A stretch of 64,000 nucleotides of DNA, taken from positions 832,001 through 896,000 of the forward strand of contig OZ241322.1 of assembly GCA_965199715.1 (NCBI GenBank), in the 5' to 3' direction. Every line of letters begins with the position of its first letter. Within the stretch, counting starts at the first letter, position 1. The notes under the pieces were generated by a model. It was given only the letters and a program-made list of their open reading frames with translations. It searched no databases and had not been told where the DNA came from. The position numbers were made by a program, and so were the translations under genes. Below are positions 1 to 64,000 of this stretch, piece after piece. The stretch comes from Vicinamibacteria bacterium (GTDB lineage Bacteria > Acidobacteriota > Vicinamibacteria > Marinacidobacterales > Marinacidobacteraceae).

Positions 1-423
1 CTTCCCTCGGGCGCCGCGGCGGGGGTGCCCACCGACGCGAAGCGTTCGGCCACGTTGCTCGTCCGGAGCGCGGACTACGTGATCTCCGGCGGGCGACACA
101 CTCGGCGCCGGCGCATGGATCGTCTTCCCCGCCACGGGGAGATTGGTGAGCGGGCGCCAGTCTCGCTTCGCCGAGAACCGCCCCATGTGGATCGTCACTT
201 CCGGCAGGGCGCCGAGCGCACTCAGATATGCCTGCTGGCGTCCGGGCGCTCGCGAGTCCGGATTCCCGGCGATGCGGGCCGTGAAGTACCGCACGCCCCC
301 AACCACCGCGTCACACCAAAACAGTTCACGGGCAAGGTCCACGAGGTTCAGCCACTTGAACGGAGTGCCTCGGACCGCCCCGTAGTGCAGGTTGAACCCG
401 TCAACGTAGACACGAACGCGCAT
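1..423 (-). CDS. NYN domain (LabA/DUF88, PIN-like) putative ribonuclease, 3' end runs off the window
   Basis: Manual translation of the minus strand from ATG 423: MRVRVYVDGFNLHYGAVRGTPFKWLNLVDLARELF...VRYFTARI...RQQAYLSAL...IHMGRF, open to position 1. The VYVDGFN and RYFTA motifs are typical of NYN proteins. Not in the ORF track because it has no stop within the window. Confidence 0.85.
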   Translation of the reverse strand, partial: MRVRVYVDGFNLHYGAVRGTPFKWLNLVDLARELFWCDAVVGGVRYFTARIAGNPDSRAPGRQQAYLSALGALPEVTIHMGRFSAKRDWRPLTNLPVAGKTIHAPAPSVSPAGDHVVRAPDEQRGRTLRVGGHPRRGARGK

Positions 424-469
424 CCCCATCCCGACGACTCCCGGAGCCGCACCGCAGGGCCCTCTGGAT

Positions 470-487
470 TCGGCGACCGGTCGCCGA
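470..487. repeat. Perfect 18-bp palindrome TCGGCGACCGGTCGCCGA upstream of the NYN gene
   Basis: Read directly from the sequence. Confidence 0.8.
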
Positions 488-536
488 CGGGTGGCTACTT
501 TTTCGAGATGGGCGCAGGAACCGGGGCGCGGTTCGT

Positions 537-715
537 CCCGGAAATACGCTGGGGCCGCCCGGCTGGACGGCCCCAGTACCGACGGCGCGCCGCCGGCCGG
601 TCAGAACATGGACTCTAGCGCATCCGAGCCGCCCGTCAAGGAGGAAATGCGCCCGGAATCACGCTGGGGCGGCCCAGTTGGACGGCCCCGGTACCGACGG
701 CGCGCCGCCGGCCGG
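537..715. repeat. Two 64-bp imperfect direct repeats (537-600, 652-715), each able to form hairpins
   Basis: Manual alignment gives 58/64 identity. Minus-strand copy 1 folds CTGGGGCCGTCC-AGCC-GGGCGGCCCCAG (12-bp stem with one G-U) preceded by a 7-bp stem. Confidence 0.9.
612..639 (-). promoter_or_regulatory. Putative sigma70 promoter TTGACG-N16-TAGAGT facing repeat copy 1 and the NYN gene
   Basis: Minus-strand -35 at 639-634 and -10 at 617-612. Confidence 0.55.
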
Positions 716-749
716 AAGCCCGGCGCATCGCTCGCCTAGGCTTCCCTGA

Positions 750-2594
750 ATGGCCTATCGCTCGCTCGCCGCGGCCGTCGCCGACCTTGAGCGGAACCGG
801 ATGCTCGTCCGGATTCCGAACGAGGTGGACGGCCACCTTGAAGCCGCCGAGATCCAGCGCCGGACCTACGCCGCACGCGGTCCGGCGATCCTCTTCGAGC
901 GGGTCAAGGGATCGCCGGTTCCGTGCGTCTCCAACCTCTTCGGAACGCCGGAGCGCGCCCGCTTCCTGCTCCGGCACGGGCTTGAGAACGCCAAGGCCGC
1001 CGTGCGCTACCGGGCGAAGCCGGGCCGGGTCCTCGCCGACCTCGGCCGGCCCCGGGAGCTGCTCCGCGCCGCCAACGCGGCGGTGCACTCGCTCCCCCGC
1101 CGTCGGTTCCGACCGGCGAGTCAGGCGGTGCGGATTCCGCCGGAGGAGATTCCGGCGATCACGTCGTGGCCCGACGACGGAGGCCCGTTCATCACGCTGC
1201 CGCAGGTCTTCACCGAGGAGCCGCCCGGAGGAAAGCCGCTCCGTTCGAACCTCGGGATGTACCGGGTGCAGCTCTCCGGCAACGACTACGCCCCGGGCGA
1301 GATCGGGCTGCACTACCAGATCCACCGGGGCGTCGGGGTCCACCACACGGCGGCGCGGGAGCGCGGCGAATCGCTGCGGGTGAGCATCTTCATGGGCGGC
1401 CCGCCGGCGCACACGCTCGCCGCGATCATGCCGCTGCCGGAGGGCCTCTCCGAGCTGCTGTTCGCCGGGATGCTCGGCGGGCGGCCGTTCCGCTGGGCGC
1501 GGGACCCGGACGGCTTCCTCGTTTCGGCGGACGCCGACTTCACGATCACTGGCTGGGTGGATCCGGAGCGCACGCTCCCCGAGGGTCCGTTCGGCGACCA
1601 TCTCGGCTACTACAGCCTGACGCATCCCTTCCCGGTGCTCACGATCGGGCGCGTCCACCGCCGGAGGGACGCGATCTGGCCGTTCACGGTCGTGGGCCGG
1701 CCCCCGCAGGAGGACGCCTCGTTCGGGTCGCTCATCCACGAGATCACCGAGCCGATGGTGCCCGAGACCCTGCCCGGGGTGCATTCCGTCCACGCGGTGG
1801 ACGCCGCCGGGGTGCACCCGCTGCTGCTCGCCGTGGGCAGCGAGCGCTACGTGCCCTTCGCGGAACGGCGGCCCCGGGAGCTGTGGACCATCGCCAACGC
1901 GATCCTCGGGTTCGGGCAGTGCTCGCTCGCGAAGTACCTGTTCCTCGCCGCGAAGGAGGACGACCCGGCCCTGACCGCCTCCGACGTGCCGGCGCTCCTC
2001 GGCCACGTGCTGGAGCGCGCCGACTTCCGCACCGACCTGCACTTCCAGACCGCCACGACCATCGACACGCTCGACTACTCGGGCACGGGGCTCAACATGG
2101 GCTCCAAGCTCATCGTCGCCGGAGCCGGGCATCCGAGGCGCAAGCTCGCGAACGCGATTCCCCGCGAATACGGCGAGGCCATCCCCGAAGGGTTTCACGG
2201 CCTGCGCCTCGTGCTGCCCGGCGTCGCAGTCCTCGGCGGGCCTCCCTTCCGGGGCCGGGCCGAACGCGATCTGAGGCCGTTGTTCGAGGCGCTGGACGCG
2301 GCGCGAACCGACCTCGCCGGGATTCCGTTTCTGGTGTTGTGCGACGACCCGGGGATGGCCGCAGAAAGCCTGCGGAACCTGCTCTGGGTCGCCTTCACCC
2401 GCTCCAACCCCTCGCACGACGTCCACGGCCGCAACGCCGCCATCCGCGACAAGCACTGGTCGTGCGAGGAGCCTCTGGTGCTGGACGCCCGCCGGAAGCC
2501 CCACCACGCCCCGCCGCTGGTCGAGGATCCGGCGGTCACGCGGAAGGTGGACGCGCTCGCCGCTCCGGGAGGGCCGCTCCACGGCGTCCTGTAG
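750..2594 (+). CDS. UbiD family (prFMN-dependent) decarboxylase
   Basis: NLGMYRVQ, EGPFGDHLGYY, VVGRPPQED and DTLDYSG motifs; 614 aa. Confidence 0.9.
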   Translation: MAYRSLAAAVADLERNRMLVRIPNEVDGHLEAAEIQRRTYAARGPAILFERVKGSPVPCVSNLFGTPERARFLLRHGLENAKAAVRYRAKPGRVLADLGRPRELLRAANAAVHSLPRRRFRPASQAVRIPPEEIPAITSWPDDGGPFITLPQVFTEEPPGGKPLRSNLGMYRVQLSGNDYAPGEIGLHYQIHRGVGVHHTAARERGESLRVSIFMGGPPAHTLAAIMPLPEGLSELLFAGMLGGRPFRWARDPDGFLVSADADFTITGWVDPERTLPEGPFGDHLGYYSLTHPFPVLTIGRVHRRRDAIWPFTVVGRPPQEDASFGSLIHEITEPMVPETLPGVHSVHAVDAAGVHPLLLAVGSERYVPFAERRPRELWTIANAILGFGQCSLAKYLFLAAKEDDPALTASDVPALLGHVLERADFRTDLHFQTATTIDTLDYSGTGLNMGSKLIVAGAGHPRRKLANAIPREYGEAIPEGFHGLRLVLPGVAVLGGPPFRGRAERDLRPLFEALDAARTDLAGIPFLVLCDDPGMAAESLRNLLWVAFTRSNPSHDVHGRNAAIRDKHWSCEEPLVLDARRKPHHAPPLVEDPAVTRKVDALAAPGGPLHGVL

Positions 2595-2687
2595 GCGCCG
2601 CGCCTCCGCACTCCGGTACGATCGGCGCCCGACTCTCGAGCGTTCCGTTCGGGATCGGTCACGCACTGTTACGGGAGGAACTCCGAC

Positions 2688-5606
2688 ATGACCAGCGCAC
2701 ACCGCTCCAGGCTTCGTGGAAATCCGCGGCGTGGCCGGCGGGGCATTTGTGCGGGGGCGGCCGTTGCGGCCGCCCTGCTGCTCGCGACTCCCGCGTTCGC
2801 CCAGTACGGGCAGATCGAGGGAACCGTCGCGGACTCCACCGGGGCCGTCCTTCCGGGCGCGACGGTCACCGCGACGAACGACGCCACCGGCGTGTCCCGT
2901 TCCGCCGTGACCGACGCGGGAGGCGGCTACCGCCTGCCGGCGCTGCTTCCCGGCGCTTGGTCGGTGACCGCCGAACTGACCGGGTTCGGCACGGTCGTCA
3001 ACCAGAGCGTCGCGCTGTCGATCCAGCAGACCATCGTCATGAACTTCGAGATGGGCCTCGCCCAGGTCGAGGAAATGGTGACCGTCACCGGCGCCGCGCC
3101 GCTTCTGGACACGCGCCGCTCCGACGTCTCGACTTCGGTCTCCGACCTCCAGATCCAGGACCTGCCGGTCGCCTCCCGGCGCTGGGTGGACCTCGCGCTG
3201 CTGACGCCGGGCACCAGCCAGGACGCCATCCGGGGCTTCTACTACCGGGGCAACGTGAACATGGGCGGCGGCGGGCGCTACTACGCCAACGGATTCATCG
3301 TGGACGGCGTGAACAACACGTGGGCCGAGATGGGCGAGGCGCGGCAGAACTTCCCCATGGACGCCATCGGCGAGTTCCAGATCACGACCAGCAACTTCAA
3401 GGCGGAGTACGGCCTCGCCACCGGCGGGCTGATGACGGTGGTGACCAAGTCGGGCACCAACAATTTCGCCGGCAGCGGGTTCTGGTTCTTCCGCGACCGG
3501 TCGCTCACCGAACTCACCTACCAGCAAAAGGAGTTCGCGGCCGACGACCCGGACTTCGAGGAGCCCGCCTACCGGCGCCACCAGTTCGGCGGCTCGCTCG
3601 GCGGCCCGATCCGGGAGGATCGCACCCACTTCTTCTTCGCCTACGAGCGGACCAACGAGGAGCTCTTCTACGACATCTCCACCGGCGGCGTGTTCCCCGA
3701 GCACGAGGGCACGTTCCCGAAGGACGAGTGGCGCTACATGTGGCTCGCCCGGATCAACCATCAGGTGAACGAGGACCACTCGGTCTGGCTGCGCGTCGCG
3801 TGGGAGAACGAGTATCGGCCGAACCTCAACGCCCGCGGGATCACCACCGAGGGATTCGACTTCGCCGTGCCCCGCAACGCGGAGGTCGTCGGATGGACGT
3901 GGGTGGCCGGCGAGGACGCCCTGAACGAGTTCCGCTTCCAGCGGGCGTTCTCCAAGTACGAGGTCAGCCCGGCGTTCAGCGCCGGCTCCTACGACGCGGG
4001 CGACTTCAGCGACGAGCGGCTGGGCCTGTGCGACGTGAACATCCGTCGCCCGAACCTCCGAACCGGCTCCTGCAACGACCAGATGGGCCCCGAGTACCGC
4101 TGGCAGTTCAAGGACGACCTGACCCTGTTCCGGCAGGGGTTCGGCGGAACCCACCAGCTCAAGCTCGGCTTCGACTACAACTGGATCGACTTCTCCGCGG
4201 ACATCGTGAACAACTACGCGGGGACGTTCACCTTCGACACGAACGCGCCCTTCGACACGAACGACCCGGACACCTACCCGATCCAGTACTCCCAGTCGCA
4301 GCCGCGCTACGACGAGGTGCCCGTCCACCACTTCTCGGTGTACGCGCAGGACGACTGGGTGAGCGACCGGCTCACCCTGAACCTCGGACTCCGCTACGAC
4401 CTCCAGTCGGGCACGTTCAACGAGGACATCACCTCGATCCAGTTCCCGATCCCGGTGCCCTTCCACGACGGGGCCGACCGCCGCGGCGACCTGAACAACC
4501 TGGGTCCCCGCATCGGGTTCGTCTATGACCTTTCGCGCGAGGGGACCGGGCGCACGACGGTGAAGGGCGGCTACGGCAAGTTCTTCGAGAACATCCGGAC
4601 GCTGACCAACTTCGGCGAGCGGTGGTGGCACCAGGCCTCGACGATCATCATCAACGACCCGGACTTCCTCGACCCGCTCGGCGGCCGTTCCCGCGAGGAG
4701 TACCTCTCGACCGCGGCTCCCAACATCACGATCCTCGACAACGACTACGAGCAGCCGTACGCCCACCACTTCAACGTGGGCGTGGCCCATCAACTGGGCG
4801 AGACCGCCGCGCTGTCGCTGGACCTGACCCGGGTCATGACCCGCGCCGACGCGATGCGACGCGTGAACCTCAACTACGCCATCGACGGCGTGCGTCCGTA
4901 TCCGCAGTTCCGCCGGGTGGACGCCACGTACTCGCTGCTCGACCACGACTACTCGGCGTTCTACGCCAAGTTCGAGAAGCGGTACTCCGACAACTGGCAG
5001 TTCCTCGTGAGCTACACGCTCGCCAAGTCGGACTCGACCGAGCTGTGGACCCGCAACACGAACCCGAGCGGCTGGCATCCGGAGTTCCCGGGGTACACCG
5101 AGGTGACCCGCCCCGGCGACACCGACCGCCGGCATCGGCTCGTGTCCAGCGGCATCCTCACGCTTCCGGGCGACATCCGGCTCTCGGCGATCCTCGACTA
5201 CCGCTCGCCGCTTCCGGTGCGGGTGGACTCGGGAACCAACCTGAACGGCGACGACTACGGCGGCGACCTCGCTCCGGGGTTCTCCGCGGACAACGCCTAC
5301 GGCTGCCGCAACCTCGACCTCTCGGCGGCGAACGCCTATCGGCAGTCCATCGGGCAGGCGGCGGCCAGCGGCTTCGAGTGCTCCAACTTCCTGAACGTGG
5401 ACTTCCGCGCCTCGTGGGGCATGTATCTCGGGATCCACCGCTTCGAGGTGGTGGCGCAGGCGCTGAACGTGTTCGACCGGGCGAACTTCGACACGCCGGT
5501 CGGCAACCTGCGTTCCGGGAGCTTCGGCGAGAACGACCTGTCGCTGGCCTCGAACATCAACGCGCCGTCCCGCCAGTTCGAGCTGGCGCTGCGCTACTCG
5601 TTCTGA
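2688..5606 (+). CDS. TonB-dependent receptor (Oar-like, N-terminal carboxypeptidase regulatory-like domain)
   Basis: Signal peptide, GTVADSTGAVLPGATVT, TKSGTN, YAQDDW, LNLGLRYD and C-terminal LRYSF. Confidence 0.9.
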   Translation: MTSAHRSRLRGNPRRGRRGICAGAAVAAALLLATPAFAQYGQIEGTVADSTGAVLPGATVTATNDATGVSRSAVTDAGGGYRLPALLPGAWSVTAELTGFGTVVNQSVALSIQQTIVMNFEMGLAQVEEMVTVTGAAPLLDTRRSDVSTSVSDLQIQDLPVASRRWVDLALLTPGTSQDAIRGFYYRGNVNMGGGGRYYANGFIVDGVNNTWAEMGEARQNFPMDAIGEFQITTSNFKAEYGLATGGLMTVVTKSGTNNFAGSGFWFFRDRSLTELTYQQKEFAADDPDFEEPAYRRHQFGGSLGGPIREDRTHFFFAYERTNEELFYDISTGGVFPEHEGTFPKDEWRYMWLARINHQVNEDHSVWLRVAWENEYRPNLNARGITTEGFDFAVPRNAEVVGWTWVAGEDALNEFRFQRAFSKYEVSPAFSAGSYDAGDFSDERLGLCDVNIRRPNLRTGSCNDQMGPEYRWQFKDDLTLFRQGFGGTHQLKLGFDYNWIDFSADIVNNYAGTFTFDTNAPFDTNDPDTYPIQYSQSQPRYDEVPVHHFSVYAQDDWVSDRLTLNLGLRYDLQSGTFNEDITSIQFPIPVPFHDGADRRGDLNNLGPRIGFVYDLSREGTGRTTVKGGYGKFFENIRTLTNFGERWWHQASTIIINDPDFLDPLGGRSREEYLSTAAPNITILDNDYEQPYAHHFNVGVAHQLGETAALSLDLTRVMTRADAMRRVNLNYAIDGVRPYPQFRRVDATYSLLDHDYSAFYAKFEKRYSDNWQFLVSYTLAKSDSTELWTRNTNPSGWHPEFPGYTEVTRPGDTDRRHRLVSSGILTLPGDIRLSAILDYRSPLPVRVDSGTNLNGDDYGGDLAPGFSADNAYGCRNLDLSAANAYRQSIGQAAASGFECSNFLNVDFRASWGMYLGIHRFEVVAQALNVFDRANFDTPVGNLRSGSFGENDLSLASNINAPSRQFELALRYSF

Positions 5607-6019
5607 GCCGGCGCGCAGGGCGCCTCGATTCCGATCGGGGCGCCCTCGCCGAACCGGGCGCTGTCCGAGCGCTTGACGTACCACTCCCAGCGCGCCCCGT
5701 CGGGGTCGGTCACCCACGTCTCGGTCTTGCCGGCGTAGCAGCAGGCGGCGTCCTCGACCGAGGTCGGGGCGAGCCCCTCGCGCTGGAGCCGCGCCTCCGC
5801 CTCGACGACCTCCTCGCCCGTACCGACCTCGACGCCGAGATGGTTGATGGTGGCGCCCTCGGACCCCTCGAACAGCACGAGCTTCAGCGGCGGGTTCGCG
5901 ATGGCGAAGTTGGCGTAGCCGGGCTTCACCTTGGCGGGGGGCGTGTCGAACATCCGCGAGTAGAAGTCGATGGCCTGCTCGAGGTCGGTCACGTTCAGGG
6001 CGAGCTGGAGTCGGGACAT
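5594..6019 (-). CDS. arsI: ArsI/CadI family VOC (glyoxalase-like) metalloenzyme
   Basis: MSRLQLALNV...NHLGVEV...CCYA...WVTDPDGARWEWY; downstream of arsR. Confidence 0.8.
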   Translation of the reverse strand: MSRLQLALNVTDLEQAIDFYSRMFDTPPAKVKPGYANFAIANPPLKLVLFEGSEGATINHLGVEVGTGEEVVEAEARLQREGLAPTSVEDAACCYAGKTETWVTDPDGARWEWYVKRSDSARFGEGAPIGIEAPCAPAQNE

Positions 6020-6324
6020 GGGGATTCCTCCGTGGGAGCCGCCGAGCAACACTCGGCGGTCAGAAAGGTCAGGAGCCGGTTCATCAGCGCGAAGTCCGGG
6101 CGGGTGCGCACCTCGCGCCCCCGCTGCTCCTGCGTGACGAGCCCCGCCCGGCGGAGCGCGTCGAGATGGAAGGCGACGGTGGAAGGCGGCGCGCCGGCGG
6201 AACGCACGAGCGCGCCGACGGTCAGGCCGGCGGGACCCGAACGCACGAGCGCCCGGTAGAGCCCGAGCCGGGTCGGGTTCCCGAGCGCGCCGAGGCTGCG
6301 CGCCGCGTCTTCCGGGGTCACCAC
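5995..6324 (-). CDS. arsR: ArsR/SmtB family transcriptional regulator
   Basis: ALGNPTRLGLYRAL...STVAFHL...AGLV...GR wHTH with C-terminal CC pair (LTAECC). Confidence 0.85.
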   Translation of the reverse strand: MVTPEDAARSLGALGNPTRLGLYRALVRSGPAGLTVGALVRSAGAPPSTVAFHLDALRRAGLVTQEQRGREVRTRPDFALMNRLLTFLTAECCSAAPTEESPCPDSSSP

Positions 6325-6345
6325 ATAACTATATCACTGGTTATA
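6325..6345. promoter_or_regulatory. AT-rich inverted repeat ATAAC-N10-GTTAT, candidate ArsR operator/promoter
   Basis: Immediately upstream of the arsR start, overlapping minus-strand TATAGT/TATAAC hexamers. Confidence 0.45.
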
Positions 6346-6402
6346 TCGTCCTCGTCAGAACCTGACGCGCTCTCCAGAGGATCAGCCGTACACTCGCCAA
6401 CC

Positions 6403-9400
6403 ATGGGGTTTCACGAGACACTGGAACAACTCCGGGCGCAGGCGACCACATCAACCGAACAGGGGCAGCTCTTCGAACGCCTCATGAAGCGGTTCTTCCA
6501 GTTGGACCCGGTGTACCGGGACCGCTTCTCGAATGTCTGGCTCTGGTCGGAGTGGGCCAAGGACCGGCCCGGCTTCACGGCGCAGGACATCGGGATCGAC
6601 CTCGTCGCCGAGGAGCGGGGCGGCGGCGTCTGCGCCATCCAGTGCAAGTTCCACGGACCGAACACCAAGATCCAGAAACCTGCGATCGACTCGTTCATCG
6701 CCGCCTCGGCGCAGGAGGCGTTCACCGGGCGGCTGATGGTGGACACCGGCAAGGAGTGGGGCGACAACGCGATCAAGACCATCGAGAAGGTCACCCCCGC
6801 TTGTCAGGTTCTCCAGACCGCGGAACTGGCCAAGGCCGCCATCCACTGGCCGGATCTCGCGCAACAGGCCCCGGAGGACATCCGCCGGGCGGAAAAGCTC
6901 ACGCTGCGGCGGCACCAACGCGAAACCGTCCACGACGTCCAGAAAGGGTTTCAATCAAACGACCGGGGCAAGCTGGTCATGGCGTGCGGCACCGGCAAGA
7001 CGTTGGCCGCGCTCGCGATCGCCGAGCGGGAAGCCGGCGTGGGCGGCAGGGTCCTCTATCTCGTCCCGTCCATCTCGCTCTTCCAGCAGTCGATGCGGGC
7101 GTGGGCCGAGCAGCGGACCGTCCCCCACCACTACGTGGGCATCTGCTCGGACACGCGTGCGGGGAAAGAGGACGAGGACGCCTCGATCCAGGAGCTGGAG
7201 ATCCCGGTCACGACCAACCCCGAGAAGATCGGCGAGGCGCTCGGGAAGAACCGGCCCACGTCCATGACGGTGGTGTTCTCGACCTACCAGTCGCTGCCGC
7301 TGGTGCAGGCGGCGCAGGACGACGGCGCTCCCGCCTTCAACCTCGTGATCTGCGACGAGGCGCACCGGACGACCGGCGTGGACAAGCCCGGCGACAAGAC
7401 CTCGCCGTTCGTCCTCGTCCACGACCGGAACGCGATCCGGGCCGAGAAGCGGCTCTACATGACCGCGACCCCGCGCCTCTACACCGCCGGGGCCAAGGCG
7501 AAGGCCGCCCACCATTCGGTGGAAGTGTTCTCAATGGACGACGAGGCGACCTACGGCCCGGAGTTCCACCGGCTGCGCTTCTCGGACGCGGTCGAGCAGG
7601 ACCTGCTGTCGGACTACAAGGTCGTCATCTTCGCCATGTCGGAGGAGCACGCGGCGGCGGCGCTCCAGAAGCACCTCGCGACCGACGAGGGCGAGATCAA
7701 GCTGGACGACGCGGCCAAGATCGTCGGCTGCTGGCGGGCGCTCCAGAACCCCGAGGACAAGAAGCCCGGGGACGGCCCCATCCAGCCGCTCCGCCGGGCC
7801 ATCGCCTTCACCAACAAGATCAAGTCCTCAAAGCTCGTCACGAAGCACTGGGGCGGCATCGTCGAGCAGGCCGTCAAGCAGTTGCCCGAGGACGAGCGCG
7901 ACGGAGCGTTCCGCTGCGAGCTGGAGCACGTGGACGGCCAGCACCACGCCCTCGACCGGAAGAGCCGCCTCGAATGGCTGAAGGAGGACTCCGAAGGGGC
8001 CTGCCGCATCCTCTCGAACGCCCGCTGCCTGTCGGAGGGCATCGACGTGCCGGCGCTCGACGCCGTCCTGTTCCTCAGTCCAAGGAACAGTCAGGTGGAC
8101 ATCGTGCAGGCCGTGGGCCGCGCCATGCGGAAGGCCCCCGGCAAGAAGTACGGCTACATCGTCATCCCGATCGCCGTACCCGCCGGAACCGACCCGGCGA
8201 GAGCGCTCGACGACAACAAGCGCTTCGCGGCGCTCTGGGGCGTGCTCCGGGCGCTGCGGTCCCACGACGACCGCTTCAACGCGGAAATCAACAAGATCGA
8301 TCTCAACCGGAACAAGGGCTCCCGGATCATCCTCATCAACGGGAACGGCCCGCGCCCCGTCCCAATCCCGTTCCCGACGCTCGACCTGCCGCCGGGCGCC
8401 ATCTTCGCCAAGATCGTCGAGAAGTGCGGCGACCGGAAGTACTGGGAGTCGTGGGCGAAGGACGTGGCCGACATCTTCTCGCGCCTCGTCGTCCGCATCG
8501 ACGACCTGCTGGCCACTCCCGAGAGCGACACCCTGCGCGAGTGGTTCGACGCCTTCCTCGACGAACTGAAGGAATCCATCAACGACTCCATCACGCGCAA
8601 GGACGCCGTCAGCATGATGGCGCAGCACATCCTCACCCGCCCGGTGTTCGAGGCGCTGTTCGAGAACTACGACTTCGCATCGAACAACCCGGTGGCCCGG
8701 GCGCTCGACGAGCTCAGGAAGGACTTCGGCGAGTTCGGGCTGGAGAACGAGATCCGGGATCTGGAGGGCTTCTACCAAAGCGTGCGGCAGCGGGCGCGGG
8801 GCCTCGACAACAGCGAGGCGCGGCAGAAAGTCCTGATGGAGCTCTACGAGAACTTCTTCGCGACCGCGCTGAAGAAGGAAGCCGACCGCCTCGGCATCGT
8901 GTACACGCCGGTCGAAGTCGTGGACTTCATCCTGCATAGCGCCGACCACGTGCTGCGGCAGGAGTTCGGTCGCTCGCTCGGCGACGAGGGCGTCCACGTC
9001 ATGGACCCGTTCACCGGAACGGGCATCTTCCCGGTGCGGCTCCTCCAGTCAGGCCTGATCCCGAACGAAGACCTCGAACGCAAGTACCGGGAGGAACTCC
9101 ACGCCAACGAGATCATGCTGCTCGCCTACTACATCGCGGCGGTGCACATCGAGGAGGCGTACCACGGCAGGCGCGGAGCGGGAAGCGGTTACGAACCGTT
9201 CGAGGGGATCGTCCTCACGGATACGTTCAATCTCCAGACGAAGAAGGGAACGCTCCCCTACGACTGGCTCCCGGCGAACAGCGAACGCCTGAAGCGCCAG
9301 CAGGAACTTCCGATCGAGGTGATCGTGGGGAATCCTCCGTGGTCCGCTGGCCAGCGCAGTTCAGCGGACGACAACCCGAACGTCGCCTATCCGGCGCTGG

Positions 9401-11136
9401 CGAAGCGCGTGGCCGAGACCTACGCGGCCCGCTCCACCGCCACGCTCAAGAACAGCCTCTACGACAGCTACAAGATGGCGATCCGGTGGGCTTCGGACCG
9501 GATCGGGAAGAAGGGGGTCATCGCACTGGTCACGAACGGTTCATGGATCGACGGCAACGCGGACTCCGGAATCCGTGCCTGCCTTGCGGAGGAGTTCAGT
9601 TCGATCTGGGTGCTGAACTTGCGCGGAAACCAACGCACGCAGGGTGAACGCTCGCGTCGTGAGGGCGGCAAGGTGTTCGGGCAGGGCTCACGGGCACCTG
9701 TGGCCATCACGCTCCTCGTCCGTAATCCCAAGGCAGGTCACGACGGCTGCCAGATCCACTACCACGACATCGGCGACTACCTGAAGCGTGAAGACAAGCT
9801 CGGCATTCTGGAGGAAGCTGAGTCAATCGACGGAATCAGCGACTGGAAGGCGATCACACCCGACGCGCATCACGACTGGATCGGCCAGCGCGACCAGTCG
9901 TTCCAAGCCTTCTACCCAATCGGCTCCAAGGACGTCAAGTCCGGCGCTTCTGAAGAGGCGGCATTCAACCTGTTCAGTCACGGCTACAAGACAAATCGAG
10001 ATGCTTACATCTACAGTTTCTCAGAGGAAGCCTGCACGGAAACCGCACGTTTGATGGTCGGCGAATACATGGGGGCAATGCAGCTTCGCGAAGATGATCC
10101 CGACTACACGGTTGACGAGGCCGCTCATCGTCGCTCGTCACATTTGCGATGGGATCGAGAGTTGAAGGATCGGCTCCGGCGAGGGCAGCACGTTGTGTTT
10201 TCTTCCGATCGCGTCCTTGCCGCTCAGTACCGTCCCTTCGTGAAGCAACGCTGCTACGTGGACTACGTTCTCGCCAGCGTGAAAGGACAACACGACCGCA
10301 TGTTCCCGAGTTGGTGGCACGAAGGCGCTGAACCGACCGAACGCAAGAATCATGCTATTCTTGTTCCCGGAATTGGGGCGACGAAGTCATTCGGTCCACT
10401 GATCGTGGACACGATGCCCGATGTGGAGGTCATGACAAAGGGCCAGTGCTTTCCGCGTTGGACCTATCCCCAGCGAGAGTTCAACGGCCCAACAGCACTG
10501 TTACCGACTTCCGTTGAGCGCGTAGACAACATCACCGACCACGCGCTCCACACGTTCCGCGAGCACTACGGCGACGAGTCGATTACGAAGGACGCGATCT
10601 TCGACTACGTATACGGCATGCTTCACGCCCGGGAGTATGGAACCCGCTTCGCCAACGACCTCTCCAAGGGCTTGCCGCGGATTCCGTTCGCGCCGGACTT
10701 CCGAGCCTTCGAGAGGGCCGGACGCGATCTCGCCGTGCTCCACCTTGAGTACGAGACCTGCGACGAGTACCCGCTGGAGCTCGTCACCGCAGGCTCCGAG
10801 CCGCTCCAGTCAGAGCACTACCGGCTGACCACAAGGGCCATGCGGTACGCCGACAAGGAGCGGACTGAACTCATCGTCAACGACCACGTTCGACTCCGGG
10901 GCATTCCCGCCGAGGCGCACGAGTACGAAGTCAACGGGCGCTCGCCGCTCGGCTGGTTCATCGACCGCTACCGGATCAAGCAGGATCGGCGCAGCGGGAT
11001 CGTGAACGACCCGAACGGCTGGTTCGAGAAGCCCGAGGACCTGATCCCGGCGATCCGCCGGATCGTCCACGTCAGCGTCGAGACCGTCCGCATCGTCGCG
11101 GGGCTCCCGACGCCGTTCCCCGCCAACCTCTCCTAA
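6403..11136 (+). CDS. Type ISP (LlaGI/LlaBIII-like) single-polypeptide restriction-modification enzyme
   Basis: Mrr-like nuclease (GIDLV..AIQCKF), SF2 helicase (MACGTGKT, DEAH, SEGIDVP, QAVGRAMR), N6-adenine MTase (YTP, DPFTGTG, GNPPW) and C-terminal target-recognition domain. Start taken as ATG 6403. Confidence 0.92.
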   Translation: MGFHETLEQLRAQATTSTEQGQLFERLMKRFFQLDPVYRDRFSNVWLWSEWAKDRPGFTAQDIGIDLVAEERGGGVCAIQCKFHGPNTKIQKPAIDSFIAASAQEAFTGRLMVDTGKEWGDNAIKTIEKVTPACQVLQTAELAKAAIHWPDLAQQAPEDIRRAEKLTLRRHQRETVHDVQKGFQSNDRGKLVMACGTGKTLAALAIAEREAGVGGRVLYLVPSISLFQQSMRAWAEQRTVPHHYVGICSDTRAGKEDEDASIQELEIPVTTNPEKIGEALGKNRPTSMTVVFSTYQSLPLVQAAQDDGAPAFNLVICDEAHRTTGVDKPGDKTSPFVLVHDRNAIRAEKRLYMTATPRLYTAGAKAKAAHHSVEVFSMDDEATYGPEFHRLRFSDAVEQDLLSDYKVVIFAMSEEHAAAALQKHLATDEGEIKLDDAAKIVGCWRALQNPEDKKPGDGPIQPLRRAIAFTNKIKSSKLVTKHWGGIVEQAVKQLPEDERDGAFRCELEHVDGQHHALDRKSRLEWLKEDSEGACRILSNARCLSEGIDVPALDAVLFLSPRNSQVDIVQAVGRAMRKAPGKKYGYIVIPIAVPAGTDPARALDDNKRFAALWGVLRALRSHDDRFNAEINKIDLNRNKGSRIILINGNGPRPVPIPFPTLDLPPGAIFAKIVEKCGDRKYWESWAKDVADIFSRLVVRIDDLLATPESDTLREWFDAFLDELKESINDSITRKDAVSMMAQHILTRPVFEALFENYDFASNNPVARALDELRKDFGEFGLENEIRDLEGFYQSVRQRARGLDNSEARQKVLMELYENFFATALKKEADRLGIVYTPVEVVDFILHSADHVLRQEFGRSLGDEGVHVMDPFTGTGIFPVRLLQSGLIPNEDLERKYREELHANEIMLLAYYIAAVHIEEAYHGRRGAGSGYEPFEGIVLTDTFNLQTKKGTLPYDWLPANSERLKRQQELPIEVIVGNPPWSAGQRSSADDNPNVAYPALAKRVAETYAARSTATLKNSLYDSYKMAIRWASDRIGKKGVIALVTNGSWIDGNADSGIRACLAEEFSSIWVLNLRGNQRTQGERSRREGGKVFGQGSRAPVAITLLVRNPKAGHDGCQIHYHDIGDYLKREDKLGILEEAESIDGISDWKAITPDAHHDWIGQRDQSFQAFYPIGSKDVKSGASEEAAFNLFSHGYKTNRDAYIYSFSEEACTETARLMVGEYMGAMQLREDDPDYTVDEAAHRRSSHLRWDRELKDRLRRGQHVVFSSDRVLAAQYRPFVKQRCYVDYVLASVKGQHDRMFPSWWHEGAEPTERKNHAILVPGIGATKSFGPLIVDTMPDVEVMTKGQCFPRWTYPQREFNGPTALLPTSVERVDNITDHALHTFREHYGDESITKDAIFDYVYGMLHAREYGTRFANDLSKGLPRIPFAPDFRAFERAGRDLAVLHLEYETCDEYPLELVTAGSEPLQSEHYRLTTRAMRYADKERTELIVNDHVRLRGIPAEAHEYEVNGRSPLGWFIDRYRIKQDRRSGIVNDPNGWFEKPEDLIPAIRRIVHVSVETVRIVAGLPTPFPANLS

Positions 11137-11342
11137 ACGATAGAACGTAAGTGAGTTGTATCTCTTCGTGCGACCGGCTGGTCGCGGAGCAGGGCGTCTG
11201 GACGGCGGCGGGATCAGCACTTGCGCCAGTCAGCGGCTGAGAGCGCACCGGGATACCATAGAGGCCTGTCGCGTTGACGGCCGTTGGCCCTTCGGAGGCC
11301 TCAGCCCGTGACGCTAGTCCCGCGCAGGAGGGCGGCGAGGGA

Positions 11343-11573
11343 ATGAGCGATGCTAAGGCGGCACGGCATGACTCTCCGGTAGCGGAGGCCGGACGCACGC
11401 GCAGGCAAGCGCATGACGACCTCCTCAAGGAGGCTCTCGCTCGCCCCGGGATCCGAGAGGTCATGAAGGTGTACGGCGATTGGTACCGCGCCGATCGTGC
11501 GATGGACCCTTGGCGCGCGGCGACGCAAGAAAGGTATCGGAACCCGACGACGGACAGAACCAATCAGGGCTGA
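11343..11573 (+). CDS. Small hypothetical protein (76 aa)
   Basis: Purine-rich GGAGGG/GAGGG upstream of ATG 11343; stop 6 nt before the next gene. Confidence 0.55.
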   Translation: MSDAKAARHDSPVAEAGRTRRQAHDDLLKEALARPGIREVMKVYGDWYRADRAMDPWRAATQERYRNPTTDRTNQG

Positions 11574-11579
11574 GCGGTC

Positions 11580-12546
11580 ATGCCCACTTGGAGTGGCGTC
11601 CTAGAGCGCTTGGTACGGAGTCCGCTGCCAAGCGCAGCTCCAGACTTCGACGGCGTCCGACGACATTACCTGCACGCCCTGCATCGGCACACCGGTCGTA
11701 GCGTCGTCCTCTACGCCACGGCGTGGCTCCAGAAGCAGGCTCCTCCCCCAGCTCATCTCCATCCATGACGAAGACATTCATGCGCTCATGGAAGTCACGG
11801 CGGGACCGCAGAACAAGAAACTCGATTTAATTCTGCACAGCCCGGGCGGATCTCCCACAGCTGCCGAGGGCATCGTGACCTATCTGCGTTCCAGATTTGA
11901 GCACATCAGGGTGATCGTCCCGAACCTCGCCATGTCGGCAGCCACCATGGTCAGTTGCGCGGCCGACGTCATCGTAATGGGAAAGCACTCATTCCTTGGC
12001 CCCATTGACCCACAGCTCCTTCTTTCCACACCGCTCGGGATGCGCTCCGTTCCGGCGCAGGCGATTCTGGACCAGTTTGACCGCGCTCAGCGCGAATCGG
12101 TTTCTCCGGAAAAGTTTGCCGCATGAGTGCCCATGTTGAACCAATACGGCCCCGACCTTCTGGAACAAAGCGAAGCAGCCCTTGAACTTTCCCGCGACTT
12201 GGTTCGTGCGTGGCTCACGGAGTTTATGTTTCGAGACTTGCCCAACGCCGTGGAGAGTGCTGATGCGATCGCCAAATGGTTGTCAGACCATGCGGAGCTC
12301 AAGAGTCACAGCCGGCACATTCCGAGAACCGAACTCCAACAACGAGGCCTCGTAGTCAAGAATCTGGAAGATGACCCCGACCTCCAAGACTTGAGCCTCT
12401 CTGTATTCCACGCGGCGACGCATGCGTTCAACGGCACACCGACTGCCAAGATCGTGGAGAACCACCTAGGAAGAGCGTTCGTCAAGCAGAATGCAGTCGT
12501 GCCTAGCATGAACGCGGCACCGGGCGCATGGACGGACCAACGCTGA
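11580..12546 (+). pseudogene. SDH-family Clp-fold serine protease, disrupted
   Basis: LDLILHSPGG, AMSAATM, SFLGPIDPQ and KSHSRHI motifs. +1 frameshift in the C5 run at 11745-11749 and in-frame TGA at 12124-12126. Confidence 0.85.
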
Positions 12547-12668
12547 CGCTCCGGTAACTCGGGAAGGAATCCTAGGCTACCGTCCGTCGACTCTCGGGGC
12601 GCAGGATTCAGCCGAACTGCCCGCCAGCGTCCGGCTGAGGCGAACCCCAGCCGAACCCCCGCGCCGAC

Positions 12669-15600
12669 CTAGTTCTCCTCGGTCGCCACCACCACGGCGG
12701 GTACGCCGAGGGACGCGACGCGCTCGTTGAAGGGCGCCATGTGCTCGGCCAGCGCGCTCTCGATGGACTCGTGGATCGCGTCCAGTTCGGGCTTCAGGTC
12801 GTCGAAGCGCTCGTAGGCTCCGGCGGTGGGCTGGTCGTTGCCCTGGACGATGTAGCCGTAGAGCGTCACGAGCTGGTTGTCGATCTGCGGCGGGAAGTTG
12901 ATCGGGTCCTGCGAGGACTTGCTCTGGACCTGGGTGATCGTCTCCTCGATCTCGGTGAGTCGCTCGTCGAGCGCCTTCGAGAGCGTGTCCAGCTCCTCGT
13001 CGGCGCGCTCCGCCTTCTTCAGGCGGGCCACGATGTCGGTCGCCTGCGTTTTCACGTCGCGCACCCGGTTGAGCGCGTCGAAGAGCTTCGTGACCTCGGC
13101 CGCGACCTGCTTGCCGAGGTCGTACTGCTTCTGGAGATCGTCCGTCGTGATCGTGAGATTGGGCCGGACGCCGACCTCGATCATCTGCGAGTGGGTGGTC
13201 TCGCCGACGGTGAGGCGCACCTCGAAGGTTCCGGGGACGACGCTCAGGCCGGGGGTGCCGCCCCAGTGCACGACGCCCGCCGGACGCTGGACGCCCTCCT
13301 CCCGGAGGTTCCAGCGGAACGAGTTGAGGCCCGCTTCGGCGGGGAGCCGCGCCCTCGGACCGCCGCCGAAGAACGCGGCGAACGGCGAGACCGGGCCGGT
13401 CGGAGCCGCGGCGCCCGGCTGGCCGGTGACCTTCCGCACGCTGTTCCCCTCGGAATCGAGGATCTCGAGCGTGATCGCCGACTCCGGGGTCTCCTTCAGG
13501 TGGTAGCGGACGTTCGCGCCCGAGAAGAAGTCGCCGCGGTAGGCCATGCGGGGCTCGTAGAGCCACGAATCGGCGGCCATCACCTCGTCGGTGATCTGGT
13601 GCAGCGGGGTCAGGTCGTCCAGCACCCAGAACGAGCGGCCCTGGGTGGCGACTACCAGATCCTGCCGGTGGACCTGCATGTCGGTGATCGGGCTCACCGG
13701 GAGGTTCTGCTGGAAGCGCTGCCAGTGCGCCCCGTCGTCGAACGAGACGTAGAGGCCGAACTCGGTCCCGGCGTAGAGCAGGCCCATCCGGTCGGGGTCC
13801 TCGCGGATCGCCCGCACCGGGTGCGTCGGCGGGATGCCGTTGGTCCCGTCGGTGAGCAGGTCCCAGCTCTCCCCGGAGTTCGTCGTGCGGAAGACGTACG
13901 GGCGAAAGTCGTTCTCGCGGTAGCGGTACACGGCGATGAAGACCCGCGCCGGGTCGTGCGAACTGATCTCGATCACGTTCACGGTGCCGCCCTCGGGCAT
14001 GTCCTCGGGGGTGACGTTCGTCCACGTCTCGCCCCGGTCGGGGGAGATGTGGACGCGCCCGTCGTCGCTGCCGGCCCACAACTGGCGCTCGACGTGCGGC
14101 GACTCCTCGAACGCGAAGATCGTGTTGTACACCTCGACGCCGGTGTTGTCTCTGGTGATCGGGCCGCCGGCGTAGTCCTGCTGCTCGGGGTCGTTCGACG
14201 TGAGGTCGGGGCTGATGATGCGCCAGCTCTGGCCCTCGTCGCGGGACATGTGGACCACCTGCGAGGCGTGGTAGAGGATGTCGGGATCGTGCGGCGAGAG
14301 CCGGATCGGCGCGTTCCACTGGAACCGGTAGTCGAGGTCGCGCGCCGCCTGCCCCAACTGGAGCTGCGGGTAGTGGAGGATCTGGCGCACTTCGCCGGTG
14401 TTGCGGTCCACCCGGGTGATCGAGCCGCCGTAGCAACCCGCGTAGATGACGTTGTGGTCTCTGGGATCCACGGCGATGTGGCCGCTCTCGCAGCCGCCGA
14501 CCTGATACCAGTCGGGCACCACGCTGAAGCCGCCCCGGGACGGCACCGAGATCGTGCTGTTGTCCTGCTGCGATCCGTAAATCCGGTAGGGCCACTGGTC
14601 GTCCACATAGACCCGGTACATCTCCGAGGTCTCCTGCCCCATCTGGTCGGTCCAGCTCTTCCCGCCGTCGAAGCTCACGTTCGCGCCGCCGTCGTTCGCG
14701 TTGATCATGTTCATCGGGTTGTCGGGGTTGATCCACAGGTCGTGGTTGTCCCCGTGGGGGACCCGGATCCGCTCGGGGAAGGTCCGGCCCCCGTCGATGG
14801 ACTTGTGGAACCCCACGTTGAGGCCGTACACCGTGTTCTCGTCGTGCGGGTCGGCGAAGATGTGGATGTAGTACCAGGGCCGCTGCCGCAGGTTCGCGTC
14901 GCCGTTGATGCGGGTGAAGGAGTCGCCGCCGTCGTCGGACCGGTACACGCCGCCGCGCTCGCCCTCGGCCTCGGTCAGCACCCAGATGCGGTCGGAGTTG
15001 GCCGGGGAGATCGCGACCTTGGTCTTGCCGACGAGTCCGGTGGGAAGCCCGTTCTCCACCTTCTCCCACGTGTCGCCGCCATCCCGGCTGCGATACACGC
15101 CGTCGTCCTCGCTGCCCGAGATCATCGTCCACGGCTTGCGCTCGGCGCTCCACGCGCCGGCGTAGAGGATGCGCGGGTTGTTCGGATCCATCTGCACGTC
15201 CACGAAGCCGGTGCGGTCGGAGATGTGGTGCACCTGCTCCCAGGTCTCGCCGCCGTCCTGCGTGCGGTAGATGCCCCGGTCGTCGTTGGGGCCGAAGATG
15301 TGGCCGAGCGCGGCCGCGAACACCAGATCGGGGTCCTCGGGGTGCACTGCCAGCGCGCCGATCTGTCCGGCCTGGCGCAGCCCGATATGCGCCCACGTCT
15401 TGCCGGCGTCGGTGGACTTGTACATGCCGTCGCCGACCGAGATGTTCCCTCGGGGCGAGGCCGAACCGGTCCCGACATAGACCACGTTCACGTCCGACTC
15501 GGCGACCGCGATGGCGCCGACCGAGCCGACTCCGAAGTACCCGTCGCTCACGTTGACCCACGAGTGGCCGGCGTCGGTGCTCTTGAACACCCCGCCGCCG

Positions 15601-15827
15601 GTGCCGCCGAAGTAGTAAGTCAGGGGATCGCCGGGAACCCCGGTGGCCGCGGTGGAGCGCCCGCCCCGGGTGAACCCGACCGAGCGGAACTGCATGCCTT
15701 CGAGGTACTCGTCGGGAACGGTGACGTTCGCCTCGTTGAAATGCTCGTCGTAGTCGCGGTGGCTGCCCTGCCCCGCGGCGAGGGGAGCCGCGAGGAGCGC
15801 GGCGGCGAAGAGGATGCGGAACTTCAT
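12669..15827 (-). CDS. Secreted VPS10/BNR (Asp-box) repeat glycosyl hydrolase-like beta-propeller protein
   Basis: Signal peptide; repeated S-x-D-x-G-x-T/S-W boxes; HGDNH, NDGG and WNAP motifs. Confidence 0.85.
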   Translation of the reverse strand: MKFRILFAAALLAAPLAAGQGSHRDYDEHFNEANVTVPDEYLEGMQFRSVGFTRGGRSTAATGVPGDPLTYYFGGTGGGVFKSTDAGHSWVNVSDGYFGVGSVGAIAVAESDVNVVYVGTGSASPRGNISVGDGMYKSTDAGKTWAHIGLRQAGQIGALAVHPEDPDLVFAAALGHIFGPNDDRGIYRTQDGGETWEQVHHISDRTGFVDVQMDPNNPRILYAGAWSAERKPWTMISGSEDDGVYRSRDGGDTWEKVENGLPTGLVGKTKVAISPANSDRIWVLTEAEGERGGVYRSDDGGDSFTRINGDANLRQRPWYYIHIFADPHDENTVYGLNVGFHKSIDGGRTFPERIRVPHGDNHDLWINPDNPMNMINANDGGANVSFDGGKSWTDQMGQETSEMYRVYVDDQWPYRIYGSQQDNSTISVPSRGGFSVVPDWYQVGGCESGHIAVDPRDHNVIYAGCYGGSITRVDRNTGEVRQILHYPQLQLGQAARDLDYRFQWNAPIRLSPHDPDILYHASQVVHMSRDEGQSWRIISPDLTSNDPEQQDYAGGPITRDNTGVEVYNTIFAFEESPHVERQLWAGSDDGRVHISPDRGETWTNVTPEDMPEGGTVNVIEISSHDPARVFIAVYRYRENDFRPYVFRTTNSGESWDLLTDGTNGIPPTHPVRAIREDPDRMGLLYAGTEFGLYVSFDDGAHWQRFQQNLPVSPITDMQVHRQDLVVATQGRSFWVLDDLTPLHQITDEVMAADSWLYEPRMAYRGDFFSGANVRYHLKETPESAITLEILDSEGNSVRKVTGQPGAAAPTGPVSPFAAFFGGGPRARLPAEAGLNSFRWNLREEGVQRPAGVVHWGGTPGLSVVPGTFEVRLTVGETTHSQMIEVGVRPNLTITTDDLQKQYDLGKQVAAEVTKLFDALNRVRDVKTQATDIVARLKKAERADEELDTLSKALDERLTEIEETITQVQSKSSQDPINFPPQIDNQLVTLYGYIVQGNDQPTAGAYERFDDLKPELDAIHESIESALAEHMAPFNERVASLGVPAVVVATEEN

Positions 15828-15853
15828 GGGGAACCTCCCGGAAGACGGGAATT

Positions 15854-16783
15854 CTACGGTGGAGCGGACTCTCGGAACGCGACGACCTCGTCAAGGCTGG
15901 AAGCGCCGACGGCCGCCATGACCAACCGGTCCACGCCGAGGGCGATTCCGGCGGCCCTTGGGAACGTCCCGTCCTCCAGCGCCGCGAGGAATCGGGAGTC
16001 GGGCGGGCCGACCGGCCGTCCGGCGGCGGCGCGGGCTTCGGACTCGATCCGGAAGCGGCGGCGGTGCTCTTCGGGATCGCGGAGCTCGTCGTAGCCGTTC
16101 GCGAGTTCCAGCCCGTCCACGAAGACCTCGAAGCGGCCGGAGAGCCGGGAATCGGAGGCCAGCAGCCGGGACAGCGCGGCGAGCGGAGCGGGGTACTCCG
16201 TAACGATGTCGGGAGCCGGCTGCCCAAGATCGGGCTCGACGAGCGCCGAGAAGAGGAAGTCGAGCGCCCCGACCCGATCGGGAGCCGGGGCCGGATGGCC
16301 GTGGCCGAGCGCCAGCTTCCCGAGCAGGTCGTCCCCGGCTTCGACGGGGTCCACGCCGACGGCGGCGCGAAAGACCTCCCGGTGCGGGCGAATCCGGGCG
16401 GGCGGACGACCCAGCAGGTGCTGGAGCATGAGATCGATTTCGGCGACGAGCGCCTCGACCGTTCCCGGCCGGTACCACTCGGCGATCGTGAACTCGGCGG
16501 CGTGCAGGCGGCCTTCCTCGCCGCCCCGGAAGCACTTCACGATCTGGAAGATCGGCCCGCTTCCGGCCATCAGCAGCCGCTTCATCGCGAACTCGGGCGA
16601 CGTGTGGAGGAACCCTCCGGCGGCGGGGACGCTTTCAAGCTGACGGTCGGGAGCGCGGAAGGGCCCGAGGATCGGGGTCTCGACTTCGAGGTAACCACGA
16701 GCCTCGAAGAAGCCGCGCATCCGGCGGATCAGCCGGGCGCGCTCCCGCAGCCGCTCCGGGGTCGCGGAAGGTCGCCAGCTCAG
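15854..16783 (-). CDS. epmA: EF-P lysine aminoacylase EpmA (GenX/PoxA)
   Basis: [35 protein letters not shown] and GIALGVDRL; directly downstream of efp; probable CTG start overlapping the efp stop. Confidence 0.88.
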
Positions 16784-17352
16784 CTCTTCAGGCGGCCCAC
16801 GTACTCGCCGGTCCGGGTATCGACCCGAAGCACCTCGCCGGTTTCGATGAACAGCGGCACCCGCACCACGGCGCCGGTCTCCAGCGTCGCGTTCTTCGAG
16901 CCGCCGCTCACCGTGTCGCCCCGGATGCCCGGCTCGGTCTCGACGACCCTGAGCTCGACGAACTGGGGCGCGGCCACCTGCAGGATCGCGTTGTTGTAGA
17001 GCGTGATCGCGCAGTTCGCGCCCTGGAGCAGCCAGAGGTGCACGTCGCCCATCGCCTTCTCGTTCGCGGCGAACTGCTCGTAGCTGTTCGGGTCCATGAA
17101 GTGCCACTCGTCGGCGTCGGCGTAGAGGAACTGCATCTCGGTCGAGATCACGTCCGCCGCCGGCACCTTCTCGCCGGAGCGGAGCGTCTTGTCGAGCACG
17201 CGCCCGGTCTTGAGGTTGCGGTAGCGGATCTTGGTGAACGCCTGGCCCTTGCCGGGCTTCACGAACTCGCAGTTGATGAGGATCGCCGGATCGCCGTCCA
17301 GCATGACCTTGAGCCCGCTGCGGAACTCGTTCGTCGCGTAGGTGTCGGCCAT
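16780..17352 (-). CDS. efp: Elongation factor P
   Basis: [10 protein letters not shown] loop; PGIRGDT..GGSK.A.LETG...VPLFI..GE...VDTRTGEY. Confidence 0.97.
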
Positions 17353-18567
17353 TCAGATCTCGGTGAGGAGATGCCCCATGCGCTTCTTCTTCGTGCGCAT
17401 GTACTCGAGCGAGTGCTCGCTCGGGGGCACCTCGATGGGAACGCGCTCCTCGATGGTCAGCCCGTGGGCCTCGAGCGCGACGAACTTGCGCGGGTTGTTC
17501 GTCAGCAGGCGGATGCGCTGGACCCCGAGGTCGCGCAGGATCTGCGCCCCCACGCCGTACTCGCGCTGGTCGGCGCGGAACCCGAGGTGCGTGTTCGCGT
17601 CCACCGTGTCCATGCCCTCGTCCTGGAGGGCGTAGGCCCGCAGCTTGTTCACGAGGCCGATGCCCCGGCCCTCCTGGTTCAGGTAGAGCAGCACGCCCCG
17701 GCCCGCGCGGCCGATCGCGTCCAGCGCCGCCTCGAGCTGGGGGCCGCAGTCGCACCGCATCGACCCGAAGACCTCGCCGGTGAGGCACTGGCTGTGGACC
17801 CGGACCAGAACCGGCTCGCCCGTATCCACGTCGCCGAGCTTGAGGACGAGGTGCTGCGCCCCGTCGAGCGTGTTCTCGTAGGCGACGGTGGGGAAGGTCC
17901 CGAAGGGGGTCGGGAGCACCGTCTCGGCGAGGCGGCGCACGAGGGACTCACTGCGCAGCCGGTGGCGGATCAGCGACGCCACGCTGACCACCCCGATTCC
18001 GTGCGCCTCGCCGAACTCGACGAGGTCGGGCAGGCGCGCCATCGAGCCGTCCTCGTTCATGATCTCGCAGATGACCGACGCCGGGTACAGCCCGGCGAGC
18101 CGGGAGAGATCGACTCCCGCCTCGGTCTGTCCGGCGCGCTGGAGCACGCCGCCCGGCCGGGCGCGCAGCGGGAAGACGTGACCGGGGCGGCGCAGGTCGC
18201 CGGGCCGGGTTCCGGGGTCGATCGCGGCCTGGACGGTGCGGGCGCGGTCGGCGGCCGAGATGCCGGTGGTCACGCCCTCGCCCGCCTCGATGGAGACGCA
18301 GAACGCGGTCTCCAGCGCGGAAGTGTTGTCCCGGACCATGAGCGGGACGTCCAGCTCGTCGAGGCGCTCGCCGGTCATCGCGAGACAGATCAGGCCCCGG
18401 CCGTGGGTGGCCATGAAGTTGATCGCGTCGGGCGTGACGTGCGAGGCCGCGATGGTCAGGTCGCCCTCGTTCTCGCGGTCGGCGTCGTCCACGACGATCA
18501 CCATGCGCCCGGCGGCGATTTCGGCGATCGCGGCGTCGGGGCTGAGGAACGGGGTTTCTTCGCTCAA
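17353..18567 (-). CDS. ribBA: Bifunctional DHBP synthase / GTP cyclohydrolase II
   Basis: [28 protein letters not shown] and QEGRGIGL. Confidence 0.96.
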
Positions 18568-19151
18568 TGCGCCGGGATCTTACCGAGCTGAGCGGCCACG
18601 TACTTGCCGAGGACGTCGTATTCCACGTGCACCGGATCGCCCGGACCGAGCCGGCCGAGCGTCGTGATCTCCCGCGTGTGGGGGATGATCGCCACGTCGA
18701 AGGCGCGGCGTCCCGGCTCCGAGCGGGCGACGGTCAGGCTCACGCCGTCGAGGGCCACCGACCCCTTCTCGACGATCCAGCGCGGCTCGGGGTGCTCCAC
18801 CCGGATCCGGTAGTCGGAGTCGTCGCCGCCGGCGGCGAGCACCGTCCCGACCGCGTCCACGTGCCCCTGGACGAAGTGGCCGCCGATGCGGTCCGAGGCG
18901 CGCAGCGGCAATTCGAGATTGACCCCGTCGCCCGGGCGCAGCCGCCCGAGCGCGGTGCGGTCGAGCGTCTCCCGGGCGAGGTCGAACGCGAGGGCGCCGG
19001 ACCGCGCCTCCACGGCGGTGAGGCAGACGCCCGAGACCGCGACGCTGTCGCCGAGGGCGACGTCCGGGAACCCGGGCGGCGGGGCGACGACGAGCCTCCC
19101 GCCTCCGGCCTCGCGCACGGAGCCCGCGCCGAGGACCAGGCCGGTGAACAT
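18564..19151 (-). CDS. ribE: Riboflavin synthase
   Basis: MFTGLV start, [15 protein letters not shown] and [12 protein letters not shown]. Confidence 0.95.
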
Positions 19152-20442
19152 CAGTTCCGGCGGGGCCGGTGGATCGGCAGGCCGCCCCTGGCGTCGAGCG
19201 AGACCGCGGGGAACAGCTCCATCTCGTAGCCGGCGGGCAGCTCGGCCCGCCGGTCCTGGCCCATCCGCGCCATCATCGGACGAATCGCCATGAGCGAGAA
19301 CCGGTCGCCGACGCGCTGGCGCGACCCGCCGCCGAAGCGAAAGAAGGCGAACCGGGGGAGGGACTCGCGATACCCGGGAACCCAGCGGCCGGGGCGGAAT
19401 TCGAGCGGGTCGTCGAACCAGCGCGGGTCCCGCTGGACGGCGAGCTGCGACGCGCGCACGAGCGCGCCCGCCGGATCGTGGAACCGCCCAGCTCGAACGG
19501 CTCCTTCACGCCCCGCAACGCCAGCCAGGTCCATGAGCAGAGCCGCAGGGTCTCGGTGACGATGCGCGCCGTGAACGGCGGATCGGGCAAGTCCGCGACG
19601 GTGGGGCGCCGACCGCCGAGAACGTCGTCCAGCTCGGCGTGGAGCCGCGCCTGGATCTCCGGGTGGGCCGCCAGCGCGTACCAGTTCCACATCAGCGCCG
19701 AGGAGGTCGTGGAGACGCCGGCGGTGCACATGGTCATCGCCTCGTTCCGGACCTGGCGTTCGCTCATCGCCCCGCCGTCGCCGCCGTCCTCGTTCTCGTA
19801 CCGGAGGCCGAGCGGCATGCCGGGCATGTCCTCCCCACGGCGTCCGCTGCAGCGGCGCGATGGAACCGACGCACCGCCGGAAGCGGCCAGCGCGCGGCCG
19901 CCATGCCGAAGACCGCCCGGCGGCGAAGGAACGCGGACGCTCGCCGGGAGGCGTCGGTCAGCTCCTTCACTTCCGCGTCCAGCTCGCCGCCGAGGATGGC
20001 CCGCACGATCGTGCGCTTTCCGTGGACATGACGAACCGCGAGCCGTCCGCTGCCGCCGACCACCGCCGCGACTGCTCCCCGGCCTGGGCGACCACGTCGT
20101 CGGCGTACGTGGCGACGTGAGCGCGATGGAACTTCGGCGCGATGACCTTGCGATCGCGCATGTGGTCGGGCTCGTTGGCGGGGAGGAGCCCGTTCCCGAG
20201 GTCAGCGTGAGCGCGTCGAGAATCCGGCGACGCATCGTCTTCGGGCGTCGAAGGGTGGCCAGCTCCTTGACGAGCGCCGGATGGCTCACCAGGACGTCCA
20301 ACTGCGGCTTCGCGAGGACGGTCGCGACGTCGCCGCAGGCGGCCACGTCCTGGAGGCGTCCGATCGGGTCGCGGACCATCCGGAGGACGTTCCGGATCGC
20401 CGGGAGCCGCGACGGGGGAGCGGGAGGAACTCCGGTGGGCAC
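19151..20442 (-). pseudogene. Cytochrome P450, multiply frameshifted, heme-ligand Cys lost
   Basis: I-helix AGVSTT, ETLRL, FRPGRW; heme motif reads FGGGSRQRVG (Cys replaced by Arg); pieces lie in different frames. Confidence 0.85.
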
Positions 20443-20486
20443 GGGGCGCGACGATACACCGAGGGACTGATACCTTCCCGCGCCCG

Positions 20487-21437
20487 ATGGGGAAAACGCT
20501 CGCGCTCGCGCTCGCGCTCGCCGGCTGCGGCGGCGGCGGAGGCGGCGCGTTCCCGGACCGACCGATCCAGATCGTCTCGTGGGCCACCCCCGGCGGACCG
20601 AGCGACCTGCTCGCCCGGGCGCTCGCCGAGTCCGTTCCGGAGCACTTCGGCGGGCAGCGGGCGAGCGTGGTGACCCGTCAGGGCGGCGCGGGGGCGATGG
20701 GGATGCAGTACCTGCGGGGACGGGAGGGCGACCCGCACGTGCTCGGAGTCTTCACGGCGAGCGGCACGGTGAACATGGCCACCGGGCGGATTCCCTTCCG
20801 CCCGGCGGATTTCACTCCGATCCTGCGCATCCAGACCGATCCGTTCCTCGTGGCGGTGCGCGCCGACAGTCCGTTCCGGACGCTTCCCGAGTTCTTCGAG
20901 GCGGCGCGGCGGGAGCCGGGATCGGTCTCGGCGTCCGGGTTCGGCTCGGCGTCGGCGCACTTCCTCGGCTTCGCCCGGCTTCTCGAGGCGGCCGGCGGCC
21001 CGGACGTGCGCTGGATCGCCTACGAGGGCTCGGGAGACGCGGTGGTGGCGGCGCTCGGCGGCCATGTGGACGCCGCGCACACGAACTACAACATCGTGCG
21101 CGAGCACCTGCGGGCGGGCTCGATGCGGGTGCTCGCGATCGCCGACGCGCTGCCCGCGCTCCCCGACGCGCCGTCCTACGCCGACCTCGGGTTCGACCTG
21201 GCGCCGGCGCACTGGCGCGGCGTCGTCGGCCCGCCGGGGCTCGATCCGGCGATCCGGGCGGATCTCCGCGAGCGCCTGCTCCGGACGATCCGCTCCCCCG
21301 AGTTCGCCGCCTACATGGAGACCGCGGCGATGGAGTACGCCGTGCTCGGCGACGCCGACGCCTTCGGCGCGTGGATGGAGGAGGAGGTCGCGGCGAGCGC
21401 CGAACTGCTCGCCCGGTTGGGACTGGCGGGTGAGTGA
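20487..21437 (+). CDS. tctC: Tripartite tricarboxylate transporter substrate-binding lipoprotein TctC/Bug
   Basis: Lipobox LAGC; PGGPSD, GGAGA and ALGGHVD motifs. Confidence 0.88.
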   Translation: MGKTLALALALAGCGGGGGGAFPDRPIQIVSWATPGGPSDLLARALAESVPEHFGGQRASVVTRQGGAGAMGMQYLRGREGDPHVLGVFTASGTVNMATGRIPFRPADFTPILRIQTDPFLVAVRADSPFRTLPEFFEAARREPGSVSASGFGSASAHFLGFARLLEAAGGPDVRWIAYEGSGDAVVAALGGHVDAAHTNYNIVREHLRAGSMRVLAIADALPALPDAPSYADLGFDLAPAHWRGVVGPPGLDPAIRADLRERLLRTIRSPEFAAYMETAAMEYAVLGDADAFGAWMEEEVAASAELLARLGLAGE

Positions 21438-21834
21438 GCGGCTGGAAGCCGGGGCGCTCGCGCTGGTCGCGTCCGGAGTCCTCGCCGCGTCCTTCGGCTG
21501 GCCGGCGCCGCTGACGCCGGGAGTTCCCGGTCCGGCGTTCTTTCCGCGCCTCGTCGCGGCGCTGCTGCTCGTCTGCGCCCTCGGCCTCCTTCGCCGGAAG
21601 GGACGGCCCGCCGAGCCGCTCGGGCGCAACCGGATCCTCGCCGCGCTCGGGATCGCCGGATTCCTCCTGGCCGCGCCGTGGATGAGCGCGCTCCTCGCGC
21701 TGCCGCCGCTCGTGGCCGGGCTGATGTGGCTCGCCGGCGAGCGCTCGCCGGCGCTCCTCGCCGGGGTCTCGATCGGCTTCGCCGGGGCGGCGCACCTCCT
21801 CTTCGCCGTCGCGCTCGGCGTTCCCCTGCCCTGA
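21430..21834 (+). CDS. tctB: Tripartite tricarboxylate transporter small permease TctB
   Basis: GPAFFP and C-terminal LGVPLP; hydrophobic; between tctC and tctA. Confidence 0.8.
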   Translation: MSERLEAGALALVASGVLAASFGWPAPLTPGVPGPAFFPRLVAALLLVCALGLLRRKGRPAEPLGRNRILAALGIAGFLLAAPWMSALLALPPLVAGLMWLAGERSPALLAGVSIGFAGAAHLLFAVALGVPLP

Positions 21835-23291
21835 TGGAGGGTCTTCTCGCCGCGTTCGAGCCGGCGCATCTCGCGGTCATCCTCGCCGGATGCGTGATCG
21901 GGGTCTTCGCCGGCGCGGTTCCCGGGCTCAGCTCCACCGTCGGCCTCGCGCTGGTGCTGCCGCTCACGTTCGCGCTGGAGCCGGTTCCGGCGCTCCTCAT
22001 GATGATCTCGATCTACATGGCGGCGGAGTACGGGGGATCCATCACCGCGGTCGCGATCGGCGTTCCCGGCAGCCCGCCCGCGCTCGCGACGACGTTCGAC
22101 GGGTACGCCATGACGCGGAGCGGCGAGGCCGGACGCGCGCTCGGGGTCTCGCTCTTCTCGTCGATGTGCGGCGGCTTCCTCGGGACGCTCCTGCTCGTGG
22201 CCGCGCTCGGGCCGCTGTCGCGCGCGGCGCTCGCGTTCGGCCCGCCCGAGTACTTCGGACTCGGCGTCTTCGGGCTCGCCATCGTCGCGAACCTCGTCGG
22301 AAAGGACCCGCTGCGCGGCGTCGCGAGCGCGCTCCTCGGCCTCGTCGCCTTCGTCGTCGGGCTCGACGTGCTCACCGGCGCGCCCCGGCTCACCTTCGGC
22401 TCCACCGCGCTCATGGACGGGTTCGGCCTGGTGCCGATGCTGATCGGCTTCTTCGCGATCGCGGAGGCGCTCTCGGCGATGGGGCGGTCCGGGGCCGGGG
22501 GCGAACGCCCACGGATCGAGGGCGGCCTGCCGCGGCTGCGCGAGCTGCTTCGCCTCGGCCCCTCCATCCTGCGCGGCTCGGCGATCGGCGGCGTCGTCGG
22601 CGCGATCCCCGGGGCCGGCGCGACGATCGCCTCCATCGTCGCGTGGAACGAGGAGCGCCGCCTCTCCCGGGAGCCGGAGCGCTTCGGCAAGGGCGACCCC
22701 CGCGGGATCGCCGCGCCCGAGGCCGCGAACAACGCCTGCGTGGGCGCCGCGATGATCCCGCTGCTCGCGCTCGGGGTGCCCGGCTCGGCGAGCGCCGCGG
22801 TGCTGCTCGGCGGGCTGACGATGCAAGGCGTCGCGCCCGGGCCGCTGCTGCTGACCGAGCGGGCGGACCTCGTCCATACGCTCTACGCCGGGTTCCTGAT
22901 CGCGGTCGTCTTCATGCTCGCGGTCGGCCGGCTCGGCATTCCGTTCTGGGTCCGGGTGGTGCGGCTGCGCCCGTCGGTGCTCATGCCGGTCGTGGCCGCG
23001 ATCTCGCTCGTGGGCGCGTTCGCGGTGCGCGGGAACCTCGCGGACGCCTGGTTCGCGCTCTTGTTCGGCGTGGTCGGGTTCCTGATGGAGCGGCGCGGGT
23101 ACCCGCTCGCCCCGGCGATTCTCGGATTCATCCTCGGCCCGATGGTGGAGATGAACTACCGCCGCTCGCTGGCGCTCTCCTCGGGATCGCACGGCGTGTT
23201 CCTCGACAGCCCGATCGCGCTGGTCCTGCTGCTTCTCGCCGCCGCCAGCTTCGCCGCCCCGCTCGTCCGCCGGCGGCTCCGGGCGCGCTGA
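21834..23291 (+). CDS. tctA: Tripartite tricarboxylate transporter large permease TctA
   Basis: GAVPGL, YGGSITA..GVPG, APEAANNA and LGFILGP. Confidence 0.92.
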   Translation: MEGLLAAFEPAHLAVILAGCVIGVFAGAVPGLSSTVGLALVLPLTFALEPVPALLMMISIYMAAEYGGSITAVAIGVPGSPPALATTFDGYAMTRSGEAGRALGVSLFSSMCGGFLGTLLLVAALGPLSRAALAFGPPEYFGLGVFGLAIVANLVGKDPLRGVASALLGLVAFVVGLDVLTGAPRLTFGSTALMDGFGLVPMLIGFFAIAEALSAMGRSGAGGERPRIEGGLPRLRELLRLGPSILRGSAIGGVVGAIPGAGATIASIVAWNEERRLSREPERFGKGDPRGIAAPEAANNACVGAAMIPLLALGVPGSASAAVLLGGLTMQGVAPGPLLLTERADLVHTLYAGFLIAVVFMLAVGRLGIPFWVRVVRLRPSVLMPVVAAISLVGAFAVRGNLADAWFALLFGVVGFLMERRGYPLAPAILGFILGPMVEMNYRRSLALSSGSHGVFLDSPIALVLLLLAAASFAAPLVRRRLRAR

Positions 23292-23312
23292 ACCCGCTGG
23301 TACGCTTTGGAA

Positions 23313-24689
23313 ATGAGCGAAACGCGCCGCGCGGCGGACTTCATCCTCGGAGCCCGCCTGGCGGACTTTCCGGCGGCGCTCGTCGCCGAGGGACGCCGCT
23401 GCGTGACCGACGGCGCCGGCGTGCTGCTCGCCGGGGCTACCGAACGCGCCTCGCGGATCGTCCAGAAGCAGATCCGCGACCAGGGCGGCAAGCCCGAAGC
23501 GCAGGTGTTCGGCGCGGGGGGCCTCCGGGCGCCGGCGTCGCTCGCCGCCCGCGCCAACGGGACCGCCGGGCACGCGATGGACTTCGACGACACCCAGTTG
23601 TCCACCGCTCCCGACCGCATCTTCGGGCTGCTCACCCATCCCACGGTCGCGCCGCTCGCGGCCGGGCTCGCGGTCGCCGAACGCGAGGACGCGAGCGGCG
23701 CGGCGCTGCTGGAGGCGTTCCTGATCGGGTTCGAGGTGGAGTGCAAGATCGCGGAGGCCATCCATCCGCGGCATTACGGCGAGGGGTTCCACACCACCGC
23801 CACGATCGGCGCGTTCGGCGCGGCCGCGACCGCCGCCCGGCTCGCCGGGCTGGACCGCCCGCAGGTCGAGATGGCGCTCGCCGTCACGGCGAGCCTGTCG
23901 TCGGGGATCCGGCTCGGCTTCGGCACGATGACGAAGCCGCTCCACGCGGGCCGGGCGGCCGAGAACGGGGTGCTCGCGGCGGACCTCGCGGCCCGGGGGT
24001 TCACCTCGGGGAACGAGGCGCTGGAAGGGACGTGGGGGTTCTTCCGGGTCTTCGGCGGCGGGTTCGACGCCGAGCGGCTCGCGTACGGCGATCCGTGGAC
24101 GCTGCTCGACCCCGGGGTCTCGGTGAAGCCGTACCCGTCGGGGAGCCTCGGCCACCCGAGCGTCGCCGCGATGCTCGCGCTGGTTCGGGAGCGCGACGTC
24201 GCTCCCGACGCGGTCGAGCGAATCACGTTCCGCGCCGGACGCAACATCCTGAATCCGCTCCGCTACCTCGACCCGCAGACGCCGCTGGAGGCGAAGTTCT
24301 CGATTCCGTTCGTGATGGCGGCGGCCGTGCTCCGCCGGCGGGTCGGCGTCCACGAGTTCGACGGGGGCTTCGTCCGCTCCGCCGAGGCGCGGGCGCTGAT
24401 GGCGCGGGTGGACGTCCAGTTCGACGCCGCGATCGACGCCGAGGGCTACGACCGGATGCGCAGCGCCATCGACGTGCGGCTGAAGGACGGAACCGAGCTC
24501 CGCACCCGCGCCGACGCCTATCCGGGCGGGCCGGAGCGCCCGCTCACGCCGGACGAACTCGCGGCCAAGTTCCGGGAATGCGCGGCGCTCGCGCTGCCCG
24601 AGGAGCGGGTGGAGCCGGCGCTCGGCCTCGTCGCCGAAGTGGACCGGGTTCCCCGGGCGGCCGACCTCGCGGCCGGGCTCGAGCCATGA
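23313..24689 (+). CDS. MmgE/PrpD family protein
   Basis: HAMDFDD, HP, GFHTT, GTMTKPLHAG, KPYPS and EAKFS. Confidence 0.9.
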   Translation: MSETRRAADFILGARLADFPAALVAEGRRCVTDGAGVLLAGATERASRIVQKQIRDQGGKPEAQVFGAGGLRAPASLAARANGTAGHAMDFDDTQLSTAPDRIFGLLTHPTVAPLAAGLAVAEREDASGAALLEAFLIGFEVECKIAEAIHPRHYGEGFHTTATIGAFGAAATAARLAGLDRPQVEMALAVTASLSSGIRLGFGTMTKPLHAGRAAENGVLAADLAARGFTSGNEALEGTWGFFRVFGGGFDAERLAYGDPWTLLDPGVSVKPYPSGSLGHPSVAAMLALVRERDVAPDAVERITFRAGRNILNPLRYLDPQTPLEAKFSIPFVMAAAVLRRRVGVHEFDGGFVRSAEARALMARVDVQFDAAIDAEGYDRMRSAIDVRLKDGTELRTRADAYPGGPERPLTPDELAAKFRECAALALPEERVEPALGLVAEVDRVPRAADLAAGLEP

Positions 24690-26548
24690 GATTCGCAAGC
24701 CTGCTGCTGCTCGCCGTCGGGTGCGGCGGCGGAGCGTACGAGGCGCTGAAGGTCGAGGACGGCCTGATGCTCCCGATGCGCGACGGGGTGCGCCTCGCCA
24801 CCGACGTGTACCGCCCGGCGCGGGGCGGCGAGCCGGCGAACGACGCGTTCCCGGCGCTGCTCCACCGCACGCCCTACGACCGGACCTCGGAGCGCCTCTC
24901 CGAGCAGGCGCGGTACTTCGCGACCCAGGGGTACGTCGTGATCGTCCAGGACATGCGCGGCCTCTACGGCTCGGAGGGCACGTTCCAGAAGTACCACGAG
25001 TTCGACGCCCCCGACGGCTACGACACGGTCGCGTGGGCCGCCGGGCTCGACTACGCGCTGCCGTCCGTCGGGATGTGGGGGACGTCCTACGGGGCGCACA
25101 CCCAGGCTGACGCCGCCAAGCTGGACCCGCCCGGCCTCGCGGCGCTCGTCCTGACGATGGGCGGGCTGTCGGACTCCTGGACCCACAAGGTGCGCAACCA
25201 CGGGGCCTTCGAGCTGGGCCAGCAGCTCGGCTGGGCGCACAGCCAGCTCGCCGCGGCTTCGGACGACCCGGAGCTGCGGGCGCGGCTCCGGGAGGAACCG
25301 GCGTCCGACTGGTTCCCGAGCGCGCCCTTCCGCAAGGGCGAGAACCCGCTGGCCGCCGCCCCCAACTTCGAGGACTACTACCTCGAGATGCAGAATCGGG
25401 GCGAGTACGACGAGTACTTCCGCGGAATCGGCCGCAACTGGACCGAGTACTACGACCAGACCGCGGACGTCCCGATGATGCACGTCGGCGGCTGGTACGA
25501 CTCGTACGCGCCGGGGACGATCCAGAGCTTCGTGGAGCTCTCCCGGCGGAAGGAATCGCCCATGACGCTGCTCATGGGGCCGTGGACGCACGCGGCGACG
25601 ACGCGCTCGCACGCCGGGGACGTCGAGTTCGGCGCGGACGCCGCGATCCCCGACTTCGCCCGCGAGTTCCACGCGCGCTGGTTCGACTGGAAGCTGAAGG
25701 ACCAACCCCCCGAGGACGTTCCGCCCCCGGTGCGGCTCTTCGTGATGGGCGGCGGCGACGGCCGCCGCGACGAAGACGGCCGGATCTTCCACGGCGGGCG
25801 CTGGATCGCGGCGGAGTCGTGGCCGCTCGAGGACGCAGTCGCGACCGCCTTCCACCTTCGCGGCGGCGGCGGCCTCACGCTCGAGGCGCCGGGCGACGAC
25901 GAGGGGTCCAGCGGCTTCGCGTTCGACCCGGCGCATCCGGTCCCGACCATCGGCGGCGCGTTCTCGGGGGCGCTCAAGCGCGGCGGATTCGACCAGCGGG
26001 AGCGGACGTTCCGCTCGCTCGGCGGCGGCTCGGAGAACGGCTTCTTCGGGTCCGAGGCGGACGGACGGCGGACCGCCGACCGCCCGGACGTGCTCGTCTT
26101 CGAGACCGAGCCGCTCGAGGAGGACGTGGAGGTCGTCGGGCCGGTCTCGCTGCGGCTGTGGGCGTCATCCAGCGCGAAGGACACCGATTTCACCGCGAAG
26201 CTCGTGGACGTCTATCCGGCGAGCGACGACTGGCCCGACGGGTTCGACCTGAACGTCACCGACGGGATCCTGCGGACGCGCTACCGCGACTCGCGGGATG
26301 CGCCCGCCTTTCTCGAGCCGGGCGAGGTCGTGGAGATGGAGATCGCGCTGTTCCCGACCGCCAACCGGTTTCAGGCGGGGCATCGGATCCGGGTGGAGGT
26401 CTCCAGCTCCAACTACCCGCGGTTCGACGTGAACCCGAACACCGGCGAGCCGCTCGGGCGGCACACCGGAATGGTCGTCGCGGACAACCGGGTGCACCAC
26501 TCGGTCGTGCGTCCTTCCGCCCTGATCCTGCCGATCCGCAGGCCCTGA
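24686..26548 (+). CDS. CocE/NonD family hydrolase (probable lipoprotein)
   Basis: MRDGVRLATDVY, RTPY, GTSYG nucleophile, GGWYD, GPWTH and SSNYPRFDVNPN; AVGC lipobox. Confidence 0.9.
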   Translation: MRFASLLLLAVGCGGGAYEALKVEDGLMLPMRDGVRLATDVYRPARGGEPANDAFPALLHRTPYDRTSERLSEQARYFATQGYVVIVQDMRGLYGSEGTFQKYHEFDAPDGYDTVAWAAGLDYALPSVGMWGTSYGAHTQADAAKLDPPGLAALVLTMGGLSDSWTHKVRNHGAFELGQQLGWAHSQLAAASDDPELRARLREEPASDWFPSAPFRKGENPLAAAPNFEDYYLEMQNRGEYDEYFRGIGRNWTEYYDQTADVPMMHVGGWYDSYAPGTIQSFVELSRRKESPMTLLMGPWTHAATTRSHAGDVEFGADAAIPDFAREFHARWFDWKLKDQPPEDVPPPVRLFVMGGGDGRRDEDGRIFHGGRWIAAESWPLEDAVATAFHLRGGGGLTLEAPGDDEGSSGFAFDPAHPVPTIGGAFSGALKRGGFDQRERTFRSLGGGSENGFFGSEADGRRTADRPDVLVFETEPLEEDVEVVGPVSLRLWASSSAKDTDFTAKLVDVYPASDDWPDGFDLNVTDGILRTRYRDSRDAPAFLEPGEVVEMEIALFPTANRFQAGHRIRVEVSSSNYPRFDVNPNTGEPLGRHTGMVVADNRVHHSVVRPSALILPIRRP

Positions 26549-26551
26549 GCC

Positions 26552-26923
26552 GTGCCGCTGCGGTTCAACCCGATCCCGTGGACGCCGACCTGCGTGACGA
26601 GCCGGAACGCCCGGGCGCGATGGCAGCGGATCCGGCCGCTGGACGCCGGGAGCGACCCGGAGGCGACGTTCCGGCTGCTGCGAACGGTGCTGGCCGGGAT
26701 GAAGGGCGCGACGGTCGAGGACGCGACCGACGAGGTCCTCCACGCGGTGTTCCGCACGCCGCTCGGGTTCCGCGACGACGTGGAGTGCGCGGTCGCCCGG
26801 GAGGAGTGCGTCATCCACGTGCGCTCGACGTCCCGCATCGCGCCGATCTGGGACTTCGGCGCGAACCGCCGGCGGGTCGAGGCGATCCGCCGGCGGCTGC
26901 GGAACCAGCGCCGTTCCGGGTAG
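26552..26923 (+). CDS. DUF1499 family protein
   Basis: P.TP.CVTS, GFRDDVE, IHVRS.SR and DFGANRRR. Confidence 0.75.
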   Translation: MPLRFNPIPWTPTCVTSRNARARWQRIRPLDAGSDPEATFRLLRTVLAGMKGATVEDATDEVLHAVFRTPLGFRDDVECAVAREECVIHVRSTSRIAPIWDFGANRRRVEAIRRRLRNQRRSG

Positions 26924-27383
26924 AGCGGAATCCCGCCCTTCGCCCGGAGGGTGAGCATCGGCTCCCGCTCGCGGGCGCGGGCGTGCCGGACCATGGCCTC
27001 GGCGTAGCCCTCGATCCGGCGGCGGTGGAACTGCGGCTGGATCATCCGGCGGTGGCGCAGGTGGGCGGGCTCCTCCGCGGTCAGCAGGCCGTCGCCGCGC
27101 ACCCGGCGGAGCGTCTCGAACGTCCATGGGCGCCGGAGCTTGCGGGCGTTGTTGACGATCGCCTCCTTGATGAGCTCCGGCTCGCTCACCTGGACGACGA
27201 CCGCCGGCTTCGTGGCCATCGCGAGAGATCGCGGTGCGTCGCCGTCTCCTGCATCAACCGGAGCGGGTCGCGGATCAGCCGCAACAGGTTGCCCACGACG
27301 GGGAGCTCCTCAGGTCCGGGCGGCAGTTCGCTGCGTTGGCCCCTCGGGCGGGGGATGTGCGCCGAGGCTTCCGGAGCGGACAT
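26909..27383 (-). pseudogene. Cytochrome P450 remnant (N-terminus joined to extreme C-terminus)
   Basis: PPGP..LPVVGNL, GDGLLTAE...HLRHRRMIQPQF joined directly to PMLTLRAKGGIP; frameshift near 27225. Confidence 0.75.
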
Positions 27384-27511
27384 GCGTCGAAAACGCCGTG
27401 TCACATTCGCGCCGGTACAATGTTCGCGATTTCCTGACCTGGACCGCCCGATCGCTTCCCGGACTGGCGGCGACGCAGGATGGGTCTGCGCACAACCACC
27501 GAAGCACCGAC

Positions 27512-28338
27512 ATGTCCGATCATCGGATCGCGCCTCACGGCGGCGCCCTCAAGGATCTCGCCGCAGGCGGCGACCGCGCCGCCGCGCTGAAGGCGGAGTC
27601 CCGCGACTGGCCGTCGCTGGACCTCACGCCCCGCCAGTCGGGCGACCTCGAGCCGCTGATCGGCGGCGGCTTCTCGCCGCTCGCCGGCTTCCTCGGCTGC
27701 GCCAGCGCCTCGCGACCGGCCGGGCGATCCCCGAGCGGTTCACCTTCCCCGACGTGGCCGAGGAGCTGCGCCGCCGCCACCCGCCGCGCGAACGGCAGGG
27801 AGTCACGGTCTTCTTCACCGGGCTCTCGGGCTCCGGCATATCGACCACTGCGAACGCGCCGGTCGTGAAGTTCCTCGAGTTCGGCGGGCGGCCGGTCGCG
27901 CTGCTGGACGGCGACCTCGTCCGCAAGAACCTCGCGAGCGAGCTCGGCTTCTCGAAGGAGCACCGGAACATCAACATCCGGCGGATCGGCTGGGTCGCCT
28001 GCGAGATCGCGAAGAACGGCGGCGTCGCCATCTGCGCCCCGATCGCGCCGTACGACGGCGTCCGCAAGGACGTCCGCTCGATGGCGGATCCCGCGGGCGG
28101 CTTCGTGCCGGTCCACGTGGACACGCCGATCGAGGCGTGCGAGCAGCGGGACCGGAAGGGGCCCCATGCCAAGGCGCGGGCCGGCGTCATCGAGGAGTTC
28201 ACCGGAATCCCGGATCCGTACGAGACGCCCGAGGACGCGGAGCTCGGGATCGACACGACCGCGCTCACGCCGGACGAGGCCGCCCAGCGCATCATCCTGT
28301 TCCTCGAGCGGGAGGGGTACGTCGGCGCAGCGGACTGA
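27512..28338 (+). pseudogene. cysC: Bifunctional sulfate adenylyltransferase/APS kinase (sat-cysC) with large internal deletion
   Basis: ATP sulfurylase N-terminus (APHGG...GGFSPLAGF) jumps out of frame near 27697 to the end of that domain and the APS kinase; P-loop reads GLSGSGIST (Lys lost). Confidence 0.82.
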
Positions 28339-28360
28339 TCCCCGCCGGGAGCGCCGCTAC

Positions 28361-29476
28361 ATGCGGCGGGCGCTGGAGCTCGCCGCGCTCGGCCGCTTCA
28401 CGGCGTCGCCCAACCCCGCGGTCGGCGCGGTCCTCGTCCGGGACGGCCGGACCATCGGCGAGGCGTACCACGCCCGCGCCGGCGAGCCGCACGCCGAGCG
28501 TCGCGTGCTCCGCGCCGGCGAGGCCGCCCGGGGCGCGGTGCTGTACGTGAACCTCGAGCCGTGCTGTCACGTCGGCCGCACGCCTCCCTGCGTGGAGCGG
28601 ATCGTCGGGTCCGGCGTCCGGCGCGTGGTCGCCGCCCACGAGGATCCGGATCCGCGGGTGTCGGGCGGCGGCTTCGCGTTCCTGCGCGCCCGCGGAGTGG
28701 AGGTCCGCTCCGGCGTGCTGGAGGCCGAGGCGCGCGAGCTGAACCGGGCGTACCTCAAGTTCCTCGCCACCGGGCTGCCGTGGGTCACGGTGAAGGCCGC
28801 GGTCTCGATCGACGGGGCGATGGCCCCGCCGGGGGCTCGCTGGATCACCCGGGCGTCGAGCCGCCGCCACGGACGGGTGCTGCGGCGCGAGCACGAGGCC
28901 ATCCTGACCGGCATCGCGACCGTGCTGGCGGACGATCCCCGGCTCACGCCCCGGCCGCGCCGCGGGGCGGACGGCCTCCTGCGCGTCGTGCTCGACCACG
29001 ACCTGCGCATCCCGGAGACCGCCCGGGTGCTCGACGGACTGGACGAGGATCCGGCGCTGGTGTTCACCGGGGCGCACGTTCCCGACAGCCGGGTCGAACG
29101 CATCACCCGGCTCGGAGCTTCGGTGCGCGCCACGCCGGGCGCGACCGGTTCGCGCCGCGAGCTGGCGCTGGAGCCGGTCCTGCGGGAGCTGGGCCGGCGC
29201 GACGTCCGCTCGGTGCTGGTGGAGGCGGGGCCCCGGGTCACGTCCGCCTTCCTGCACGAGGGACTCGCCGACCGCCTCGTGCTCTACGTCGCGCCCAAGT
29301 TCTTCGGGCGCGGCGAGGGCACCGGGCTCTTCGACGCGACGCGCCGGGCGGGCGCGCCGGCGACGCGCCGGCTTCCGGTGTCGCAGCCGAACGGCGTCCC
29401 GCGCTACGCCCGGCTCGGACCGGACCTGCTCGCGGATTTCCGGCTGTCGAGCGAGAACGCCGCCACCGTCTCGTAG
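28361..29476 (+). CDS. ribD: Bifunctional riboflavin deaminase/reductase RibD
   Basis: SPNPAVG, HAE, LEPCCH.GRTPPC, DDPRLT and VLVEAG. Confidence 0.93.
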   Translation: MRRALELAALGRFTASPNPAVGAVLVRDGRTIGEAYHARAGEPHAERRVLRAGEAARGAVLYVNLEPCCHVGRTPPCVERIVGSGVRRVVAAHEDPDPRVSGGGFAFLRARGVEVRSGVLEAEARELNRAYLKFLATGLPWVTVKAAVSIDGAMAPPGARWITRASSRRHGRVLRREHEAILTGIATVLADDPRLTPRPRRGADGLLRVVLDHDLRIPETARVLDGLDEDPALVFTGAHVPDSRVERITRLGASVRATPGATGSRRELALEPVLRELGRRDVRSVLVEAGPRVTSAFLHEGLADRLVLYVAPKFFGRGEGTGLFDATRRAGAPATRRLPVSQPNGVPRYARLGPDLLADFRLSSENAATVS

Positions 29477-29946
29477 CGCGCTCCTTCCGCGCGGAGCTCG
29501 CTCCGAAGAAGCTCCAGCCGGTCGATCGGCTGCGTTCCGGCGGGAATCGGAAGCGCGTGGGCCGGCGGCGGACGGCGGAAGCGGGCCACGGTGACGTGCG
29601 GGCGAAACGGGCGCGCCCGTGGCGGGACTCCGACCGCCTCGGTCGCCCGGCGCAGCGCCCGCAGGAGCGAACGCGCCCGGTCGTCGCCGTCCAGCTCGGC
29701 GAAGACGCCGCGGGCGAAGCGGGCGAAGCCGACGACCCGCAGTTCCGGCGGGATTCCCGGCGGGGGCAGCGCGGCGGCGAGCGCGTCGCGCACGGGCTCG
29801 ATCTCGACGGTTCCGAAGAAGCGCACCGTGACGTGGAGGTTCGCTTCGGGAACCGGCCGGGCGCCCGGAACGAGCCGGCCCGCGCGAGCCAGCGCGGCGC
29901 GCAAGGGGCCGGCCAGCGGGATCGCCGCGAAGAGACGCGCCCTCAC
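29404..29946 (-). CDS. thpR: RNA 2',3'-cyclic phosphodiesterase (2H family)
   Basis: Two HxT motifs (LHVTV, PHVTV); downstream of cinA. Confidence 0.88.
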   Translation of the reverse strand: MRARLFAAIPLAGPLRAALARAGRLVPGARPVPEANLHVTVRFFGTVEIEPVRDALAAALPPPGIPPELRVVGFARFARGVFAELDGDDRARSLLRALRRATEAVGVPPRARPFRPHVTVARFRRPPPAHALPIPAGTQPIDRLELLRSELRAEGARYETVAAFSLDSRKSASRSGPSRA

Positions 29947-31139
29947 TCGAGGGTCCGGCGGACCAGATCGAGCGCCCGGGTGGCGGTCAACTGGCGCACC
30001 AGCTCGCGTCCGCCGGGGAGACGATGGCGGACCGCCGTCGTCTCGGCGCCGGCGAGCGCGATCCAGACCGTGCCCACGGGCTTCCCCGGCGTCGCCCCCG
30101 TCGGGCCGGCGATTCCGGTCACCGCGAGCCCGAGCGCGCGGCCGCCGGCGCGTTGGCGGACGCCCTCGGCCATCGCCCGCGCGGTTTCCTCGCTCACGGC
30201 GCCGAACGACGCGAGCGTGGCTTCGGGCACGCCGAGGAGATCCCGCTTGGCGCTGTCGGCGTATGCGACCACGCCCAGGTCGAACCAGCCCGACGCCCCG
30301 GGAACCGAGGTCAGCCGGTCGCCGATCAAGCCGCCGGTGAGCGACTCCGCCACCGCGAGCCGGAGGCCCCGCTCCCGCAGCATCCGGCCCACCCGCGCCT
30401 CGAGCGAGTCGCCCGGCTTCCGGCTGAACAGCGCGGGGCCGGCCCGCTCCGCGATCTGGTCGGCGAGTCGATCGGCGCCGCGACCGGCGACCCGCAGCTC
30501 CAGGACTCCCCTGGACGCGAGGATCGAGAGCGACAGCGGGCCGTCCGGAAGCGGGGTCAGGTCCGCGATCCGTTCCTCGAGCACGGACTCCGGCATGCCG
30601 GCCAGCAGCAGCGTCGCCTCGGCGGGCGCCTGGCCCCGGGGAAGCCGGGGCGCGACCTCGGCGTCGAACATGGCCTCCAGTTCCCGGGGCGGCCCGGGGA
30701 GGAGCACGAGCCTTCCCGCGGCGAGCGCCCCGGGCGCAGTTCCGGCCGAATTCGGAAGCGCCGTCGCGCCCTCGGGGACGTACGCCTGCCGTAGGTTCAC
30801 TTCAACCGAGCCGTACCGGCGCCGGCGGAGCCGCTCGGCGGCGGCTTCGTCCAGAACGAGCGGAACCCCGAGCGCCCCGGCCGCCGCCGCCCGGGTCCGG
30901 TCGTCGCTCGTCGGGCCGAGGCCGCCCGCGACGAAGACCCAGTCGGCCCTCCCGAGCGCGAGCCGGATCGCCTCGACGAGAGTCTCCTCGTCGTCGGGGA
31001 GGACCGCGCTGAAGACGACCGGGATCCCGAGGCTCGCGAGCCGCCCGGTCAGGAGCGGGGTGTTGCGGTCGCGGCGTCCGGGCCGAAAGAGCTCGGTCCC
31101 GACCGCGAGGATCGCCGCGACGGGGCCGTCAGCGGGCAA
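29943..31139 (-). CDS. cinA: CinA family protein (molybdopterin-binding domain + NMN deamidase PncC)
   Basis: VGTEL, GGLGPTSDD.T, GTAPG, AESLTGG and TGIAGP; TTG start assumed. Confidence 0.9.
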   Translation of the reverse strand: MPADGPVAAILAVGTELFRPGRRDRNTPLLTGRLASLGIPVVFSAVLPDDEETLVEAIRLALGRADWVFVAGGLGPTSDDRTRAAAAGALGVPLVLDEAAAERLRRRRYGSVEVNLRQAYVPEGATALPNSAGTAPGALAAGRLVLLPGPPRELEAMFDAEVAPRLPRGQAPAEATLLLAGMPESVLEERIADLTPLPDGPLSLSILASRGVLELRVAGRGADRLADQIAERAGPALFSRKPGDSLEARVGRMLRERGLRLAVAESLTGGLIGDRLTSVPGASGWFDLGVVAYADSAKRDLLGVPEATLASFGAVSEETARAMAEGVRQRAGGRALGLAVTGIAGPTGATPGKPVGTVWIALAGAETTAVRHRLPGGRELVRQLTATRALDLVRRTLE

Positions 31140-31875
31140 GGAAGACGAACAGGAACGCCCGCACCGCAAGCCCGGCGGCGAGATCGTCCGCCATGATCCC
31201 CGATCCGCCGGGGAGCCGCTCCAGCCACCGGATCGGCGGCGGCTTCGCGATGTCCAGCACCCGGAACGCGACGAACGCGCCGGCGGCGACGACGAGGTCC
31301 GGCGCGGCGAGGACGAGGGCCAGCCACATCCCGCAGAACTCGTCCACGACGACTTCGTTCGGGTCCTCGCGCCCGACCGCGCAGGCGTAGGCCTGGGACG
31401 CCCGCCAGCCGGCCGCGGTCGCCACGCCCAGCAGGCCCAACTGCCACGCGGCGGGGAGACCCATCGTGAGCGCGAACGCGCCGAGGCCGACGAGCGCGCC
31501 CGCCGTGCCGGGCGCGAACGGAATCCTTCCTACCCCGCCGCACGTCGCGATGAGGGCCGCGAGGCGCGGCGGAAGGACTTCGTCCGGCTCCGGCGCCGGC
31601 TCGTCCCGGGGCTCCAGCTCGACGCGCTCCGGCTCCTCGCTCTCCGGTTCGGGGGGCGGCTGTTCGCGGATCTCCTCGCGCCGCATCTCCGCGTCGCGCA
31701 GTCGGGCCTCGATTCGGTCGCGGACCGTCTCCGATTCGGCGGACTCGACCTCGGGGGCTGCGCTCTCGGGTTCCGCCGGAGCGCCGGTCCGCTCCCGCGC
31801 CCGGCGGCGGACCTCCTCGCTCCAGTGCTTCGGATCCCGGCGGCCGCTCGTGTCGGACGGGTCTCCGAGTGGCAT
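31129..31875 (-). CDS. pgpA: Phosphatidylglycerophosphatase A with long acidic N-terminal extension
   Basis: APGTAG, DP.EVVVDE, FR.LDI.KP.P and GIMADD. Confidence 0.85.
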   Translation of the reverse strand: MPLGDPSDTSGRRDPKHWSEEVRRRARERTGAPAEPESAAPEVESAESETVRDRIEARLRDAEMRREEIREQPPPEPESEEPERVELEPRDEPAPEPDEVLPPRLAALIATCGGVGRIPFAPGTAGALVGLGAFALTMGLPAAWQLGLLGVATAAGWRASQAYACAVGREDPNEVVVDEFCGMWLALVLAAPDLVVAAGAFVAFRVLDIAKPPPIRWLERLPGGSGIMADDLAAGLAVRAFLFVFLAR

Positions 31876-31903
31876 GTTGGCGCTGCGTATTATCGCCCGT
31901 GCG

Positions 31904-32746
31904 ATGCTCGAGGCGGTCCCGAACGTGAGCGAGGGACGCGATCCGGAAGTCATCCGCCGCCTCGCCGAAGCGACGGAGCCGCTGCTCGCCGACCTGCACT
32001 CGGATCCGGCGCACCACCGAAGCGTCCTGACGCTGTTCGGGAGCGCGGACGAACTCCACGACGCCGTCCGGCGGCTCTTCGAGGCGGCGCGGGAGACGAT
32101 CGATCTTCGGCGGCACCGGGGGGAACACCCCCGGATCGGGGCGCTCGACGTGGTTCCCTTCGTGCCGGTCGCGGGCGCCCGCATGGAGGACGCGGCGCGT
32201 CTCGCGCGCCGGACCGCCGCCGCGCTCGGCGAGAGCGGCGCGCCGGTCTTCCTGTACGGGCGGAAGCGGCCGCTGCGCGACCTGCGACGCGGCGGCCCGG
32301 CGGGACTCGGGCGGCGGCTCGCCGAAGGAACGCTCGTCCCCGACTTCGGCCCGGCGCGCCTCCATCCGACGGCGGGGGCGGTCGCGGTCGGGGCGCGGCG
32401 CCCGCTCGTCGCCTTCAACGTGAACCTCGACGGCGACGACGCGGTTCCGGCGCGCCGGATCGCTCGGGCCGTCCGCGAGACGGGCGGCGGCCTTCCCGGC
32501 GTGCGGGCGCTCGGGGTCCGGGTCCGGGGCGGGGCCCAGGTGACGATGAACGTGGAGCGGGTCGAAGCGACGGCGCTGGGCGCGGTGTTCGCCCGGGTCG
32601 CGGAGGAAGCCCGGCGCCGCGGCGTCCGGATCCTCGGCTCGGAACTCGTCGGGCTCGTCCCGGAAGCGGCGACGTGGCCGGGGATGCGCCGCGACCTCGG
32701 CCTCTCCGCGGCGCCGCGCACGATCGAGGCGGCGCTCGAAGGGTAG
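31904..32746 (+). CDS. ftcD: Glutamate formiminotransferase
   Basis: EAVPNVSEGR, DPAHHRSV, H.GEHPRIGA.DV.PF and SELVGL. Confidence 0.9.
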   Translation: MLEAVPNVSEGRDPEVIRRLAEATEPLLADLHSDPAHHRSVLTLFGSADELHDAVRRLFEAARETIDLRRHRGEHPRIGALDVVPFVPVAGARMEDAARLARRTAAALGESGAPVFLYGRKRPLRDLRRGGPAGLGRRLAEGTLVPDFGPARLHPTAGAVAVGARRPLVAFNVNLDGDDAVPARRIARAVRETGGGLPGVRALGVRVRGGAQVTMNVERVEATALGAVFARVAEEARRRGVRILGSELVGLVPEAATWPGMRRDLGLSAAPRTIEAALEG

Positions 32747-32755
32747 CCTTGCGCC

Positions 32756-33202
32756 ATGAAGTGCCCGTTCTGCGCCTGCGGGAACGACCGCGTCGTGGAC
32801 TCGCGGGAGAGCCGGGGCGGGATCCGCCGCCGGCGCGAGTGCATGGAATGCGGCAAGCGGTTCACGAGCTTCGAGACCGTCGAGGAAGTCCCGCTCATGG
32901 TCGTGAAGAAGGGCGGCGAGCGCGAGCCCTACGAGCGCGAGAAGGTGCTCGCCGGGCTGCGCAAGGCGTGCGACAAGCGGGTCGCCGGCGAGCGGCTGGA
33001 CGAGATCGCCGACCGGGTGACCGAACTGATCGCGCGCAGCCCGGACCGCGAGATCGAGACCCACCGGATCGGCCAGGAGGTGATGGACGCGCTGAAGCAG
33101 GCCGACGAGGTCGCCTACGTGCGGTTCGCGTCGGTGTACCGGGACTTCCGCGACACCCAGGACTTCCTCCAGGCGATCGACGGCTTGATCCGCCGTTCGT
33201 GA
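32756..33202 (+). CDS. nrdR: Transcriptional repressor NrdR
   Basis: MKCPFC, VVDSR, RRRREC..C, ATP cone and VAYVRFASVY. Confidence 0.97.
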   Translation: MKCPFCACGNDRVVDSRESRGGIRRRRECMECGKRFTSFETVEEVPLMVVKKGGEREPYEREKVLAGLRKACDKRVAGERLDEIADRVTELIARSPDREIETHRIGQEVMDALKQADEVAYVRFASVYRDFRDTQDFLQAIDGLIRRS

Positions 33203-33219
33203 TCCGGATCCGCGCTTCC

Positions 33220-33244
33220 GAACCGAAAGACGGCGCCCGGCGTT
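33220..33244 (+). promoter_or_regulatory. Putative ECF sigma-dependent autoregulatory promoter GAAC-N17-CGTT
   Basis: ECF-like -35/-10 elements ending 6 nt before the sigma factor start codon. Confidence 0.55.
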
Positions 33245-33250
33245 AGTGAT

Positions 33251-33844
33251 GTGTACACGAAACGCTCGTTGGAACCTCCGTCCCAGTACGCCGATGCCGA
33301 ACTCGCGCACCATTGCCTCGCCGGCCGGGAGGACTGCTGGCGGGAGTTCGTGGACCGCTTCCACAAGCCGGTCTGGCAGGTCGCCTACCGGTTCACGGTG
33401 AGCGCCGACGACGCCGAGGAGCTCGTCCAGGACATCTTCATGCGACTGCTGACCGCCCTCCCGCACTACCGCCCCACGGGGGCGCTCGGCGGTTGGGTGC
33501 GCCAGGTGGCGACCAACGTCGGGATCGACTCGTGGCGGCGGCGCAAGCGGACGCCGATCCTGGTCGAGACCGGAGAAATCCCCGAACTGCCGGGGCCCGC
33601 CCCCGAGCGCCCTGACGTGATCGCCGAGCGCCGCGACCAGGCGGCGCTGGTGCGCCGGGCCGTCGGCGAGCTCCCCGAGGAGCTGGCCGAGCCGGTCATG
33701 CTGCGCGACCTCATGGAGCTCGGGTATCCGGCCATCGCCGAGCGCCTCGCCATCCCGGTGGGCACGGTGAAGTCGCGGATCCACCGGGGCCGCATCCTGC
33801 TGGCGGAAGCGCTTGCCCGGCTGCGCGAGGAGGCGCTCGTGTGA
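33251..33844 (+). CDS. ECF RNA polymerase sigma factor
   Basis: DAEELVQDIF, W...VATN and IPVGTVKSRIHRGR. Confidence 0.92.
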   Translation: MYTKRSLEPPSQYADAELAHHCLAGREDCWREFVDRFHKPVWQVAYRFTVSADDAEELVQDIFMRLLTALPHYRPTGALGGWVRQVATNVGIDSWRRRKRTPILVETGEIPELPGPAPERPDVIAERRDQAALVRRAVGELPEELAEPVMLRDLMELGYPAIAERLAIPVGTVKSRIHRGRILLAEALARLREEALV

Positions 33845-34368
33845 GCCCGCGCCCCGAGGATCTGCGCACCGCGGCGCTCGCCGCCGGCGAACTGGACGCC
33901 GAGGCCGCCGCCGAGGCGCGGGCGGCGCTCGCCGATTCGCCCCGGCTGGCCGCGCTGTACGGCCGGGTGCGCGACGCGCTGCGGGCGCTGGACGCCTGGC
34001 GGCGCAGCGCCGGCGATCCTCCGGCCGAACTCCCGGGCCGCATCTTCCGGGGGACGCTGCCGGTGTTCCGCCGCCTCTACGGGCGCCGCTCGCTGTGGCC
34101 CACGTGGCTGACCGCGGCCGCGGCCGCGGCGGTGCTGGCCGTCGCGCAGCCGCCGCCGCTCGACCGGATCTCCGGCCGGGCCAGCTCGCTCCTCGCCGAA
34201 GCGGGCGGCCACGCCGACCGGGCGCTCGCCGAGTGGAGCGTGGTGCGGGCGTCCCTGGGGGTCGCGCTGGAGGACGGAGTCGATGAGGTCGGCGAACGGC
34301 TCCAGCGGCTCGAGGAGGCGGCCCGCCACCGGAACCGCGTCCGCAACCGGACGGAGACCGCGCCGTGA
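33841..34368 (+). CDS. Putative anti-sigma factor (single TM)
   Basis: Coupled (GTGA overlap) to the sigma gene; ZAS-like N-terminus lacking Cys, central hydrophobic helix. Confidence 0.6.
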   Translation: MSPRPEDLRTAALAAGELDAEAAAEARAALADSPRLAALYGRVRDALRALDAWRRSAGDPPAELPGRIFRGTLPVFRRLYGRRSLWPTWLTAAAAAAVLAVAQPPPLDRISGRASSLLAEAGGHADRALAEWSVVRASLGVALEDGVDEVGERLQRLEEAARHRNRVRNRTETAP

Positions 34369-34763
34369 CCCGTTCCCCCGGCTGGGCCGGCGCGCTCTCG
34401 GTCATCTGCCCGGGCCTCGGCCACCTGTACCTGCGGGCGTACCACCGGGCGGCCGCGCTCGTGGCCGCGTGGATCGCGCTCCTGACCGCGGCCGAATACG
34501 CCGGGACGCTGATCCCGCTGGTGTTCGCCGTGTGGGTGTTCGGAGTCGTGGACGCGGTCCGCGCCGCCGGCGAGCTGGTCCGAGCGAGCGCCGAGGCGCG
34601 CGAGCCGAACGTCGGACTCGACCAGAACTGGGCGTGGGGGCTGATCGCGGCGGGCGCCCTCGCCGCGCTCGCGGCCACGCCGCTGCTGCGCTGGGCGGTG
34701 CGGCTGTGGCCGCTCCTGCTCGTCCTCGCCGGGATCCGGATCCTGCGCCGCCGGGATGAGTAG
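34365..34763 (+). CDS. Membrane protein (PGLGHLY motif, LiaF-like C-terminus)
   Basis: ICPGLGHLYL and LWPLLLVLAG; multiple hydrophobic helices. Confidence 0.7.
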   Translation: MTRSPGWAGALSVICPGLGHLYLRAYHRAAALVAAWIALLTAAEYAGTLIPLVFAVWVFGVVDAVRAAGELVRASAEAREPNVGLDQNWAWGLIAAGALAALAATPLLRWAVRLWPLLLVLAGIRILRRRDE

Positions 34764-34938
34764 AACGCCGTGGGGAGGGATCCTCCTCATCGTCCTCGGA
34801 GTCGCGCTCCTACTGGCGACGCTCGGCCTGGTCGCGTTCGGGACCATCCTGCGGTTCTGGCCGATGCTCCTGATCCTCGCCGGGCTGAAGTTGGTCTTCG
34901 AGCGGTCCGAGGGAGGCCCTCCGGCGCCCCCGACGTGA
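34756..34938 (+). CDS. Small LiaI/LiaF-like (DUF5668) membrane protein
   Basis: GILLIVLGV.LLL..LG...RFWP.LLI..G. Confidence 0.7.
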   Translation: MSRTPWGGILLIVLGVALLLATLGLVAFGTILRFWPMLLILAGLKLVFERSEGGPPAPPT

Positions 34939-36359
34939 CCCCGAGTCCCCCGCGCGAGGGCTGCGGCGCGGCGCTCGGCGTCCTCCTGATCCTCGCCGGC
35001 GTCCTCGGCTTCGCCGTCACGTTCGGCGGGACGGCCGCGCTGGACGCGCTGGCCGGCGCAATTCCGTTCGCGGCGCGCTGGTGGCCGCTGGGCCTCGTCG
35101 CCTACGGCGCGTTGCGGCTCTCCGGCCGGCTCGGGTCGGGAAGGCCGGGACGCCTCGAGGTCCCGCTCCTCGTCCTCTTCCTCGGGTGCGGCGCCGCGCT
35201 GAGCGCGGCCAACTTCGTCGCCGGCGGCGACTTCGGCGCGATCCGCCGCTGGATCGAACCGTTCGCCGGCCAGCCGCACCGCGAGGAGATCGCGGCGCCC
35301 GTGCCCGCGGACGCGAGCACGCTGAAGGTGGACCTGCCGTGGGGCGGCGCGCTCGTGCGTCCGGCGGCGGGACCGGACCTGCGGCTGATCCTCGAGGGGC
35401 GGTCGTGGGGACCGGCCTCGTGGCCGGAGTTGGCCCCGATCGCCGCGGACGGAACCGTGTCCGTGCGCGTCGCCGCGCCCGACGACGGGGAAGCGGGGTT
35501 CCACCTCACGGTCGAGGCCCCGGTCCATCTTCAGGTGGACGTGACGACCGGCGAGGGCGGCGTCCGGGTGGAAGGGCCGTTTCCGGAAGTCGTCGCCCGC
35601 GGCGGCGCCGGTCCGGTGACGATCTCGGGGACTCGGGGAGCGGTGCGGGCCGAGTCCGCCGGGGACTCGATCCGCGTCCGGGACGTCCAGGGCCCGGTCC
35701 AGGTGCGCGGGGACGACGCCGCGATCGACGTGGGGGCGGTCGTCGGCACGGTCGGAGTCCGCGCCGCGGACAGTTCGGTCCGGCTCGCGGACGTGCGCGG
35801 CGAGGCGCGGGTGGAGACGCTCGACGCTCCCGTCCGGGTCCAGGACCATGCGGGCCCGCTGCGCATTCGGGCGTTCGACGCCCACGTGACCGTCACCGGC
35901 GTGACCGGCGACGCCGTGATCGAGGGCTCCGGCGACCTCCTCGCGTCCGGGGTCGCGGGCGCGCTCGAGATCTCCTTCGGCGACGGCCCGGTCGTGGTCG
36001 AGGACGCGGGCGGGCGCGTGCGGGTGATCGGCGATCCGGACCTGGTGCGAGCGGCGCGGATCGCCGGCCCGCTCGAGGTGCGGGCGCCCGGCGGCCCGGT
36101 GTTCGCTTCCGAGCTCGCGCTCGGGGCCTCGATCCGGGGCGGCGAGGTCGAAGTGGACCTGCGCGCGCTGCGGGGGCCGCTCGATCTCCATGCGGAGGAG
36201 GGCGACGTGCGGCTCGCGCTGCCCGGCGACGCCCGGTTCCGGCTCGTGGCCGATCCCCTTCCCGAGGGCGGCCCTCCGGCGGGCGCCGGGGAGGGCGGCC
36301 CCGAAGTCGAGCTGCGGGCGCCGGAAGGCGCGGTCCGCATCCGGAGCCGGGAGCGATGA
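34935..36359 (+). CDS. Membrane-anchored DUF4097 (beta-solenoid/toast-rack) protein
   Basis: N-terminal TM helices with WWP motif followed by repeated V.G.V.V beta repeats. Confidence 0.72.
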   Translation: MTPSPPREGCGAALGVLLILAGVLGFAVTFGGTAALDALAGAIPFAARWWPLGLVAYGALRLSGRLGSGRPGRLEVPLLVLFLGCGAALSAANFVAGGDFGAIRRWIEPFAGQPHREEIAAPVPADASTLKVDLPWGGALVRPAAGPDLRLILEGRSWGPASWPELAPIAADGTVSVRVAAPDDGEAGFHLTVEAPVHLQVDVTTGEGGVRVEGPFPEVVARGGAGPVTISGTRGAVRAESAGDSIRVRDVQGPVQVRGDDAAIDVGAVVGTVGVRAADSSVRLADVRGEARVETLDAPVRVQDHAGPLRIRAFDAHVTVTGVTGDAVIEGSGDLLASGVAGALEISFGDGPVVVEDAGGRVRVIGDPDLVRAARIAGPLEVRAPGGPVFASELALGASIRGGEVEVDLRALRGPLDLHAEEGDVRLALPGDARFRLVADPLPEGGPPAGAGEGGPEVELRAPEGAVRIRSRER

Positions 36360-37165
36360 GGCGTCTCGCCCTCGTCGCCGCGCTCGCGGGCGCCGCCTGC
36401 GCCGAGCGGGTGGAGCGGCGGGCCGAAGAAACGGTTCCGCTCCCGGCGATGAGCCGGCTGGACGCCGAAATCCACCACGCGGACGTGCGCGTCGTCGGGA
36501 GCCAGGGTCCCCCGACGCTCGTGATCGAACGCCGGGCGGCCGCGTTCTCGGCGGACGCGGCCGAAGCGGCGCTCGACCGGATCGCGGTGCGGACGGGGGA
36601 GGTCGTGACCACCTTCGACCGGGGCGCCGGCGTGCCCGCCTTCCTCTACGGCGAGCGGGTCTCGCTTCGGCTCACCTTCCGCGTTCCGCCGGCGACGCCG
36701 GTGCGGATCCGCAACCAGAACGGCGATCTCGACCTCGAGGGTCTCGCCGGGCCGGTGGACGCCCTCACCGCCGACGGGCGGGTGTTCGCCCGCGCCGTGG
36801 GCTCCGACGCGGCGGTCGCCCGGCTGCGGTCGGGCGACGGCCGCATCGAGGGGACCGAACTCGCCGGGCGGATCGAGGCCGAGACCGCGGACGGGAGCAT
36901 CCGGCTGGAGGGCCGCCTGCGGCGCGTGACCGCGATCACCGCGAACGGCCGGATCGAGGTGGACGCCCGCGAGTCCGACGCCCTCCTCGACGGCTGGCTG
37001 CTGCGCAGCGCGGACGGCGGCGTGGCGCTCGCGCTCCCCGACGGGGTTCCCGCCCGGCTGGACGTGATCGCCCGAAGGGAGGGCGGCCCGTTCTTCCGGG
37101 ACGGACCCGAAGGGGCGCCGCGAGTCCGCATCCACGCTCCCGAAGGCCGGGTGCGCCTGCCCTGA
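36356..37165 (+). CDS. DUF4097 family lipoprotein
   Basis: Lipobox GAAC; repeated T.DG.I / NG.I motifs. Confidence 0.72.
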   Translation: MRRLALVAALAGAACAERVERRAEETVPLPAMSRLDAEIHHADVRVVGSQGPPTLVIERRAAAFSADAAEAALDRIAVRTGEVVTTFDRGAGVPAFLYGERVSLRLTFRVPPATPVRIRNQNGDLDLEGLAGPVDALTADGRVFARAVGSDAAVARLRSGDGRIEGTELAGRIEAETADGSIRLEGRLRRVTAITANGRIEVDARESDALLDGWLLRSADGGVALALPDGVPARLDVIARREGGPFFRDGPEGAPRVRIHAPEGRVRLP

Positions 37166-37166
37166 C

Positions 37167-39626
37167 TCAGGGAGCGCGCGAAGCCGAGATCAGGTTGGCG
37201 AGCAGGCGGAACGCGCCGGGCGCCGCGGCGCCCAACTGCCGGTGGAGGGCGATCGCGAAGTAGGTGTACCGGCCCGATCCGACCGGGGCCGTGAGCGCGG
37301 CCCCGCCCTGGGGCGCCTGCCCCTCGTCGGCCAGCTCGAACAGCGCGGCGTAGGCGGGGCTCCACTCGCTCCAGAACTTGGAGCCGCGCTGCTCCACCCA
37401 GCCCTCGAAGTCCTCGGGGCCGATGCGGTTCGGCCACGTCAGCAGCGGATGGTCGGGGTCGAGGAAGGCCACCCGGCTGTTCTCCTCGGTGACCTCCTCG
37501 GCGTTCGAAGGCAGGACTCCGGGAAAGGGCGCGTGCTCCGCCGGGTCCAGCTCGGACGTGTTGTAGAGCACGACGAGGTGGCCGCCGGCGTCCGCGTAGT
37601 CGAGGAGCCGCCGGTTGGCGCGGACGAGGTCGGGGCGGAACGCGTAGGCGCGGGTTCCGGTCACGATCGCGTCGTACGCGCCGAGGTCGGCGGAATCGAG
37701 CGCCGCGCCGTCCAGAAGCTCCACGGTCGCGCCGAGCGCCTCGATTCCCGCCGGCACGTCGTCGCCGGCGCCGGTCACGAACCCGACCCGAAGCCCGTCC
37801 GGCACGACGACCGACGTCCGCGCCACCCGCAGTTGCGCAGGGGTCACCGCCCAGCGCAGCGGGAGGTCGCGGTGGGCGATGCGCCGGTGCGCGGTCGCTT
37901 CCTGAAATTTCCCGTCGGGGCCGAGCCGCGTCGCGGTCAGCCGGAAGACGCCGGCGCCGCCCCGGGGCCGCACCTCGAAGGCGGTCCGCACCCGCTCGCC
38001 GGCGCGCTCGAAGCGGACCTCGCGCTGCTGCGGCTCGAACGTCCAGCCGTCGGGGACCTCGAGCGAAATCCGGTGCTCGCCCGGCGCGTGCCCGGTCGCG
38101 AGCAGCCGGACCTCGAACGGCGCCGGCGGTCCGTCCACGCCGGAGACGGCGAAATCGGGCGTGAACGCGACCGACAGCGGCGGCAGGATTTCGAGCTCCC
38201 GGCGCTCGCGGCCGTACGGAAGGTTGGCCTCGACCCGCTCGACCGGCTCGGTCAGGACGATCTCGGCCGGGCCGGCCCGCAGCGTGACCCGCGCGGCGAA
38301 CGCGGGCGGCGGCGCGGCGCGGGTCCAGTCGCCGCTCGTGCGGTAGCGCGATTCGCCGAGGCCCGAGCGGAAGACGTGCGGCTGGAACGGCGCGGCGTCT
38401 TCGGGAAGCTGAACCCGGAAGCGGCCCTCGACGGCGGCGCCCTCGGGGACGTCCAGTTCGATTCCGGCGACCTCGAGCGGCCCCCGCACCGCGACCTCGA
38501 CCTCGAACGCCTGGCCGGGGACCACCGGCGGAATCTCGCCCGCGGTCGCCTCGACCTCCACGCCGGCGGCGCGGCGGATCGCCTCGACCAACTGCTCCTC
38601 CTTCCGCTCCAGCTCGTGGCGCACGTCGAAGAAGCCGCTCGGGGAGCGCTCGCCCAGAAGCGAACGCACGCGCAGCAGCGCCGCCCCGAGCGCGGGGACG
38701 CTGGCCTCGGGCGCGAGCCAGTCAAAGCCGGACGCGACCTCCCGGAACGCGCCGTCCAGCTCCTCGAGAACCTCCCGCAGCCGGGACGGAACGGTCGGCC
38801 CGAACCGCGCCCCGAGCGACGCCCGCTCCGGGCTGAGCAGCTCGATGAGGTCCTCGCCGCCCGCGGACCGGATCGAAGCGCTGTCCCGGACGCGGAGGAC
38901 GCCGCGGGTCTGGGAGCGCTGGAGCGCGAGGCCCATCGCGCCGTACTCGGCGAACGAGCGGGAGAGCCACGGGCGGGAGCCGGTCAGATCGATCGTCGCG
39001 CCGTCCTCGCCCTCGCGCGCCGGAAAGAAGAGCGCCGTCGGCAGGAAGCCGCGCCGCCCTTCCCGGGGCGGAAACGCGGCGAGATCGGGCGCGCCCTCGT
39101 ACGCCCGCGGCGCGACCGTGCCGGCGAACTGGTGCTGGCCGTGGCCGTCGCGGGGATCCCCGGTGAAGCGGGAAAGCACGACCATCGGGCGCTCGCGGCG
39201 GATCACTTCCACCACGTCGGCGACCGCCGCGTCCTCGTCCCAGGCCCGCAGCGCCTCGGCCAGGTTCTTCGAATACCCGTAGTCGGCGAGCGGCGTGAAC
39301 CAGATGCGGTCGAGGCCGTACCGCTCGCCCGCGACCTCCAGTTCCGCGGCGCGGATCCAGCCGAGCGCGTCGAAGAGTTCCGGGCCGATGGCGTTCGCGC
39401 CGGCCTCGCCCCGGGTGAGGCTCAGCAGCGTGACCCGCGCGCCGAGGCCCCGGCTCAGCAGCGCCAGGAGGCCGGCCGTCTCGTCGTCGGGGTGGGCGGC
39501 GATCTGCAGCGCCGAACCGGTCGTCTGGAGCTTCTGGATCCAGTGCCAGGCCTCGCCGGCGCGTCCGGTCCGGCCGGCCGCCGGGGCGGCGAGCAGCGCG
39601 AGCGCCGCGAGAACCGGAAACCTCAC
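37167..39626 (-). CDS. Secreted PIG-L/LmbE family deacetylase with NEW3-like and GATase-like C-terminal domains
   Basis: AAHPDDE, TRGEAG.N..G, DYGYSK, GHGQHQ, GAGDD and WVEQRG. Confidence 0.85.
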   Translation of the reverse strand: MRFPVLAALALLAAPAAGRTGRAGEAWHWIQKLQTTGSALQIAAHPDDETAGLLALLSRGLGARVTLLSLTRGEAGANAIGPELFDALGWIRAAELEVAGERYGLDRIWFTPLADYGYSKNLAEALRAWDEDAAVADVVEVIRRERPMVVLSRFTGDPRDGHGQHQFAGTVAPRAYEGAPDLAAFPPREGRRGFLPTALFFPAREGEDGATIDLTGSRPWLSRSFAEYGAMGLALQRSQTRGVLRVRDSASIRSAGGEDLIELLSPERASLGARFGPTVPSRLREVLEELDGAFREVASGFDWLAPEASVPALGAALLRVRSLLGERSPSGFFDVRHELERKEEQLVEAIRRAAGVEVEATAGEIPPVVPGQAFEVEVAVRGPLEVAGIELDVPEGAAVEGRFRVQLPEDAAPFQPHVFRSGLGESRYRTSGDWTRAAPPPAFAARVTLRAGPAEIVLTEPVERVEANLPYGRERRELEILPPLSVAFTPDFAVSGVDGPPAPFEVRLLATGHAPGEHRISLEVPDGWTFEPQQREVRFERAGERVRTAFEVRPRGGAGVFRLTATRLGPDGKFQEATAHRRIAHRDLPLRWAVTPAQLRVARTSVVVPDGLRVGFVTGAGDDVPAGIEALGATVELLDGAALDSADLGAYDAIVTGTRAYAFRPDLVRANRRLLDYADAGGHLVVLYNTSELDPAEHAPFPGVLPSNAEEVTEENSRVAFLDPDHPLLTWPNRIGPEDFEGWVEQRGSKFWSEWSPAYAALFELADEGQAPQGGAALTAPVGSGRYTYFAIALHRQLGAAAPGAFRLLANLISASRAP

Positions 39627-41383
39627 GACGCGGGCGTGACCGTGATTCCGAGCTCGGCGAGCTGCGCCGGGTTCACCGCCGCGGGAGAGCCGGTCATGAG
39701 GTCGGCGGCGGAGGTGGTCTTCGGGAACGCGATCACCTCGCGCAGGCTCCGGCTTCCCGAGGCCAGCATCGCGATGCGGTCGAAGCCGAGCGCGATGCCG
39801 CCGTGGGGCGGCGTCCCGTACTCGAGCGCCTCGAGGAAGAAGCCGAACCGCTCCGCCGCCTCCTCCCGGGGAATCGAGAGCGCGTCGAAGACCCGCCGCT
39901 GCACCCGGGGATCGTGGATCCGGATGCTGCCGCCGCCCAGCTCGTAGCCGTTCGCCACCACGTCGTAGGCGACCGACCGGACGGAGAGCGGATCGGACTC
40001 CAGCCGGTCGAGGTCCTCGGGACGCGGACTGGTGAACGGATGGTGCACCGAGGTCAGCCTTCCTTCGGATTCCGAGACCTCGAAGAGCGGGAAGTCGGTG
40101 ACCCACGCCATCCGGAAGGCCCCTTCGGGGATCCAGCCCTCGCTCCGGGCGAGCCGCCGCCGCAGCGCCCCGAGCACGGCGCACGCGAGGCGGGACTCGC
40201 CCCCGACCATGAGCAGCAGGTCGCCCGGTCCGCCGCCCGCCGCCTCGAGGAGCGCGGTCAGCCGGTCGGGGCCGAGCGCCTTCAGCAGCGGCGAACGGAT
40301 CGCGCCGTTCGTGAAGCCGGCGCGGAAAAGGCCCGGCGCGCCCTCGTCCCGCGCCGCCTTCTCCAGGTCGTCGAGCTTCTTTCGGGAGAAGCCGCCGCCG
40401 CCGGGGGCCGCGATTCCGTGGACGCGCCCGCCGGACTCGAGGATCGAGTCGAGGATCGGATGGCCGCCGGCGAGGTCGGTCAGGTCGTGGATCTCCGCGC
40501 CGTAGCGGAGATCGGGCCGGTCCACTCCGTAGCGGGCCATGGCCTCGGCGTGGGTGAAGCGGCGGAACGGGGCCGCGACCTCGATCCCGACCGCGCCGAG
40601 CGCCCGGACGAAGAGCCCCTCGGTCATCTCGAGGACCTGCTCCTGGTCGGCGAAGGACATCTCCACGTCCACCTGGGTGAACTCCGGCTGGCGGTCGGCG
40701 CGCAGGTCCTCGTCGCGGAAGCAGCGGACGATCTGGTAGTAGCGATCCAGCCCCCCGACCATGAGCAACTGCTTGAAGAGCTGCGGCGACTGGGGGAGCG
40801 CGTAGAGCTCGCCCCGGCGCACCCTCGACGGAACGAGGTAGTCGCGGGCGCCCTCGGGAGTGGACCGGGTCAGGAACGGAGTCTCGACCTCGACGAACTC
40901 GTGGTCGTCGAGATGGCCCCGGATCTCGCGGGCGAGCCGGGCGCGGATGCGCAGGTTGCGCTGGAGCCGCGGATGGCGGATGTCGAGGTAGCGGTACTTG
41001 AGCCGCAGGTCCTCGCTCGCGCCGCCGGTCGCGAGCGGCGGGAACGGCGGCGTCCGCGACTCGCTCAGCACGTGGATCGCCCCGGCCTCCACCTCGATCC
41101 CGCCGGTGGCGATGCCCGGGTTGCGGTTCGCGGGGGCGCGGAGGATGACCGCGCCCTCGACCGCGAGCACCCACCACGAGCCGGCGCGGGCCGCCTCGGC
41201 GGCGGCCGGCGAGTCGGGGCGCACGACGACCTGGGTATGGCCCCGGTGGTCGCGCAGGTCGAGGAAGAGCAGCCCGCCGAGGTCGCGCACCCGCTCGACC
41301 CAGCCCATGAGCGCGACCTCGGCGCCGGCGTGCTCCTCGCGCAGCTCGGCGCAGTGGTGGGTGCGCCTCGTCGGAACGCTCAC
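39623..41383 (-). CDS. aspS: Aspartate--tRNA ligase
   Basis: RTH.C, FLDLRD, STPEGARDYL, ALPQSPQLFKQ, FRDEDLRADRQPEFTQ and PPHGG.A.G.DR. Confidence 0.97.
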   Translation of the reverse strand: MSVPTRRTHHCAELREEHAGAEVALMGWVERVRDLGGLLFLDLRDHRGHTQVVVRPDSPAAAEAARAGSWWVLAVEGAVILRAPANRNPGIATGGIEVEAGAIHVLSESRTPPFPPLATGGASEDLRLKYRYLDIRHPRLQRNLRIRARLAREIRGHLDDHEFVEVETPFLTRSTPEGARDYLVPSRVRRGELYALPQSPQLFKQLLMVGGLDRYYQIVRCFRDEDLRADRQPEFTQVDVEMSFADQEQVLEMTEGLFVRALGAVGIEVAAPFRRFTHAEAMARYGVDRPDLRYGAEIHDLTDLAGGHPILDSILESGGRVHGIAAPGGGGFSRKKLDDLEKAARDEGAPGLFRAGFTNGAIRSPLLKALGPDRLTALLEAAGGGPGDLLLMVGGESRLACAVLGALRRRLARSEGWIPEGAFRMAWVTDFPLFEVSESEGRLTSVHHPFTSPRPEDLDRLESDPLSVRSVAYDVVANGYELGGGSIRIHDPRVQRRVFDALSIPREEAAERFGFFLEALEYGTPPHGGIALGFDRIAMLASGSRSLREVIAFPKTTSAADLMTGSPAAVNPAQLAELGITVTPAS

Positions 41384-41886
41384 GGCAGGTACCGGTTCTT
41401 GAGCGCGACGTAGTTCGCCGCCGAGCGCGCGAGATGGTCGATCTCCCGGTCGGTGAGCGGTCGCGCCACCCGTCCGGGAACGCCCCGGACCAGAACTCTC
41501 GGCGGCACCTGGAGGCCCGGCGGCACGACCGCCCCGGCGGCGACCATGGATTCCTCGCCGAGCGCCGCCCGGTCGAGCACGATCGACCCCATGCCGACGA
41601 GGCACCGCCGCCCCACCCGGCAGGCGTGCACGATCGCCCGGTGGCCGACCGTCGCCTCGTCGCCGATGTCGGTCCACTCGTCGCCCGAGTTCACGTGCAC
41701 GACCGTGTTGTCCTGGAGGTTCGAGCGGGCGCCCACCCGGATGCGGTTGCTGTCGCCCCGGAGCACCGTTCCGAACCAGACCGAGGCGTCCTCGCCGAGG
41801 GTCACGTCGCCGATGACCGAGGCGCCGGGCGCGACGAAGGCCGAGGCCGGGATGACGGGCGCTGCGTCCCCGAGCGGAAGGATCAT
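41380..41886 (-). CDS. Gamma carbonic anhydrase family protein
   Basis: Hexapeptide repeats; VLRGD, NLQDN.VVH and VGH..IVH. Confidence 0.9.
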   Translation of the reverse strand: MILPLGDAAPVIPASAFVAPGASVIGDVTLGEDASVWFGTVLRGDSNRIRVGARSNLQDNTVVHVNSGDEWTDIGDEATVGHRAIVHACRVGRRCLVGMGSIVLDRAALGEESMVAAGAVVPPGLQVPPRVLVRGVPGRVARPLTDREIDHLARSAANYVALKNRYLP

Positions 41887-41965
41887 CCCGGAATTCGCGG
41901 CGAGCCTAGCACGGCGCCGAGGGGGGCGCGGCGCTGGCTACAATCCGAAAATTCCGGTGCGCAGG

Positions 41966-42889
41966 GTGCGATTCGATCGAGAGAAGCTGCGCGACGCGCT
42001 GCGCGAGGTGCTCCGCCCGCCCGCCCCCGAGGTCAGCCCCATCACCGGGCGTTCGCGGGACCATCTCGACCTCGGGAGACACTCGCGGCGCGACGGCGTG
42101 CTCGGCGCGGTCACGGCCCACGGAGCGATCCTCGGAGTCATCCTGCTGGGCCTCCTGTCCGCGCCGGCGCTCGTCGAGGACAGCCCGTTCGACCTCCCCG
42201 GCCTCGTCTTCGTGGCTGCCGAGGGACCGGGCGGCGGAGGAGGAGGCGGAGGCGACGAGTCGGAGGAGCCGCCGGCGCCGCTCCAGGTCTCCGGGCAGGA
42301 TCTGGCGCAACTGGCGATCGCGGCGCTCCCGAACGCCGACGACCTCGTCTTCGACGACCCCGACGTCCCGAACGAGGAGCCCGAGGAGGAGATCGACGAC
42401 GCGGTGATCGCGCCCTTCGTCTCGGCGATGCCCGACCCCGAGGATCTCGCCGGACTCATCCGGGACACGAACGACGCGCTCTTCAACCGCCGGGCCGGGA
42501 GCGGCAGCGGGGGCGGGAGCGGGTCCGGCGAGGGCGGCGGGATCGGCGAGGGATCGGGCGCGGGCGTCGGCGAGGGCTTCGGGGGCGGATTCGGCGGCGG
42601 CGCCTACCGGATCGGCAGCGGCGTGGAGCCGCCCGAGCTGCGACGGCAGGTCACCCCGGAGTACACCGACGACGCGCTGGCGCGCAAGATCGAGGGGACC
42701 GTGATCCTCGAGGTGGTCATTCTCAAGAGCGGTCGGATCGGCCCCGCGAGGGTCCTGAAGAGCCTCGATGCGGGGCTCGACGAGAAGGCCATCGCCGCCG
42801 TGCGGATGTGGACCTTCCTCCCCGGCCGGTTCCGCGGCGACGCGGTGGACGTGATCGCCGAGATCGAGGTGGAGTTCCGGCTGCTCTGA
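41966..42889 (+). CDS. tonB: Energy transducer TonB family protein
   Basis: TM helix with His, Gly-rich linker, PEYT..A...KIEG.V.L, LD..AI.AV..W.F.P C-terminal domain; start uncertain. Confidence 0.85.
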   Translation: MRFDREKLRDALREVLRPPAPEVSPITGRSRDHLDLGRHSRRDGVLGAVTAHGAILGVILLGLLSAPALVEDSPFDLPGLVFVAAEGPGGGGGGGGDESEEPPAPLQVSGQDLAQLAIAALPNADDLVFDDPDVPNEEPEEEIDDAVIAPFVSAMPDPEDLAGLIRDTNDALFNRRAGSGSGGGSGSGEGGGIGEGSGAGVGEGFGGGFGGGAYRIGSGVEPPELRRQVTPEYTDDALARKIEGTVILEVVILKSGRIGPARVLKSLDAGLDEKAIAAVRMWTFLPGRFRGDAVDVIAEIEVEFRLL

Positions 42890-42892
42890 GCC

Positions 42893-43399
42893 CTACTCGT
42901 TCTGGAAGATTCCCGAGTAGAGCCGGTCGGCGGGACGGTCCAGCGCGAAGAACAGAAGCTGGACGACGCGGGCGTCCTCGGCGAGCTCCAGCCCATCGGG
43001 GTGGTGGACGGTGAGCAGCGACCCGCTGCGCCCCGAGTAGCCCGAGTCCCAGACCGCGGTCCCGATCGAGGCGCCGGCGCGCAGCAGCGACGAGCGCGGC
43101 CGGCCGATGGCGAAGACGTCGGCCGGGATGCGCACGACCTCGCGGTAGCGGATCCAGTACGCGCCCGGCCCGAGGCGGAACGCGCCGTCCGACGGTTCGA
43201 GCGGGGTCGTCCCCGGCAGCCGCCGGGAGCGGTTGTCGAAGTCCGCCCGGCCCGGACCGGCCCCGAACGTTCCCACCTCGGCGAGCGTCAGGTCCACGCC
43301 GTTCATCTGGATCTGGATCCCGGCGTCGCGGAGCCCCTCGATCAGCGGGGGGTCCGCCTCGAGGCGCTCGCGCAGCGCGGCGCCGGCCAGAAGTTCCAA
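42893..43399 (-). CDS. dut: Trimeric dUTPase (dCTP deaminase-like/archaeal-type)
   Basis: Q.NGVDLT, PRSSLLR.G, WDSGYSG, QL.F and YSG.FQ. Confidence 0.75.
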   Translation of the reverse strand: MELLAGAALRERLEADPPLIEGLRDAGIQIQMNGVDLTLAEVGTFGAGPGRADFDNRSRRLPGTTPLEPSDGAFRLGPGAYWIRYREVVRIPADVFAIGRPRSSLLRAGASIGTAVWDSGYSGRSGSLLTVHHPDGLELAEDARVVQLLFFALDRPADRLYSGIFQNE

Positions 43400-43400
43400 C

Positions 43401-43970
43401 TCAGTCGCCGGGAAGGATCGTGGGCAGGGTGATGCGCTCCTGCCCCTGGTACTTGCCCTTCTTGTCCCGGTAGCTCGTCTCGCACTCCTCGTCGCTCTCG
43501 AAGAAGAGCACCTGGGCGATCCCCTCGCCGGCGTAGATCCGGCACGGCAGCGGCGTGGTGTTCGAGATCTCGAGCGTGGCGTTGCCCTCCCACTCGGCGT
43601 CGAACCCGGTCACGTTGATGATGATCCCGCAGCGGGCGTAGGTGCTCTTGCCGATGCACACGCCGTACACGTTGCGGGGCATCCGGAAATTCTCGATGGT
43701 GTTCGACAGCGCGAACGAGTTGGGCGGGATCACGCAGACGTCGCCCTTGTAGTCCACGAAGCTGCGCTCGTCGAAGTGCTTCGGATCGACCACCGCAGTG
43801 AAGACGTTCGTGAAGATCTTGAACTCGTCCGAGACCCGGATGTCGTACCCGAAGGACGAGAGGCCGTAGGAGATCACCCCGCGCCCGACCTGGGAGTCCA
43901 CGAAGGGGTGGATCAGCCGGCGCTCGCGGGACATCCGCCGGATCCAGGCGTCCGGCTTGATTCCCGGCAT
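43401..43970 (-). CDS. dcd: dCTP deaminase
   Basis: [26 protein letters not shown] and KYQGQ. Confidence 0.93.
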
Positions 43971-43983
43971 CGGGGACCCCGGC

Positions 43984-44397
43984 TCAGCCGATCAGGCGGA
44001 CGGCCGGGAAGAAGTACGCGATCTCGGTCGCGGCCGACTCCTCGGAGTCGGAGCCGTGGATCGCGTTCTTCTCGATGCTCGTGGCGAAGCGGGCGCGGAT
44101 CGTCTCGGGCGCGGCGTTCGCGGGGTCGGTGGGGCCCATGATCTCGCGCAGCCGGCTCACCGCGTTCTCGCGCTCGAGGACGGCGACCACGCACGGGCCC
44201 GACGACATGAACGCGACGAGGCTGCCGAAGAACGGGCGCTCGCGATGCACGGCGTAGAAGCCCTCGGCCTCGCGCCGGGTCAGATGCGTCATCCGCAGCG
44301 CGACGATCCGGAACCCGTCGGCCTCGACCGCGGCGAGCACCGCGCCGGCGTTTCCGGCCCCGACCGCGTCCGGCTTGACGATCGTGAAGGTGCGCAT
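43984..44397 (-). CDS. ndk: Nucleoside-diphosphate kinase
   Basis: T..IVKPD, FY..H..RPFF and NAIHGSDS. Confidence 0.97.
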
Positions 44398-44402
44398 GAT
44401 CG

Positions 44403-45275
44403 TCAGCCCTTCAGCACCGCGTGCATGGCGGTCCCGAGATCGGCGGGGCTCTCGACCACGGTCGCGCCCGCCGAGCGGAGCGCCTCCATCTTGTCGGCCG
44501 CCGTGCCCTTGCCGCCCATGACGATCGCGCCGGCGTGCCCCATGCGGCGCCCCGGAGGCGCGGTCTGCCCGGCGATGAAGCTCACGACCGGCTTGGGGAA
44601 CTCGCGGCGGATGAAGTCCGCGGCCGCCTCCTCGGCGCCGCCGCCGATCTCGCCGATGAGGATCGCCGCCTCGGTCTCGTCGTCGGCCGCGAACAGTTCG
44701 AGCGCGTCGAGGAAGGTCGTGCCGATCACCGGATCGCCGCCGATGCCGACGCAGGTGCTCTGGCCGATCCCGAGCGCGGTCAACTGGTGCACCGCCTCGT
44801 AGGTGAGGGTTCCGCTGCGGGAGACCACGCCCACCGCGCCCTGGCGGTGGATGAAGCCGGGCATGATCCCGACCTTGGCGCGGCCCGGCGAGATCACCCC
44901 CGGGCAGTTCGGGCCCAGCACGCGGGTCCGGCCGTCGCGCAGCCCCCGCATCAGCTTCACCATGTCGCGGGCCGGCACGCCCTCGGTGATCGTGACCACG
45001 AGATCCAGTCCGGCGTCCGCCGCCTCGGCGAGCGCGTCCGCGGCGAAGGCCGGGGGCACGAACGCGAGCGACGTGTTGGCGCCGGTCGCCGCGACCGCCG
45101 CGGCCACCGTGTCGAAGATGGGAACCCCCAGCGCCTCCTGCCCTCCCTTGCCGGGGACCACGCCCGCGACGAGGTTGGTGCCGTAGTCGCGGCAGGCCTC
45201 GGCGTGGAAGCCGCCCTCCCGACCGGTGATCCCCTGGACCAGAAGCCTGGTCTCGTTGCCGACGAGAATGCTCAC
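44403..45275 (-). CDS. sucD: Succinyl-CoA ligase alpha subunit
   Basis: [20 protein letters not shown] and RMGHAGA. Confidence 0.97.
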
Positions 45276-46435
45276 GAGGCCTCCGTCGCGGCCACGACCT
45301 TCTCCGCCGCGTCCTGCATCCCGTCGGCGGCCGTGAACGGGAGTCCCGACTCGGCCAGCATGTTCCGGGCGATCTCGACGTTCGTGCCTTCCATCCGGAC
45401 CACGACGGGCAGCGTGACGCCGAGGTTCGTCACCGCGGCGATGAGCCCCGAAGCCAGCCGGTCGCAGCGGAGGATGCCGCCGAAGATGTTGATGAGCACG
45501 ACCCGCACGTCCTCGTCCGAGGTCAGGATGCGGAAGGCGTTCTCGATCTGCTCGGCGCTGGCGCCGCCGCCCACGTCGAGGAAGTTGGCGGGAGCGGCCC
45601 CGGCGAGCTGGACGATGTCCATCGTGGCCATCGCGAGCCCGGCCCCGTTCACCATGCAGCCGACCGAACCGTCGAGCTTGATGTAGTTGAGCTGGAAGCG
45701 GCTCGCCTCCACTTCCAGCGGGGACTCCTCGTGGACGTCGCGCAGCGCCGCCACGCGCTTCTGCCGATAGAGCGCGCTGTCGTCCACCGAGACCTTCGCG
45801 TCCAGCGCGAGCACCCGGCCGTCCCCGGCGACGAGCATCGGATTGATCTCGACCTGGCTGGCGTCGAGGCCGTCGTAGGCCCGGTACAGCGCCGTGAGGA
45901 AGGCCGTCGCCGGACGCAGCAGCGCCCCGTCGAGGCCCAGCCCGAACGCGAGCGCACGCGCCTGGAACGGCTGGAGTCCGGCCGCCGGATCGACGGTCAC
46001 GGTGAGGATCTTCTCGGGGGTCTCGGCGGCCACCTCCTCGATGTCCATGCCGCCCGCGGCGCTCGCGATGCAGATCGGGCGGCCGCTGGCGCGATCGAGC
46101 ACGAAGCTGACGTAGAGCTCGCGGGCGACGTCGAGGCCCTCCTCGACGAGGAGCCGGCGCACCAGCCGTCCCTCGGGGCCGGTCTGGCGGGTGACGAGGG
46201 TGGAGCCGAGGAGCGCGGTCGCGATCTCGCGGACTTCGTCCGCCGCGCGGGCCAGCTTGACCCCGCCCGCCTTGCCGCGTCCGCCGGCGTGGATCTGCGC
46301 CTTGACCACGACCGGGAGCCCGAGCTCGTCCGCGGCGGCGACCGCTTCGTCGGCGGTCCCGGCCACGCGGCCCCGGGGCGTGGGGACGCCGTAGTCGGCG
46401 AGGAGCGCCTTGGCCTGGAACTCGTGGAGGTTCAC
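45272..46435 (-). CDS. sucC: Succinyl-CoA ligase beta subunit
   Basis: [17 protein letters not shown] and [11 protein letters not shown]. Confidence 0.97.
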
Positions 46436-46436
46436 G

Positions 46437-47363
46437 TCAGACGCCGATCTTTTCGACGAGTTCGCGCACCGACGCGGCGGACCGGTCCAGCGCGGCCTGC
46501 TCGGCGGGGTCGAGCGCGATCTGGACCACGCTCTCCATGCCCTTGCGGCCGAGCTTGATGGGAACCCCCATGCACAGGCCGTCCACGCCGTACTCGCCGT
46601 CGAGGAAGACCGTGCAGGGCAGAATCTTCATCCGGTCGCCGAGGATCGCGTCCACCATCTCGGCGATCGCGGCGGAGGGCGCGTAGTACGCGGAGCCGGT
46701 CTTCAGGTACGCGACGATCTCGCCGCCGCCCTTGCGGGTGCGCTGGACGATGCGCTCGATGGCGTCGGCGTCGAGGAGGTCCGGGAGCGGGATGCCGGCG
46801 ACCGTCGTGTAGCGCGGCAGCGGGACCATGTCGTCGCCGTGCCCGCCCAGCACGAAGGCGTGGACGTTCGTCGTGGAGACGTTCAGCTCGGCGGCGATGA
46901 ACGAGCGCATCCGCGCCGAGTCGAGGACCCCGGCCATGCCGATGACCCGCTCCCGGGGCAGCCCGCTCGCGCGGTACGCGGTCTGGACCATCGCGTCCAG
47001 CGGGTTCGAGACCACGATCAGGATGGCGTCCGGCGAGACCGCCATCGCGCTCTCGGTGCATGCCTTCACGATCGCGTGGTTCTTGCGCAGCAGGTCGTCG
47101 CGGCTCATCCCCGCCTTGCGGGCCAGCCCGGCGGTGATGACGACGACGTCCGACCCGGCGGTGTCCGCGTAGTCGTTCGTGCCGCGCACGAAGGAGTCGC
47201 TGCCGCCGACCGGGGCGGCCTCCAGCATGTCGAGGCCCTTCCCCTGCGGGACGCCGTCGAGGATGTCGATGAGCGCGACGTCCGCCTGTCCGGCGTCGGT
47301 GAGGCGCTGGGCCGCGGTCGCGCCAACGTTTCCGGCGCCGACGATCGTCACCTTGGGGCGCAT
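46437..47363 (-). CDS. mdh: Malate dehydrogenase (LDH-like)
   Basis: [25 protein letters not shown] and GGHGD. Confidence 0.96.
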
Positions 47364-47375
47364 GATCGTTCCTCC

Positions 47376-48776
<1,401 letters not shown>

Positions 48777-48882
48777 GTGCTCCTCTTCGGGATAGCCGGA
48801 GGGCCAACTCCACCGGCGGCGATGCGTCCCGCGGCGCCCTGCTTCACCCGGGGGGACGATCCGGCGGGGCGCGGATTCTACA

Positions 48883-50067
48883 TCAGCGGCGGGCGAAGAA
48901 CCGCTGGACCCGCTCGACCCCGGTCGCGATCTCGGCTTCCGAGGTCGCGAAGCTCATGCGGAGGTGCGTGTCGCGCCCGAAGGCCGCGCCCGGGACGGTC
49001 GCGACCAGCTCGTGGAGCAGCGCCGTCGCGAGATCCGGCGAGGTCTCGCCCGGCGTCATCCGCTCGCCGAAGTCCGGGAACAGGTAGAAGCCGCCGTCCG
49101 GGACCGCGCAGCGGACTCCGGGGATCGCGAGGAGCCCGTCGCGCATGAGCCCCATGCGCTTGTGGAAGGTCTCGGTCATCCACGCGAAGCTCGCCGGGTC
49201 CGCCTGGACCGCCGCGAGCGCCGCCCGCTGCGAGATCGAGCAGGCGTTCGAGGTCATCTGGCTCTGAAGCGAGGCGGCGGCCTTGATCACCGGTTCCGGC
49301 CCGAGCGCCCACCCGAGCCGCCAGCCGGTCATGGCGTAGGACTTGGAAGCCGAGCCGGCGATGAGGAACCGGTGGCCGAGGATGTCCGCCACCGCCCGCC
49401 AGGCGCCTTCGGGGATGGGTTCGAACACGAGCCGCGCGTAGGTGTCGTCCCACATCAGGTACGCGTCGGCCTCGGCGGCGAGGCGCGCCACGTCCACGAG
49501 TTCGGCGGGGGACGGCATGACTCCCGACGGGTTGCCGGGAACGTTCAGGATGATGAGCCGGGTGCGTTCGTTCACGTGCGGCTCGATGACGGCGCGGGTG
49601 GGGCGGAAGGCGTCTTCCGGGGACGCCTCGGCGAGCACCGGGGTCGCGTCGGCGATCCGGACCTGCTCGGGGAAGGTCGGCCAGTACGGAATCGGGATCA
49701 CGACCTCGTCGCCGGCCTCGCAGGTGGCGAGCAGCAGGCCGGTCAGCGCGTGCTTGCCGCCGTCGGTGAGCAGGACGTGCGAACCGGCGAAGTCGAAGCC
49801 GTAGTCGAGCCGGTATCGCTCGGCCACCGCGGCCCGCGCCTCGGGGGCGCCGGGGTTGGGGGTGTAGCGGGTGTATCCGGAGCGGATCGCCTCCACGCCG
49901 GCGTCGCGCGCCACGTCGGGAGTGGGGAAGTCCGGCTGGCCCGCGGAAAAGTCCACGACGTCCTTGCCGGCGGCCCTGAGGCGCATGGCCTCCGCCATGA
50001 CCGCCATCGTCGGCGAGGGAGAAATCCGGGAAATCCGGGACGCGAGATGGGGGGCGGCTTCAACCAC
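48883..50067 (-). CDS. PLP-dependent class I aminotransferase (aspartate aminotransferase-like)
   Basis: [12 protein letters not shown] and [12 protein letters not shown]. Confidence 0.92.
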
Positions 50068-59996: not shown

Positions 59997-60557
59997 TCAG
60001 TTCGCGGCGGCGAGCGCTCGGGCGATGACGGATTCGACTTCGGCGAGCGTCGCCGGAGTCCGGGACGCCGCAAACCTCGCCGCCGGGTTCGTCCCGGCGT
60101 CCACGACCGTGAGGCCGGCGAGCGTCCGGTCGAGCACGGGCCCGCCCGGCCGCGGCGAGAGCGAGAACTTGCCGGCGGACAGTCCGAACACCCCCGGCGC
60201 GCCGCCTTCGGGCTGCTCCACGAAGACCAGCACGTCCTCGCCCAGCCGGAACTCCGGCATCCCGGACACCACCAGCCGAAACCCCTCGGCCGAGCCGCCG
60301 AGAAGCCGCAGGGTCACGAACGAACGACCCGCGTCCCCCTTCAGGAAGCGGTCCACCCGGATGGTCACGTAGGTGTGGATCCGGTTGCGGCGCAGCGCCA
60401 TGCGGCTTTGGACCCCGACGACCTCGCCCGCCACGATCGAGTCGGCCCCCGTCGCCAATTCGTCGAGCGGCAGGTAGCGGGTCACCGACGCCGGAGCGTC
60501 GGAAATGAGCCCGATGCACGCGAGCGCGATCGCCGCGGCGCGGCCTGCCAAGTGCAT
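59997..60557 (-). CDS. Secreted hypothetical protein
   Basis: Signal peptide; L.EL...AD.IV.G.V and GG...G.P.F..GE.VLVF pattern. Confidence 0.72.
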   Translation of the reverse strand: MHLAGRAAAIALACIGLISDAPASVTRYLPLDELATGADSIVAGEVVGVQSRMALRRNRIHTYVTIRVDRFLKGDAGRSFVTLRLLGGSAEGFRLVVSGMPEFRLGEDVLVFVEQPEGGAPGVFGLSAGKFSLSPRPGGPVLDRTLAGLTVVDAGTNPAARFAASRTPATLAEVESVIARALAAAN

Positions 60558-60609
60558 CGCGACATGATAGCCGTGGGTCCGGGGACGCCCGGAGTAGCAT
60601 CCGGCGCCG

Positions 60610-61551
60610 GTGCGCGAGTTCGGAACGGTCGTCCGGGTGCACCGCAAGGAGGCCACGGTCCGGCTCGACGGCGGACGGCTCGCCCGGTGCGTTCCCGGCG
60701 GCCGGCTGTTCCAGGGCGGCGACGACGCCGTGGCCGCGGGCGACCGGGTCGCGCTCGAACGCGCCGGCCGATCCCGGCGGATCGCCGCGGTGGAGCCGAG
60801 GCGCAACGAGCTTCGCCGGGCCGTCGGGCCGCCGCAACGCCGCGAGTTCCGCGTCGTCGCGGTGAACGCCGACGGCCTCCTCGTGGTCTCCGCCTTCCGC
60901 GACCCGCCGTGGCGCGCCGGCCTGCTCGACCGGGCGCTCGTGGTCGCCTTCGACGCCGGAATGCCTCCGGCGCTGGTCTTCAACAAGCGGGACCTGGCGG
61001 ACGAGGCGGACCGCGCCGCGCTCGCCCTGGGCCTCGCTCCCTACCGCGGCCTCGGGCTCGAGGTCTTCGAGACCTGCGCCGTGAGCGGAGCGGGGCTGGA
61101 CCGGCTCGCCGGATTCCTGCGGGGCCGCCGGACCGCGCTCATCGGGCACTCCGGAGTGGGCAAGAGCGAGCTTCTCGCCGGGCTCGGCGTTCCCCGCCGG
61201 CGCGGGCGGGTGGACCGCTTCGGGCGCGGGCGGCACACGACGACCGCCGCCGAGATCCTCGCCCTGCCCGGCGGCGGCGAGGTGGTCGATACGCCCGGAT
61301 TCCGGGCGCTCGGGCTGGACGGGCTGACCCCGGATCGGGTCGCCGCCGCGCATCCGGACCTCGCCGCGCTCGCGGCCGCCTGCCGGTTCCGGCGCTGCTC
61401 GCACCGCAGCGAACCCGACTGCGCGATCCGGGCCGCGGCGGAGGAGGGGCGCGTGCCCGAGGCCCGCTACCGGAGCCTCGTCCAGCTCAGCGCGGAAGCC
61501 GCTGGACTCGTTCGTGGGGAGACGGACCCGCCGGCCGGCGCATCGGAATGA
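60610..61551 (+). CDS. rsgA: Ribosome small subunit-dependent GTPase A
   Basis: Circularly permuted NKRD, GHSGVGKS, GRHTTT, DTPG and C-terminal C.F..C.H..EP.C. Confidence 0.92.
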   Translation: MREFGTVVRVHRKEATVRLDGGRLARCVPGGRLFQGGDDAVAAGDRVALERAGRSRRIAAVEPRRNELRRAVGPPQRREFRVVAVNADGLLVVSAFRDPPWRAGLLDRALVVAFDAGMPPALVFNKRDLADEADRAALALGLAPYRGLGLEVFETCAVSGAGLDRLAGFLRGRRTALIGHSGVGKSELLAGLGVPRRRGRVDRFGRGRHTTTAAEILALPGGGEVVDTPGFRALGLDGLTPDRVAAAHPDLAALAAACRFRRCSHRSEPDCAIRAAAEEGRVPEARYRSLVQLSAEAAGLVRGETDPPAGASE

Positions 61552-63238
61552 GCGCGGCGATCGCCGACAGCGCCGCGTCGAGCCCCTCGCCGGTGCGCGC
61601 CGAGACCGGCAGCGCCGTATCGCCGGCGCGTCCGTTCCCGGCGACCCGGGCGAGCGCCGCCTCGCGCTCGGCGGGCGCGAGGCGGTCCACCTTGTTCATC
61701 AGGACGATGCGGGGAATGTCCGCGAAGCCGAGGCGTTCGAGGAGCGCGTCCACGGCGCGCCGGCGGCTGTCCAGCCGGCGGTCGGCGGCGTCCATGACGT
61801 GGAGCAGCACCGACGCCGCGGAAATCTCCTCGAGGGTCGCGCGGAAGGCGTCCAGCAGGGCCTCGGGGAGGTCGTGGATGAACCCCACGGTGTCGGCGAG
61901 AAGCACCTCGCGCTCGACCGGCGCCCGCAGCCGGCGCGAGGTCGGGTCGAGCGTCTCGAACATGCGGTCGCCCGCGGACGCCGCGCTGCGGGTGAGCCGG
62001 TTCAGGAGGGTCGATTTGCCGGCGTTCGTGTAGCCCACCAGCGAGACCACCGGCAGCCCCCGCGCCTCGCGTCGCCGGCGGCGGACGTCCCGCCGCCCGG
62101 CGACCGCCCGAAGGTCGCGCGTCAGCCGCCCGATGCGCTCGCGGGTCCGCCGCCGGTCCACCTCCAGCCGCGTCTCGCCCGGTCCGCGCCCGCCGATCCC
62201 GCCGCCCAGCCGCGAGAGCGAGGTGTCGCGCTGGACGAGCCGCGGCAGCCGGTAGCGAAGCTGGGCCAGCTCGACCTGCAGCTTCCCTTCCCGGCTGCGG
62301 GCCCGCCGCGCGAACACGTCGAGGATGAGCTGGGTGCGATCCAGCACCTTCAGGTCGGTGAGGGCGGAGATGTTCCGCGCCTGCGATGGGGTCAGGTCGC
62401 GGGAGAAGAGGATCGCGTCGGCCCCGGCCATGAGCGCCCGGATCACCAGATCCCGCAGCTTGCCCCGACCGAGCAGCGTGCCCGGGTCGAGCCGGCCCCG
62501 CCGCTGGAGCACCCGGTCCATGACCGAGAGCCCGGCGTCGCGCGCCAGATCCCCGAGCTCCTCGACTCGATCCTCCTCGACCGCGAGGTCGCCCTCGGTG
62601 ACCCCCGCGAGGATGGCGCGCTCCTCCGGCCCCCGCCGCGCATGGTCCGAAGCGCGGCGGGCGAACCGGCGCTCCAGTTCGGCGACCAGCTCGCCGCAGT
62701 CGAGATCCAATTGGCTCGGGGGCGCGGCGTCCAGAAGCTCCCACGGAACCTCGGCGGGCGGCGGGTTCAGGTGCGCCGCCCGGACCACGCCGGGCAGCCC
62801 GTCAGGACCGACGGTCAGCACCGCCATCAGGTCGAGGCGCATGAGCAGCAGATCGGTCAGGTCCTCGAGCGTGAGCGGCGCGAGGTCGGCGGGGTCGAAG
62901 CGCATCCCGGCCAGATCGACGGCCCGTCCGCCGCCCCGGGTTCCGGGAAGCTCGGTGCGGATCGCCCGCAGGCCCCGCAGCCGCTCGCCGGCGACCCGCT
63001 GCCGCTTCAGGTCGGGGAACTCGACCCCGTGGGCGTCGCCGACTCCGACCCAGGTCACCGCGCCCCGGCGGTTCACCAGAATCCCGATCTGGCGCCCGGT
63101 GAGGAGCGAGGCCTCGGCGAGCCGGCGGGCGTAGTCCTGCGGGAGCAGGACGGCGGGCGGCGTCCGCCGTTCCGCCAGCCGCTCGAGGAGCTTGCGCTCG
63201 CGGGACTTGAGGCCGGCGGTGCGGCCCTCGACCTTCAA
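61487..63238 (-). CDS. hflX: GTPase HflX (long N-terminal form)
   Basis: DR.QLILD.F, EGKLQVELAQ, GPGET.LE, GYTNAGKST, DTVGFI and NKVD. Confidence 0.95.
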   Translation of the reverse strand: MKVEGRTAGLKSRERKLLERLAERRTPPAVLLPQDYARRLAEASLLTGRQIGILVNRRGAVTWVGVGDAHGVEFPDLKRQRVAGERLRGLRAIRTELPGTRGGGRAVDLAGMRFDPADLAPLTLEDLTDLLLMRLDLMAVLTVGPDGLPGVVRAAHLNPPPAEVPWELLDAAPPSQLDLDCGELVAELERRFARRASDHARRGPEERAILAGVTEGDLAVEEDRVEELGDLARDAGLSVMDRVLQRRGRLDPGTLLGRGKLRDLVIRALMAGADAILFSRDLTPSQARNISALTDLKVLDRTQLILDVFARRARSREGKLQVELAQLRYRLPRLVQRDTSLSRLGGGIGGRGPGETRLEVDRRRTRERIGRLTRDLRAVAGRRDVRRRRREARGLPVVSLVGYTNAGKSTLLNRLTRSAASAGDRMFETLDPTSRRLRAPVEREVLLADTVGFIHDLPEALLDAFRATLEEISAASVLLHVMDAADRRLDSRRRAVDALLERLGFADIPRIVLMNKVDRLAPAEREAALARVAGNGRAGDTALPVSARTGEGLDAALSAIAALIPMRRPAGPSPHERVQRLPR

Positions 63239-63263
63239 CCGGCGGCGCCGGCCCGCCGAAGGA

Positions 63264-64000
63264 TCAGCGCGACCGGGAGGCGCTCGCCCGCTGGTCGTGG
63301 ATCTGGTCCAGGCGGGCGCGGGCGGACATGTAGTTCGGGTCGATCTCGATGGCGCGCTCGAAGTTCTCGATCGCCCGCTCCTCGTCGCCCAGCTTCAGCA
63401 TGGTCTCGGCGAGGAAGAACCGGGCGTCGGCGAGGCGCGAATCCCGCGAGATGGCCTTCTTGAACAGGTCGGCCGCCTCCTCGTACTCGCGCCGCTGGTA
63501 GCGGAGCACGCCGAGGTGGTAGCGGACCCAGGCGTTGCCGTCGTCGTTGCGGGCGGCGACCTGGAACTCGCGGATCGCCGAGTCCACGTCGCCCTGCGCG
63601 TAGAACGCGCTCGCGAGGTTGGCGCGGGCCTCGGTGAAGCTCGGCTCCAGCGCCAGCGCGAGGTTGTACTGCTCGACGGCCTCGTCGAAGCGGCCCCGCC
63701 GCTTGTAGGCGACCCCGAGGTTGTTCCGCGCCCGGTTGAAGTTGGGGCGGACCGACAGCGCCAGCTCGTACATCTCGATCTCGCGGGCCAGCGGGTCGAA
63801 GCCGCCCTGGTCGGCGAGCGCCTCGGCGAAGTACCCGTAGAGGAACCCCTGGTTGTTGTAGAAGTTCGAGATCGCCTCGAAGTCGTCGATGATCTCGGCC
63901 CCGGCGTACTGGCGCTCCGGGTTCGCGGTGAAGTCCACGAAGAGGATGTCCGGGCCGTCCTTGATGCCGCCGGTGATGTGGCCGCTGTTGACGATGACCT
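63264..64000 (-). CDS. Tetratricopeptide repeat protein, 5' end outside the window
   Basis: Multiple TPR units (A.NNLG, A..NLA, YHLG); frame open to the window edge. Confidence 0.85.
   Translation of the reverse strand, partial: VIVNSGHITGGIKDGPDILFVDFTANPERQYAGAEIIDDFEAISNFYNNQGFLYGYFAEALADQGGFDPLAREIEMYELALSVRPNFNRARNNLGVAYKRRGRFDEAVEQYNLALALEPSFTEARANLASAFYAQGDVDSAIREFQVAARNDDGNAWVRYHLGVLRYQRREYEEAADLFKKAISRDSRLADARFFLAETMLKLGDEERAIENFERAIEIDPNYMSARARLDQIHDQRASASRSR

Follow-up and report, generated by a model that had tools for sequence, protein, structure and literature searches.

The window analyzed here, a stretch of 64,000 nt (contig positions 832001-896000), opens with the 5′ part of a minus-strand gene (1..429) that in full occupies contig positions 831653-832429 and encodes a protein of 258 amino acids. 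Its start codon is the ATG at 429 or, by homology (MRxRVYVDGFNL), the ATG at 423. The protein was matched by a single PADLOC profile, HEC-09 (PDLC04163; E 4.1e-38, 129 bits, in two stretches flanking an insert), and did not fall within the ToxN, CptN or TenpN families. The Pfam NYN profile (PF01936) covered residues 159-206 only and stayed below its cutoff (E 5e-4, 21.0 bits versus 24.2); a precomputed PF01936 match is present in many homologues. An AF2 model (mean pLDDT 74.8) has a confident core and low-confidence insert segments at 86-113 and 134-163, and with this model Foldseek retrieved the LabA-like structure 2qip (E 3.8e-5), 5yaa (probability 1.00) and 6fdl (probability 0.96), the last two being MARF1 NYN domains. 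Twelve positions are invariant in an alignment of 30 NYN sequences: D10, N13, D152, E162, E163, S166, D167, N169 and N191-D192-T193-D194. The modelled protein is thus an NYN fold with conserved acidic residues. Of 6348 candidates from a word-indexed search, 1415 proteins matched at E ≤ 0.001; the top 120 are 253-316 aa long and 51-58% identical to the query.

HEC-09 has been put forward as an Hma-embedded defence candidate, described as MARF1-like, which in its single published test gave no protection from any phage used (bioRxiv 10.1101/2024.01.29.577857); the accessible part of that preprint holds no statement on toxicity and mentions no RNA upstream of the gene. The present gene belongs to the same protein family by the PADLOC model and shares the MARF1-like NYN fold, but no Hma genes occur in the stretch examined. 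Its neighbours are an alpha/beta hydrolase, a porin and a UbiD-family decarboxylase, with this copy placed between the hydrolase and UbiD-family genes rather than inside an Hma locus or another defence system of several genes.

Upstream of the gene, the original prediction had recognized two direct repeats with a promoter between them, and these features were borne out. The repeats, at 537-600 and 652-715, are 64 nt long, identical at 58/64 positions (91%), and have a period of 115 nt. Between them, on the minus strand, lies the sigma-70-like promoter TTGACG-N16-TAGAGT (639..612), the lone promoter-like site in positions 1-3000, where shuffled sequences lead one to expect 0.1. Read on the minus strand, copy 1 (repeat 537-600; element 527..612) folds as predicted into a 7-bp hairpin (596-579) and then a 12-bp hairpin (576-549), directly followed by the U-rich tail CGUAUUUCC (548-540). 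The fold has an energy of -44 kcal/mol (z -2.9), and none of 200 shuffles folded as well. The -10 element ends 10 nt ahead of AC(C/G)G, the conserved start of this copy, which is the same spacing as in the homologues described below. Copy 2 (repeat 652-715; element 645..727, minus strand) lies upstream of the promoter, carries two uncompensated mismatches in the long stem of hairpin 2 and folds no better than shuffles (z +0.54).

A third copy, overlooked in the original prediction, was found at 419-503 on the same strand, in the canonical place directly before the NYN start codon. This proximal copy keeps hairpin 1 with compensatory changes (UCGGCGA/UCGCCGA); its hairpin 2 is degenerate, with several non-standard pairs, and its minimum free energy fold differs from the two-hairpin fold. 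Scored with a covariance model whose training set includes all three, copies 1 and 2 and the proximal copy reach 67.2, 50.0 and 44.1 bits, respectively. Along the NYN sense strand the order is therefore copy 2, which has no evident promoter, then the promoter, copy 1, the proximal copy and NYN. The copies are spaced 108-115 nt apart by unrelated sequence and are not arranged head to tail. We considered tandem duplication of a 115-nt unit and rejected it, as the spacers behind copy 2 and copy 1 are unlike by eye. Behind hairpin 2 the U run amounts to three U in copy 1 and is gone from the proximal copy, and a terminator scan of the window locus listed no terminator after hairpin 2.

In a genome of 71.5% G+C, such repeats could be a chance product or a REP/MITE-type dispersed element unrelated to the gene, and pieces of the palindrome of 14-19 nt do recur elsewhere in this genome by blastn-short. 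Full-length matches to the repeat, however, were found by that search at this locus only, and the covariance model has three matches in the 2.66-Mb genome, all of them here (the next has E 0.33), so that the repeat is not dispersed, as the original prediction presupposed. Together with the conservation of the element upstream of homologues in many phyla, this makes a chance or dispersed origin practically negligible.

In two genomes of the same genus (G001 and G003), the alpha/beta hydrolase and UbiD-family genes are divergent and ~50-90 bp apart. In this genome ~1.07 kb more lies between them, comprising the NYN gene, its 5′ region and every repeat copy. The left edge of this extra DNA is the hydrolase start codon, overlapped by the NYN stop codon (ATGA); the right edge is at about 720-740, just past copy 2, and within this junction (716..749) same-genus homology is back at about 724-742, shortly ahead of the UbiD-family gene, which starts with the ATG at 750. 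The NYN protein was found in none of 24 other genomes of the same family, three of them of the same genus, and in 2 of 16 further genomes of the order, where the matches are partial stretches with E 3.2e-20 or weaker and at best 49% identity. Judged from these alignments, this genome acquired the module as a 1.07-kb single-gene insertion. Similarly, in another genome (G188) an insertion of ~1.2 kb makes up the cassette; seven same-genus genomes lack it at the orthologous site, and an eighth (G193) contains a decayed cassette whose leader is joined to the 3′ end of the gene. The insert that occupies the same slot as the NYN insertion in G002 gave no covariance model match.

To place the repeat among its relatives, we considered the best 80 of 578 homologue loci and read 130 nt upstream of the 30 closest full or near-full genes. 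The proteins of these 30 loci are 43-58% identical to ours and come from Acidobacteriota, Gemmatimonadota, Nitrospirota, Alpha- and Gammaproteobacteria and others. The two-hairpin motif that had been predicted upstream of NYN homologues was present in every case: an element of ~62 nt occupies about -75 to -12 in 30/30 loci, in one copy at each gene. Its consensus is (A/U)UACCCGCCGGCAGCGUGCUGUCGGCUCAAGGGCCGCUCC-loop-GGAGCGGCCCUUGCUUUUU, with the ribosome site and start codon next. Copies 1 and 2 align to this element over their full length, and 419-503 aligns too. This alignment identifies the repeat as a diverged version of the 5′ leader RNA that is conserved in HEC-09-type NYN cassettes.

The covariation that had been anticipated was also found. 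RNAalifold returned helices of 8 bp and 12 bp with a one-base joint, a structure in which 98.6% of 659 cells are paired. Compensatory double changes occur in 14 of its 20 pairs, compared with a mean of 4.6 in shuffles (0/500 reach 14) and with 3-5 when partners are slid by 1-3 columns, in an alignment whose related sequences are not independent. The original assignment of strand, which relied on G-U pairs, held as well: 650 of the 659 cells pair on the NYN sense strand versus 582 on the antisense strand, with 71 G-U cells. Therefore, the structure belongs to the sense RNA, which in this genome is the minus-strand RNA behind its dedicated promoter. When the 60 nt upstream were scanned for the best sigma-70-like site, in 22 of 31 sequences, including copy 1 (10 nt), this site ended 8-12 nt ahead of the conserved ACCCG, and from this spacing transcription is predicted to start 2-4 nt before UACCC.

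An element of this kind might act as DNA instead, as an operator palindrome, a recombination site or the end of a mobile cassette. Copy 2 does lie exactly at the insertion edge, and orphan copies at two loci (L032, near a transposase, and L039), along with the decayed cassette in G193, would suit such a role; another extra copy was seen at L077. The helices, however, are strand-specific by the G-U criterion given above, their covariation passes via G-U intermediates, and no recombinase is conserved nearby. In addition, the upstream edge of the G188 cassette consists of ~220 nt of other sequence with no element copy, on which ground we rejected the element as a cassette end. A role at the DNA level is thus very improbable, and we continue with the element as a leader RNA.

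This RNA matches no Rfam 15 family at the gathering score. A search of window positions 1-3000 against Rfam 15 gave 6 matches, every one below the gathering score; five homologue loci gave one weak match, and the leader of the chromosomal homologue L017 gave 19, the best with 23.4 bits versus 47. The weak matches to 6C, CC2171 and BjrC68 were set aside as reflecting only a generic hairpin-plus-terminator shape. Our literature search found no paper joining NYN genes to an upstream RNA or to a type III or RNA antitoxin. The conserved, covarying leader RNA before HEC-09 NYN genes, absent from Rfam 15, is new as far as these searches reach.

What follows hairpin 2 is variable. A U run of at least five is present in 17/30 homologues and is weak in 13/30, and a scanning tool called a terminator at L017, whose protein matches HEC-09 with E 1.7e-37. 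The 12-bp GC hairpin itself stands directly before the ribosome site in 30/30 homologues. The closest ORFs on either side were compared for 28 loci and revealed no conserved partner gene or protein antitoxin. These neighbours are heterogeneous, including three integrases, two transposases, a reverse transcriptase, HipA and a NERD-kinase, and also tRNA synthetases and metabolic enzymes.

The distribution of the element was followed from both the gene and the RNA. Applied to the 80 homologue loci, the covariance model, built from the leader alignment, scored at least 69 bits at the canonical place in 32, including two loci (L040 and L058) outside the training set, and gave about 19 more full-length matches at E ≤ 0.01, mostly in a subfamily of ~210 aa; 18 loci had no plus-strand match at the gene at E ≤ 1. 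Among 150 other genomes sampled from the phylum, two had a match at E ≤ 1e-5, one followed by NYN and the weaker one not (this tally and that for the genus of G188 both count one unpublished genome, G089). The model match in G088 (31 bits), with no NYN gene nearby by tblastn, may be chance. For the search from the RNA side, we used a degenerate pattern of 30 letters spanning hairpin 1 and the linker; it identified 1 viral and at least 119 metagenome stretches, of which 81 were examined. A NYN homologue begins 36-69 nt behind the pattern in 65 of these 81, and 21 of the 65 homologues share ≤40% identity with the NYN protein of this genome, which means that the leader RNA sequence is held more tightly than the protein. 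Aligned to the model, the metagenome matches have 99.6% of cells paired and 9 double-change pairs versus 4.3 in shuffles, in an alignment that is fitted to the model and in which the search pattern constrains hairpin 1. Conservation across phyla, covariation and a constraint tighter than that on the protein make it very likely that the leader RNA is functional.

The remaining 16 of the 81 stretches have no NYN gene downstream, four of them with less than 450 nt of downstream DNA. Several precede other genes (six were scanned) or no clear gene. For example, behind one element lies a Ser/Thr kinase (Pfam Pkinase 3.4e-20, PADLOC PD-T4-6 3.9e-20), and other cargo includes small proteins that belong to no family and a protein of 350 aa that gave a weak winged-helix match. 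In the elements before non-NYN cargo, hairpin 2 is often longer. Such cargo fits a general control module better than a NYN-specific antitoxin. The original prediction had tied the RNA to the nuclease; a real structured element linked to NYN was indeed found, but the few non-NYN genes sharing the leader speak against a strictly NYN-specific partner.

The single viral contig with the element raises a further alternative. Here the element lies ~170 nt upstream of a small ORF followed by terminase small-subunit-like and terminase large-subunit genes, all in the same orientation. Short promoter-proximal structured transcripts that end at a terminator ahead of the genes they control are familiar from phages, namely the 6S RNA of lambda PR'-tR' and the put RNAs of HK022, and a put RNA consists of two stem-loops with a one-base joint. 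The leader might therefore mimic that of a phage late operon, such that a phage antiterminator or an altered polymerase would read through hairpin 2, turn on the nuclease and cause abortive infection; that the cargo genes are defence candidates would agree with this. However, the viral case stands alone, PHROGs and Pfam gave no function for its upstream ORFs and identified no antiterminator gene beside the element, and the weak U runs of many copies leave little to antiterminate. The present locus also differs from lambda and HK022 in that no antiterminator partner was found, one non-phage gene makes up its whole cargo and the sequences are not similar. We consider phage-triggered read-through improbable and return to a leader that controls its own gene.

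Distant relatives of the NYN protein (24-36% identity) are encoded on 133 plasmids and in one mycobacterial prophage. Six relatives matched HEC-09 at E 1e-28 to 1e-47, namely five plasmid genes, two of them from E. coli plasmids, and a metagenome sequence of the short subfamily (L103). In ColE1-like E. coli plasmids of 4.6 kb (17 records), the NYN gene is preceded by a promoter-like site, hairpin units, a terminator hairpin and a ribosome site. The array comprises four hairpin units CCUGUGGCGUGCCGCAGG plus spacer, or five units in one variant plasmid, with a period of 33 nt over 2.6 copies (96% identity) and one of 29 nt over 3.3 copies, and its last unit is set apart by a compensated stem change. 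The hairpin AAACCGCAGAUGCGGUUUUUUUU and the ribosome site follow; a terminator scan of this leader gave 0 sites, and the candidate terminator is read from the sequence and its RNAfold structure. A Phaeobacter plasmid carries the same hairpin once, then CUCAA and a terminator hairpin with a U run, and this leader links the E. coli tandem array to the two-hairpin element. Similarly, the leaders of a Granulicella plasmid and a 3.4-kb E. coli plasmid open with UACCC plus a hairpin. Xanthomonas and Thiothrix plasmids have a different leader, with a strong terminator at its end just before the gene.

We propose that the leader works like the AbiF/RCd22 and type III loci, attenuating NYN and probably serving as its RNA partner, and we give this reading about an even chance of being right. 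Transcription from a sigma-70-type promoter would start a few nucleotides before the conserved UACCC and would yield an RNA laid out as UACCC, a hairpin of 8 bp whose apex is of the GCGUGC type, one unpaired base, a 12-bp GC-rich hairpin and a U-rich tail, after which the ribosome site and NYN start would come. Much of the transcription would halt or slow at hairpin 2 with its U run, which would keep NYN low, and termination there would release an RNA of ~60 nt. Hairpin 1 would then be the handle by which this RNA binds the NYN RNase, either holding it in check or being cut by it. Since UACCC and hairpin 1 are conserved far beyond what a terminator needs and are multiplied in tandem in relatives, they probably form a protein-binding unit, and the protein bound would most simply be NYN itself. 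In this genome, with its three spaced copies, it is copy 1 that has the promoter, and the proximal copy has lost the terminator hairpin. Non-NYN cargo, weak U runs and the uncompensated mismatches in copy 2 argue against this mechanism, as does the published test in which HEC-09 gave no phage defence. In particular, because the U run is weak in many homologues and short in copy 1, termination may be poor, in which case hairpin 2 would serve another purpose.

The closest precedent we found is AbiF-RCd22 of the phi027 prophage of Clostridioides difficile. As set out in the accessible text of PMC12373285, that locus has a sigma-A promoter ahead of two abiF motifs, behind which come a Rho-independent terminator and then the ribosome site and the toxic abiF gene. 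The short RNA is more abundant than read-through transcripts; it reduces expression in cis and, by binding the protein directly, neutralises it in trans. The order of parts (constitutive promoter, ncRNA with conserved hairpins, terminator, ribosome site, gene) is the same as in the NYN leader. The two differ in their proteins, Abi_2/AbiD/F there and NYN here, and the functional steps demonstrated for AbiF-RCd22 are for NYN ones that we infer. The RNAs themselves are unrelated, as the abiF RNA motif RF03085 gave no Rfam match to the NYN leader at E up to 10.

The same precedent also serves the view that the element is a cis-regulatory leader and nothing more, a portable promoter-plus-leader that sets low expression or mRNA stability for a costly single-gene cargo. 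Hairpin 1 would then be recognised by a host factor or RNA polymerase rather than by NYN, and there would be no RNA antitoxin. The cis effect of RCd22 alone cuts abiF expression 17-fold, according to the accessible text of PMC12373285. The terminator-like hairpin directly before the ribosome site in all 30 homologues is what such a leader would have, and the same leader precedes the PD-T4-6-like kinase, the 350-aa wHTH protein and others. A pure attenuator, however, has no need of the near-invariant UACCC and hairpin 1, nor does purely cis control explain the 4-5 tandem hairpin-1 units of the E. coli plasmids, the three copies here or the retention of hairpin 2 where the U run is lost. We regard cis control alone as possible, if somewhat unlikely, and keep attenuation coupled to an RNA partner of NYN as the preferred reading.

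The original prediction of a type III-like system holds in part. The order of promoter, RNA, terminator-like hairpin and RNase gene is kept across phyla with covariation, and as in ToxIN, CptIN and TenpIN, which in the accessible text of PMC3401426 likewise combine a promoter, RNA units, a terminator and an endoribonuclease gene, there is no protein antitoxin. Both kinds of locus occur on plasmids and as solitary chromosomal loci (type III: PMC3401426, accessible text). The toxin family is not the same, the fold here being NYN/PIN-like and there that of ToxN, CptN or TenpN. The duplicated units of the original prediction exist in this genome, and in distant relatives on E. coli plasmids 4-5 units of 29-33 nt stand head to tail, as in type III loci; a single copy, though, was found in 30/30 homologue loci, and head-to-tail repeats occur in those distant relatives alone and not in the subfamily of this genome. 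This family has one unit, a plain hairpin plus a terminator hairpin, with no pseudoknot evident. Because the toxin family differs, head-to-tail repeats are absent in the subfamily and the toxin role is a predicted one, we do not file the leader-NYN module as a type III system and propose instead that it works like type III or AbiF/RCd22. A bolder possibility, which we put forward only tentatively and consider doubtful, is that HEC-09 NYN and its leader represent a fourth, very widespread RNA-antitoxin (type III-like) family of abortive-infection modules. In it the UACCC-hairpin unit, alone or as a tandem array, would bind the RNase and silence it, and the promoter-plus-RNA module would double as a portable control cassette for other single-gene defence effectors, such as the PD-T4-6-like kinase.

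If the proposed mechanism is correct, an orphan defence candidate, HEC-09, gains a control mechanism that can be tested, and the logic of RNA-controlled toxins seen in type III systems and AbiF/RCd22 would extend to NYN/PIN-like RNases. Control by the leader might also explain the silence of HEC-09 in its one published test. The 4.6-kb E. coli plasmids offer a setting where each step of the mechanism can be tested in a laboratory strain.

Some data bear on the locus in nature. Metatranscriptome contigs from two runs (depth ~4-6, with DNA carry-over possible) overlap parts of the locus, among them the gene body and both flanks of copy 1, and as low-depth contigs they are uninformative on transcript starts, ends, strand or level. 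Positions 10509-10591 of locus L001, which correspond to copy 1, have zero coverage in both runs, a gap to which we attach no meaning. In a strain variant on a contig from a sponge metagenome, hairpin 1 of copy 1 differs at two positions; read as RNA, one difference turns the loop CGCG into the CGUG of the family, and the other turns a G-C pair into G-U.

The leader element, a two-hairpin RNA of about 62 nt, is not confined to NYN genes. For example, on a metagenome contig (L171, positions 1151-1243, minus strand) it precedes a Ser/Thr kinase gene whose product matches the PADLOC PD-T4-6 models (E 3.9e-20), and the second hairpin of this leader is longer. This placement before a PD-T4-6-like kinase suggests that the leader is common to different single-gene defence candidates. 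A solitary leader element was also found in a viral, phage-like contig (L100, 1488-1573), where it lies about 170 nt 5′ of a small ORF and two terminase genes, one small-subunit-like and the other for the large subunit, all of which share its orientation.

One decayed NYN cassette was recovered, in G193, a genome of the same genus as G188, which carries a cassette of about 1.2 kb. At this locus (L234, G193:C1, about 4031523-4031799) the promoter and leader (85% identical to those of G188) are joined to the final ~150 nt of the NYN gene, with a deletion of about 600 nt from the middle of the gene. Decay of this type could be one route by which orphan leader copies originate.

Among the 80 genome loci with NYN homologues, the only tandem case besides the Vicinamibacteria source genome was L077, in which two weak matches to R1, the covariance model of the leader, precede a short-subfamily NYN gene (2774-2862 and 2922-3007). 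In NZ_CP122759.1 (L222, 1324-2148) and other E. coli plasmids of 4.6 kb, the NYN coding sequence has been annotated with a start 5′ of the tandem hairpin array and the terminator hairpin. Because homology places the start of the gene near 1507, the deposited coding sequence appears to reach too far 5′ and to take in the RNA array. Within the window, a terminator-like site was predicted on the plus strand (479-505; GGTCGCCGACGGGTGGCT then ACTTTTTCGA); it corresponds to hairpin 1 of the proximal leader copy and the preceding A run, read in reverse, and is probably not a separate feature.

The sister species G002 carries a 580-bp insert at the identical hydrolase-UbiD intergenic slot. It includes a 115-aa ORF (L008, 1042-1389, plus strand) that represents the C-terminal portion of another, distinct NYN domain (matching positions 60-131 of the Pfam NYN profile at E 6.7e-12) and is encoded on the strand opposite to that of the source-genome NYN gene. 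BLASTP gave no alignment between the two proteins, and the insert held no R1 match. The flanking UbiD-family decarboxylase gene of the window (750-2594, plus strand) encodes all three UbiD domains; its top NCBIfam match, a menaquinone biosynthesis decarboxylase model, scored below cutoff (339 vs 496). The inserted cassette has left only about 30 nt of ancestral DNA upstream of the start codon of this decarboxylase gene.
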